NCBI RefSeq assembly: GCF_021869535.1
Contig: NW_026262681.1
Coordinates: 186,001 to 250,000, forward strand
DNA from: Mytilus californianus
Lineage: Eukaryota
Reading direction: 5' to 3'
Length of the DNA: 64,000 bases
Part shown: positions 1-64,000 of the stretch, one piece after another
Layout: every line of letters starts with the position of its first letter
Numbering within the stretch: the first letter of the stretch is position 1
The notes under the pieces: model-generated
Database searches by the model: none
The model's input: only the letters and a program-made list of their open reading frames with translations
Told to the model about the DNA's origin: nothing
Made by a program: the position numbers and the translations under genes

Positions 1-9
1 GACATGTAA

Positions 10-142
10 ATAGTCTACGACTATGTGTTATGGGCTTTGCTTATTGTTGAAGGCCGTACGATGACCTATAGTAGTTAATGTCTGTTTCATTTGGTCTCTT
101 GTGGAAAGTTGTATCATTGCCAATTACACCACATCTTCTTAT
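10..142 (-). mobile_element. Dispersed repeat family A copy (reverse orientation)
   Basis: Reverse complement of the AAGATGTGGTATGATTGCCAATGAGACAAC...GGTCACCGTACGGCCTTCAACAATGAGC sequence that recurs at least 8 times in the window. Confidence 0.8.
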
Positions 143-157
143 TATTAAACATTAAAC

Positions 158-2191
158 ATGTATATATATATATATAATACCTCCATAAGAGGTCCCTGCA
201 CCCGTAATTTTATACAAATTGGTCAAAACCGTACACCAAGTTCCAATGTAACACAATCTTCATATCAAGTACTCAATGTAGAAAGCCCTCCTTTCCGCCC
301 GGCAAATGTTGATAACTTTCAAAACGCAACACCATTCTATGCTTCATCCGCCGCTCAACCACAGACAAGCTACAATGGCTCTGATACAGGTCATATTGCT
401 CCACAAAATATAGCTAGTACTAGTAACCATCGTTTACCCAAGTTATCACTACCGAAGTTTAATGGCAACATTTTAGATTGGCAAACGTTTTGGGACTCGT
501 ACGAATCTGCTGTACATTTTAATCCTACTTTGACAAACATTGAGAAATTTCATTATCCGAAATCGCAACTTAAAAGCGAGGCATTAAATACGATAACTGG
601 ATTTGCGCTTACAAATGGTAATTACATGGAGGCTATAAATGTACTCAAGGAACGGTTCGGACAAACACACAGAATTACGGAAGCCTACTTACAGGCACTT
701 TTAGATATTGCCCAACCACGATACACCTTGTCAAGCTTAAGATTATTTTATGACCGATGTGAAGCCTACGTAAGAGGTTTAGATTCGCTCGGACAACCTG
801 AGACGTCATATGGAACTTTACTGGTACCGATTATCATGAGAAAGTTACCAAGTGAAATCAGACAACACTTAGCAAGAGAACATGGACCGTCCAGTTGGAA
901 TTTGAAAGATCTGAGAAGGAGCATATTGAATGAAATTCAAATCATGGAGGCAGGACAAAATACAGGTACATATCTCGAATCTTTAGACCGTCAGTTCGCA
1001 ACTGCATCTACATGTACATTTCATACAGGAACCGATTCACCGCGAGAAAACACATCACACAACGCGAAGAGCCAACCCCGGAATATTACAGAAAGACCAT
1101 GTGTTTTTTGTAAAGAGATACATGCACCAGCACACTGTACCAATGTTAGTAATCATAAAGCTCGCATGTCTATTGTAAAACGTGATAATTTATGCTTTAA
1201 TTGTTTAGGTAACCATCATGCTAATGAGTGTCAATCGAAACGAACGTGTCGACACTGCAACCAGAGACATCATTCCAGCCTATGTAGTGCAAGTAGCAAT
1301 GTTAACAGCGAAGGTTTAGCATTCATTACAAGCAATACCGATAAACAGATTCAATCTATACCCGTCAATCTTATAAATGACACTGAAAACGAGGAAGATA
1401 CTAAAGTTTTGCATTCATCGACACAGATGCATACACATGTGCTATTGAAGACTGCTGTAGCTCCAGTATGGTCAGGTAATATATGTATGGATACGAATGT
1501 TTTATTTGATGAGGGTGCACAAAGATCTTTTTTAACTGATGATCTAGCGAAAAAATTGAATTTGAAAACTGAAGGAGTTGAAATTGTACATTTATCGGCA
1601 TTTGGAAAGGATAACACCAGCACGAGCGAACTACGTAAATCCACCGTACACATTGAAACAGAGAATAGGCGTAAATTTCCTATTGAAGTCCTTATTGTTC
1701 CTACTATAGCAGTTCCAATACATAATCATATGCGGTACGTAAACCGAAATATGGATTATCTCAAAGGATTAAGACTCGCTCATCCAGTTACTCAGGACGA
1801 TTCTTTTGAGATATCGTTACTTATTGGTGCCGACTACTATTGGAACTTTATCGAAGACAAAGTAATAAGAGGAGACGGACCGATCGCGGTTAAGTCAAAG
1901 CTTGGATACTTACTATCAGGACCCTTACAACCAGGAAGGGTACATTCGTCTACGACATCCAGCATCTTGAACGTACTGGTTTCGAATAAATCAGAGGAAT
2001 TTGGCTTAAAAGAAATGACAAAGGAACAGACACGTCGCGGATTTATCGAGAGAGATGAGGAAGCAGGACCGACAGGGAAAATATTAAAAGATGGACGGAA
2101 TGATACGTATCTAATGAACTGTTGTGACTTATTATGGACTGTTACGAAAATGTTTGATTTATTGACTTACTTTCAAAAACCTATAATATGA
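158..2191 (+). CDS. BEL/Pao LTR retrotransposon Gag-protease ORF (pol deleted; N-terminus not native)
   Basis: LPKLSLPKFNGNILDWQTFWDSYESAVH (DUF1759-type gag); three zinc knuckles (CVFCKEIHAPAHC, CFNCLGNHHANEC, CRHCNQRHHSSLC); aspartic protease LFDEGAQRSF and LLIGADYYW. Only a short KEQ..RGFIER remnant of the RT lead-in follows. The listed ATG lies in a (TA)n tract. Confidence 0.9.
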   Translation: MYIYIYNTSIRGPCTRNFIQIGQNRTPSSNVTQSSYQVLNVESPPFRPANVDNFQNATPFYASSAAQPQTSYNGSDTGHIAPQNIASTSNHRLPKLSLPKFNGNILDWQTFWDSYESAVHFNPTLTNIEKFHYPKSQLKSEALNTITGFALTNGNYMEAINVLKERFGQTHRITEAYLQALLDIAQPRYTLSSLRLFYDRCEAYVRGLDSLGQPETSYGTLLVPIIMRKLPSEIRQHLAREHGPSSWNLKDLRRSILNEIQIMEAGQNTGTYLESLDRQFATASTCTFHTGTDSPRENTSHNAKSQPRNITERPCVFCKEIHAPAHCTNVSNHKARMSIVKRDNLCFNCLGNHHANECQSKRTCRHCNQRHHSSLCSASSNVNSEGLAFITSNTDKQIQSIPVNLINDTENEEDTKVLHSSTQMHTHVLLKTAVAPVWSGNICMDTNVLFDEGAQRSFLTDDLAKKLNLKTEGVEIVHLSAFGKDNTSTSELRKSTVHIETENRRKFPIEVLIVPTIAVPIHNHMRYVNRNMDYLKGLRLAHPVTQDDSFEISLLIGADYYWNFIEDKVIRGDGPIAVKSKLGYLLSGPLQPGRVHSSTTSSILNVLVSNKSEEFGLKEMTKEQTRRGFIERDEEAGPTGKILKDGRNDTYLMNCCDLLWTVTKMFDLLTYFQKPII

Positions 2192-2669
2192 TACTATTTC
2201 ATTGAAAGAAGGAACAGGTGCACGGAAAATATAGACATACTGTGATTTGTGTATACGAGATAGACTCATTGTGATTTAATTCGAAGATAACTAATCTGGA
2301 AGTTAATGACTGTGCTAAAGTTATTAAGTTAAAGTCAAGTTTAGATTTGATAGACAGTAATTTTCATTCATTTTTTCTTTATTGTAATTTAATTTTAATA
2401 TTTACTTTTAGCGGCCCGGAGAATGTTGAGAATACCGCGGGAGTTAAGACGTCGCGTTTTACCAATTGTATCTAGGGTTGACGTCAATGCGGGACGTAGC
2501 CTTAGCAGCTCGAATATATATGAAGTAAACGTTAAACAGTATGGTTGTGTTCTTTCTGTATAACGATAGTTGAGTTAGCCCCGACAACTCCGCCTCTGTA
2601 CTCTGCTAATGAAGCTGGATATTTGAATGTGCCTGTGGGAGGAAGCAACCGCTACATACTAGTATAACA
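180..2669 (+). mobile_element. 5'-truncated, internally deleted BEL/Pao element
   Basis: Gag-pro ORF, then the BEL-type GCGGCCCGGAGAA tract at 2411-2423, then a TG...CA-bounded segment. No RT/RH/IN motifs and no 5' LTR seen. Confidence 0.75.
2424..2669 (+). repeat. Putative 3' LTR of the BEL/Pao element
   Basis: Starts TGTTGAG immediately after the purine-rich tract and ends ...TATAACA. The 3' boundary is inferred because no second LTR is available for comparison. Confidence 0.55.
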
Positions 2670-2829
2670 AATCGGAATATTGAGAACTTGTTTGTGACTT
2701 GCTTCATTCTCCTTTTTAAATGAACTTTATTAAGGGTATACCCAATATCCTATATCTATTCATATTAAAGTTTCACATCAAATATTCGTGGAATTAATTG
2801 GATATATTCCATATTCTAAAATAAAATCA

Positions 2830-3780
2830 CATATCCAGACTTTTCAATGTACCATTTAAAATCTAAAAAAAATGCACTAAAAATCCTTATCCAAAATACC
2901 CTGAACAAGTTCACGAATAATGAACTCACTTCTAATTCTCTGATTTTTTTGTTAGCTCTTCGTACTCTTGGTCTACATAACTTAATTTGCTCTTCACTGT
3001 CAGATTCTTCGGCTCTATTTATCTTTGTATGTACCTCAGCAGGAACTGTGATGATATGTGGATTTACACGGTGTCTACTTTCTTCAGATTGATCAGATTG
3101 TTAATGTACTTTTTTTCTTTCTGTGGAAGTTTTTGTAGATTTAGCATTTCTTTTTGATTGCTTCATTTTAATGACATTTTGTTTTTCTATCCTTTTAGCC
3201 TCTCTCACCGCTTAATGTGTTGTTTCAGACCCTCTTCTTTTTCTTTTTGTTCTTCAGCCTTTCTTTTCAATTCGTCTCTCATTTCTTAGCCAGTATATAT
3301 ACGTGCACCTGTTAGCCGTTTGTTATTTGGTTTGTCTGATTTAGTTATATCCCCTAGAACCAGAATATCATGAAGGTCCTTGTCCACTAAACCTGCCTAC
3401 CAATGGATTTGTGATTGCTCTGCCACAAGTTTTACACGTGTCATTTAGTGTTGTTTCAACATTTTCCAAAGAGGGATCTTCTGTTTGAATGGTTTTGGAT
3501 GGATTCGGTCTTATAAACGACTTATCGATGGCAGTACTGTTAAGTGGATACAAACCCGTCTTTCTGAAGCCTTGCTTGATAACATGTGGTGACCAAGCCT
3601 TATCTTGTACCTGTTGCAGAACAATTGTAAATTTATTCTTTTTTATTACCATGTCGGCTTTGACTAGTTCAATATTCAGGGCAAGCTCACTGTATCATTT
3701 TTGGTAAACAGATCCTTTTTCTGTAGGATATTTTCTAGGCAGTACTGTACTTTTCAACTAAGAAACATAGGATTGACCTA
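2830..3780 (-). pseudogene. Decayed pogo/Tigger-like (DDE_1-type) transposase C-terminal region
   Basis: ORF 3368..3652: FTIVLQQVQDKAWSPHVIKQGFRKTGLYPLN matches the post-DDE 'aw.ka.t...i..gFrktGiyP' motif. A frameshifted K/E/R-rich tail follows. Confidence 0.65.
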
Positions 3781-4243
3781 AAAGGTTTTTTTACTTAGAA
3801 GAAACTATTGTGACTCATGGTCCCACTTTTTAGAATATAACATTTAATTGATCCGTATTATTTATTATTTTTATTTCAGAAAGATTATTTAAATTATATA
3901 AAGTATGTTTAATCAGATTAAACATTGTTAGAAGTATTTAAAAAAAATTCTACTAGGAGTTATCCCATATCCCATTATAAAAATTACATAGTAAATTTCG
4001 TCAGCCAGAGCTAACTTATATCAATTCAGCTAGGTTTCACTTGCACAAATCGGCAAAAAAAAACATCGCTTCGTGTTGAAAATAACTTGACGTTTGCGTA
4101 TCCAAAACTCTATTGCCTATAGATATTCATATCGAGTGTTTGTCTTAATGAGATGCTTTATCAAATTTAAATTCAGCCCATCATTTTTAGTTTCCTCGAA
4201 AATATTTAGATTTTTCGATCAAGAGACTTGACAATTTTCACGC

Positions 4244-4421
4244 AAATACACCTTATCGCTATTCCCGCTTGACCCGAGAATCTGTCTCGCTTGAACTTTT
4301 GACGTCATGCAACAATCACTTTTCCATTGTGGCGTCAGATATTTTCTATTATGACGTCAAAATTGTACGGGAACTTTTGTGATGTCCAGTAATGGCGGAC
4401 AAATAGCGATAAGGTGTATTT
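4244..4421. mobile_element. MITE, 178 bp
   Basis: Perfect 20-bp inverted termini AAATACACCTTATCGCTATT / AATAGCGATAAGGTGTATTT. Confidence 0.8.
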
Positions 4422-4625
4422 CAAGTTTGAAGGTAAAATTAAGAAAGAAGGACTTTTAGTTGACTTGTATGTTTTGACGAGTGAAAACTTCCTTGTTATA
4501 TATATAATAAAGATTATATTACAATGTTGACTGCTGTATCCCAATTTTTGACGTTTTTACCTATTATGTCTGTTTGTTTTGCTCACACATAGTTGTCAAT
4601 AATATGAGGCAGGCATTACCTGTGA

Positions 4626-5038
4626 AAGGGGACGAAGTCTATATAAATTATTTTTTTTTAATTCAAACATATTTTAAGTTCTAAATCTGTTAAAAAAAGA
4701 AACGGAAATACCGTAACGTTTCCGATTTTGGTTCTGTTGTTAGGGATTTTAGTTGTGACGTTATTTTAGTTATGACGTCATATTCAATGTAAACAAAGAA
4801 ACGCTATCATCAGGTAACGTTTTTTCATATCAAAGAATAATTAGAAATGAAATTGTTATTGTGTTCCTTCCTATATTTTACTGGACTGATAAATATATAT
4901 TTCACTCAGTCTCATGACAAACGAGACCGGAAGAAGGAAGTAGATTTCTGGGCAAATGCGGGAATTAAAAAAAGTTACAAAAAAAAAGTTAACGATTTTG
5001 AGTTCATTAGTACAATGAAAATTTCGGGAAATTTTCCC

Positions 5039-5072
<34 letters not shown>

Positions 5073-5106
5073 ATTTTTCTACTGTTATAGGGGACTTCGT
5101 CCCCTT
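4626..5106. mobile_element. MITE, ~480 bp, with internal poly-T
   Basis: Perfect 14-bp inverted termini AAGGGGACGAAGTC / GACTTCGTCCCCTT; T-run at 5041-5071. Confidence 0.7.
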
Positions 5107-5791
5107 ATAATGGAATTCAATGCGACTGTCATACAAATGATAGGTTTAGCTAGCTCTAAAACCAGGTTTAATGATCTACCAAGTGAGGAATACGACAGTT
5201 ATTTTCCATTCGTTAGATGTGTTTGAGCTTTTGATTTTGCCATTTTATACATGACTTTCTGTTTTGAATTTCCCTGAGTTCGGTATTTTTGTTAGATTAC
5301 TTTTTGATGATGTCAACAAAATTAGTGATATTCAAAGGGTACATAACTCTGTATAATTACCTCCGTCGTATTGTCACAGTTATCCAAGAAACATGCGTAC
5401 AATTTTTAAAATTCATCCGCGTGCATTATGGTTGCTAACATGACCAATGTTATCAAGGTATCTGTTCGTTATTATGATATTCATGGTGTTTAACTGATAT
5501 ATATGTATCTCAAGACAAAACATGTTGATTACTAATAAATGTTCTTAAAAATATTTTCATGGAATTTCATTGATAGTATTAATATATATATGAAGCGATA
5601 AAGAATTCCATTTTGCACTCGATAACGTACGTCAGCGTATTTATACGCAGTAAAGCGTGGTTAAAAGCACACTCTGAAAATGCCATAACATTACTTCGGA
5701 TGACCTCGCAAGGTCATCTCGGTAAACACGGAATTTCTGTTGAAAATAGCTAGTGAAACCCACTAGTTTATCCTCCTAAAAACTAAATCAG

Positions 5792-5922
5792 TCTGATTAA
5801 AACCAGCCCCCTCCCCTTTATCCCCACTATTCACTTCAAACGCAAGTGGGTAGTGGGGAGGATGGTTTTAATCAAACTGAAACTAAACGCAAGTGGGTAG
5901 TGAGGGTCTGGTTTTAATCAGA
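5792..5922. mobile_element. Small MITE with a duplicated right end
   Basis: 15-bp inverted repeat TCTGATTAAAACCAG / CTGGTTTTAATCAGA; the right-end segment AACGCAAGTGGGTAGTG...GGTTTTAATCA is present twice. Confidence 0.6.
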
Positions 5923-6744
5923 ATGAAACTTAATAAATAGATAAAGATAAAAATTGAGTGTTTTGAAGTTTTTCTTTCTTATACTTATTTGAATATTTAA
6001 TTGACATCAAAAATGGTCAATTCAGAATTACGGGATAGTATCAAGGTCAAATAATAAATGATCTATTTCATTATTTATTTTTCGATTTGAATACTGAAAT
6101 ATAAACTATTTCATTATTCATTACTGAACGTTGGATAGTGAATAATGAACTATTTTATTATTTATTATTCATTACTGAACGTTGAATAAAGAATGACGAA
6201 CTATTTCATTATTCATTATTGAATTTTGAAAAATTAAAAATGAATAATGGACATTCAGCGCGGTGATATTTTACGATATCAATATGTAGAAATTCCAATA
6301 ATCTATACATATCATTTGCCAAGGTAATTGTCTGTTATGAGGATGTTTGATTTATTCCGTATGGACGTAATAAGTAATAAAGTATGTTATAGTAAAGAGT
6401 GGAACTCCAGCATACTGATCACTTGTTCTGCTTTATCTTTAGCATAACTGATGTTAAGAGCAGATATCAAATTCAAATTTATCAGTGCCAATTTATATTA
6501 GAGCAAATCAAATTTTGTTATAAAAAGTGACTTTGAGAAAGTGTGGGCATTGAGGATTTCCAAACGATAGAATACGGACCCCGTATCACCTCATTTAAGG
6601 ACTTTTCAGCGGACTAGTTCACCCTTGTTCATTAAAATTACAATACATCAATTGGTGCGAGGACCCGAAGTATTCTGTTGATTCTGAAACATCAATCCAC
6701 AGTTTGTGTTGCAAGATCACATGCACTAAACCAATATGGACATT

Positions 6745-6972
6745 TACTTTGTTAGTCTTGTATGTTTTTTAATTTTAGTTCATTTATATGTTTTGGAGTT
6801 TAGTGTGACGTCATTTTCATTGAACTAGTACACATTTTTGTTTAGGGGCCAGCTGAAGCCCGCCTCCGGGTGCGTGATTTTCTCACTGTATTGAAGACCC
6901 ATTGGTGGGCTTGGGCTGTTTTCTGCTCTTTAGTCTCTTTGACACATTCCCCATTTCCATTCTCAATTTTAT
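6745..6972 (-). mobile_element. Dispersed repeat family B copy
   Basis: Inverted homologue of 21955-22190 (GAGAATGGAAATGGGGAATGTGTCAAAGA...CAGCTGGCCCCTAAAC); a short fragment also lies at ~16610. Confidence 0.8.
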
Positions 6973-8784
6973 TTACGGAATTCCAACCGTTTACGGCAGA
7001 AACCACATTACAAAGAAAATAGACACTGACAAATTGAATTCCAAGGAGTCGTTTATTATGAAAACAACTTTTAACGGCCTCAAACGTGTTCGGCTTTTGC
7101 TGGCCATGTGATTTCAAAGAAATATCCCTTTTCAAATTAAGAAGATAAAGATTTTGAAAACACTGTGTCTTAAACCAATCTCCCGGTTAAAAAAGAAATG
7201 GACCTAATCAAAATATCAGGAACAAATTAATCGAGCGCGAAAAACGATATTATCGACAAATATTCGAGAATTAACGAGTTGGCTTTATCCTTAGAAGCAA
7301 AAGTAAAATTGCACGACGATGAAGTTGAACAGCTGAACAAATTTTTAAAATTTCAATGATGAATTAGAAAAACAAAGACATGTTGCCGAACTAGCTTTGC
7401 ATGCCGTTCAAACAAGAATGGAAAGAGTCAATCACGGACTTTATCAAGAGCTTCAACAAGAAAATCAAACAGTACCAGAATGGGTAAAGATCTGTGAAAC
7501 GTAAAGTGAAGACATAAAGCACTATCGCTCGTTGCGGGAAAACGTTAAGGTGGAGTTAAAAGAGACACAAATTGAAAAAAAATGTTAAGAAAATCGAATC
7601 CTACCAATATGCACACCAGAGTGCAGGAGATTTAAAGGCAGCAGTAAAGTTTTATTTTCAAAAAAAGATACCTTTTAAGATAATCTTTAGTTGTATAACT
7701 TAAAACAGGTTTTTTTCATTCAGTTTGTAAATATTGAATTAAAATTCGGATTTCCACCACAGTTCTACATCAATCCTTAAGAAATCGCATCAAAATGATG
7801 TTGGATAGAAAATGAACTTATCATCCAAAACACTTAGGAAATACAAAATTTTCTAATAAATCTTTCACTCCAATTATAATTTTGTCAGTTGATAATTATA
7901 CTACATGTTTTGTTTTCTTGATAATAGGTGGAAATTATTGCATGAATGAATTAATAGTAATAGATACAATGTACCAATCCATATGTACAAATGTGTATAT
8001 TTAGTTTATTAAATCTATTACACAAATTGTGTGTAATTTTATAGGAAGAAACATTAAATTTTCAATTTTTTTTGGTTATGTGTAGGCTGGGACTATTATA
8101 CTAATATATTATTAAAACTTGAAATAACTTAATTGTTTCTTTCCTTGAGTGGTAATATCGGGAATGGGGCACAATCACATCTACCATGTTTGCACACTCA
8201 GCTTTTTTGTTTTAAATATCTGTTTGTTAGGTAATATCAACTGTCTCTTTATCAGCATGAGATGACAGATTTACAGCTCTACTTAACATTTTATAAGTGA
8301 GAGAAAATATAAAGTTTTCACCGTGAACGGGTTTAGATGCAGGACTGACTATGATGATTTCTATATGCAGCACATGTTTGCTGTCGAATAATGTCGGAGC
8401 GATTCATTTGTATTGTATATGCAGTGCATTTTCACAGTGGAATTTTTATTCTTTTTAATTTCAGTAGTTTAAGTAGTCTTAATTCAGCCGACTCAATCAA
8501 GTCAAAAGGATTTGATAATGCTTACTTTGCGAGTGATAGTCTGAGGTAATACACTGATAAATTCCCGTAAAAATAGTATTATTGATAAAAATATTCTATT
8601 TTATTTCTCTAATAATTCGTTCAAATCTATATGTAAGGTAAAATTTATCCATTCCAATGACACTGCATCATTGAATACATACATCTTGGACAGTTAGGCA
8701 AATCCATGCCATCGGAAACTTTCGGTTTCGGTTTATATCTAGGGTACCATACATCACATACCAATGAAATATCACAAAAAGACT

Positions 8785-8862
8785 TACACTTGACTAGTTT
8801 CGTTTTCAGTTGGAGTATAAGTTGCTATACATCAACTGCCGTTGCGACTTCATCAGTGCGTA
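8785..8862 (-). ncRNA. Candidate hammerhead-like motif with long stem II
   Basis: Minus strand: CUGAUGA ... GAAA-CUAG-UC with palindromic stem III (ACUAGU) and a GUC triplet; stem I is imperfect. Confidence 0.4.
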
Positions 8863-8900
8863 TATCATATATATAAAAGTAATGAGATGTGGTATGATTG

Positions 8901-8902
<2 letters not shown>

Positions 8903-8952
<50 letters not shown>
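8903..8952. repeat. (GA)25 microsatellite
   Basis: Direct reading. Confidence 0.95.
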
Positions 8953-8959
<7 letters not shown>

Positions 8960-8960
<1 letters not shown>

Positions 8961-9062
8961 GTGTGGAAAACTGATTTGCCGGACTGACAGACAGACAGAC
9001 AGACAGACAGACGGAGTGCAAACCTAAAGTCCCCTTCTACTTCGTCTGCAGGGGACTAATAA
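8960..9062 (+). mobile_element. 3' end of a Helentron-type non-autonomous element (HINE/DINE-like)
   Basis: (GACA)n tract followed by the terminal hairpin AGTCCCCT...AGGGGACT (9028-9057). Confidence 0.6.
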
Positions 9063-10058
9063 CTAAGCTTCTGCGGAAAATTAAAGAATTTTAAGTTTAC
9101 ATCAAGCAGAATTTTTGTTTTTGTTAACAATGTTCTTATACATTCCTGATTTTTTTAAATTTGTCTTTTCAGAAAATTACATTTAATCTGTGACAAATTG
9201 CCTTGGACCTAGAAGGATATTACCCTGTAAAAGGTTTATATTTCAATCATAGGTTTTATTGACTGTGTTTCTGATTTAAGTAAAGATTGAAAGACTTCTT
9301 GAAAATGACCATGCTGTGAAATGAATACATGCAGAGGAAGATGGCACTTCTTCCTTGTTCCGTGTAGAGACGGGGAAAATAACTCGTAGTTTTTTTTCTT
9401 TTGTCCCAGGTTTAAAAACCAACACAAAATTACTTCTAAATAATCTTTTTTTTTTTAGTTTATGTGCTCTTATGGACTCGGGACTATTTAGAACCTGACA
9501 TATTGTATAGATTATGTCTGTTTATTGTTAAAGACAATTTGTTGCCTTTTTGATTAAACCGCACATCTCCTTTTGTTCATATTCAGAAAATCTATGGAAT
9601 TCTTGAAATTGTAATTTTTATGGGGAATTGTAAACTAAATTGTAACTGTTCTCAATCTTATTCTGGTTTGAAATAAAAACATATGTGTAATTTCCTAAAA
9701 AAAAAAAACAACAGAAAAGAAGAATGATTTAAGCGTTAACAAAGGCAACACACTGTTAGGAGTGTATAATTTATGGGTCTGTTCTTATATTTGTAAAAGA
9801 AATAATACAACAGAAAGAAATAAAACAGACACGATTTAACCACATGAAAGAAACGTCTTTATGACGACGGCTGCGTACGGCTAACCTTGACATTTACCAA
9901 AAGAAAGTTCGTCCAGTCACACACATTTTCCAATTTTTACATCCCAGTATAAAATGGGTAAAGGAACGCTTCATAAGAAATAAATTCGTTATCTTGGTGT
10001 AATCAGGGGTTTACGGAATTGTATACTGCAGCTGTACTATTTACGCAGTCAAATTGCA

Positions 10059-11970
10059 CACTGTAAATCTAAGACTAAGTGTTAATAAATAGAACATTGC
10101 TTGAACGCTTTTTTGTAACACTTTTTGAACGTGTAATGGTGTTCCAAATGTTTACTGACTTAAATATATATCACAAATAATGATTTTCCCCTACATGACT
10201 AGATAGTTGCAACATCATTTGTATCCTAACCAAAAAAGCATGTCAATGTGATAATTAGATAGTTTATGATATAGGTATTTGTCACAATGAAAGTTTAAAA
10301 GTTTGCAAATTCCAACAGTTCTTGTACGATCACATACAATGTACGCTCCACTTTTCAGTGCATCTTCACTTAAAGCTATCAACTGGGTGGCATTTTATGT
10401 GTTGTTATCAACTTCCAATGTCAAAATCCTCCACAACAAGGAATGTCTATGAGCCTATAAATCCTGCAAAATAAAATTAAAAATTAATAGAAGAGAGTTT
10501 TTCATAAAGCATCAAATTATGCAATGCTTGTTATGCTTTAATGTCGATATATACTAGTGTACAAATTGATATTCTATAGCAATGAAATGCAAGTTTTGAC
10601 ATTATAAATTACAAAAGTCGATTTCTTGACCTAAGGTGAACAGATAGAAATGATACACCCACATAAGCTATTAATATACATATATTGTCATACCTTTTTT
10701 CGACATCTTTCTTTTTGCCACCACTTTATAGCATGCCGAAATGACCTTTTTGGGATTATTGGCTACCGGTTCCTAATTCAAACATTTTAATCTAACGATT
10801 CCTGCAAATAAAAAAACAAATGCATTTTCTAAGTCAAAAATTGTGTTCCAAATGTTTGCACTAGTGTTCATCAATTGAATGTGTGGTGTTCAGTTTTTAA
10901 TGCCTTTGTGTTTCATTTTTGAACACTTGATGTTAGAGTTCTTAACACTTAGTGTTCATCAATTGAATGTGTGGTGTTCAGTTTTTAATGCCTTTGTGTT
11001 TCATTTTTGAACACTTGATGTTAGAGTTCTTAACACTTAGTGTTCAGCTAATGTATGCGGATGTCGAAAATCATCATTTATTCTGTATAACAGACAGACT
11101 GTTTATTCATCAGTTTAGGAAATCATCAGAACAAAGCTGACAGTATTTACGTTTATATCTAAAGCCCGTTTTTTAATTCGTCTTCTATGTTGAATATTGA
11201 AAATTTGGATATAACAGTTATGAATATTTGACAAATATATATCTGGCATGAGAAAATAACAAGGAAGCCATCGAACTACCTATGGAGATTATTCTAACTT
11301 GTTACTTACTTCTTTCGTGTTCATATGGGATAGAAGTCCCTTCTCCAGTTCTCTTTCTTATGTGTATCCATTCTTCGTTTAACCGCCTAAACTGCCAGCC
11401 GATATCTGTTTCCGGTATTTGGTATCCTGGTATATTTTTTTAAACACGAGGTGTTCAAAATTTCGAGCGATTTGAACACTGATTGAACATGTAATGTTAA
11501 TAAAATGAACGGATCTTGAAATAAGATAAACATCGACATATTTTTATTACGATATTATCATAACAGGCCTCATTGATATGCATAATTATGTCACTTATAA
11601 GTAAAACTAGTATATATAAATAAATAATAAAATAAATTCATAAACTATACATATATGCCAGCTTGGAAGTTTAATATTTCACAATTACTAAAATATAAGC
11701 CAAAAATTCACAAGATCATCATCCTGCGTATACATTCATATTTTTTTTTGGAAGGATAGAAAATCGGACAAACGACTATCTTCTTTTTTAGATCAGAATT
11801 TGAACACCGGTGTTCACTGCGTCTGAACACACATGTTAATATTTTTAACACAAACGTTAAAACTTTGAACACGCCTCTAAGCATGAACATATGACGTTAA
11901 AATATTGAACATTCGGTGTACAAATTTTGAACGCGTCCGGACGCGTCAGACGTCAGGTATATTTACAGTG
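10059..11970. mobile_element. Non-autonomous CACTA/EnSpm-like DNA element, 1.9 kb
   Basis: Inverted termini CACTGTAAAT / ATTTACAGTG; CA on both flanks (2-bp TSD); at least 15 TGAACA/TGTTCA motifs clustered internally and subterminally. Confidence 0.55.
10863..11046. repeat. Perfect tandem duplication of an 88-bp unit
   Basis: AGTGTTCATCAATTGAATG...TTCTTAACACTT occurs twice, identically. Confidence 0.9.
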
Positions 11971-12178
11971 CATTGACCGTATAATCACTTGTGATATAGT
12001 CACTGACCGTATATATATCGCCTTGTTTATGACATTGATAATGCGTTTCCGTAGAGTTTTATTTATGACGTCATTAAAAGGTACAGGTTTGCGGAATTTT
12101 TACGTCGTTCGCTCCAAATTAAAAAATGATGGTTTTTACCCATTTGGGACAGTGGAAGCTAGGAGTTGCATTATGTTA

Positions 12179-12326
12179 AGAATAACCATACATTGTCTCG
12201 AAATATAAATTTTATTTGTACTCGGCTCAAAACAGGATAGAAATGCTCGGCAAAGCCTCGCTTTCTACCTGTTTATAAGCCTTGTACAAATAACATTTAT
12301 ATTTCGAGACAATGTATGGTTATTCT
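12179..12326. mobile_element. Foldback MITE, 148 bp
   Basis: ~32-bp perfect inverted repeat AGAATAACCATACATTGTCTCGAAATATAAAT. Confidence 0.8.
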
Positions 12327-12354
12327 ATATTTACACTGGTGTTGAAAAAAATGC

Positions 12355-12575
12355 ATGTTTCTCGTTTCTCGTTTTTTTATATAGATTAGACCGTTGGTTT
12401 TCCTGTTTGAATTGTTTTACACTAGTCTTTTGGGGGCCCTTTATAGCTTGTTGTTCGGTGTGAGCCAAGGCTCCGTGTTGAAGGCCGTACTTTGACCTAT
12501 AATTCTTTACTTTTTACACATTGACTTGGATGGATAGTTGTCTCATTGGCACTCATATCACATCTTCTTATTTAT
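12355..12575 (-). mobile_element. Dispersed repeat family A copy
   Basis: Contains GTTGAAGGCCGTAC..TGACCTATA and GTTGTCTCATTGGCACTCATATCACATCTTCTT. Confidence 0.8.
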
Positions 12576-12993
12576 ATACACCCTTCGACTGGTCCTCAGG
12601 GTGTATGAATTTTCCACACCAGTGTAATATAAGTTATCTTGGTGTAATCAGGGGTGTACTGAATTTTATTTCTTATGAGGCATGAATCCTGTAATCTGAT
12701 TGGTTGATTACCAGGGTGTAAATAACACCCCACCCTAGTTTAGCCTGGGATAAATAATAAATATTTAATTACACACAGAAATATGATTTAATACCTTTAA
12801 ATAAATTTCCATTATTCTCAACAATAATTTGTGTAATCTGTTCATTTTTGTATTAAAAACATTAAGCAGAATATTTTGTTTCAATGCGTTGTTTTGGTAA
12901 CGTTCGTGGTCAGTATAAGGGAGGTAATTCATTTATCTACGTTTGCTATAACAGGGACTTAAGGATTTGCATCTTAATAAGAAATAAATTCGT

Positions 12994-13523
12994 TATCTTG
13001 GTGTGATCAGGGGTGTACGGAATTTTACACCGGTGTTGAAAATGTATTTTTCAACACCGTTGTAAAATTCTTTATCTTACCTCCTATACATTTCTAGGAA
13101 TATGATTGGTTAAAAGCAACCGCGTGGAGACCTTGTATATTTCATATTGGGTTAGTAGGCGTGGTTTATTTCAATACACGGTTAGTAGTGGTGTTACATC
13201 CCTTTGTAAAAACAACACGGTGTTGAGGAAAAATCTGAAAGGTTTCAACAGACGGAGAAATTGATGATGAACGATTGAAATAAATTCATAAAACACATTT
13301 AAAGCTAACAAGTTGTTATTGTTGGCATTCGTTTTTGTATAGACCAATGGAACTAACTATTGAAGACTTGATCACTTTATTAAGGCCACTAGTCTAAATA
13401 CCACATGTTAAGATAGTCGGTGAGATAAATTCGTTACACAGTGTGCTACTGACCTTATATATATCCTATTAGGTCACTAGCACCCTATGTAACTAATAGT
13501 TCACCCCTGACTACACCAAGATA
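12994..13523. mobile_element. Possible TIR-bounded element, ~530 bp
   Basis: TATCTTGGTGTGATCAGGGGTG at the left and its near-perfect reverse complement at the right; the same motif occurs at ~9990 and ~12635. Confidence 0.4.
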
Positions 13524-13940
13524 TCCAAACCATAACAAAATTTGGAACACTGTCAATTACTTAACCAAACCATGTCAATATTTTGATATTACGCTTTACG
13601 TGCGTTTATTTTCAACAACCACAATTTTAATAATGAAAGCTTGACGAAAAACATTGAATCAAACATTTTCGTTACTTTTTGTATGCTGACTTGTAGGGAA
13701 CTAAGGCAATTATTCGGGGGAGTGACCTAATTAAATCAAGACACGATCACGGTACTAAACACTCCTCGATAAGACGACCTTTGAAGCTATCTATGTCATT
13801 TTTTTTATATCTTCCACGTAGCCACGTGTCCGCTATATTGGAAACGTCGTGTACGTGAAGCAAAGGCCAATGAATCAATTGTGTGGGCTCGCATACATTT
13901 AAAATAAAAATAGAATAACACATATATATATACTGCATTG

Positions 13941-13946
13941 TTTATT
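13941..13946 (-). promoter_or_regulatory. Candidate polyadenylation signal of the protease gene
   Basis: AATAAA on the minus strand ~10 nt after the stop codon. Confidence 0.5.
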
Positions 13947-13956
13947 CGGACATAAA

Positions 13957-14109
13957 TTAGGAATTTGATGTTATAACGTATTCCATCCAGCTTTTGTACA
14001 CGCCAATGCGAGTGTAAACGCTAGGACGGCTTCCTGGACATCCACTCTGGCCCCATGATGTGACACCAGCGAGTTGACCAGAACAAACCATTGGTCCTCC
14101 ACTGTCTCC
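13957..14109 (-). CDS. Protease exon 7: [50 protein letters not shown]
   Basis: Acceptor TTATCATTAG; catalytic Ser motif; 51 codons including the stop. Confidence 0.95.
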   Translation of the reverse strand, partial: GDSGGPMVCSGQLAGVTSWGQSGCPGSRPSVYTRIGVYKSWMEYVITSNS

Positions 14110-14161
14110 CTAATGATAAATAAAGATGATGTATACAATGAAGGTGTTTTACAGTATACAT

Positions 14162-14205
<44 letters not shown>

Positions 14206-17200
14206 TGCCTATAAATAGCAGCACATGACATACAAATCTATGGGAGTGTGGATTAATCAGTACAGAGATTAATTCAATTACACAAATAAAATTATAGATT
14301 GCCTAACAATGTAATTTTAACACACTATTTAGTATGTAAATATAAGAATGTTTAAAATATTTACAAAATGATGAAAATAAACGCAATATTTCGCTAGACT
14401 AACTAGCTTTATCAAGCGTGCATCTATCCAGGTGAAATCGGATGTAGATGATAAGAAACTTTTGCAGCTCAATGTATATGTTGCACTTGAATTTAGCTGC
14501 CTTGAAAATAATACATAATTTGGATGAAGTTCAAGATTTTTACAAAATTGGTAGTTGAAGTTAGCAACGTCCATTGGCCAATATTACAGGATAAAAAGGA
14601 CGATATTGTGTACTAAATTATTCTTTATCTTTCCTGTATCTTTTCTCATCTTTTTCGTTAAGACCATCAGGTTCTAAAGTGTGGAGTTGGTGGATCCAAA
14701 AATTTTCTTGGAAGAGGGGTCTAAATACAGCACAAACAACATTTTCCAAAAGACCAAATGAGTGAAAAAGTATATTTTAACAAAACGCATTTGACTTTAT
14801 ATATATATAAAGAAAAGTTAAGTAGAATCTGTATGCTGGTAGCATATAAGAAAATTAATAAATGATAATACTTTTACTAGCGCTTTCACTGCTTTTACAA
14901 ATCTTCACAGGTAACTTGACTTGTACACATAAGTGTTATAAAACAATTGATTGACATTAACAATAGTATGACGTTAACAAATACAAGGGAGACTACTAAT
15001 GTCATTTTAAAATTGGAGTAAAGTCTTTATATATATATATATATATACATCTTATTTCTTACTTCAGTGTATTAGTAATATATATCTTTATATTTTTTTA
15101 TATTTCGTACTAAAATGTGCAAGTAATATAAATGTGTGTAAATAATATATATCTTATTTTGTACTTCAATGTGTAAGTAATATATATCTTTTTTTTATTT
15201 CATACTTAAAGTTAAATGTGTAAATAATATACATGTATATCTTTCACATTTCTAAAATTGTCCGTTTATAAATTTTGAAATTATAAAGAAACTAAGGTTT
15301 CAACTCCCTCAGGCAAAGTTGACCTTAGATGAATTTGGCTATTTATTTTGGGTATTTTTGTCATATAGCTCTTCAACTGTTTCGGTACTTATACATCCCT
15401 CGGATTTCAAATGTTTGGCATTGAGCGTTCCTGATAAAGGTAAATCCAGAAAAAGCGCTTCGGACGCATGAAATTATTAAACGTGTTGTTTTCAATTTTG
15501 TACTTCAAAGTGTAAGTAATGTACATCTTTAATATTATCTCACGAAGCGTTTTCTGTTGTTTAAAAACACCCTAAATATTGATAAATGTCAATGCGTTAT
15601 ACAGAAACTTATTCAAAATCATGTAAGAATGTGTTTTACTTACATTGCAAGCACTGAAACCGGTTCCTTGGAATACACAAATATGGCCGTCAATTATGTT
15701 ATTGCCAGTCCAATAGTTTCTGCACTCACTGTTTCGAAGCACTTGCATGCTTAATGATTGTAAAGTAATGGGTAAACCGCCTGCAAAATAAAAATCGGCA
15801 ATTTCATAAAATGGGCGTACCAGAGAAACATTATTATAGATGTTTTCATGAATAATGCAATTGTCCTAAACACTAACTATTCCCGCAGGCAAAAGTTGAT
15901 CTTGAACATTTTGGGCCTCCATCTTTTGTTCCATTTGAATTTGACACTCTCTAAAATTATATGAATGATAAGCGTCCAAACCTTTTGGCCTTCATATGAT
16001 ACCAAATGTATGGCATTCCAGAAAAAAAATATTGTGCGCTTAGAAATAAGTATCGTATGTTTTAATAACTATATCAATAGATCATTGCTGGTGGAACAAC
16101 ATTTCCCGAGGGTCCAATCCGCTCAATAGACAACTATAGAACTTTGCAATTCTTTGACAAAATGTATAGTTTATATAACGCTATTTCTAAACACATAATA
16201 AAAAGTATGAGTCATGGAGCTTTAATTTTGTTAAGCCAAATGTGCGAATTTTTTAGAATTTGTCATGATTATACAATGAAAAAACGCTTTTGTGTGAATT
16301 GAAAGAAAACTTAACAACAGAATTTAAAAAAAAAGATATGGGAAGATAGCTGTTATAATGTGCTTTCAGAAAATTAAAAAGAAGAATGGGAACACTGTAC
16401 ATGTTTTCTTGCTGCCAAACAAAATAGATGAATTACGTGTTCATTCCTTTATATTATTGAATTATCTGAGTTATCTTCCTTAACATGGCAAAGTTGAAAA
16501 TAATGAATCTTTCCGAACCTGTGAAAAAACAGTCGTAATAATATGAAAAACATAATGATTAAAAGTCTTACAGATTAATTGCACTCCTGTCTCATAATTG
16601 GCAGTAATTCCCCATTTCCATTCTCAATTTTAATATATATTGTTATAAATGTATATTTAAAGAATATTCACTAGGAGCTTGTAAGGTGTGTATATATATA
16701 TACAAGTCTAAATTGAAAACAACGTTCAAACCTATGATTGCGTTGGATAAAAACCGCAATTTTTATACGTGTGCATGCAAAACAAATTTCTTGGTAGAGG
16801 GGTCTAAATACAGCACAAACAACATTTTCCAAAAGACCAAAAAGTGAAAAAGTATATTTTAACAAAACGCATTTGACTAGCAGGTCGAACAACGGATGTT
16901 CTTAAACCCTGCTGACTGCCATGGCGATTGCCAAATAAACGGATCACAGATGTAACAAAATGGATCTTAATTTTAATCTAATACCAAATAGAAAACAAAA
17001 AACTTGCGGAAAAGATGGTATACCGCAAACATGAGGTGCAAAACTTTGTACACCATATCCGGATTTCGACAATTAATGTCTCTTCAGTGATGTAAGGAAT
17101 CGAAACGGTATTTGGAAGGCCATATAATTTACCTCAATTTGGGATTGACTCTCGAATTTTGAAGAGTCGAAATAGGATGAACGGATCATATAAACCCGAA

Positions 17201-18104
17201 GGCAAATATAATACAAGCCCAAACGAAAAAATATAAACAAGTCTAAATTGAAAACAACGTTCAAACCTATGATTGCGTTGGATAAAAACCGCAATTTTTA
17301 TACGTGTGCATGCAAACAAATTTCTTGGTAGAGGGGTCTAAATACAGCACAAACAACATTTTCCAAAAGACCAAAAGAGTGAAAAGGTATATTTTAACAA
17401 AACGCATTTGACTAACAGGTCGAACAACTGATGTTCTTAAACCCTGCTGACTGTCAATGGCGATTGCCAAATAAACGGATCACCAGATGTAACAAAATGG
17501 ATCTTTAATAATATAAATTTAATACCAAACAGAAAACAATAAACTTGCAGTAAAGATGGTATACCGCAAACAAAAGGTGCAAACATTAGTACACCATATC
17601 CGGATTTCGACAATCAATGTCTCTTCAGTGATGTTAGGGATCGAAACAGTATTTGGAAGTCCATAAAATTTATCTCAATTTAGGATTGACTCTTGAATTT
17701 TAAAGAGTCGAAATAGGATGAACGGATCATATAAACCCGAAGGCAAATATAATACAAGCCCAAACGAAAAAATATAAACAAGCATAAATTGAAAACAACG
17801 TTCAAACCTATGATTGCGTTGGATAAACACCGCAATTTTTATACGTGTGCATGCAAACAAATTTCTTGGTAGAGGGGTCTAAATACAGCACAAACAACAT
17901 TTTCCAAAAGACCAAAATAGTGAAAAGGTATATTTTAACAAAACGCATTTGACTAACAGGTCGAACAACTGATGTTCTTAAACCCTGCTGACTGCCATGG
18001 CGATTGCCAAATAAACGGATCACCAGATGTAACAAAATGGATCTTAATATTTAATTTAATACCAAACAGAAAACAATAAACTTGCGGAAAAGATGGTATA
18101 CCGC

Positions 18105-18149
<45 letters not shown>

Positions 18150-21100
18150 TCTGCAAACCTTTTCTGAGGTATGAACTTATATGTTCCACAAGTTCTGCAA
18201 TAATTTGTTTGAGGTATGAATTTGCATGTTCAACAATTTCTGCCAGACTTAAGTTTAGTTATGTACTTACATGTTCCACAATTTACGCCAGACTATGTTT
18301 TAGTAATGTACTTACATGTTCCACAAGTTCTGCCCCATCCAGTGATTTCACATGTCTGGCCAGCAAACTCGTCAGGACTTCCTGTTGCCAAAGTAATAGC
18401 TGAAATACTACCGGTTAATGACAAACTAGATGACATTTTCATCAATGCAATGTCATTTGGGAATGTTCCAGATCCTGAGTTGTAATTTTCGTGCTAAAAA
18501 ATAAGAGTTTAGAAAAGGCTATTTTATTTTGCCACAATACCAAAATGCAATGAAATAGCGTTTTTTATATACAAAAATGCGTGGGTTTCCAGTAATTGAT
18601 GAATTAAGTGCCAATCTACCTAAGAATCAGGCAGTGGTGAAAACATGACAAACAAAAACCCACTCAAGTTGACATTAATTTATGTTCAAAATGTATAATG
18701 GTGCACAAATATGACATTCGTTTCCTTTTCTTGTTCTGGTAATTCAAGATATAATTTGGTTGAAATGCACTAGAAATAAACAATTAAGGGGAGCTAACTC
18801 CGTAATTTGCTATCATTCTAACCAAAAGATATCTAGAGATTTCTCGAATTACCAGACACACGCGGAGAAACAAAAGACCTACCATTTCTAACTCAGGATG
18901 AAGGTAACTTCAAAATAGGATGGTTAAGTCGGTGGGTTTTTTTTCGGCCATGTTTTGAAATTTTTCTAAATTGCCTGATTCTTACAAAGACTGGCACTTA
19001 ATTTTTTTAATGTTTTTTGCATTCTACTTTGCAAATGTTTGTTCTACAATCTGTTTTACAAATAAAATTTCGTGTCAATATATTGCATAGGAAAAACTCA
19101 AGAGCCAGTTGGGTTACCGTCTTCGGCATTGTTATGTCTGTATGATATTATTTTCACCTGACATATAACAGTATATTAAATTATGAAAATTTACATACTA
19201 TTATTCATTTACTTGTAGCTTTCTTTCAGTCATTTTAACAGAATGCAGACAATATATGAATAATATTTCAATATGACTTATATATTACTGCATATCACTT
19301 GGGTAGCCATATGGCTTATGCCCGATGATTAGATTCGGACCAAATTCCAATTAGTCAATCATGACATATCGGTATTGCTACATGCTTAATGCTTCCATGC
19401 CTAACACGAAATAAATGAGGAAATCGGTTTATTAGTGATTTTTTCGTGTTTGGATAATTTATTTACCAGAAACCCCTTTTTAAAGGTTGGCCCAAATTCA
19501 GTGTAGTGTCGTATACTATTTAGACAAAACTAGCTTTCTTACTTATTCAATTTTGGCACTGAAAAGTCAAAAAAAAAATTTAATACCATTATATATGTGA
19601 TCAAAATTATTAACATTACTGTTAGACTCGAGTGTCATAAACATTTGAATATAATGTAATGATATGATGGGGTTTATATTTAACATAAGACTGCACTGTC
19701 AAATCTCTTAAAATAGCCTTTTATCATACCTCCTATACATTTCTAGGATTATCATTGGTTAAAATCGACCGCGTGGAGATCGTGTATATTTAATATGGGG
19801 TTAGTAGGCTTGGTTTCGTATAAGGTCACTAGATCTCTGTGTAACTAATAATACACAATTGTGTTTAGGGTGATAATGCAGCCTTGTCAATACTAAACAA
19901 ACAAATATAATACCCTGAATGATTAAAGGAATAAATGATCAGAATTTTACCGGTACGATGAGCTCTATACTTCTCGTAGTCCCACCACTGCCATGATTTG
20001 AAGATCCTGCTCGAATCCTGTAGTCCTGTCTGAAAACAAAGAAAAAGAAAATATGTATTATATTATCCCTAAAAATTACCGTTACTTGATATAATAAGAG
20101 TGGTGTTGAGATATAAATTTAAAAAAGAAATCTCTTTAGCTCTGTAGTGGATTCGTGTGCCTGGTCCAAAGTCTAAAACCTCGTCGGTTGCATACTGTTA
20201 TAAAATATTCTATACAGATTTAGTGTTCTTTCGCTTATTGCAGTCAACAGTATTTTTAAAAGTACGATTATGTAGTGGAATAATAGTTTACCAGGTATAT
20301 ACATGTACCTACATGTAACAAACACTTTTAAACAGACTCTTTTGATGTATTGGTATACTACATTTTTTTATTATTACAAATTACTTACTAGTATTGCATT
20401 TACTTTAATATTAGATGTTTTCATTTAAATCAACGCTAATCATGTTATGTTTAATCTAATTTTTTTTTTATATTATGTTTGAAAATTATGATTGTTGATT
20501 ATTCTGCTCATTTTGGGCGCCGTGATGGGCAAATAAAGTATTTGTTTGTTTGTTTGGTATAAATATGTGGAAATGACACTCTGCTAGGTTGAGGAATTAT
20601 TCCAGTGACCCTAAACCGTGGTTTGTCGTCCTTGTTAAATATTATAGACTTCTCGAATGAAAACTTCTTTTATCAACTGCACTTAAAGGAGGCGAAATAC
20701 CACAAAATGTTTCTAGGTAAAAAAAGAAAAGGTACGCACGGGTTCCTTCCCTGTGGAAGTTTAAATATAGATAAGCTTATAGGTGTGGTATATTGTCCAA
20801 ATTTTGAATCCAAATTATTTTTTTAATTCTGCTGTAAAGGAAATATCTTCACATTTTTATATAATAGTAGATCTTGATGTGTGCACTTAAGTTCAGAAAA
20901 TCCGTGTTACAATATATCCGTATACTTACGGTCTGGAACTGTCAACACAATGTGCAGCCGTTACAATCCAATCTGCATTCACGATGGCACCCCCGCAAAT
21001 ATGGCTATTACTTCTTTGTAGGGACACTTGATGAGGGTGCTGTGAAATTGTTGTATCTACACCACCGACGATTTTCCCAACTCCGTCATCGACCTGAAAT

Positions 21101-23702
21101 AAAAAAGAGAAGATTGATGTGACTTAAATATTTAGAACATATAGATAGGACTAAAATATTGAAAAAAGAGAAGTTTAAATAGTCTTGGCAGCTGATAGGA
21201 TCAATACACCAGAAATGTACTAGACCTATTTAATCGGATAAATATAAATATGCGAGTTGAGTATAGTTAGATACATACTCATTTACAGCAGAATGCATTG
21301 GGTGTGTAGGTAAAGGTAGAATCTTTGGTTAGCTTGCTTGTTAGTTGAACCGTGAAGTCATTATTAGGTTAGGTATACTACCCTCCTTTCGTAGTAGTAT
21401 AGTCCTATAGACAGATAGATTGGTTATCGGTCGGACTAGTCTACTCTTAAAGGAGGATAGTTTACCTAACCTAATAATGACTTCACGGTTCAGCTAACAA
21501 GCAAGCTAACCAAAGATATTACCTTTACCTACACACTCAATGCATTCTGCTGTAATTGAGAGAAAAGATTTAATTTTACACGTCCATTAAGCTACAGTTG
21601 CAAAGAGGAAGGCCAATTTCTCCTGAATTTATTTCACACCAGGGGTCATTTTCAAAAAGTATTTCAATCTTTACTTAAATTCAACGTAGCACAGCCAAAT
21701 GTAAATGTGTACACTTTAAGGTACTCAAATGTAGGCTTATTTCTAAACATATCACCAACCTATAAACGCCTAAAGACAGCTGAAAATTGCGATTTTGACA
21801 GAAATTTTGAGTATTTATCCTAGAAAAGTGTTAAGGACATCATTAATAAAAACTAAAATTCTGTAGTTCTGTTAAGCGATGTCCTCCAATGCAAAATTTG
21901 ACAAAAACATGTAAAATTTGTAGTTTTGTATCAATAAGTCTACAACAGCAAAATATAAAACTGAGAATGGAAACGAGGAATGTGTCAAAGAAACAACAAC
22001 CCGACCAAAGAGCATAAAACAGCCGAATGCCACCAATGAGTCTTCGACACAGCGAGAAAATCCCGCACCCGGAGGCGGGCTTCAGCTGGCCTCTAAACAA
22101 AATTGTGGATTTGTTCAGAGAAAATGGACGTAACACCAAACTCCAAAACATATAAATTAACCAAATCAAAAAAACATACAAGACTAAAAAAGGTAGCACT
22201 GAATAGAATTTTGAGTGTATAGAGATGTTTAAAATGGTAAAAAAATATTTTAATCACATGCATGATTCAGACTGTTTATAAATAATATTCAACATACAGT
22301 ATAGAATGTGACATCTTTTTAGACTTTAATCCTGTGAGTGAAACAAATGCAGGGAAAATTGGCTCTACTCCTTTATAAAAATAAGGAGATGAGGTATGAT
22401 TGCCAATGAGACAACTATCCACCAAATTAAGCACAGTTATGTATACAAATAAGAAAGCTTACCGGCCATTTGTCTCCCCTTTCTATACTTTCTATCAGCT
22501 CTTTCGCTGGTTGCCATATGTCAACAGCAGAGGCTTTAATAATAATTAAAAAAGAAATGCGACAAATTATGTACAACAGAACAAAAAGACGCAAAGCGCA
22601 ATGATAACTTGTTATACAGTTAGTTGCTCATTTTTGTAAAATGAACAATATCTATAATAATAAATCTTTATTCCAAAATCAAGCAGTGCTAATAGGATAA
22701 CTTAATACAATGCTAGGCATATTAATAATACATGCATCATACCACATACAGACACATGCACCAACAAGTGAATTTGTTCTCATTTTTGTCCACTTATAAT
22801 TATTGTCAACCTAAAAGATACAATTCGCCAAAAATATAGAATATAATACTCCTGTTGGTCAAATCAAAGATATATAATACTTTGTAATTTCCCAACTCCA
22901 CTCGGATACAATTATTTTTAATCTTCAAAAGGCAAAATTTTGCACCCTAAATATATTTCTGGAATTTATAAATGTATATAAATACTATCAAATTAGCAAA
23001 TTAAAAAGAAATATTGTTTTCAGAATAAAACTGAATGAAATATCATGTAACACACACTTTAGATTCCAATTATTTTGTAAATCAAAGCTAAAAAATCAAG
23101 ATAATCTATACTTTCAAAAAAACTGTCAGAGAACGATATCCCGCGAACCTCGAAGAATCCGTTTTCACATTTACCAATTTGTCAAAATTGTCGTTTTTGC
23201 CCCTTATTTTAGAGCTTTATTCAACATCATGTTCTAAAGAAAATTGAAATTTGATATAGTCTAACAAAAATAAACAAAAGCAAATATGTAATAGACAAAG
23301 ATGAAGGACTAAACAAATTTGAAAAAAGAGTCTTTTAAGATACTAACTCGACAGGAAAAGAATTTTAGTTCAATTTCGGTCAATTTCTAAGTGAAGTGTA
23401 ATTGACAAAAATAAGCAAATCTAATTTTAAATGCGCATAAACTTAGAAAAGATAGCAATGTAATATATTTGAGCTGGATTATTATTTATTTTAATGTCCA
23501 ATTTTCGTCGGTAACCTTTGGAAACCAAAAACTTCTCCTAAATACAAATTGCCAATATCCTTGTCAACTTTTTAGTTGCGTCTTGATTACTCGGAATTTA
23601 AGAAAAGGGAAGAGAAATGAAAAAAAAAATAATGAATTAAATAACATATAGCAAAAACATACCAGCTGCAATCAGTGCGAACGCAAGTAGTAAGACTCCC
23701 AT
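13957..23702 (-). CDS. Chymotrypsin-like S1A serine protease, 7 exons, 273 aa prepro-enzyme
   Basis: join(23702-23663, 22533-22463, 21093-20930, 20029-19951, 18493-18316, 15780-15644, 14109-13957) = 822 nt, all introns GT-AG with matching phases. [16 protein letters not shown] signal peptide, propeptide, K|IVGG activation site, TAAHC, PNDIALM, GDSGGP; Ser189 and Gly216. Confidence 0.95.
14700..14795 (-). repeat. Orphan ~95-bp fragment of the 541-bp retrozyme-like unit
   Basis: Near-identical to 16785-16878; followed by (TA)n. Confidence 0.85.
15280..15500 (+). mobile_element. Small repeat carrying a degenerate hammerhead motif (15425-15467)
   Basis: GCGUUC-CUGAUAA-AGGUAAAUCCA-GAAA-AAGCGCUU-C-GGACGC; stem I has 6 bp and stem III is palindromic, but core G8 is A. 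A more decayed relative starts at ~15885. Confidence 0.55.
15644..15780 (-). CDS. Protease exon 6: (C)[45 protein letters not shown]
   Basis: TTTTGCAG acceptor, GTAAGT donor, phase 1 to 0. Confidence 0.95.
17049..17094 (-). ncRNA. Minimal type-I hammerhead ribozyme, copy 1
   Basis: UACAUCA-CUGAAGA-GAC-auuaauu-GUC-GAA-AUCCGGAU-A-UGGUGUA: all core nucleotides present, 7-bp stem I, 3-bp stem II, palindromic stem III; predicted cleavage between 17056 and 17055. Confidence 0.88.
17591..17634 (-). ncRNA. Minimal type-I hammerhead ribozyme, copy 2
   Basis: ACAUCA-CUGAAGA-GAC-auugauu-GUC-GAA-AUCCGGAU-A-UGGUGU; predicted cleavage between 17597 and 17596. Confidence 0.88.
18106..18145. repeat. (TA)n microsatellite
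   Basis: Direct reading; similar tracts at 14163-14202 and 15028-15046. Confidence 0.95.
18160..18340 (-). repeat. 4 x 45-bp tandem repeat spanning the exon 5 splice donor
   Basis: ATGTTCCACAA/ATGTTCAACAA cores at 18181, 18226, 18271 and 18316 (period 45). Confidence 0.85.
18316..18493 (-). CDS. Protease exon 5: [59 protein letters not shown]
   Basis: TTTTTTAG acceptor, GTAAGT donor; catalytic Asp in NDIAL. Confidence 0.95.
19951..20029 (-). CDS. Protease exon 4: [26 protein letters not shown]
   Basis: TTGTTTTCAG acceptor, GTAAAA donor, phase 2 to 0. Confidence 0.93.
20930..21093 (-). CDS. Protease exon 3: [54 protein letters not shown]
   Basis: IVGG N-terminus and catalytic His; TTATTTCAG acceptor, GTAAGT donor. 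Confidence 0.97.
21278..21562. mobile_element. Foldback element in protease intron 2
   Basis: Arms of ~115 bp (TTACAGCAGAATGCATTG...GGTTAGGTA and reverse complement) with few mismatches around a ~50-bp spacer. Confidence 0.85.
21955..22190 (+). mobile_element. Dispersed repeat family B copy
   Basis: Inverted homologue of 6745-6972. Confidence 0.8.
22463..22533 (-). CDS. Protease exon 2 (propeptide): (A)[23 protein letters not shown]
   Basis: Acceptor ATTAAAG, donor GTAAGC; phase 1 to 0 bridges exons 1 and 3 in frame. Confidence 0.85.
23663..23702 (-). CDS. Protease exon 1 CDS (signal peptide): [13 protein letters not shown]
   Basis: Hydrophobic start, donor GTATGT in phase 1. Confidence 0.88.
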
Positions 23703-23752
23703 CTTTCTTCTTCGTAGATGTCCGATTGGTGACAAACTTTAAGATATTTAGC

Positions 23753-23760
23753 TTTTTATA
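23753..23760 (-). promoter_or_regulatory. Candidate TATA box of the protease gene
   Basis: TATAAAAA ~50 nt upstream of the ATG. Confidence 0.65.
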
Positions 23761-25029
23761 CATGATGTTAAATGAAACTTGCACGTTTTACATGGCACTT
23801 ATGTATTCCTTAGTCGCCTATAAACACTTAAAATTGAAATTTATAGACTCTGGACTAAAGCTTCAGACACTTTAAATTACTGCTTAACACAGTTTAAAGT
23901 TTGAATTTAGTTATTTATTGTGAAAACGCAACAGGTGAAACTTATGTAAAATATGTTATCCAACTTGTGTATTTATTTCTACATCCATCTGCCGTATCGC
24001 ACGGTTAAATGGCCATGAAGGCATTTGCATTTTCCAAGTTGCAGCTCAGTTTGAAGAAAATTTGAAAGAACGGAGAACACGCAGTGTGGAAGTAAATTTG
24101 CAAGTTTGTGTATCGTACATCGGATAGTTTTGAAAGAATTTTTTTTTTTTTATTTTTTATGTCAAAAGCATAATTATAATGTAACCTATATTATGATGTT
24201 ATTACATCTAAACAATTGCAGTTGCATGTCAGGTAATACATGTCTACATATGTTATGACAATGAAATTTGACATTTACATATTTCAAAAAACCACAATTT
24301 CTTCAGTGTAGGTTGTTGCGTGAATTTCATTTCTGACGACTTATATTCAGTTTACAAGTTTTCTGCATATATGCAGATTTATATTAAAAAAGGTATGTAG
24401 CAAAACAGAGGTGAAGCGAAATATAAGCTTAGCATTTCCAGAACGAGAAATAAGTTTTGTTTCCCGTTTGTGATGTGAATCAAACTTTTCTATGTATGTC
24501 TTGAAATCATTTGGTGCCAGTTACATTCTTAAAGTAACTCTTGAAAATTCTGCAACACAAAATGCAGGAAACAATTGTGTTCAAAAGTGCAAATAAACTT
24601 TCGCACGGCAAAGCCGCAGAAAAAAATAAGCATGCTTAGCAACAGATGAAAATAAAGAGTCAATCCGAAAAAAAAAATCCTGTCCACCAACAAACCCTCA
24701 AGCCTCGAATATTAACAGTCGTTCCCTTATATAGAATTATTAGCTCCGCCAAATTAGTAAATCCACACTATTTTTACACATTGCTCGTTTACTTCGTGCG
24801 AACGGTTATGCTTTCTTTCTTTTTTTAAATGGATATTTTATTGATTTGAAAAAGTTCCTGAGAATGATGTTATATTTATTGTAAATTGATAGAAATATGT
24901 AACAGTAAATCGTCATCCTTTGCTATAGATGTTTGATAAATATTGAAATTTTATAAATATTTTTCGAGTTATTCACCTACTTTGGAATCGACATCTTCAT
25001 TGTGCAAATTTCAGCAATATGGCGCATTA

Positions 25030-26720
25030 TAATTGATTTCACGTGGAACATAAAAAGTTGAAGAAAGCTAACAATGCCGTTGCAAAAAAACAAAATACAA
25101 CGAAAGGAAAATTCCAAAAAAACACGACGAAGAAAACTAAAGACTTAGCAACACTTTCCCCACCAAAAACCGGGAGTGAACTCACTTGCTACGAAAGGGT
25201 AAGCAGTTCCTGCTCCACATGCATTTGGTACCCGTCTTGTTGATCATGCATGTATAAATATGTTATAATGAATCTCATTTCTTGGTGTCACAATCCTGGA
25301 AAAGAGGATAACGGTGTCAACCGGTATGATGGTTACGATAATTGGAACATATCCGTCGTTATCTGTGACACAGATATTCCATAAAGGTCAACTAACTTGA
25401 GATGGCGTCAGTTAAACTTTGGAATAGCTGAATTCAACTGTACCTCTCATAACTCTTTGTTCAATAGCTTCCTTGTAAGCAGCAACCCATTATCAAGGAA
25501 ATCATGACCGGAAATGCAAGCTCTGGAATGTTGCTACATATTTATTTATTAAGTAATGCACATTTATACCTAGAAATGGAAAGTCACAATTGGAAAACTG
25601 AAATTGTCCCTTTGTTGTAAAGTTTTGTTCTCAACCTACCCTCATTGTCAAATTTTAGATGTAAGTCAGGATATTTGGTAGTCTTAACTGTATCTGTGGT
25701 ATCCTTTATATCGATTACGATTGGATAGATGGGTTCAACATAAACATCAAAATGTTAATTATTTAGTGAGAGGGCATCATCTATTTAGCGGAACTTGAAG
25801 TGAAGCATAATGCTAACTTCTTTTAAATCTTTCTGGGAAGCTCTTGTATAAAGTATGTCATACATTAATAAAGGAACAAGTCGACAAGAAGAGGAGCACA
25901 GTTGTTTCCCATAGGTTTGCCGATTGTATGTTAAAAATTCAAAGAGTTTTTTTTTTTCAAAGTATGATTTATACCTATTTGTATCTACGCTGGCTATTTT
26001 TTCAAGAAACAAAGTTTGGCTAGTTCTTTCAATCATTCAAGTTTAGGATTGGGTACACTGGTGTAAAAGGTAGAGAAATGAAATGTTTTTTTTAACTATT
26101 CCAAGAGGACAGAGACTAAGATTTTATGAAGTCTAACCGACCTTTTAATTCTTAGTATCCACATCTGATTCACTTCGCCCACTAGATTATGTATTTTCAA
26201 AGTAACTCTGAAGACGACTTTGATTGATGATAAATATTATGTTAATAGTTTTGAAAGAGGTTTCGCGGAACACTTGGCCAACCTAGCAATATAACGTTTG
26301 TCGGGGATGGACACGTATCTGTCACATTTCTACTCTCCTGATGCCCTTTCACCAAATATATTTTACTAGGAATGTCATGTCTTTTCTGGTTAACCTGTGT
26401 TGCTGAACTACTGTCTAATTCACTTTTATATCACATTTAATATGCGAGTTCAATATTAAGAGAATAATGCTCAGCCTTCCAGAGGAAGAGCATTTAAATA
26501 CATCATTGGGTTTTATTTTTGTTCGCGAGATTCAATTTTCATTGTCTTCTGTCTCTTTCTGTGGATCACTTGCATTGTAAAACTTTTCTATAATGGGTTT
26601 TGTTTATTCCCTGAATAGTATTGTCTTGTATATTTGCTCCCTTTATAATTCGCTACTTTATTCTGAACTAATTTTTTATTGTATGGTCTTTTATGTACCT
26701 CTTGTGATTCGGCTTATCGA
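25030..26720 (-). mobile_element. Decayed Penelope-like retroelement (RT core and 3' end)
   Basis: Broken frames give RYIA..AKCSAKPLSKLL, VNQMWIL, KTFHFSTFYT, G.PMGNNCAPLLVDLFLY, FR*IDDALSLNN and DLHL.FDNEGRLRTKLY. No C-terminal GIY-YIG is seen, consistent with the permuted (Naiad/Chlamys-type) PLE architecture. Confidence 0.75.
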
Positions 26721-26866
26721 GATACATAAGGCAGAGGGCTGAGTATTAAAAAACTTAGTTGAGCCCCGCTTCATGTTGATGTGCCTGTCTCATATCATGA
26801 ACCATATCAGAAGGTTTTTTTTATCTAAAAAAAACCTCGCCAAAGATACCAGGCTTATGATTATGT

Positions 26867-26910
26867 ACACCAGACGCGCGTTTCGTCTACAAATGACACA
26901 TAAGTGACGC
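26867..26910 (-). ncRNA. Degenerate type-I hammerhead motif
   Basis: GCGUCA-CUUAUGU-GUC-auuugua-GAC-GAA-ACGCGCGU-C-UGGUGU: all three stems intact, but the core CUGAUGA is changed to CUUAUGU. Confidence 0.65.
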
Positions 26911-27316
26911 TCGAATCAAACAAGTTAAAAGGCCAAATAAAGTACGAAGACGAAGAGCATTAGGTGTTTATTGAATTTAATTTTGGAGGGAGTTTTTTTT
27001 TTATATATTCTCTGTTAAATTTATTCACAAATAGTGTGGAACCTGGGCGATTTAGAGCTTTGTAAATACTATAGACAAGTTATTGTTTAATACTCTATAC
27101 AAAGTCTCATTGGCTAATACCACACTAACTGTCTTCGTATATGAATTATGTTTGACAAGTGATAAAAGTTTCGTAACAAAATAATATTTGATATCATTGT
27201 AAAACACTTATATGAAAATATTTCTGTTTTCTCAATCTCTTTTAATATTGACCAAAATTAGTATCATAGATCCATGTGCCTATCTTTAGGATTAAACAGC
27301 ATTATGTCATATTATA

Positions 27317-27535
27317 GAGGGTCTGTGTGGGGTTTACAGAATAGGGAATAATGGACAAAAAGTGCAGAATAAATGGCTAAAATATCAAGAATAGAGAAAA
27401 ATACGCAAAAAAAAAAAAAAAAATACAGAGTAGAAAATAATGGGGTGTTGAAATATTTAGAATAGTGAATAATGGACAAAAATTGTCTGAACAATTAAAG
27501 AATAAAGAAATAAAGGACTCCCAATCCAGACCCTC
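27317..27535. mobile_element. MITE with GAGGGTCTG termini and a 6-bp TSD (ATTATA)
   Basis: Inverted termini GAGGGTCTG / CAGACCCTC; same family as 42748-42958. Confidence 0.75.
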
Positions 27536-28265
27536 ATTATAATTAGCTAATATTGAGGAATTTTGTATGACTTTCAAAAACAAACACATTCAGATTTTTT
27601 AACCGATTACGTATTTTCAAAATCATTTATTGAAATCATTGAATAGATAATTTGGGGTTAAATGACATGTTTTATTTATAATGACGAAATCTATTGTTTG
27701 AAAGCTTGTACGTGAAGATTTCGATCAAAGTAGAAAAGGTTTGATCAAGCATTGCTTAACTTTCATTTAGAAACTTTAAATGAATTTTGAAACGTAATGC
27801 AGGTGGGTCTCCGACTTTTTTTTTATGTCAAATATGGGAAAAAAATGCGTTAATGCATGAGAGATAAAGTTATGAATGATTTACATAGATCAACACATTG
27901 GTAGGAACATTTTGTTGGAATAACGTGATTTCGTATATAACATACCATATAAAGCTTAGAAGGAATACATATTTAGTAAAAGGAACGGGAAATGTTGGAA
28001 ATCATGTCAAAATACAAATATGAGGTCAGTTATTCATCGTCCTTTTGAATTTAAGACAAAGTTTTATTTCTTTCAAAAAAGTCATTACGTCATCAAAAAT
28101 TCTAATCGTACAATGTACTTCAGAATTACAATTATCCCTCGTTAAAAGGGTTTTGTGTATGGGGATACACCAAAGCGTTTAAGGGGTTCGTAGGTGGCCT
28201 ATTGCAAGGCTAAATTTCTGTCCCAATCTGATATACCCCCATTTACCAGTTTTCAAGGTGTATTC

Positions 28266-28422
28266 CAGGGGCGGGTCCAGGATTTTAGGTTAAGGCGGCG
28301 CATACTTAAACAAATTTTTTTGAGGTAAAATTATCGAAATATTCTTTATTAAGCTGAGGACAACCCATGCTTTGCAAATTTATTTTTCTGGGGGCGCACG
28401 CCCCCGCCTGAATCCGCAACTG
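28266..28422. mobile_element. MITE with CAGGGGCGG-type termini and a 5-bp flanking repeat (TATTC)
   Basis: CAGGGGCGGGTCCA ... TGAATCCGCAACTG; TATTC on both sides. Confidence 0.6.
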
Positions 28423-28602
28423 TATTCTTTATTTAAACAGCATCTGACTAATGAAATTGTACCTTATATCATGGCTATCCTAAAACTTTAAATCATAAAC
28501 ATATTTTCTAGATTATAGATTTTTATTGAATTTTCCTTGATCTCTCCAGTTTGCCCGCATACATATAAGTAATATATTTAGAACTGGATAAGTATATACG
28601 AA

Positions 28603-28742
28603 TAAGAAGATGATGTCTGATTGCCAATGAGAGAACTATCCACCAGATCCTAAGTGATGTAGGAGTTAGCAACTATAGGTCACCGTACGGCCTTCAACAA
28701 TGAGCAAAGCCCATACCGCAAAGCTATAGCTATAAAAGACCC
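28603..28742 (+). mobile_element. Dispersed repeat family A copy
   Basis: AAGAAGATGATGTCTGATTGCCAATGAGA...GGTCACCGTACGGCCTTCAACAATGAGC. Confidence 0.8.
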
Positions 28743-30203
28743 AAACACGGTTTGCTTACTAAAAAATTTTGGTCAGAGTGTGTGTATACCAGTGGTAAAG
28801 AGTTTGATACATATCTTGCCAGAAACTCAAAGTGTTATAAGAAGTTATGAAATAGAATAAATAAAATTAAATAATTCTCTAAACAATTAAGATAAATTGG
28901 AAGTTCTAGTTAACCTTTTGTTAACTTTCTTTCTTATGAGATAGCTGTTAACGAGAATCCCCTAAATCCCCATGGCGCTACAAGATACACTGTTACAATG
29001 ATATACTGACAATGATATAATATCATGAATATGAATATATACTTTTTGATTTCATGTTATTTTTGTTATTTTTAGATAATATGGCTTAGTTGCGAGTCAG
29101 TGATTTAGGACTAATTAAAAACTAACAATGCATACATTATAATAATAATAAATTATTTTGTTAAAGTGTCGCGTATTGATTAAAAGTTGAACAATAGGTT
29201 CATAAAGGATGTCAGTTGGGTTATTTTATGAATAAAAGGAGATAAGGCGTCAATGATTTAGTTTATATTGTAGTCGCACATAGCAGTAGAATTACAATTA
29301 TTAGTTGATTGACCTTTTAGAAATATGTGTTATATTTCCTTTTTTGTGGATTGAAAATTTCCAAAATAGGATATATAACATATAACATTAAACGAAGATG
29401 AAATGAATAATAAGTGAAAGCAATCTGGTGGTGTCTCCAGGATAAAAAAAAGCCCTTGGTCACTCTCATTCTGGTGGTAAAATAGAATAAAAATAGAACT
29501 AGATAAAACGTCTTCCGTAGACAGGTTTTCGTTCTATTCGTCTTATTAAAGTAAAAGCTGACATAACGCTGGTCGAACATTTCAAATTTAAAGGCATCAT
29601 AATGATGAAAACTATCTACATGTACCACACTGTATAAACTCCTATAGGTACGCTTGACATAAAAGGTTCATATGATATATTTTCAATTGTATTTCTTAAC
29701 GCAGTATACGTTTAACTGTATAATAGTTACGGGGCTTCTATTCACTACAAAAAATCTCCTAGTTTTTCTAAGAATATATAAGAACTTAATTTTCAAATTA
29801 AATTTACCCAAGTGACTCAACGCACAAAACATAAAGTGCATTGTGCATTTGTTTCTGACAATTGTTAATAAATAATTAAATCGGTAAATTTACACCCAGA
29901 ATTTTTGCTGAAAGATTAAAATTGATCACAACATTTAAAACAATAATACATTTCCCCCTCTCCATCGTATCAGTTTTCCTTAACCCTAAGTCATCTTAAA
30001 TTCTTATTTGTCATTGTAACATGTCAAACATAATTGTCCTGGTTTAAAATTAATATTTTATATGGCACCTGGTAAGAATCACGTCAATATTTGTAAACAT
30101 TCCTTGATTGTTTATTTTCTTTTTATTAGGGGATTGTTTGATCAGCGCGTATTGTTGTAGTAATCCGATTTAAGATGGACATTTATTGACTCCAAAGTAA
30201 TCA

Positions 30204-31295
30204 ATGAACGCCATTACTTCGCAAAAAGCTTACCTGTATGAAACGAGGGGAAGTGCAAAGGGAAGGCAGAGGCAAAGTTTGGACTATAAACTTGAAGGTC
30301 GTCATGCTACGCTCGCCTGTCGGGATTCTGCTTCGCTTAAAGGAAAATTTTCATTAAGCATAGGAAGAAAAGTAGATTTGTCTAAAGAAAAGGAGAAAGA
30401 AAATAGAAAAGATGAACGTAGTGATACTAACCCTGTGATTTTACCGAAATGTAAGGAGGAAACATCGACCGATCTAATGGAAAAGTGCGAATCATCTTGT
30501 GAAGAATCAGCTTATCAACTCATGCGTGAAAATACAGATGACGTACCATTAACTGAAGAGCTTCTCAGTAATGATACATCAACAAATCAGCGTCCAACGA
30601 TTTGTTCAGAGTGTGCAGAAATAAGTTTGTATAGAAAAATTGGACGGTTAAAAAATGCATTAATTATAAATGACGATAAGGAATTAAATCCTTGTGTTAT
30701 TTGTGAAAAAAAGAAACTTTCCAATAGAAAATCGGTGAAAGATGAAAAAACTTTGTTGATGTCGATTATATATCCTCATGATTTTTATGATCGATATCAA
30801 AGTGTAAGACGAAATGTTCAAACACCATCTGATGACTTTGATAGAAAACGAGAACGCAAAAGGAAAACAATCCACCAGAAAACTATATTACCGAAACAGA
30901 ATGTTACACTTCCGGAAACCGTTAATGAAGGGGATAAAGTCCTCCTGAAGCCTCATGTTGTAAAATTCAAAGAAAAAGAGAAACAAAGGAGGTCAAGCAT
31001 TATAAATGTTGTAAATCATGAGTTCGAAATTGATAACAGAATACTACCTAGTACTTTACCGCCATTAAAAGTGACAACGCCAATGCCTATGAAACCTAAG
31101 CATTTGCGATGTAAACCTCAAATGAAGGCTTACTTTGTCGCATCAATGACATCTGATAATATCATAAAAGAAAAGTGTTCGTGGTTTGATCAAAAGAAAT
31201 CATTTAGAGGGTTTATGCTATCAAGGAGTGAAAAATTCGACAGACCTAAACTAGCGGACGTGAAACACTGTAAGTATATCATTTCAGTAAATTAA
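30204..31295 (+). CDS. Orphan K/E/R-rich protein, large exon (363 codons); probably spliced onward at 31270
   Basis: 1.09-kb stop-free frame in AT-rich DNA; upstream acceptor TTTTTATTAG at 30129; GTAAGT donor at 31270; two CxxC motifs; no family recognised. Confidence 0.65.
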   Translation: MNAITSQKAYLYETRGSAKGRQRQSLDYKLEGRHATLACRDSASLKGKFSLSIGRKVDLSKEKEKENRKDERSDTNPVILPKCKEETSTDLMEKCESSCEESAYQLMRENTDDVPLTEELLSNDTSTNQRPTICSECAEISLYRKIGRLKNALIINDDKELNPCVICEKKKLSNRKSVKDEKTLLMSIIYPHDFYDRYQSVRRNVQTPSDDFDRKRERKRKTIHQKTILPKQNVTLPETVNEGDKVLLKPHVVKFKEKEKQRRSSIINVVNHEFEIDNRILPSTLPPLKVTTPMPMKPKHLRCKPQMKAYFVASMTSDNIIKEKCSWFDQKKSFRGFMLSRSEKFDRPKLADVKHCKYIISVN

Positions 31296-32087
31296 TAGAC
31301 ACGCAAATAAAGTAAGCGTGACATATATTTCTGATAGCACCTTCTCGAGTACGTTTTTAAAAAGACTTTGTATTTAAAACTAGAACATCTGGAAAATATG
31401 AAACTATGTAAATGGAGTCGCCCTCTAAAATCACCAAAAACAAACAGAAAGAGAAAAAACCCAAGAACACTGAATCATTTTGCTTGAAAGATTAACATTA
31501 TAATAGAGTAAATTTATAAGTGGTTAATATTCGCCTAAAAATTCCAGAAAATGTCAGTTTAGTAATCATTATATGAATATAACGAAAACATATATCAAAA
31601 TATCTGATAATTATAAAATCAATGAATAGTAATATTTGCTCGGTGTTAGTGATTGATTCGGATAACATTATTATACACTGAATAAGACAAAACTTACACA
31701 CTAAGTTTAAAGGTTTTAATAAAGGAACTACAAGAGCAGCTTATCTTTCAAGTCTTGACTGAGTTAATGAAGACACCTTAGTAACAGTCTTAAGTCTCTT
31801 TTGTGATGTTTTCCGGACTTCTTTTTCTGAACGTATTTTCTTTGTTGGTCATGGCGTTATCCGTCTTTCTTCGGTTTATGGTTTTTAATTGCCCCCTCCT
31901 GTGCATCTCCGTCTCCGTTTCATTGATATCTTCCTGAATATTTAAGCAGCAAACCATTCTATCCGTCACATGTTCCATAACTCTGCTTTTACGATATCGA
32001 GGTGAATTGATTTTACCAAATGATTTTGCCAATATATCAACGCTATCAAACATGTCATATTATCATAATATACCTGAATCAAATCAA

Positions 32088-32200
32088 CAAGTAAGAAGAT
32101 GTGGTGTGATTGTCTATGAGACAACTGTCTACCATAGACCAAATGGCATAGAAGATATGAACTAAAGGTCACCGTACGGCCTTCAACAATGAGCAAAGTC
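32088..32200 (+). mobile_element. Dispersed repeat family A copy
   Basis: AAGAAGATGTGGTGTGATTG...GGTCACCGTACGGCCTTCAACAATGAGC. Confidence 0.8.
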
Positions 32201-32654
32201 CATAAACTTATTTCTGAAACATTTGTGTGAAGGATATAGAATAACAAATGAAACTATGGTTGTTTACACCGATACCCTTTTGGAGTGTTTCTACACGGTG
32301 AGGGTATCTGTGATCACTAGATCACTTAATTCAATTTATATTGATTGTGACTGTGTATTGGAACATCCAGCCATGCTTAAAAACATCCCTCATCGAGATT
32401 TGTCGTTATGGTTAGGGCTCTTGTGCGTACAGAAAAGTTGGAACACGCACACACAGGTATTCATTTTAAAATCCCTATACCTACTCAAATCAAATGTGAC
32501 TCCGTATTCATACAGCCCGCAATGCATTAAGCCGTTAAGCACGCGTTGTACATAAAAATAGGGCGAAGAAGATTGAAAAAGATGCAATTGAAAATCATAA
32601 ATAGAAAAAAGAAAAATCAACGTCTTGTCCAAGTAAAAAAGACACGTAGACAAA

Positions 32655-33680
32655 CAACAATCTACAAAACACTACGTAGAAAACTAAATATTAAGCATCA
32701 TAAAACACTACGCAAAAACTTAGTATTGAGCAACACAAAACACTATGCAGAAAACTACATATACGCCATCATAAAACGCTACGTAGAAAACTAAGCATTG
32801 AGCAACACAAAACACTATTCAGAAAACTATATATTGAGCAGTACAAAAACACCACTCAGAAAACTAAATATTCAGCATCACAAAAGACTACGCAGAAAAC
32901 TAAAGCTTGATCAACACAAAAAACACCATGCAGTAAACTAAAGATTGAGCAACACAAAACACTATGCAGAAAACTAAATATTCAGCATCACAAAACACTA
33001 CACAGAAAACTAAAGCTTGAGTAACACAAAACACCACGCAGAAAACTAAAGCTTGAGCAACATAAAACACACCACGCAGAAAACTAAAGATTGAGCAACA
33101 CAAAACACTACGCAGAAAACTAAAGCTTGTGCAACACAAAACACCACGCAGAAAACTAAAGCTTGAGCAACTCAAAACACCACACAGAAAAACTAAAGAT
33201 TGAGTAACACAAACTTCTACGCAGAAAACTAAAGATTGAGCAACACAAAACACTACGCAAAAAGCTAAAGATTGAGCAACACAAAACATTACGAAGAAAA
33301 CTAAAGATTGAGCAACACAAAACACTACACAGAAAACTTAAGCTTGAGCAACACAAAACACCACGTAGAAAACTAAAGATTCAGCATCACAAAACACTAC
33401 GCAGAAAACTAAAGCTTGAGCAACTCAAAACACTACGCAGAAAACTAAATATTCAGCATCACAAAACACTACGCAGAAACTAAAGCTTGTGCAACACAAA
33501 ACACCACGCAGAAAACTAAAGATTGAGCAACATAAAAACCTACACAGTAAACTAAAGATTGAAAAACACAAAACACTACGCAGAAAACTAAATATTGAGC
33601 AACTTAAAACACTACATAAAAAACTTAATATTGCACAACACATAACATTACGCTGAAACTGGAAGATTGAGCAACACAAA
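32655..33680. repeat. 36-bp minisatellite, ~28 copies
   Basis: Unit AAAACTAAAGATTGAGCAACACAAAACACTACGCAG; period checked at 32967 and 33003. Confidence 0.92.
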
Positions 33681-33870
33681 CCCCATATAAGTAAAATCAG
33701 GTGATACGTCACGTTCGGTAGTGGAATAACTAAACCAAGAAAGAGGACGGGACTGTGGCTACAATTGGAACGTTTTCGTGGTGATATGTGATACAGATAT
33801 CTCAAAACGATCCAAACTATACTGAACGCGTTCGTAAAACTTTCGAAAAGGTGAATTCAAATTTACTATT
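33680..33870 (-). mobile_element. Penelope-like 3' fragment contiguous with the 36-bp array
   Basis: Homologous to 46630-46900 (GAGGACGGGA.TGTGG..AC..A..GGAAC...CGT..T.AT.TGTGA). Confidence 0.6.
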
Positions 33871-35764
33871 AAGAACAATGGTCCAATGGAGAGGAGAGGA
33901 GCCTAGTTGGTTCCAATAGGAATGTCGAATGTCTGAAAACCACGTTCATCTAGCATAACATGTTGTCAAAAAGAAAATCGAGCATTATAAGTTTCAGAGA
34001 ACTTTTTGTTTGAAAAAGGATTGAATTTATTTTGACAAAATATGAATTCATCCTTCCTAGAACAAGATATTTGTATCTATGTTGGCCTTCTTTTTTTATG
34101 AAACAAAGTTGGACTTATCATTTCAATCTGTCTAGAAGTTAAGAATGAGGAATACTTTTGTAAACGGTAGACTCCATATTTATTTTTTCACTAGTGCATG
34201 AAAAGATTGACTTAGATTGTATGTACTCTAGTAGATTTTTGGAAATTTTTAATTGTTCATCTGATTTACATTGTATAACATGTATCATAGTTAATACTCC
34301 TAGTCAGACCGAACATATTTTTGTTTTTATACATATCAAACAACACCCCTTTTAGTAAGAGCACATTACCTTATACAAAGCACGAACAAGTCACTAGCAA
34401 TCAAGTCTTCCTGTTCTTTTCTTGTCATTGCTGTATGAAATCTAATCGGACGTAGAGCTAATGATATCCGTCTGGAGGAAGGCATTGTTTCCGTATAGCC
34501 AGGTTTTAGTCGTTTAAACTTACTTTGGGTATATTGTATCTTTTGCCATTCTTGGTTACGGAATTTTAATATTTGTTTTGAATGAACCTGTGATTATTCT
34601 GTCTTTAATACCGGTAGCTTAACTGTAATTGCGTTTTCAGGCTTAAATGATTTGTATTGCAAGCTCTTCCATGTTCTATTGACTTTTTCACAAATTAAGA
34701 TTAAAAGAGCAAAGTTTGTTGGCCTATAAAATAAAAACTAGTTTACCCCCCCCCTCCTTTTCCCAACCACCACATGCTCATTTGCTTATCAATGAAGTCC
34801 GGGACCCTGTCTTTGGTTGTGTTCATAGTGAATTTGGCGTCAATGTCAGATATTTGAGTCTCTTTTAAATTTATTCACACTGACTCAGGACAATCGGCTG
34901 TACTTTTTGTGTAGACGCTTTATTCTAAAACACGATATGTTGACATCTAAAGATGTCTTTTCCGGTATTGGGTTGCATTTTTCGTGATAGCTAACAGCTG
35001 AGGCGGATTTTCACCACAAACAGAAAACTTTAAAACTACAGTCGAAGTAACAACCAAAATAGTGATAAAAGTATACCTTTATCTTAAAATTTGATATCGG
35101 TATTGTTTTTATCAGTTAGCTACCGAAATATCTTAAATGAAATGTCTTATCTGTTGCAGCTTTATTCAACGTTGGGAGCTTAGGATTGACAATTGGCATT
35201 CCAGAATACAACGGCAAAATTGGAAACAGACAAACAACCACGAACAATTATCTCTCTCGAACATTTACATCTTTAACAAATATTAATAGACCTCACAGTT
35301 TACATACTTCTACGACGAATAAAATCCGGCCTCCTGGATCTGTTGGACATAGAAGTATGCCTTAACAGTTTTATTGACTTGCCTTTCTAGACGAAATGAC
35401 AGCTTTTGGAAGGATAGAAATGAACCACATTTTATTCTAACATTACGTAAAAATTTGGCAAAGATTATTTTCTTAGCAAAACAAAATGTTTGAAAACCTA
35501 TTTGATATTGGTAGTGACACCCATATCTTATAGCGTACTTAATATATGACAGTTCATGTATAATTTAATATTAAATTTACTTGTTACCCATTATTTATTT
35601 GTCAACATGTTATGTTTATATAATGTATGTTTAAATATTTGACAGTCTGCAAGTCCATAGGATAACATAGGGCTAAAAGGGTTCACACCACAATTTACAC
35701 ACATATGTTTGTCTGAAATTTTACTCAAATGTTATATCTGTAAATTTGAAGAAGTAAATAAGTG

Positions 35765-35852
35765 TTGTCCCCTCTGTGGGACTTGAACCCATGTTTCTGT
35801 GACATCGTGGCAACACCGTGTTGTGTATCCAGGTCATACACCACCCGACCAA
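35765..35852 (-). mobile_element. tRNA-derived SINE head or tRNA pseudogene
   Basis: B box GGTTCAAGTCC (35778-35790) and A-box-like GGTCGGGTGG ~55 nt upstream; no clean cloverleaf. Confidence 0.45.
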
Positions 35853-37209
35853 CTATAAACACCACAATTAACATACATGCATGTAATTATACTTCGTCTG
35901 AACATGGAAGTATTATGTTGACAATATAATACTTCCATGGTCTGAAGTTTTTGTTCATTACTCAGTGGGATTTGAAAACATGTTTCGTAACAGGAATATT
36001 ATATAATATTAGAGAACTTATTTTTACACCACAGTACACAATAAGAAAGATTTCAAATGAAAAGAAATTTTTACTTTTAATTTTCTTATTTTTAACCATT
36101 AACTGGAACAAACTAACCATACCATTCAATGGGGTGCTAATTTTTAGCGTTGAATATGTGGAAGTATTGCAATTATTTTCTTTTGATTATGTATAGGATA
36201 TACAATACTTGATCATGTTTAATAAATATTTTAAGGCCCGAGGCGAGGCCTGCTCACTCTCCTGTAGTACGCCGTTCACTCAGATCACTATCAAATTTTG
36301 AAAAATAACAATTGAATAATTTGATGACAAGATAATAGAATAATTAACAGATTCAAAAGTAAAAATAAAACGTTTTGTTTGATCATATCGAGTGATTTAC
36401 CCATAATTTAATTCAAATGAACCAATGAAAAAGAAACTAATAAGAAAAATAAAACTAAGCAGCCGAGTCATCAATATATCTCTTTAACAACTTTAAGCGT
36501 GACTCTTTTCCCGTGTATTTGTTTCACTCACATAGACCAGATTGGAAAGTTGGTAAAAGATACATGTAGTAAAAAATGAAAAACAACTTACTGATAAGTT
36601 GTTCAACATTTTCACAAAGTATTCATGTTATTTAATCCAGCACACAACTATTGAGGAGGTTTTTTTTAAAAAATATTGAAACATTCAAGGTATCTGTAGA
36701 TTTAAAAAAAAATATTTAAAAAACATATGATACCTATTCCCGTGCGAACGACGCGTGTTTCTGTGGTCATCACCTATGGTGACCGTTTAAAATTACTACA
36801 CCCCCCCCCCCTTAAAAGAGAAAAAAAAAACAATTAAAAGAATATTAATAGAATGATCAAAACCGTGTGAAGTCCGCTTTGCCTAAGGAAATAAGAAAGT
36901 TGAAACCTTAGTCTTAGCACAGTTACTTTATTTATGAACTTGATTTACAGACGGGAAAAGCGTCCTATAAACGGTGTGCCAAAAGACAATAAATAACTGT
37001 TCCTCCAATAGAGGTTGCATTTTGGATTTTGAAAAAGAAGATCTCTCCTCATCATTTTGATATATAAACAAATACTTTATATAGGTCTATGATTAGTACC
37101 TTGAGTAGATTTACTGTCGTCTTGAAGTCTACCTACTACTCCGTTCATTCGAAACATCCATCCAAGTGACATCTTTGAACCATCTTTAAGAATGTACTAT
37201 TTAATTTTA

Positions 37210-37480
37210 TGTTCAAAAATGTCACATTTCTAGGTCACCTGGCTCATTGGGGCGGTTGGAGCTTTGTCATCATTTGGCGTCCGTCGTCGACCTTTAACTT
37301 TTACAAAAATCTCCACTGAAACTCCTGGGCCAAATTGAACTAAACTTGTCCAAACTCGTCCTTGGGGTATCTTGTTTAAAAATGTGTCTGATGATCCGAC
37401 CGGCCAACCATCATGACCACCAAATATAAGATAAAACATAGGGGTAAAGTCGTTAAAGATAGAGAAAATTTGACAAGAGG
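37210..37480 (-). mobile_element. 3' end fragment of the Helentron-type family seen at 61973-63255
   Basis: Reverse complement of GACGACGGACGCCAA.TGATG..AAAGCTC...GGTGA.CTA and adjacent sequence. Confidence 0.7.
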
Positions 37481-38484
37481 ACAAAAAGATCATGTCGAAT
37501 TCTACATATTGATTAGTTTGACTTTTGACAGAAGACACCTTACGTGAGTTTTTGTCCTTAATTGACGATTTTCACCAATTGTATGATTTTATGCCTATTA
37601 TCTTGAAGAATATGATAAATAGAGAGATACTTTTAATAGCATCAATAATCAACAAGACAATAGCTACATTCAAGTCAAACACAGCCGATTTTTTTTTTAA
37701 TCGACTTCTTATAGATGTTTGACCCTGAGTGACGTACTTTTTTGTTGTTTTGCCTATTGTTTTGAAAACTAGAATAGATTTAAGATGTGTACAAATAAGT
37801 CAACGCGGCCCAAATCGTCAGTCAACAAATATGCATGGAAATGGTCAATAAAATAAGAGGTTAAGTAGCCAAAAAAAATCGACAGATTTGTATAGTTTAG
37901 TTATTGCCCTCTAATGATGTTTATCTAGTATTACATTATTGGGTAAAAACTATAGTAGATAGATAAAGAAAGACAAGATCCTAAGTCAACATAGCCGAAA
38001 TTGTCAGTAAAAAAAAAAGAAATTTTTCATGAATTATACAACTAGTTTTTATTTTTTCTAGAGTGACCATTGTTAAACATTGAATATTCCCAGTTTTTTT
38101 TACCGTTTGTTGTTACGCAACTGTCCAAGTTTAGAGGAGGGTTGAGCGCTCTCAAACATGTATTCCCGCCACATTCTTTTGTTCCTGTTTTTCATGAGTC
38201 AGGAACCTGCAATTCAGAGTGGTTTTCGTCGGTTGCTGTCCGTAAGAATTATAAGAGCAATGTCACAGATGAGCGTTTTACGTTGTTAGTGTTATACACT
38301 GTATGAAAAAATATATTATAAATTGCATTTATTATTGATCTATATAACATTAAATATTGAATGAAGGGTAGATAATCGGTTCATGTAAAAATGAAAGATT
38401 TTCTCTTGTTCCTTCCACAACGGAAACGGACAATTACAACGTAGTCCGCTTCTACGATTTACAGTAAAAAAAGTTACTGTATTT

Positions 38485-38994
38485 CTATCGCTGCTTTACA
38501 ACATTTAGCCTCCTTCTGAAATCCTGTAGTGAATCTGCAAGTTTACTTTTACGAACTTTAACTTGCGAACGAATCACATCACGATACAACAAACTGTTGG
38601 TTATGACGTTTTTACTGTGTGCTATTTTTGGCATCCAGAATCGAGGGTATGAGAAGCAGACGTTTGCTGTAGATTTTCTGTGATGTACAGAATTATGTTT
38701 GGAATTGGGTAAAATATTACCGTATTTTCTACATAAGATTTTCTTTTCGAATTGATCATTGTCATATAATTCATCCTCCTTTATGGTATCCAATTTACCG
38801 ATAGTTTTAACTCTTGAAGATTGATTTTTCACTTCGAACATTTTTCGAAATGGTACCTTTTCAGTTTGGTGAGTGAATTCCGATGTTATGAGGGACAGAC
38901 CGTGTTTAGCAACTACAGTTTTACTGGCCTTTAGTTGCAGTTCTGGGAAACAGCTTCTTTCTCTGAATTTTGAATAATCCTTTGACGTGTACAT
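38485..38994 (-). CDS. Orphan basic protein or terminal exon (169 aa; frame open 16 codons further upstream)
   Basis: Stop-free hydrophilic frame; AATAAA ~150 nt downstream (38328-38333); possible acceptor at 39033; no family recognised. Confidence 0.5.
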   Translation of the reverse strand: MYTSKDYSKFRERSCFPELQLKASKTVVAKHGLSLITSEFTHQTEKVPFRKMFEVKNQSSRVKTIGKLDTIKEDELYDNDQFEKKILCRKYGNILPNSKHNSVHHRKSTANVCFSYPRFWMPKIAHSKNVITNSLLYRDVIRSQVKVRKSKLADSLQDFRRRLNVVKQR

Positions 38995-39929
38995 TCCACT
39001 TTGCCTTTTTTGAAATACCGTATATACTTTAGCTAAATGAAAACTGGTTCAACAGGAGAACGCCCACGTTTTACGGGGGAAATACCACACGATTTAACTC
39101 CCAATTGTTTCAAAGATCCATTTCTCAGGCACAAAATCAGGGTAAGAAAAGGAAAATTTCCAATCAAATTATGGCATCTTTTTAGTAATGTCATGTAATA
39201 CTGATGTTCGGTGTCAACAAATACACATGTATAGCTGAAATGTCCATTCTCTTTTTGTTTAAATAAATGTTTGCCTATTACATTGTAAAATTTGTGAAAG
39301 TTTATTTTCCCACATTTTAAAAATGAAATGTCCAGTTTAATAAGAAAGTACGAGTTAATAAATGCAAATAATTCGTATTTACATATCGATAAAGACTAAG
39401 AAATCTGTGAAGAAAAAGTACATATTTAAATTAAGTGTGAATAATCAATGTTTCATTGAAGACCAATATACTATACAATTAAAGAGTTTACAAGAATGTT
39501 GACATTTCCCTTCGAACTTCTTTTGCAGATTGGTGTGTTGTATTTCAGAAAACCAATTAAGAGATTCGGTAGATGTATCGTGTTTGAAGGTTTTTACCAG
39601 ACCTTTCATTCAAACTTTACTTTTGACCTTCTAACCTTGCACCAGTAGATGAAGTATAATGGACAGTTTCGTTACCATAACCCACAGTCTCAAAATTGTG
39701 CGCAAGGAAAAACAAACGTTTGTATAGGATTTTTCATTGGCACAATATTGAATTAAATTTTTCCAGTGCTCTCTAAAAAACATTGAATAAATGTAAAAAT
39801 CTAGCACACCATGGATTTACTTTATATGTGATTTTTGTTTGCAATGTTTGTGGAAAATTTTTGAGACTCAAAGATTTGCCAAACATATCAATTATTTTCT
39901 CTGGGAATTTTTTTGTATTTTATATAAAA

Positions 39930-40130
39930 ATGAATGATGTGGTATGATTGCCAATGAGACGACTCTCCACCAGAGACCAGATGACATAGAAGTTAGCAAC
40001 TGTAGGTCACTGTGCGGCCTTCGGTAATGAGCAAAACCCATACCGCAGAGTCAGCTATAAAAGGCCCCGAACTTACAAATGTAAAACAATTCAAACGAGA
40101 AAACTAACGGCCTGATTTATATACAAAACA
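39930..40130 (+). mobile_element. Dispersed repeat family A copy
   Basis: GATGTGGTATGATTGCCAATGAGACGACTCTCCACCAGAGACC... Confidence 0.85.
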
Positions 40131-40394
40131 ATGCTCTTGACTTGGGACATGCACTTTATTCAAATAAAATAACCAATAATTTGTCGAGACAATCTTTAGA
40201 GAGCGGGATTACACGCTTTTGGTATGCGGGATATAGGAGGTAAAGATAAGTGGGGAAGTGGAATATATTGGTAAGAAGTACGTGGGATCTCTTTAAATAC
40301 TTAAATGCAGCAAAACAATCTTGAAGTTCATACCTTTTCGTTTTGAATAAAATGATGTTCATACTAAAATCTTATCCACTATATGAGATATACA

Positions 40395-40650
40395 TGAAAG
40401 TAGTTGTCGTCTGTTTATATAGTTCATACGTGTTTCTCGTTTCTCGTTTTTATATAGATTAGACCGTTGGTTTTTACCGTTTTAATGGTTTTACACAAGT
40501 AATTTTTTGGGGCCCTTTAAAGCTTGCTGTTCGGTGTGAGCCAATGCTCCGTGTTGAAGGCCGTACCTTGACCTATAATGGTTTACTTTTATAAATTGTA
40601 ACTTGGATGGAAAGTTGTCTGATTGGCACTCATACCACGTCTTCCTATAT
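40395..40650 (-). mobile_element. Dispersed repeat family A copy (inverted relative to 39930-40130)
   Basis: GTTGAAGGCCGTACCTTGACCTATA...GATTGGCACTCATACCACGTCTTC. Confidence 0.85.
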
Positions 40651-41215
40651 CTAAGCACTCATTATAACGTTAAAACGTTATACGTTGATATTTATTGATA
40701 TTATCTCAGAAATAACCGGAGGTCTGTATAAAATATTCCCGGCTATATTTAAAACCGAAAACCGGGAAGGGAATATGCCGGGAATATTTTCGGTAATTGT
40801 AATTCGTGTTACCCTGTTGTGTGAAACTTATAAAATCAAACAACAAATGAAATTACAACTTCTACTATTCCCATACTTAAGAATTTAAACCTCCTTGCAC
40901 CCGATTTCATTTGAGAAAAATTGAGGATTTATAATCGACTTATATTAACAGAAAGGTGTAACAGTTCTGTGACGAGAATCTACAAAGGTCAAACTTATCT
41001 TATCAAATAAAGTTTGACGCAATCACCACGTATCGTTTTGCCAAAAACTTCTCTTTTTAGCGATTATAGTTATGATCTATAAAAATATATGTATGCAATC
41101 CATGTTAAACAACCGGAATAAAATCTCCAAAAATTATATTTGCGATGAAAAAAACACAATAAGCGTATATTTCATATTTGTGTTAGATTGAAATATACAA
41201 TATAGTTCCACTTAT

Positions 41216-41581
41216 CTAGTTATATCCGCCAATTAATAAACCTAACATGATTGACGTGTAAGGATTCTTTGAATTTTGGTGGACATCACGTTTTTTACGG
41301 AATGATTCATCAGCTTCTGTTTTAATGGTTCCAGTCACTTGTTTGATAACAGTTACCTCTTCTTGGACAGTCACTATGGCAGTCATAACCCCTGGTTGAG
41401 TGGAAATATCTTCCCCGTATGGATCAGTTGTGTTATCCCCATCAAACAGATATCCGAAGTTGTAGTAAACAAAAATAAGTACACATGCAGCCACAACTGC
41501 TCCAGTTACTAGTCCTGATCCGAAAAATTTGAATTTCGTCACAAAAGGTCTTTCAAAGTCACTCATTAAAGGATGTGGCAT
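41216..41581 (-). CDS. Orphan single-pass (type II-like) membrane protein, first coding exon, with RKKR site
   Basis: Likely start MPHPLMSDF at 41581; upstream UTR intron 41605-41810 (GTAAGT...TTTTATAG); TM LVTGAVVAACVLIFVYYNFGYLF; RKKR furin-type motif. Confidence 0.65.
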   Translation of the reverse strand: MPHPLMSDFERPFVTKFKFFGSGLVTGAVVAACVLIFVYYNFGYLFDGDNTTDPYGEDISTQPGVMTAIVTVQEEVTVIKQVTGTIKTEADESFRKKRDVHQNSKNPYTSIMLGLLIGGYN

Positions 41582-42315
41582 TTTGTCTAATTGTTTTCTG
41601 GTTCCTATAAAACAAAGCAGAATTGTTGACAGCTGAATGGATGAACGTATTACGTCCAACATAAAGTATTTCATGAAAATCAGGACGAAAACTTAATGTG
41701 GTATGAATAGCAAAAGGATTTTTTTTCCCATTTTACTATAGGTGTTTATCTGGTATCAACATACACTTAAAAGTCTGAACAACCTGTGACTACAGCCATT
41801 GTTAACTTACCAGTTCAAATCATTTCGAATTTTCTTTTTTCTCATTTCCAAGATCGTATCACATGCACCAGATAAATTTGATTTTTCTGTGATTTAGATT
41901 TTTGCCGTTTAGAAGTTAAATCCTTTGATGTTCTAAAGAATTGTGAATTATAGCATTTATAGATAAAAATGAAAATAAAATAAGCTGTTTTGTTTTTAAA
42001 TTTAAAACAATAAAATGAACGATTACAGACTGTTTAAAATCAATTTTCATTGACAAAACATTTATCGTTTCAAAGTTTTTGCCATTGACTGTCTGAACAA
42101 TTTAGAATATTGATTTTTTTTAAATTTTCAATTAAAAAAAAAAATTATTTGACAGTGTGTTTTATGAATAGAAAAGGAATGCAATGGACGCTTTGAGTTT
42201 GATTTTCGTAAATTTTCTTGAGTTTTGAATTCAGTCGATATTCTGGGGAAAAATTAGGATAAATATTTCCCTCTTATAATCCTTATTATGAAATTTCTGC
42301 TTCAAATTTGATATG

Positions 42316-42546
42316 CAGGGGCGTTTCTGTGATATTTGAAAGAGGGGGCGTAGAATGAAATATTTCGCCGAGCGGAGCGAGGCGAGACGAAAATTTTTTT
42401 GGACCTTCTTTTGGCTAAAAAACATAAAATAATTAATGAATATGATAAATTGCCATATTCAATACAATATAAGCAGATTACGATAGTTTTGTTTTTTTTA
42501 AAGGGGGGACGTACGCCCATTACGCCCTCACCTGGACCCGCCACTG
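42316..42546. mobile_element. MITE with CAGGGGCG/CGCCACTG termini and a 5-bp flanking repeat (ATATG)
   Basis: Termini resemble those of 28266-28422; ATATG on both sides. Confidence 0.65.
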
Positions 42547-42747
42547 ATATGTGTATTAAGCTTATCGTAATTATATTTAATTATTTTTTCAAAATACTGT
42601 ATTATTTGAATGATTTGAAACATGAAAACAAAATCTGTCAAAAATACTCACAAATTATGACAACTTTCAATAATCGTTACAACTTCACTTGAAGACGTCT
42701 GGAAAAGGTTTGAACACTTGAATTAAGATTTTTACAAATTTCTCTAT

Positions 42748-42958
42748 GAGAGTCTGGATGGGGGGTCCTTCATTTTTGTATTCTTTAATTTTTTGGGCCA
42801 TTTTCACTATTCTTTATATTTATGCCCATTATTCTCTTTTCTTTATATTTTAGCACCTCATTATTCTCTATTCTTTATTTTTTTTGGTCCATTTTTCTCT
42901 ATTCTTTAAATTTTTTGCCCATTATTCTCTATTGTGTAAACCCCCCATCCACGCCCTC
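42748..42958. mobile_element. MITE with GAG termini and a 6-bp TSD (CTCTAT)
   Basis: 18-bp inverted termini with 3 mismatches; inverted homologue of 27317-27535. Confidence 0.75.
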
Positions 42959-43146
42959 CTCTATGATAATCAATATTACAAGAAAATCTCTAAATATTTT
43001 AAAGAAAAGGGATCATTTTACTCCAAATATTGATCGGCAGTTATGTGGCAAAAAGAAATAAATTGATAACCTTGATATATACGGTGAATTTCTTGAAATG
43101 GATAGTTAACTATTCCACACTATGTGCTGAAAGAAGGGTAAGATTG

Positions 43147-44490
43147 CAACGATGATAAAGTCTGAGAATCTTCATACTGATGCAGGTAACGATGACAACG
43201 GCTGAGAAGCTTCATGCTGATGCAGGTAACGATCTCACAAAGTCTGAGAAGCTTCATACTGATGCAGGTAACGATCACAAAGTCTGAGAAGCTTCATACT
43301 GATGCAGGTAACGATCACAAAGTCTGAGTAGCTTCATACTGATGCAGGTAACGATCACAAAGGCTGAGAAGCTTCATGCTGATGCAGGTAACGATCACAA
43401 AGTCTGAGAAGCTTCATACTGATGCAGGTAACGATGACAAAGTCTGAGAAGCTACATACTGATGCGGGTAACGATGACAAAGTCTGAGAAGCTTCATACT
43501 GATGCAGGTAACGATGACAAAGTCTAAGAAGCTTCATACTGATGCAGGTAACGATCACAAAGTCTGAGAAGCTTCATACTGATGCAGGTAACGATCACAA
43601 AGTCTGAGAAGCTTTATACTGATGCAGGTAACGATCACAAAGTCTGAGAAGCTTCATACTGATGCAGGTAGCGATCACAAAGTCTGAGAAGCTTCATACT
43701 GATGCAGGTAGCGATGCCAAAGTCTGAGAAGCTTCATACTGATGCAGGTAACGATAACAAAGTCTGAGAAGCTTCATACTGATGCAGGTAACGATGACAA
43801 AGTCTGAGAAGCTTCATACTGATGCAGGTAACGATGACAAAGTCTGAGAAGCTTCATACTGATGCAGGTAGCGATGCCAAAGTCTGAGAAGCTTCATACT
43901 GATGCAGGTAACGATGACAAAGTCTGAGAAGCTTCATTCTGATGTAGGTAACGACGATAAAGTCTGAGAAGCTTCATACTGATGCAGGTAACGATGACAA
44001 AGTCTAATAAGCTTCATACTGATGCAGGTAACGATGAAAAAGTCTGAGAAGCTTCATACTGATGCAGGTAACGACGATAAAGTCTGAGAAGCTTCATACT
44101 GACGCAGGTAACGATGACAAAGTCTTATAAGCTTCATACTGATGCAGGTAACGATGACAAAGTCTGAGAAGCTTCATACTGATGCAGGTAACGACGATAA
44201 AGTCTGAGAAGCTTCATACTGATGCAGGTAACGATGATAAAGTCTAATAAGCTTCATACTGATGCAGGTAACGATCACAAAGTCTAAGAAGCTTTATACT
44301 GATGCAGGTAACGATCACAAAGTCTGAGAAGCTTTATACTGATGCAGGTAGCGATGACAAAGTCTGAGAAGCTTCATACTGATGCAGGTAACGATGACAA
44401 AGTCTAAGAAGCTTCATACTGATGCAGGTAACTATAAAGTTCATACTGATGCAGGTAACAATAAAGTTCATACTAATGCAGGTAACTATA
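43147..44490. repeat. 40-bp minisatellite, ~32 copies, ending in three 27-bp derivative units
   Basis: Unit GATGCAGGTAACGAT(C/G)ACAAAGTCTGAGAAGCTTCATACT; exact 40-bp register from 43261 to 44420. Confidence 0.95.
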
Positions 44491-45184
44491 AAGTCACAAA
44501 CATTTCTAACACATGTTTTACTTTTTGAAGATACACGTCTATGCTGTATCGAATTTAGATACTTTTTTCCAACTAAGTCACCCCTAAAATGTAAGAAGAT
44601 ACCTAAAGATATGGATACATACAACGAAGAGCAAAAGAGCTCCGGAAGGGACATCAATTTCTATTCTACAAATAGCAACCACCAAGAAACTTAAAAAATA
44701 ATGAACATGAAATTTTCCGTATTGTTTCAATGGTCACTATGTTCCACAAAACCTGTGAGGTTTGCCAACCAATAAAGAATACTAGTAAATGAGAATCGTA
44801 TGTAGATGGTCTTCTCATCCTCAATCCACGAAAAGTTCAAATAATATGGATTGTAGTTTCAAATGATCTCAAAACTGAATTTTTAACTTTTGTGCCTTGA
44901 CTTTTTGTCCAACATTCTTCCCATCATCAATCCCATGGGATGTTTAAAAGTTGGTAAATCAAATTCAAAGATTATTTCTGGCAGTCGTGTTTTTTTTTCA
45001 TCCTAATTTGGATCATTTGTAGAAGCTCTTCTAAAACATTCCTACAAAGTTGGGTCGGACCCGAAGATTCAGTGGGGATTGATTGGTTGGTTGTTCCTAC
45101 AAAGTTTGGTTGGACCAGATGATTCAGTAACGATTGATTGGTTGGTTGTTCCGTGTTTACCGTTCAGTAGCAAACATTTTATGT

Positions 45185-45705
45185 ATATTCAACAGCGCCT
45201 GCATATGGAGTATATATCTCCCAGTTGATACGATATTCCAGAGCTTGCATTTCCTTGATAGAGGGTTGCTGCTCACAAAGAAGCTATTAAACCAAGGGTT
45301 CCAAGTGGTGAAGTTGAAATCATCCCTCCGAAAATGTTATGGACGCCATCATGAGTAAGAAAATTCTACGGACGCCATCATGAGTTGGTTAACCGTTATG
45401 GAATATTTGTATCACAGATGACAACGGATATGTACCAGTTGTCGTAACTACAATCCCGTCCCCTTTTCCCCGAATGTGACCTACCGAATTAGACTCATCA
45501 CCGGGTTTGTACTAACATGAGCAACACGACGGGTGCCACATGTGGAGCAGGATCTGCTTACCCCTCCGTAGCACCACAGTTTTTGGTTGGGTTCATGACG
45601 CTCAGTCTTTAGATTTCTATTTTGTGTACTGTTGTTTGTCTTTCTTTTTTAACCATGGCGTTGTCACTTTATTTTCGACTTATGAGTTTGAATGTCCCTT
45701 TTATA
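45185..45705 (+). mobile_element. Penelope-like RT C-terminus and 3' UTR fragment
   Basis: APAYGVYISQLIRYSRAC (one frame) and FLDRGLLLTKKLLNQGFQVVKLKSSLRKCYGRHHE (ORF 45134..45358). Confidence 0.8.
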
Positions 45706-46504
45706 GTATATTTCTCCTGTTTTATAAAATCTACAATTAAGTCAGAATGGCTCAAATTGTCAGTCAGCCCTTGATAGAAGTTATTGTCCTTAATTGGCGA
45801 TATTTAACCAATCTTTGGCGAATTTGCCCATTATTTTGAAAACTAATAATATAAATAGAAACTTTAAAAAGCAAAATTGATCAGCAGGACAAGATCTACA
45901 AATATGTTAGCGTTGGCAGTTAAGTTATTGCTTTTAAATGAAGATTTTTACCTAATTTTTCCCTTTTTTTGGCAAAAATTTTAGTTGATAAAGAAAAACT
46001 GTAAACAGCAAAAAATGATCAGAATGAGAACATCGTGAATGACGATTTTTATCCGTATTTTTTCCATTTTGGGTATGAATTATAAAAAATAGAAAGTGTA
46101 AGGGTAAACTGAACAGCATGACATGATCAACAAAGTGATTTTAGACATGAATTATAAAATAGATTATTCAAGTCTACAATGCTGGAGAGTGGCCATTGTT
46201 GAAGATGCATATAGATCCAGGTGATCCGCATAGGCTTTTTAGAGCCTCTAGTTTTTAAAGCAGTGTCTGTCAGTAGCCTTGTCCGATCGGAATGGGAACG
46301 TTAAATCCACTGCCCAGAGTAAGGTGAGTGCCACGCATTTAAAAAAAACTCTTGCGACAACTACCTGATGTGGTATGCTGCAATGCAAAATGTCTGTCTT
46401 TATCCAACATAACCTCACTTTCCAGTGGTATTTTCAACATTTCAATCCCGGTCAACCTACATTGTAGGACTTACCTATCGTATTAATTGTTAATATGTTC
46501 TCGT

Positions 46505-47245
46505 CCTGGAAAAGAGAGACGAAAGATACCAAAGGGACATTCAAACTCATAAGTCGAAAACTGACAACGCCATAGCAAACAATTGTACACAAAACACAAC
46601 ATAGAAAACTAAAGACTGAGCAACACTAACCCCACCAAAAACAAGGGGTGATCTCAGGTGCACTGGTCGGGATAAGCAGATCCTGATCCACATGTGACAC
46701 CCTTCGCGTTGCTCATTTAAGTACAAGCCCGATGATAAGTTTACAATTTGGTAGATCACATTCGTGAAAAGGAGGACGGGATTGTGGTCACCACAAATGG
46801 AACATATCCGTCGTCATCTGTGAAACAGGTATTCCAAAACGATCAACTAACTCGTGATGGCGTGACTTCCATAACATTTTTGAAGGAATGATTTCAACTT
46901 CGATCGCCACTTGGAACTCTTGGTTTAATAGCTTCTTTGTGAGCAGCAACCCTCTGTCAAGGAAATGATGATAGGAAATTCAGACCCTAGAATATTGTAT
47001 TAACTGGGAGATATATATTCCCTATGCAGGCGCTGCTGGAATGTCGCTACTTAGAAATGGAAATTTCACAATTGGGAAGCTGAAATCATCTCATTTGTCG
47101 TAAAGTTTTGTTTTCAACCGACCCTCATTGTCAATTTCTAGATGTAAGTCAAGATATGATATGAGGCAGACTTAACTGTATCTGTTGTATCCTTGATCTC
47201 AAGTTCGATGGGATAGATGCGTTTAACATAGATACCAATATCTTG
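46505..47245 (-). mobile_element. Penelope-like RT C-terminus and 3' UTR fragment
   Basis: Minus strand encodes DLHLEIDNEGRLKTKLYDK.DDFSFPIVKFPFLSSDIPAAPA; homologous to 45185-45705 and 25030-25740. Confidence 0.85.
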
Positions 47246-47279
47246 CTAATAATAATTTGCTACTAAAATTTCTAGGCAA

Positions 47280-49245
47280 AAACGCAAAAAATGTAAAATT
47301 GGTCAGTTAAGGGCAATAACTCCTGTTAGGAGTCAAATCATACTTGCTAATCATTCTTTTTATTATAGTTTCCAGATAAAATGTTCAAACGGAGAAAAAA
47401 AAACACGTAAAAATCGTCATAAAAGGGCAATAACTCCAATAAGGAGTCGACTGACGATTTCGACACCGTAACTTATTTGTAGATCTTGTTTTGTCGATCA
47501 TTTTTGCAGTGTAAAGTAAATTTGTATCTATTATAGTTTTCAAAATAAAAGGCAAAAATGGAAACTAAGAGGCTCACAAGAGAATGGAGGGAGCGCTATT
47601 TGGTAAAAATCAGTCAGTTTGACATTTATGTTTACCTGTACTGCAATCAGTTATGTTTGCTTATCAGTAAATCTTATCTAATGGTATGTTTGTAGATCTT
47701 ATATTGATGATATTTTTTACTGTTTACGCCTATTTATTACGAGATGACAGGCAGAATTATGAAAAGTAGTAAAACATCATCGTGTAAGGGCAATACATCC
47801 TGTAAGGAATCTGTCAATTTGGCCATGTTGACTTATTTGTAGATCTTATTTTGCTTTTAAAAGTTTTTATCAATCTAATATGGTTGTTGACAAAAATGCA
47901 AAAATAGTTAGAATCATAATTTAGCGGAAATAACTCCTATAAGGGGTCGGTTCACAATTTCGGCCATGTTGACTCATTTGTAGATCTGATTGTGCTGAAC
48001 GCTTTTGCTATCTACTGTTTCTCTCTATCTTTCACGGGCAATAACTCCTCTAAGGGTTAAATCGATAATTTCGAAGAGATTGACTTATTTTGCTTAAATG
48101 TTTTTTTCCGATATATTGATGCACTTAGTTTGCTTAAATGTTTTTTTCCCATATATTGATGCACTCTTTCTATTATGGCTTAGATAAAAAAAAAAAAAAA
48201 AACATAAAATGGGTAAACATGGTTTTTCAGTGGCTCAGGAGTCAGTTGACAATTGCGGCCATATTGACTTGTTTGTAGATCTTTTTGTGTTGAACATCTT
48301 TGATATTTACAATTTCTCTCTGTTGGGGTGCCAACAAACAATGCATATAATATGTAAAAACCATCTTTAAAGGTCAATATCTCCTATTATAGGGTACTTG
48401 ACAATTTTTGCCCTGTTGATTTACTTGTAGATTTTAATTTGCTGAACATTTTGCTATTTACAGTTTCTCTCTATCTATTATGGTTCCTCCAGAAATTGGG
48501 TAAAAATTCTCTTTCAAGGGCAACAACTCATATATTTCTTTCATGTTGAGTTATGTGTATATCTTATTTAACTGGTCATTATTACTCTTTAAAATTTATC
48601 TCTACTTATCTATTATAGTTTTCAAGATAATCAAAACTTCGAAATTTGCAAATATTTCAGGGGCAATAACTCCAAAGTAGATTGTCTCTTTTCCCTGAAA
48701 ATAACACAGGAGATAGACCTTGACCTGCTGATCATTTTTACCCTTCAGTTTTGCAGATACAAACCAAAAACTGCATTCTTAAAATTGACATTACAGGGGC
48801 AACATCTACAAGAGAGTGATGGCAAAAGCTCGCCACATTGCATATTAGGCCAGATGAGCTAAAGATGGTAAATTCGTCATTTAAGTTTAAAAACTATACG
48901 AAGACAATTCAAGTTTTGATTTACATGGACAGTAGGTAGATCTAAATATTGTTTACAAAGGTATTCCTGTCTAATTTCTATAGTGGTTTTCAAAATAATA
49001 GACAAAATTTGCATGTTGCCCACATGTTCTAGTTATAGCAATATTGGCCATGTTGGCTGGCTGGGTGAATCATCAGACATATTTTTAAATTACATACCCC
49101 AATGATAATTATGGCAAATTTTGGTTCCAATTGGCCCAGTTGTTTTAGAAGAGAAGATTTTGTAAAAGTAAACAGACAACAACAACTGACTGACCCAAAG
49201 TGATGAGAATAACGCACAGGACCCTTTTAGGTCAGGTGAGCTTAA
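47280..49245 (+). mobile_element. Decayed Helentron-type element(s) with ~9 diverged satellite-like monomers
   Basis: Recurring AGGGCAATAACTCC...GTTGACTTATTTGTAGATCT motif every ~115-160 bp; two 3'-terminal hairpin regions at ~48820-48865 and ~49195-49245. Confidence 0.65.
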
Positions 49246-49334
49246 AGCGTCAGAAGATATCAAATGGGGAATCAAAACTCATAATTGGGAGAGACCAATA
49301 AAATCATGACAATAAATAACAAAAGACAAAGAGT

Positions 49335-49570
49335 CTATAAAACACTACTGAGCAACACAAACCAAACAAAAAACCAGGTGTGGTATCAGGTGCTCTGGAT
49401 ACTCACCCGAGGTAGACAAATCCTGCTCAACATGTGGCATTCTTCCTGTTGCTGGTGGTAAGTATAAATTCTAAGATGTAACAATTGAGGAAAAAAGGAC
49501 AGGAGTGTGGCTAAGACAATTGGAACACATATGTGGTCATCTGTCACACCTATATTACATTACAGTCAAT
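49335..49570 (-). mobile_element. Degraded Penelope-like 3' UTR fragment
   Basis: CTGAGCAACAC...TCAGGTGCTCTGG...TCCTGCTCAACATGTGGCA homologous to 46615-46830. Confidence 0.6.
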
Positions 49571-52092
49571 CATCTCATTACTTGCTTTTTATTGCAGGAT
49601 TGTAAAATTAAGCCTTTTATCATGATAAACCTTTTGTGAAGGTTAAAAGGATATAATATAGAATAACAGCTGTTTAAACTTGAATACTACAATGTATATA
49701 TGTCACACAAAATAATATTTGGGTTAAAATACAAATGACTTGGCTATTTCAAACTTTCCATATTAAAGCTTTTTAAAGATATTCACCATGGTTTTATTCA
49801 AATCTATTTCAGATTAAGTCTGCTAGGAATGTCTAGAATAACTGAAACAACTTTTGTACTTAAAGTTTATTTTATAATTTAGACATTTTAAATGTAGTAC
49901 ATGAACCACTGAAAGAATAAATGATTTTTTCCAACATTTTAAAATGCATTAACAAAACATTCTTACTCAAAAATAAATGTAGCAATATTTCTTATTCATA
50001 AATCAGAAACAGATGTAATACTAAAGATTTTTATTATTCAGGAACTTGAGTGTGGTTGCTGCTTCTTTGTCATTCCCCAAATGTCCTGCTATTCATTATT
50101 TTTAAACATTTACCTGTGTTATTACCTACAGGTACATTTACAATACATTATTTGGTGAATTCAAACTTCAAGACGTTAAGTATTGATAATGTTCTCTGCT
50201 TCAAATTCAAAATAACAACACATATAAAAATAAAATTTTAATAGAGTGTAAAAAAGATCAAAATAATTTTAAAGAAAAAGATGGAACTTTGTGATTGTTT
50301 TTGAGATGTACTGGTTTAAATATTTGAAAAACTACAATTTTGACAGAAAAAGAGGTATCTGGATTTTTCAAATGATATGTTCAGGACATTTTGAATGTAA
50401 AAGTGTATGAAAAGTGTAACTAGCTAACAAGAATTTGGAAATATTCTGGCAATAATGCGTTGGAAATGTAGATTTCTTTTATTCTTTTGTGTCATTGGGT
50501 TTCTGTCTCATGATGTATTCCTTACATCTCTATTCATTCATCAAAAAATATAAATAAATAAGTTGCAAGGCAAATATTTTTAATACTTAATTGCTTCAGA
50601 TAAGTCAGAGGGGTTATGAAGTATAACGGAAAAGGAAAATATGAGAAATACACATCCAGAAAGAACAATTTGACCCCTTTTTCACCAATGACATGATGAT
50701 TTAGATACAAATAGAGATTACCACAATTAGGACAGAACCAGAATATATAATAAGGTAGGACCTGCCACCAAACATTTTACCAATATGTTCTTTAATAACA
50801 GAAAGATTTCATGTTTCGTAAAATAAAACTGTAGCTTAAATGAGTTAGGTGATTGTCTGCTCCTGAATGCAAAGGCAGATTAACTTGTATCATGGAAGCA
50901 CTATATACAATATAGTACTCCATGCTGGTACATTTTTACTAACAATATAAGAAAAAGTAATAATAATTTTTTGTTTTCAGAAATTAATTCTATAAAGATC
51001 TAATTGTTCACAATCAACTTTCTAACATGTTAATGTAAAATTACTGACTATTTAATACAACCTACAGGTTAAATAATTTAGAAAGTTAGTGCACTAATTT
51101 TGAGACAATTGCAATTAACAATTATTAGGAAAAGAACACTATAGTTGAGAGTTTTATAACTATCAGATGATCAGTCTATATATTGAATGCCATTTTTTAT
51201 TTACTTTTGCAGAAAATGACTAAAGGCATGTATTTTATGTAATTTTTCAAGTTAGATATACTCATTTTGGACATCCCATAAGTAAAATCTCATTAATGAG
51301 ATTCAAGAGAGGGTGTTTTACACATGGATTGGAAGCTAAGAAGGGATACAATTTCTGGGTTATGTGACTTGGATTATTCCAGAGAAAACTGTATGTATTA
51401 AGCACTGGGGAAAACACTGTAAGGACTGTAAGAAGGGTAGGAATTTTATGATTTTTAGAAAGAAATATCTCAGATTTCCTACTGTAAAATTGGCATGAGT
51501 AAATGGTGTGAGATGCGAGTAACTCCCTCTCCCATCTTTACAATTCATCTGAAATAAATCTAGCTTTTTGCAAACTAAAGATAGGGGGGGGATTTTTAAC
51601 TGACAAGGAAGATAGCTGAGAGGATTGACATTTTTTTTTTTAACCTGAATGAAAACCATTTATACTAATGATATAAATTAGTACCAATTAAACAAAATAG
51701 TTATACAATTAACATTAAATATTATGTACAACTAATCACTGTACTTTGCAATGCTGGTACACTGCAAAACCTTATAACATAGCCGGAATGACTCTGTTTA
51801 TAAAAATTTTACTTAATTAATATCTTTGTGGGAAAATCTTTCATCTGGATGTAGAAGTATTCATATGATTTATTCAAAGTCTCAATTTAGTCTCCTCTCT
51901 TTGACTAAATATATTGCATCTTATTTTATTCTCATGAATTCAATGAACTATTGTTCCTACAGTGCTGTTTCCAGAATCTTCTTTAATTGTTTTGTCAGCA
52001 AGAAATGAAAGTGTTTTCATTGTCTGTTAAGCAGGTTTTCCATTCTACTGCTCTTTGAATAATAAGATGACCAAAATTAATATAAATTCCCA

Positions 52093-52110
52093 TCAATTTC
52101 CATATTTGTC
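52093..52110 (-). CDS. ARFGAP2/3: ARFGAP2/3 terminal coding exon: DKYGN*
   Basis: TTTTTTTTCAG acceptor; resembles the vertebrate DRYGS(Y)* terminus. The largely repeat-free AT-rich region down to ~49.6 kb is a candidate long 3' UTR. Confidence 0.85.
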   Translation of the reverse strand, partial: DKYGN

Positions 52111-55100
52111 CTGAAAAAAAAGACAAGTAAATGTAAATAATATGTAATATATTCTATGCTATATCATCTACATTTCTAACCAACAATCACAACATGTATC
52201 TACAGTTTCTTTACCACAGATCACAGAAAAGTAATAAAAAATAAAAATGGTCCTTTTTATTTACATTATACATGTTTCCACTACAATAAAAATGATTAAA
52301 GGTTTATTAAACAGATCAGATATATTCATTATTTGAAGTGCCTTGATTTTGTATATTAAAGAACATACTGTAAATTCAGAAATTTATGTGTGTAATTATT
52401 ATTGTGAATGTGGAACAATATATGAAATTTGGAGCAGGGTTGGAAAACTTATACTGTTGCATATTTCGAAATGATAAAAATATTGCAAAATTTTCTGAAT
52501 TTAGTTATCTTAATTCTAAAATATTATTAACAAGGAAATGCTGAAATAATAGTAAAACCCTACTTTATTTCTTATTTTCCCATGCTTTAAACACTTCTGT
52601 TAATTTAGAAATTAATGTGTGCATTTTTTATTGCAAATTATTAAAGAATGGACAAAAATGTGAGATTCATTATTGCGATTTCAGGAAAATTTGCATACAG
52701 ATATATGGATTTGATATCAGAATGTGAGTTGTATATATAGCGAATCTCACCTAGTCACATTAATTGCATTAGTAAAAACCTCACCATAATTTCTGAAATC
52801 TTAGAGAAATGCCAAAAAATACCATGTATAATACAAATTTGATGATATCACAATGTGTTTTGTACAAACAAGAATGACATTGTTAAACTTTACACACCAA
52901 AATGTCATCTAGGTAAAATCTCTTATAACCCATGATATCAGATTCAAATAATTTCTAGCTGAAGGTATTTTGTTTTTTATCATTTTTATCATTTGTAAGT
53001 ATATTTTGATTTAGTCCGACAGAAAAATAAATATTAAAATTACATGAATATTCTTTGAAATAAAACAATTCTGTTTTTAAGAAAAAGTTAGTTGTTGTTG
53101 AGTTCACAAGTATATTTCAAAGCTTGCAAGATAGCTTTAAAGATATATCTATTTAACTTTTTGATTTAATAAATAACTGAAATTCCTAGAATTTATTATA
53201 GATTTGATATTGTGACAAATAAAGCATATTACAAAGTATGTGGCAAATATAGTGCTTTTTATATCAACAACTTAAGCAAAAAAATTAGGTTAAAACAAGC
53301 ACTGAGAAAATCCACTGCAAGAAAGATAAGCAAATATATTCTGTAATCAATTTTTTTTCCTGTTTTACCAATATTTTAGTTAAAAAAATCCAAAGAAAGT
53401 TCATACACCTTTAAACATTAAAAGCTAAAAAAACTGAAACAATGGTGAATGTTATGTGTGAAGCTGTAGAGTGCACTGGTATTTAATTAGTTTAAAGTCA
53501 CTATATTAAAACCTTCCTAAATTTTGCCAATGATTCTCAAGTTTCTGTATTGGATACTACTTTTGTGAGTAACATTATATTTGTTATTTCAATATCCCCT
53601 CTTAGCAAAAGACAGTATTACCCTCCCTTTCCCCAACCTTGCTAGAATAGTTACAAAACGCAGAATGGGATCTTAAACATTTTTTATAATAGCATTATTA
53701 AAGGCAATTATTTTCTGAAATTATTTTAAAGGAAAAAGTTTTGTAGACAGAAGGAAATAATGCTGTTCTAAATTATACAACTTATGTTTATGATTTTATG
53801 CTGGTATGAATGCTGTTCTGTCTGGTCAAATTAACTGTTTAAAACATAGGACTGATGAAGAACTTACTAATTTTCCAATTAAAAAATATTTCTCAAAGCA
53901 CAATTAATATTTTCTATAATAAAAGTTGTGAACAGTGATTGAGTTTACTTAATATTTCAAAATTGTGAATAGAGTAAACAGGAAACTGTATATACTTTTG
54001 TTAAGGCATACTACATTTTCTTGTGTTTTGATGAACCTAAGAAGAAGTGCTGCTACATGGGAGGAATTTATATAAAGAACACATCTCTATGGCAATCTAC
54101 ACAACATCAAATCAGTGCAAAATTAGCACACAACACACCTATAATCTTCTTCTTTATAATATCTTTAATTCTGAAACATAACATAGCAGGCAATGATGTG
54201 ATGTGATGAAAAACAAACAAAATAAAAGATGAATAAGTGTTTTAAGCTGTATGTGAATAAATCAAATTGTAAAAAAGATTATTTTTTCTATGCAAGCAAA
54301 AATTATAATAATAAGTGCATTGTTTTTTACTTTAAAGCTGTATCCCCAGACATCAAATTATCCAATAATGTACACTTCCTCAATCAAAACAAGTACATCT
54401 TTTATATGCTTTAACTGGATCTTTTAAGTATTCAGCTTTAAGTTATCAATTTCAATAAATCATTTGAGAAAAATAAAGAACTTTTCAATCAAAATGGTGA
54501 ATTTGAATGTGGTGATGAAAATTGAAGATTTAATAGACACATTACTATATGGGTATATGGTATTCAATTCTTTTTTTCCCCTTAACATTCTTCATTTCTT
54601 GATTTAGCAGTTTTCTAAGTTGGAAGGTCATTCAGAATTGTTTATCATAAATTTTGTCAAAATATTATCTAGAAGAATTCAAGTACATTACGACTTTTTT
54701 TAAAATCCATTCTTGAAACCATATCCTACATAGTTGTGGAAGAGTTTTACTTCAGAATAAATGGGCAATGTGTCCATGGGACACAGATTATGCCCCCGCT
54801 TGCATATAATGTTATAAAGGGATATAACTCCAGAACTGTAAAAGTGACGCTACCCAAATTACGGAAACAAAAAATTCAGCAATTTTTCCATTTGTAGAGG
54901 GGCATTACTCTAGAACAGCAAAATGGAGGCCACCAAAATTCGAACTTGATCTGTGTTTTGTGGTAATTAGCATTGTGTATAAGTTTCATAACATTTGGTT
55001 GAGGAAAACTAAAGTAAGAAAATGGAAATGAAAAATTCAGCAATTTTTCCATTTGTAGAGGGGCATAACTCTAGAACGGCAAAAGTGACGCCACCAAAAT

Positions 55101-58100
55101 TCAATCTTGATCTGTGTTTTGTGGTAATAAGCATTGTGTATAAAGTTTCATAACATTTGGTTGAGGCAAACTAAAGTTAGAGAACGGAAACCAATTTTGG
55201 GACGTACGTACAGACTGACAAGGGTAAAACTTAATGCCCCCTCCACTATGGCGGGGGCATAAAAATGGGGAATTGGGAACTGTTTTTTTGGGAGCGTGTT
55301 CAAATTCTACATCATTATTCCTGTTGTCTTGATAGCCCCCCTTTATTTCTATTGTATAAACAGAGATTTTAAAGATGGTCTACTTGTATCACCCTCTAAC
55401 AAGAGTTTATTAATTAAATATATATTCTATTATCAAACTTTTTTGTACAATTGGAAGACTTCCATCGCTTCACTGACCTTAGGCCTGATGTTTGTGAGTT
55501 TGCTCACTCAAGTTCTCCCATTACCAATTAAACATATTTTAAGCTGAGGTCAATTTTGATAATGCTTATTTTTAAAACTTATGTCTTTTGTGTTTACTAC
55601 CAATCATTTTAAACTGCAATCAAAAGTTCTTCTTCCCAAACTTTTTTAATAGAACCAACCCAAACATTAGAAATTTTCCATAGATATCAATAAAGATGGC
55701 AACAAACACACAAAGTAAATAATGAAGTAAGAACGAAGCAATCAATACACTTAACAATTATTCAATAACACAGGACGAAAGCATCAAAGGAATTCATATC
55801 ACCATATGCATGCAAAGCATACAAAATTAATTATGTGACAATATTTCACCTATGTAGTTAGTGCAAACGCAAAGCTCAAGATTTTCTCTGAAATAAATAA
55901 AACAGTTGATGTAATAGTAACTTATTGACCTCTAAATGTCTTTTAGTTATTTGTGTTGTCAGGTTGATGTCTTATTGATGTATACCCACATCTCTTATTC
56001 ATATCTATTGGACTGATTTTTTTAGTGAACAATACTATTTTGAATAATGCATGCAATTTTCTGCTGATTTACATTTTTTCTCAAAATATACAACTGGTAT
56101 CACCTTATTAAAATGCAGTTAATTTATATCAGCTGGAATTATGACTTAGAAAACGATAAAATTTCAGTTTTTTCGTACTTTAAAGTTGGCGTGTATATGA
56201 AGTGGTATCTTAAAACCAACATGCTACTTCATTCATATTTACACAATTTTTAAAATATTTTTTGTTCTAATAAAACATAATAAATAAATTTGGTGTATTT
56301 ACTGTCTTCTGATTGGTTAAAAGTATTACGTTTATTTTCAATGTTGTCAATTTTTATGGCGACATGCCCTCTCTGACGTTATGTATTCATACACCAACAT
56401 GTGTGTACGTTGTTATTGTTAATATAAATAATATAAAAAGCTCTTAGAGCCTTATTTTTGATAGAAATTTATTTATAATGAATGACAATAATTTATTTTG
56501 AATTTATTGAACCATAAAATTAATTTTTGACTCTTCACATTTTACATAATACGCTTCGCGGATTATTCAATGTGAAGAGTCAAAAATTAATTTTATGGTT
56601 CAATAAATTCAAAATAAATAATAGTCATTCATCAAATGACTTTTAAAATTTAGCAGAACCTCATATAAGAATTTTGATCTGTATGCTTATTTACTGAAGA
56701 TTGCATTTCAGATGAAACACATAAAATGTAATGAACTTCTTGTTTCATGCTAATCATAAAAAAAAAGAATTTCAAATAAAAATTAAAATATTCAATATAG
56801 TATGCTAACGTGTATTACTATATGTTTATTTGGATAATCAAAATCACTCAAATGATTTAATATTATATTTGGATAAATATAAATTATATATAGAAGAAAA
56901 TCATAACAATTACAGCAAATACTTTTTTTTTCTGAATAAACGTTGTCATGCATTATAGTAATATGTTATCCACTTGGTATTTCTACCCCTGTACATGTAC
57001 ATGTATGGTGTATTCTAACAAACAAGGTGTGAGTACTTAGAACAATAAAGCAACACATAGTATATAGACAACTTCTGTGTAAACCTACTAGCATATGATA
57101 GTGAAAAATAGTTTAAGAGGGGAGATAACTACATAAATACTAACCTGTAAAGATGTCATAACACCACTGGCTATAGACGATATTTTTCCTGCTACTTTAG
57201 TAACACCTTGTCGTACACCATCTTTAATCTCTTGTAAATCGGGACCACTATTATAAGATCTATTTTTAGAGGAATTGTCACCAAAATAATCATCACTAGA
57301 TATACTGTTACTTCCTTGAAATTTCTGTAAATTTTGTTTGGTTTCAAACTACAACAAAAAAATTCAAATTTAATACAATTTATAAATACTAAGACAGAAA
57401 TCATGATAGATGTAATTAAGTCTTGTGAAGTGTTTGATGAATTTTGAATATACATGTATCAATCCATGAAAAAATAACTAATACAACAAAGATATCTCCC
57501 TCATTTAAAAAAAAATAATGTCTTTTTAATTTCTCATTTTTCCTACTTACAAAATGTGTGAGGGGTTCACTTTTGAACTATTTGATGAGTTTTCTGCTAT
57601 ACTGGAAGTCCGAACTTCAATGTCTGTTTGTACAACTATGACTGAAAACAATTCCAATTATTTACTGTTTCAGAGTTTAAAGGATGAGTATTTTCATTTT
57701 TTGTACCACAAAATGAAAATAATGTCATGTCATTGGTTTAATTTCCATTGTTTAGAACATTACTGACCAATAATAAGGTATTGAAAATATCACCCAGAAT
57801 GCATTAAGATTCTGAAACTGTGAATTGAAAGCTGAAAACAGAGATCAGTTATTCTTTTCATATCTAAATATCCCCTCACACACCACACAGGCAGAGACAT
57901 AAATGCCTTTACATATGGATATTTATATAAAAGATAACACAATTACAATTTACTGGAGTATAAGTACTGATCTACATACATCAGAATCTCGACCTCCAAA
58001 ATACTGGTCTGATGAAATGGCTTTGGCATTCCCAAATTTTTTCTGTGCATCTTCTGAAGATGATGTTGTATTATAATCATAAGCCTTTCTACTTCTACTT

Positions 58101-61100
58101 GGTCTGAAAATAAATACAACTTTACTTGCATGGTACTATATTTTTATCAGCTTCGGTAGATTTTGAATAATTACAAAACTGCAAATAGAATTAGGAAGAT
58201 GGCAATACATATTATTTATTCTGTAGTTTACGATGATGATTGACTGTTGGTGTTTAACTAACACCACTTTCAGCACACTTGGCTAATCATGGTGGCCTGT
58301 AGATTATGCTCTAGTAGAGATTAATACCACTTTATTTTTAACTGCAAGTTTTTAGCTGAGAAACAGAAATAATGTATCAGTATGTGGTTTGCTCATAGAC
58401 ATAACTCAATTAAATTTCAAGAACTTATGTCCAGTAAAGCAATGAAACATTAAAGAAACTGCAACTACATGTACATCAATCATGCTAATACTGGTGTTTG
58501 TCTTCGTGGCCTGTTATACGTGTAATCTTTCTACAATGTTCATATTTGTTTTCTGTTAACTATTGTTTGATAGTTATATATACACATGTATTTTGCATAT
58601 GTGGTAAATTGTTTTTGATTGTATCTCTCTATCGATTCAATGCATTAACTTTTTGAGAATAAAGATATATGTGTTATTACTTTCAGGAAAATAAGCAGTA
58701 TTATAATTAACAACCAAGTGAACCAACAATATTAATCATAATCATGATAATTGGAATATTTATTTTAGATGTTGCTTGTTTTGTAAGTTGGTATCTTTAA
58801 TATTTCTAATTTCCAATGCGAACATTTTGATTATACTTACAAGTGACATTCTTATTATTTTCTAAGTAAGAAAGTTGTTTAAAGCATTTTGCCTTATTCT
58901 CTAAGACATATTTAAGAACTTTACAATACTTTTCTACTTATTAAAGATTCAAAGTAATTTCAATTATGTCAGGGGAAATACAAGTTTTGCACAATTGTGT
59001 TCAATTCAGGGGGAGATAATTATATAGCATCATGATACATATCAATTCAATTTAACAGTATTTTAAGAGGCAGCAAGGTCAGAAAAAATCCACTTTTTAT
59101 TTTCAACATCCTGAAAAAGATATATACCCCAAAAATATTATCAATTTCTGTTCATAACTTTTTGTTTTGCAAAACAATAATTGACCACAGTTTAATATAT
59201 TTTGAATAATTTTGTCCCAAATAGGACATACTGTCAAATTATCTCCTATATCAGAGTTGCATTCATAATGTAGCATCATGAATATACATACAAAAATAAA
59301 AGGAGCATTAAAATCCTGCCATTATCATAGACTCTTTACTATTCACAATGCCCAAATAAATACACCTGTAATGATTCTGAAAAAAAAATCCCAATGGAGG
59401 TGTATTCACTTTATGAATGGAGATACCTTAATATGTTGGAATAAAAGTGTAAGAAATTATATATAAATATTAAATCAATAATTTCATCATTTTGTTTTTA
59501 CATAGATTTTTCTATTAATTGGATGGATTTTCAGAAAAAATATATTCACTTCTTAACAAAGAACAGTGGGCTAGTTTTTGGTTGTTCTCTCTATAGGATG
59601 CAACTTTAGCTGTTTCACAAACCACACCTCTTTTGGGGAGATATATAATATTCATAGATATATTGTTTTGTTTACATACTGGTTTCCAGATATCTCTATG
59701 TTTTATCTTATAGAGACATAACTTGGGAATGTTACCAGCATAAAAACACATGGACAGTGGCCAACTTGAATTCTTAGAAAGACCCAAAGTGAAGGGAGGG
59801 GAAGTACAGAATTTAAGAATAAGTTTAAACTACAATTGACATTTGATCTCTGAATTTCTTACCGGTCATCTTCATTCTTTGATGGAAAACTTTCAGTAAA
59901 GCTTTGTTTAGATTCAAATCTATCTATATCCCAGCTACCAGATTTATTGCTGCTGCCCCAACTACTCTCTTTACTTCCCCAGGAATTGTCTCTGTCTATA
60001 TCAAATGCACTCTCATTTCTACAATAATACAATACAATCTGATTAAAATACAGATCATGTGACCTTTGCTTCATTCTCCTTTCTGTTTTAAAGAGCTTTC
60101 GGGATTCTCTGGTTTTGTCGGGTAACTACACATCTTACAAAATTTGAAGGCTGAAATTTCATTGGCTGATGTAAAAATTACCAAAACAGCAAATAGAATG
60201 GAGTATTGTCAGATCGTTGTAAGTGAAGCTTGGACGCAGGATCTCTATTTTAATCAGATTGAATTCAGTATAACATACTGTGGATTCATTGTTATTCTTG
60301 ACTTACCAATTTTTATTGATTTCGTGGGTAAAGGTAAACCACAAATTTAAACGATCATTATACATGACATAGTATAAATTTTCTACATGTTTTTATTCAG
60401 ACTTTGGCAAAAACATGAAATCAAATATCCACGAAAAATCCATTTTTCCTCAATCCACATAAATTGGTAACCATGAAAATAGTGAATGAATCGACAGTGA
60501 ATGAAATTTACAATTCAATGTATAAAGTTTAATTTGTATAAGGAATTAATGTTTAATCACCCAAGCTTACATTGGATTAGTTTATAAAATTCGATCATAA
60601 TTCTGTTTTGCTTCTTTTTTTGTAGTTGTTCATCTGAAATTCCTGTTTCTCTCCCCCCACCCCCCGATTTGTTTAAAACCAAGTGCAAATTGTTTGCAAA
60701 TTAACATTGCATATATATATTTCCTGTGCAATTTGATTTACACTGGCCACTTATTTTTTGCAAACAACTACAGATAATGTGAAAAACAATACTATTTTGG
60801 ACCTACTATCCTTAACGGCCTGTCTACAAATGTTAGTGTTTGACATTAGATATCTCTATCAGCAAAATAGACGATTGTAGTCAGTTATACAGTCTCCAAC
60901 TATTATATATTTTTGGAATTTCTTATTTTTTAAAAATGAAACCACTAATTTTTGTCATTAATGAAAAAATAATATTTAGAATTGATTAATAACATAATTT
61001 ATACCTATTTTTCATCAATATGTATATGAAAAAGTGAAAATATTTCCATTCATTCTCAAAAATAAAATATTCTTCTTAAATAAATAGTTTAGACAAACAT

Positions 61101-63951
61101 ATAATAATTTTTTTTTTTTACAGAATTGCAAACATATTAGACAAAGCAGCTGTCAGATACTATTCACTGCTACTTACTTATTTCCTGAAAATCCCATATC
61201 ATCTAGTTCATCTTCAAAGAAATTTCTGGACCTTGAAGGTTTACTGCTGTATTTTTCTAAACGTGATTTACTGTCATTTTCTGGAGAGTCTTGGTTAATT
61301 GTCTGCATATCTGTCATAGCTGAGTGACTAACTCCTCTGAAAAAGAATTCAATATGTACTAAAGTGAAAGATAGAGATTTTTTATTTATTAATCATTTAA
61401 TTATTTTATTCAAATCATCACTTTAATGCGTTTCGAAGTCCCATTTTTGAATTTTAACATATGCAAGTATTTTATCCCGTCAATTAACATAAAATAATAA
61501 ATTTTCAATTTGTTTAGTATACATGGCAAACATCTCAGCTGGAAGTCATCCAATGTACACCATCCATTTGTACCAATTTGCAAATTTCATATTTAGTTTT
61601 TCAGTGTTTAAGATATTTACGAGGGATGAAAGTTATAATAAACAACTTAATCTCAATCCAGGCTAGTTTGCACCTATCCAATGTCAGGAGACTGTAATTC
61701 AGTAGTGTCGTTTGTTGCTGTCTATCATTTTTGTTTTTTCAGTTATTGTTTTGTCCATAAATCAAGCCATTAAGTTTTCCTTATTGAATTGCTTTACATT
61801 TGTCATATCAGGGCCTTTTATAGCTTGATATGAGGAATGGGTTTTGCTCATTCTTGAAGGCTGTACAGTATCCTATAATTGCTAACTTCTCTTTTATTTG
61901 GTCTTTGGTGGAAGGTTGTCTAATGGCAATCATAACACATCTTTTTTATTTTTACATAGTGATTTCAAAGATAAACTAGAGGCTCTAAAGAGCCTGTGTT
62001 GCTCACCTTGGTCTATGTGCATATTAAACAAAGGACACAGATGGATTCATGACAAAATTGTGTTTTGGTGATGGTGATGTGTTTGTAGATCTTACTTTAC
62101 TGAACATTCTTGCTCCTTACTATTATCTCTATCTATAATGAACTTGGCCCGGTAGTTACAGTGGAAAATATTTTGTAAAAATTTGCAAAAATTTACAAAA
62201 TTTATGAAAATTGTAAAAAAATTGACTATAAAGGGCAATAACTCCTTAAGAGGTCAATTGACAATTTTGGTCATGTTGACTTATTTGTAGATCTAACTTT
62301 GCTGTACATTATTGCTGTTTACAGTGTATCTCTATCTATAATAATATTCAAGATAATAATTAAAAGCTGCAAAATTTTCTTTAAAATAACCAATTCAGGG
62401 GCAGCAACCCAACAACATGTTGCCTGATTGGTCTGAAAATTTCAGGGCAGATAGATCTTGACCTAAAGAACAATTTTACTCATCAGATTTGCTCTAAATG
62501 CTTTGGTTTCAGAGATATGAGCCAAAAACTGCATTTTACCCTTAGTACTATTTTTTAGCCATGTCGGCCATCTTGGTTTGTGGGCAGGGTCATCGGAAAC
62601 ATTTTTTAAACGATATACCCTAATGTTGATTGTGGACAAGTTTGGTTAAATTTGTCTTAGTAGTTTCAGAGGAGAAGATTTTTGTAAAAGATTACAAAAA
62701 TTTACGAAAAATGGTTAAAAATTGACTATAAAGGGCAATAACTCCTTAAGGGGTCAATTGACCATTTTGGTAAAGTTGACTTATTTGTAGATCTTACTTT
62801 GCTGAACATTATTGCTGTTTACAGTTTATCTCTATCTATAATAATATTCAAGATAATAACCAAAAACGGCAAAATTTCCTTAAAATTACCAATTCAGGGG
62901 CAGCAACCCAACAATGGGTTGTCCGATTCATCTGAAAATTTCAGGGCAGATAGATCTTGACCTGATTAACAATTTTACAGTCAGATTTACTCTAAATGCT
63001 TTGGTTTCAGAGATATAAGCCAAAATCTACATTTTACCCCTATGTTCTATTTTTAGCCATGGCAGCCTTCTTGGTTGGTTGGCCAGGTCACCGGACACAT
63101 TTTTTAAACTAGATACCCCAATGATGATTGTGGCCAAGTTTGGTCAAATTTGGCCCAGTAGTTTCAGAGGAGAAGATTTTTGTGAAAGTTAACGACGACG
63201 GACGCCAAGTGTAAAGAAAAGCTCACTTGGCCTTTTGGGCTAGGTGGGCTAAAAAGGAAATTTTGCTACAATGTTTTACATGAACTATATATTGCTTTCA
63301 TAGCAATGTTGCATCAATTGACATTTTTTTTCAAATCAACTTGAATTAATTCATTTCACCACTTGTTATTTTTAACAATAAACTGTTGACACAGATATGT
63401 CTCGGCTGTATGTACATCTGATAGAAAAAACACAAATGCTGATATTAAAATAGCCACACTTTAACATTTAAATTAAGCAAAAGTTTCAAAGTCAATCGAC
63501 CATGACTGAGGGGGAGGAGGCAAATAATCTCCATGGAAATAAGTTGTGCCAATGCTACTTCAACTGCATACCAAATATCATAGACACACCATTAGTTGTT
63601 CACCTAAAACTGACTTAATCACAAAATTTAACAGTTTATGTTGATGCCACCATTTGAAACAGCATTCCTTAGTCTAGCTTTTTTCAACTTTGTCAAGGCA
63701 AGACAATAACCATAGCTATATCTGTTGACTAAGTCATTATGATTAGTTATATATATTTTTCGAACATAAACATTGCATCTCTCAAAGGATTATTTATACC
63801 AGGTTGTTAATATAGTACATACTTATGGCCACTAAATCCCATGCCAAGTCTCTCAAACTGTGCTGCTTTCTTTGGATCAGCAATCATTAATTTATCTTCT
63901 TGTTTCTTTCTTTCTATACTCATATCTTTGTATGCTAACTTCATAGTTGCC
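52093..63951 (-). CDS. ARFGAP2/3: ADP-ribosylation factor GTPase-activating protein 2/3 (Glo3-type), last six coding exons; 5' part outside the window
   Basis: join(63951-63823, 61336-61178, 60018-59863, 58103-57980, 57348-57145, 52110-52093), all GT-AG with compatible phases. KLAYKDM, ERLGMGF, VSHSAMTDMQTINQDSP, AQKKFGNAKAISSDQYFG, SISSDDYFG, C-terminal VRQGVTKVAGKISSIASGVMTSLQDKYGN*. Confidence 0.95.
54757..55265 (+). mobile_element. Helentron-type non-autonomous element with two ~150-bp internal tandem units
   Basis: Subterminal inverted repeat ATGCCCCCGC (54790) / GCGGGGGCAT (55251); 3' hairpin 55234-55260. Confidence 0.75.
56478..56632. mobile_element. Foldback MITE in the last ARFGAP2/3 intron
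   Basis: ~70-bp near-perfect inverted arms around a ~20-bp loop. Confidence 0.8.
57145..57348 (-). CDS. ARFGAP2/3: ARFGAP2/3 exon FETKQNL...GVMTSLQ
   Basis: 68 codons, phase 0-0; second Glo3 motif and amphipathic tail. Confidence 0.95.
57980..58103 (-). CDS. ARFGAP2/3: ARFGAP2/3 exon PSRSRK...ISSDQYFGGRDSD
   Basis: First Glo3 motif. Confidence 0.95.
59863..60018 (-). CDS. ARFGAP2/3: ARFGAP2/3 exon NESAFDID...KNEDDR
   Basis: Phase 2-2; TATTGTAG acceptor, GTAAGA donor. Confidence 0.9.
61178..61336 (-). CDS. ARFGAP2/3: ARFGAP2/3 exon GVSHSAMTDMQTINQDSP...GFSGN
   Basis: Phase 2-2; TTTTTTCAG acceptor, GTAAGT donor. Confidence 0.93.
61665..61950 (-). mobile_element. Dispersed repeat family A copy (diverged)
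   Basis: TTTGCTCATTCTTGAAGGCTGTACAGT...GGCAATCATAACACATCTT. Confidence 0.7.
61973..63255 (+). mobile_element. Helentron-type non-autonomous element with two 500-bp internal tandem units
   Basis: 5' AAACTAGAGGCTCTAAAGAGCC..GCTCACC; units start ATTGACTATAAAGGGCAATAACTCC at 62221 and 62721; 3' hairpin 63220-63250. Confidence 0.8.
63823..63951 (-). CDS. ARFGAP2/3: ARFGAP2/3 exon ATMKLAYKDM...ERLGMGFSGH
   Basis: Phase 2-2; TTTTACAG acceptor, GTATGT donor. Confidence 0.93.
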
Positions 63952-64000
63952 CTGTAAAATATGCTAAATCTGTCAATATATAGCTTTAAATTTGATAATC

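What the first reader, a model, noticed from the sequence alone, without database searches (positions are those of the whole stretch)
16702..18105. Sense-oriented tandem hammerhead array (541-nt retrozyme) in an intron of a digestive-type protease gene
Seen: about 2.6 tandem copies of a ~541-bp unit between two (TA)n tracts in intron 5. On the minus strand, which is the protease pre-mRNA strand, there are exactly two complete type-I hammerheads (CUGAAGA core, GAC/GUC stem II, GAAA, AUA triplet, 6-7-bp stem I), with cleavage sites at 17597/6 and 17056/5. Stem III is the palindrome AUCCGGAU, too short to fold as a monomer but able to form an 8-bp helix between the two copies. The two ribozymes differ at one loop-II base while their flanks differ at many positions. 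Established: minimal dimer-dependent hammerheads in tandem repeats define non-LTR retrozymes, which yield circular RNAs and occur in metazoans including mussels. Inference: host-gene transcription could release a 541-nt RNA or circle co-transcriptionally while cutting the intron twice. That would make the protease promoter a tissue-specific retrozyme factory and/or a ribozyme-based control on splicing and mRNA yield. The partial-full-partial layout fits reverse transcription around a circular template.
Basis: partly seen in the sequence, partly recalled or inferred. Interest (0 to 1): 0.9.

Follow-up and report, generated by a model that had tools for sequence, protein, structure and literature searches.

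The report
Hammerhead retrozyme array in protease intron
This is one ordinary copy of a very abundant mussel "retrozyme", a small non-coding mobile element that carries self-cutting hammerhead ribozymes. It sits in the sense direction in an intron of a trypsin-like protease gene, and nothing found here shows that it does anything for or to that gene.

Summary
Window 16696-18105 holds 2.6 head-to-tail units of a 541-nt repeat flanked by (TA)n. It lies sense-oriented in a 2,535-nt GT..AG intron of a trypsin-family gene on the minus strand. There are exactly two complete type-I hammerheads, cutting after A17597 and A17056. Their palindromic helix III (AUCCGGAU) is predicted to pair between the two copies as a double hammerhead.

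It is not special to this gene. The same hammerhead occurs 14,197 times in this 1.65-Gb genome, against 0 for a reversed control. Sampled arrays mostly end at unit position 366 next to (TA)n, and their 5' ends vary. Units within an array usually share variants. Helices I and II show almost no variation. This fits a non-LTR retrozyme copied by rolling-circle, target-primed reverse transcription.

The family differs from the published ~360-nt Mytilus retrozyme, which is also present here (5,763 copies). I found no description of it in the papers I could search.

RNA reads show family transcripts in both orientations. They give no read-end pile-up at the cleavage sites and no locus-specific signal. 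The "protease-driven factory / splicing control" idea is unsupported. First-stage readers of this scan noted hammerhead tandem arrays of 533-544-bp units on other DNA of this genome.

The parts
16696..18105 (-). Whole array: 2.6 head-to-tail units of the 541-nt repeat, 34.5% G+C, no long ORF
17597..18105 (-). Unit 1, 5'-truncated (family consensus positions 29-541), 96.3% identical to the consensus
17056..17596 (-). Unit 2, complete. This is the 541-nt RNA that two hammerhead cuts would release. 97.0% identical to the consensus. Sense-strand fold z = -2.1, antisense z = +0.25
16696..17055 (-). Unit 3, ending at the family's most frequent 3' end (consensus position 366, ...UUAGACUUGU-UAUAU) and running into (TA)n
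17591..17634 (-). Hammerhead 1: helix I ACAUCA/UGGUGU, CUGAAGA, helix II GACA/UGUC with loop UUGAU, GAAA, UCCGGA, UA. Cleavage after A17597
   Evidence: Rfam RF00163 full-length alignment at 22.1 bits
17049..17094 (-). Hammerhead 2: as hammerhead 1, but helix I has 7 bp and loop II is UUAAU (the family consensus). Cleavage after A17056
18105..18146 (.). (TA)21 tract at the 5' junction of the array (target microsatellite)
16691..16702 (.). (TA)6 tract at the 3' junction of the array
15781..18315 (-). Host intron: 2,535 nt, GT..AG, phase 1. The array is 56% of it
18316..18493 (-). Upstream host exon (...NDIALMK...GWGRT), Pfam Trypsin 7.8e-09. Covered by RNA-run contigs
15644..15780 (-). Downstream host exon (...ECRNYW...DGHICV...SACN), in frame with the upstream exon. 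No Pfam hit on its own

Best explanation
The array is one inserted copy of a high-copy, non-coding retrotransposon family of the non-LTR 'retrozyme' kind, in a mytilid mussel genome.

Inferred life cycle:
1. A multimeric transcript of the hammerhead-sense strand folds so that two neighbouring hammerheads pair through their palindromic helix III, forming a double hammerhead.
2. Both cut, releasing a 541-nt monomer with 5'-OH and 2',3'-cyclic phosphate ends.
3. A host RtcB-type ligase circularises the monomer.
4. A reverse transcriptase/endonuclease supplied in trans, most likely from a Penelope-like element, nicks a (TA)n microsatellite.
5. The nicked DNA end pairs with the UAUAU at unit positions about 367-371 and primes cDNA synthesis round the circle one to many times.

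This would produce arrays with a common 3' end, a variable 5' end and (TA)n on both sides.

Shown here: the anatomy, the copy number, the insertion signature and the depletion of variants in helices I and II. Inferred: cleavage, circularisation and the identity of the mobilising enzyme.

The copy in the protease intron is a passenger. It landed in an intronic (TA)n tract, has since diverged (its units are 4-7% apart), and probably has little or no effect on the gene.
For: Two complete type-I hammerheads, and only two, in 64 kb. Rfam Hammerhead_1 aligns over the whole model in the expected structure. RNAcofold of the two segments gives the double hammerhead as the minimum-energy structure: -27.7 kcal/mol against -19.2 for the two monomers, whose own folds disrupt the core.

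14,197 copies of the motif in the genome against 0 for the reversed control. Arrays lie on many contigs at 94-97% identity.

About 11 of the 14 readable array 3' ends in the sampled loci stop at consensus position 366 and run into (TA)n. The 5' ends are scattered: positions 11, 29, 54, 237, 298-303, 318, 405, 438, 455-458 and 497. (TA)n is usually present upstream too. Three loci have adjacent inverted copies.

Units of one array share most of their non-consensus variants. Within-array differences are usually 2-16 against 28 +/- 10 between arrays.

Among 49 distinct units, the 20 helix I/II positions not fixed by my selection carry 0 substitutions. The same layout slid round the unit carries 7.7 on average (fraction at or below the observed value 0.002). 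Loop II varies freely.

The unit has low G+C (34.6%) and no ORF above 78 aa.

The published features of metazoan non-LTR retrozymes and of PLE insertions match: PMC7229834, PMC4209133, PMC8557442 and preprint 10.64898/2026.07.22.740005.
Against: Self-cleavage and circles were not observed. The Rfam score is below the gathering threshold (22.1 against 34 bits), and the wider Rfam scans gave no hammerhead hit.

The RNA reads show both orientations about equally and no pile-up of ends at the cleavage sites. That fits passive or read-through transcription at least as well as a sense-strand circRNA. The library type may also miss circles.

No autonomous partner was identified. The 30 GIY-YIG (PLE) loci sampled share no sequence with the unit, and their own hammerheads have a different build.

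The window's own units are nearly as different from each other as units of different arrays are. For this copy, the single-template origin is therefore inferred from the family and not seen directly.
Confidence: 0.8

Rival explanations
1. One reading: transcription from the protease promoter feeds the two sense hammerheads, so the gene acts as a tissue-specific source of 541-nt circles and/or the ribozymes throttle splicing and mRNA yield.
For: Sense orientation in a real intron, with exactly two intact hammerheads able to pair. There is a precedent for an intronic self-cleaving ribozyme that lowers host expression: the Cpeb3 ribozyme (PMC10919898, abstract seen). A preprint reports depletion of retrozymes from Xenopus introns, which would imply a cost.
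Against: It is one of more than 14,000 copies that insert wherever there is (TA)n. It is an old, diverged copy. The intactness of the two hammerheads is not statistically remarkable. Exon-only contigs show that the gene is still expressed. The raw RNA run gives zero exon depth but still has family reads in both orientations, so those reads come from elsewhere. Introns cut by slow hammerheads are still spliced (PMC2995048). The published Mytilus retrozyme hammerhead, a different family with the same build, cleaved slowly in vitro (kobs about 0.1 per min), and this one needs the second copy 541 nt downstream.
Confidence: 0.08
2. These are solo or tandem pseudo-LTR pieces of an autonomous Penelope-like element, not an independent non-autonomous family.
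For: The insertion signature is PLE-like: 5' truncation, partial tandems, adjacent inverted copies and a (TA)n bias. The preprint finds that retrozymes are related to PLE pLTRs. Two of the 30 PLE loci have a 541-family array next to them.
Against: Every array sampled has the same 541-nt period and no coding insert. BLAST finds no homology between the unit and the sampled PLE loci, which carry a different min-hammerhead with a 6-bp helix II and a 3-bp helix I. The two adjacencies amount to only about twice the chance density of the family.
Confidence: 0.1
3. It is an ordinary dispersed satellite that spreads at the DNA level (unequal crossing-over, segmental duplication), with the hammerhead as an inactive relic.
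For: It is a tandem repeat with low G+C. Rfam scores it below threshold. No cleavage ends appear in the reads.
Against: A common 3' end at one nucleotide position, with unrelated flanks and (TA)n targets at many loci. Helices I and II are depleted of variants while loop II is not. The core is perfect in 14,197 copies.
Confidence: 0.05

Closest known systems
Mytilus galloprovincialis non-LTR retrozyme (Cervera and de la Pena 2020, PMC7229834)
   Same: Both are short tandem repeats of low G+C, each unit carrying a type-I hammerhead with a 6-bp helix I, a 4-bp helix II and a palindromic helix III. Both are non-coding and dispersed in thousands of copies. The published family is present in this same genome: 5,763 motifs with a period of about 355-368 nt.
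   Different: BLAST finds no sequence similarity. The unit is 541 nt against about 360 nt. The hammerhead differs: CUGAAGA / UCCGGA / AUA triplet against CUGAUGA / CGCGCG / GUC. There are 14,197 motifs against 5,763. The 541 family ends at unit position 366, about 175 nt upstream of the next cleavage site, inside (TA)n. The eight sampled copies of the published family end about 45 nt after the cleavage site with no (TA)n.
Newt satellite 2 and axolotl retrozymes (dimer-dependent type-I hammerheads)
   Same: Helix III is too weak to fold alone, so activity is expected only when two copies pair.
   Different: Vertebrate, about 330-350 nt, unrelated sequence. Activity was tested there but not here.
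Penelope-like elements and their pLTR min-hammerheads (PMC4209133, PMC8557442)
   Same: 5' truncation, partial tandems, adjacent inverted copies, a (TA)n microsatellite bias, and a hammerhead near the terminal repeat.
   Different: No RT/GIY-YIG ORF. The hammerhead has the canonical metazoan build, not the min-HHR build found in this genome's sampled PLEs (6-bp helix II with a bulged C, 3-bp helix I). No sequence homology.
Intronic self-cleaving ribozymes of host genes (Cpeb3 HDV-like ribozyme, PMC10919898; amniote intronic hammerheads HH9/HH10, from my own knowledge)
   Same: A sense-oriented self-cleaving motif inside an intron of a protein-coding gene.
   Different: Those are single-copy and conserved across species at one locus. 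This is a recent repeat copy with no sign of locus-specific conservation.
Plant LTR retrozymes (PMC4918200)
   Same: Non-autonomous, hammerhead-bounded, and proposed to move through a circular RNA intermediate.
   Different: Type-III hammerheads, LTRs with PBS/PPT, high G+C, 600-1000 nt, mobilised by Gypsy-type elements.

Membership tests
Hammerhead ribozyme, type I (Rfam RF00163) | Conserved core CUGANGA ... GAAA ... UH with G10.1-C11.1 and A15.1-U16.1 | tested here: met
   Both copies have CUGAAGA, G-C as the first pair of helix II, GAAA, and the AUA cleavage triplet.
Hammerhead ribozyme, type I (Rfam RF00163) | Three helices with the open end at helix I | tested here: met
   Helix I 6-7 bp, helix II 4 bp, helix III palindrome AUCCGGAU. 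The CM aligns model positions 1-45 of 45 in register.
Hammerhead ribozyme, type I (Rfam RF00163) | Score at or above Rfam's gathering threshold | tested here: not met
   22.1 bits against 34 (E = 0.0013 on a 91-nt stretch). No hit in the whole-window or 1.6-kb scans.
Hammerhead ribozyme, type I (Rfam RF00163) | Site-specific self-cleavage | not testable with these tools
   Only a thermodynamic prediction of the double-hammerhead fold. No pile-up of read ends.
Metazoan non-LTR retrozyme | Head-to-tail tandem repeats, each unit carrying a type-I hammerhead, with low G+C | tested here: met
   541-nt period and 34.6% G+C. The hammerhead is at every intact unit boundary in the sampled arrays.
Metazoan non-LTR retrozyme | Non-autonomous: no coding capacity | tested here: met
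   The longest ORFs in the array are at most 78 aa and repeat with the unit.
Metazoan non-LTR retrozyme | Dispersed multicopy family with marks of retrotransposition | tested here: met
   14,197 motifs. A common 3' end, variable 5' ends and unrelated flanks.
Metazoan non-LTR retrozyme | Accumulates as linear and circular monomer RNA | tested here: inconclusive
   Family reads are present in RNA runs, but in both orientations, without end pile-ups. A tandem reference cannot tell circles from multimers.
Metazoan non-LTR retrozyme | Monomer size in the reported range | tested here: inconclusive
   541 nt is above the 170-400 nt reported for metazoan retrozyme RNAs, but inside the 51-972 bp reported for vertebrate families in the 2026 preprint.
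Autonomous Penelope-like element | ORF with RT and GIY-YIG endonuclease domains | tested here: not met
   No such ORF in the unit. No homology to the genome's sampled GIY-YIG loci.
Classical satellite DNA | Long homogeneous arrays spread by DNA-level mechanisms, without defined element ends | tested here: not met
   In the sampled loci most arrays have 2-7 units, a defined 3' end at position 366 and (TA)n targets. Longer runs do exist, for example about 25 units on C1.

The most novel reading that the evidence does not exclude
The two sense-strand hammerheads really do cut the protease pre-mRNA in the tissue where the gene is on. The host promoter would then drive production of a 541-nt circular RNA and measurably lower or gate the protease mRNA. 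That would be a retrozyme copy co-opted as an intronic ribozyme switch.
Probability: 0.07. Interest if true: 0.65.

Novelty: new member of a known kind. Interest (0 to 1): 0.3.

Why it matters
For the protease gene it probably does not matter: this is a passenger repeat.

At family level there is modest value.
- This mussel genome holds a second retrozyme family that I could not find described in the papers I searched. It has about 14,000 hammerheads, roughly 0.5% of the genome, and is larger and more numerous than the published family.
- Its common 3' end at a UAUAU stretch and its (TA)n targets point to where reverse transcription would start on the presumed circular template.
- That gives a concrete, testable handle on how retrozymes are mobilised, and on the proposed dependence on Penelope-like elements.
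- The depletion of variants in helices I and II argues that the ribozyme is needed for propagation.

Tried and rejected
- Rfam at gathering thresholds on the whole window, and at E <= 10 on 1.6 kb, gave no hammerhead. Only the 91-nt scan recovered RF00163, below threshold.
- My first DNA-pattern call was malformed, and one Pfam call had a frame error.
- Read evidence: no pile-up of ends at 17597/17596 or 17056/17055. No usable joint for an empty site, because the flanks are (TA)n. The protease exons have zero depth in the only raw-read RNA run. So there is no locus-specific expression, cleavage or polymorphism evidence either way.
- Search for the autonomous partner: the 30 best GIY-YIG loci carry their own min-hammerhead, and only one of those printed ends in (TA)n. 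None aligns to the 541-nt unit.
- Homology between the 541-nt unit and the published ~360-nt family: none.
- Full-text search for the hammerhead sequence in papers: none.
- I dropped the apparent clustering of 5' ends at positions 489-497. It is an artefact of BLAST pieces splitting at an indel. My own BLAST shows scattered 5' ends.
- The idea that this copy's two hammerheads are conserved beyond chance: one difference against about two expected, which is not significant.
Full report
**What is there**

Read on the minus strand, window 18105 to 16696 is a head-to-tail array of a 541-nt unit. Direct repeats are spaced 541 nt apart. BLAST against a family consensus built here gives unit positions 29-541, then 1-541, then 1-366. 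The array is bounded by (TA)21 at 18105-18146 and (TA)6 at 16691-16702.

A structural descriptor scan of both strands of the whole 64-kb window finds exactly two complete type-I hammerheads, both on the minus strand. Each has:
- helix I of 6 bp (ACAUCA/UGGUGU), or 7 bp in the second copy;
- a CUGAAGA core;
- helix II of 4 bp (GACA/UGUC) with a 5-nt loop;
- GAAA, then the palindrome UCCGGA, then UA.

Cleavage falls after A17597 and after A17056.

**Is it a hammerhead?**

Rfam's covariance models gave nothing at gathering score on the window, or at E <= 10 on 1.6 kb. On a 91-nt stretch, Hammerhead_1 (RF00163) aligns over all 45 model positions in the right register at 22.1 bits, below the gathering score of 34. 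The Rfam consensus itself has a loop-less palindromic helix III (ACGcgCGU), the same build as AUCCGGAU here.

Each segment folded alone prefers a structure that disrupts the core (-9.1 and -10.1 kcal/mol). Co-folded, the minimum-energy structure is the double hammerhead: an 8-bp intermolecular helix III and helices I formed in trans, at -27.7 kcal/mol. This matches the published description of metazoan type-I hammerheads: helix I 6 bp, helix II 4 bp, and helix III 1-2 bp capped by a small palindromic loop, active as dimers (PMC4209133).

**Gene context**

The minus strand encodes a trypsin-family protease. Exons carrying IVGG...TAAHC, NDIAL...GWGRT and GDSGGP hit Pfam PF00089 with E-values of 1e-15, 8e-09 and 4e-12. 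The array lies between exon 18493-18316 and exon 15780-15644. The intron (18315-15781, 2,535 nt) has GT..AG ends and is phase 1, and the two exons join in frame. The array is 56% of the intron.

The sense orientation is confirmed. The intron number and the 'digestive-type' label are not verified. Contigs limited to the exons in two RNA-type runs indicate that the gene is expressed.

**It is a genome-wide family**

The 541-nt unit matches arrays on many contigs of the 1.65-Gb assembly at 94-97% identity. The hammerhead pattern with this helix III occurs 14,197 times, against 0 for the reversed control. At 541 nt per unit, that is about 0.5% of the genome.

In the loci fetched, about 11 of the 14 readable array 3' ends stop at consensus position 366 (...UUAGACUUGU, then U/A, then UAUAU) and run straight into (TA)n. 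The 5' ends are scattered: positions 11, 29, 54, 237, 298-303, 318, 405, 438, 455-458 and 497. (TA)n is usually found upstream too. Three loci have an adjacent inverted copy.

A common 3' end, 5' truncation, partial tandems, inverted neighbours and a (TA)n bias are the published marks of insertion by Penelope-like elements (PMC8557442). They also fit the rolling-circle model proposed for non-LTR retrozymes (PMC7229834; preprint 10.64898/2026.07.22.740005). The simplest mechanistic reading is that a nicked (TA)n end pairs with the UAUAU at unit positions about 367-371 and primes cDNA synthesis round a circular or multimeric template.

**Single-template origin and selection**

Units of one array share most of their non-consensus variants and usually differ by 2-16 positions. 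Units from different arrays differ by 28 +/- 10. This fits a single template, or local homogenisation.

Among 49 distinct units, the 20 helix I/II positions that my selection did not fix carry no substitutions. The same layout slid round the unit carries 7.7 on average, and only 0.2% of shifted layouts do as well. Loop II varies freely. One stem-II double change that keeps pairing (GAUA/UAUC) is seen on C1. This is the best evidence here that the ribozyme matters for propagation. The sample is small and consists of the copies most like the query.

**This particular copy**

Its three units are 95-97% identical to the consensus and differ from each other by 4-7%, almost as much as units of different arrays. 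It is therefore a comparatively old insertion. The two hammerheads differ only at one loop-II base. About two differences would be expected in that length, so this shows no locus-specific constraint.

**RNA evidence**

In the one raw-read RNA run, reads at 95% identity or better cover the array at depths of roughly 1-95 per bin, in both mate orientations about equally. Other bins of the same run are strongly one-sided, which suggests the library is stranded. The protease exons have zero depth, so these reads come from other copies of the family. No place shows a pile-up of molecule ends.

On a tandem reference, a circle junction looks like a unit boundary, so circles cannot be seen this way. 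The data therefore show that family RNA exists. They give no support for cleavage in vivo, for a sense-strand excess, or for any link with the protease promoter.

**Comparison with what is known**

The published M. galloprovincialis retrozyme clone carries a different hammerhead (CUGAUGA, helix II GUCU/AGAC, helix III CGCGCG, GUC triplet; supplement of PMC7229834). That family is present here with 5,763 motifs at a period of about 355-368 nt. This, together with the close match of its flanks, places the window in a Mytilus-like mussel by inference.

That family shares no sequence with the 541-nt unit. The eight copies I sampled end about 45 nt after the cleavage site, without (TA)n.

The genome's sampled PLEs (GIY-YIG loci) carry a min-hammerhead of the PLE build, with a bulged C, a 6-bp helix II and a 3-bp helix I. 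They do not align to the unit.

No paper in the searchable library contains this hammerhead's sequence. First-stage readers of this scan flagged hammerhead tandem arrays of 533-544-bp units many times on other pieces of this genome, including one reported as sense-oriented in a GST intron. I did not check those notes.

**The host-gene hypothesis**

Intronic ribozymes can affect their host, as the Cpeb3 ribozyme does (PMC10919898). However, introns cut by ordinary hammerheads are spliced normally, and only fast ribozymes abort splicing (PMC2995048). The one Mytilus retrozyme hammerhead assayed in vitro, from the other family but with the same build, is slow at about 0.1 per min. The one here also needs the partner copy 541 nt downstream to be transcribed first. 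The Xenopus preprint reports a modest depletion of retrozymes from introns, although 42-44% of copies are still intronic. I put a measurable host effect at under 10%.

**Verdict**

This is a new member (a distinct family) of a known kind of element. This copy is an ordinary passenger. The family-level features are the part worth following up: the (TA)n targeting, the common start point for reverse transcription, the abundance and the conserved helices.

Noticed in passing
window 18165-18334 (minus strand): A 45-bp tandem repeat (3.8 copies) starts inside the exon's end and repeats the exon end plus the 5' splice site. A second perfect GUGGAACAU|GUAAGUACAU lies exactly 45 nt downstream of the real donor (GT at 18270-18269). 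Two further copies are degenerate. Using the second donor would read into a TAG stop.
   Followed up: partly
window 14690-14796 (minus strand): A 107-bp fragment of the same 541-nt family (unit positions 183-291, 92.7% identity) lies in the next intron of the protease gene, in the same orientation.
   Followed up: no
G000 genome-wide; loci L061-L068: The published ~360-nt Mytilus retrozyme family (hammerhead with a CGCGCG helix III) has 5,763 motifs here. The sampled copies are older (76-96% identity), and all eight end about 45 nt after the cleavage site (...GAUGAGUUUAU) without a (TA)n target. It may therefore depend on a different mobilising enzyme than the 541 family.
   Followed up: partly
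L036-L054, e.g. G000:C110:55838761-55862602: A Penelope-like element family with an intact 755-aa open frame, present as tandem copies at 3,927-bp spacing. Each copy carries a min-hammerhead (CUGAUGA, bulged C, GGUGCC/GGCACC, GAAA, CAUG, UC) about 870 nt downstream of the GIY-YIG match. Several copies end about 75 nt after it; others run on for a further ~100 nt shared between copies.
   Followed up: partly
window 14167-14834, 15169-15502, 16505-16671, 18509-19000: These intron stretches flanking the array have DNA-run depths thousands of times above the single-copy level of about 43. They are other high-copy repeats, which I did not identify.
   Followed up: no
G000:C1:3722480-3722511: A copy of the 541-family hammerhead with a double change in helix II that keeps pairing (GACA/UGUC to GAUA/UAUC).
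   Followed up: no
L056:753 (G000:C2, about 28.7087 Mb): A hammerhead with the CGCGCG helix III and GUCU/AGAC helix II of the published family (loop UACUU) lies about 750 nt upstream of a degenerate GIY-YIG match, on the same strand. It could be chance adjacency or a link to a PLE terminal repeat.
   Followed up: no
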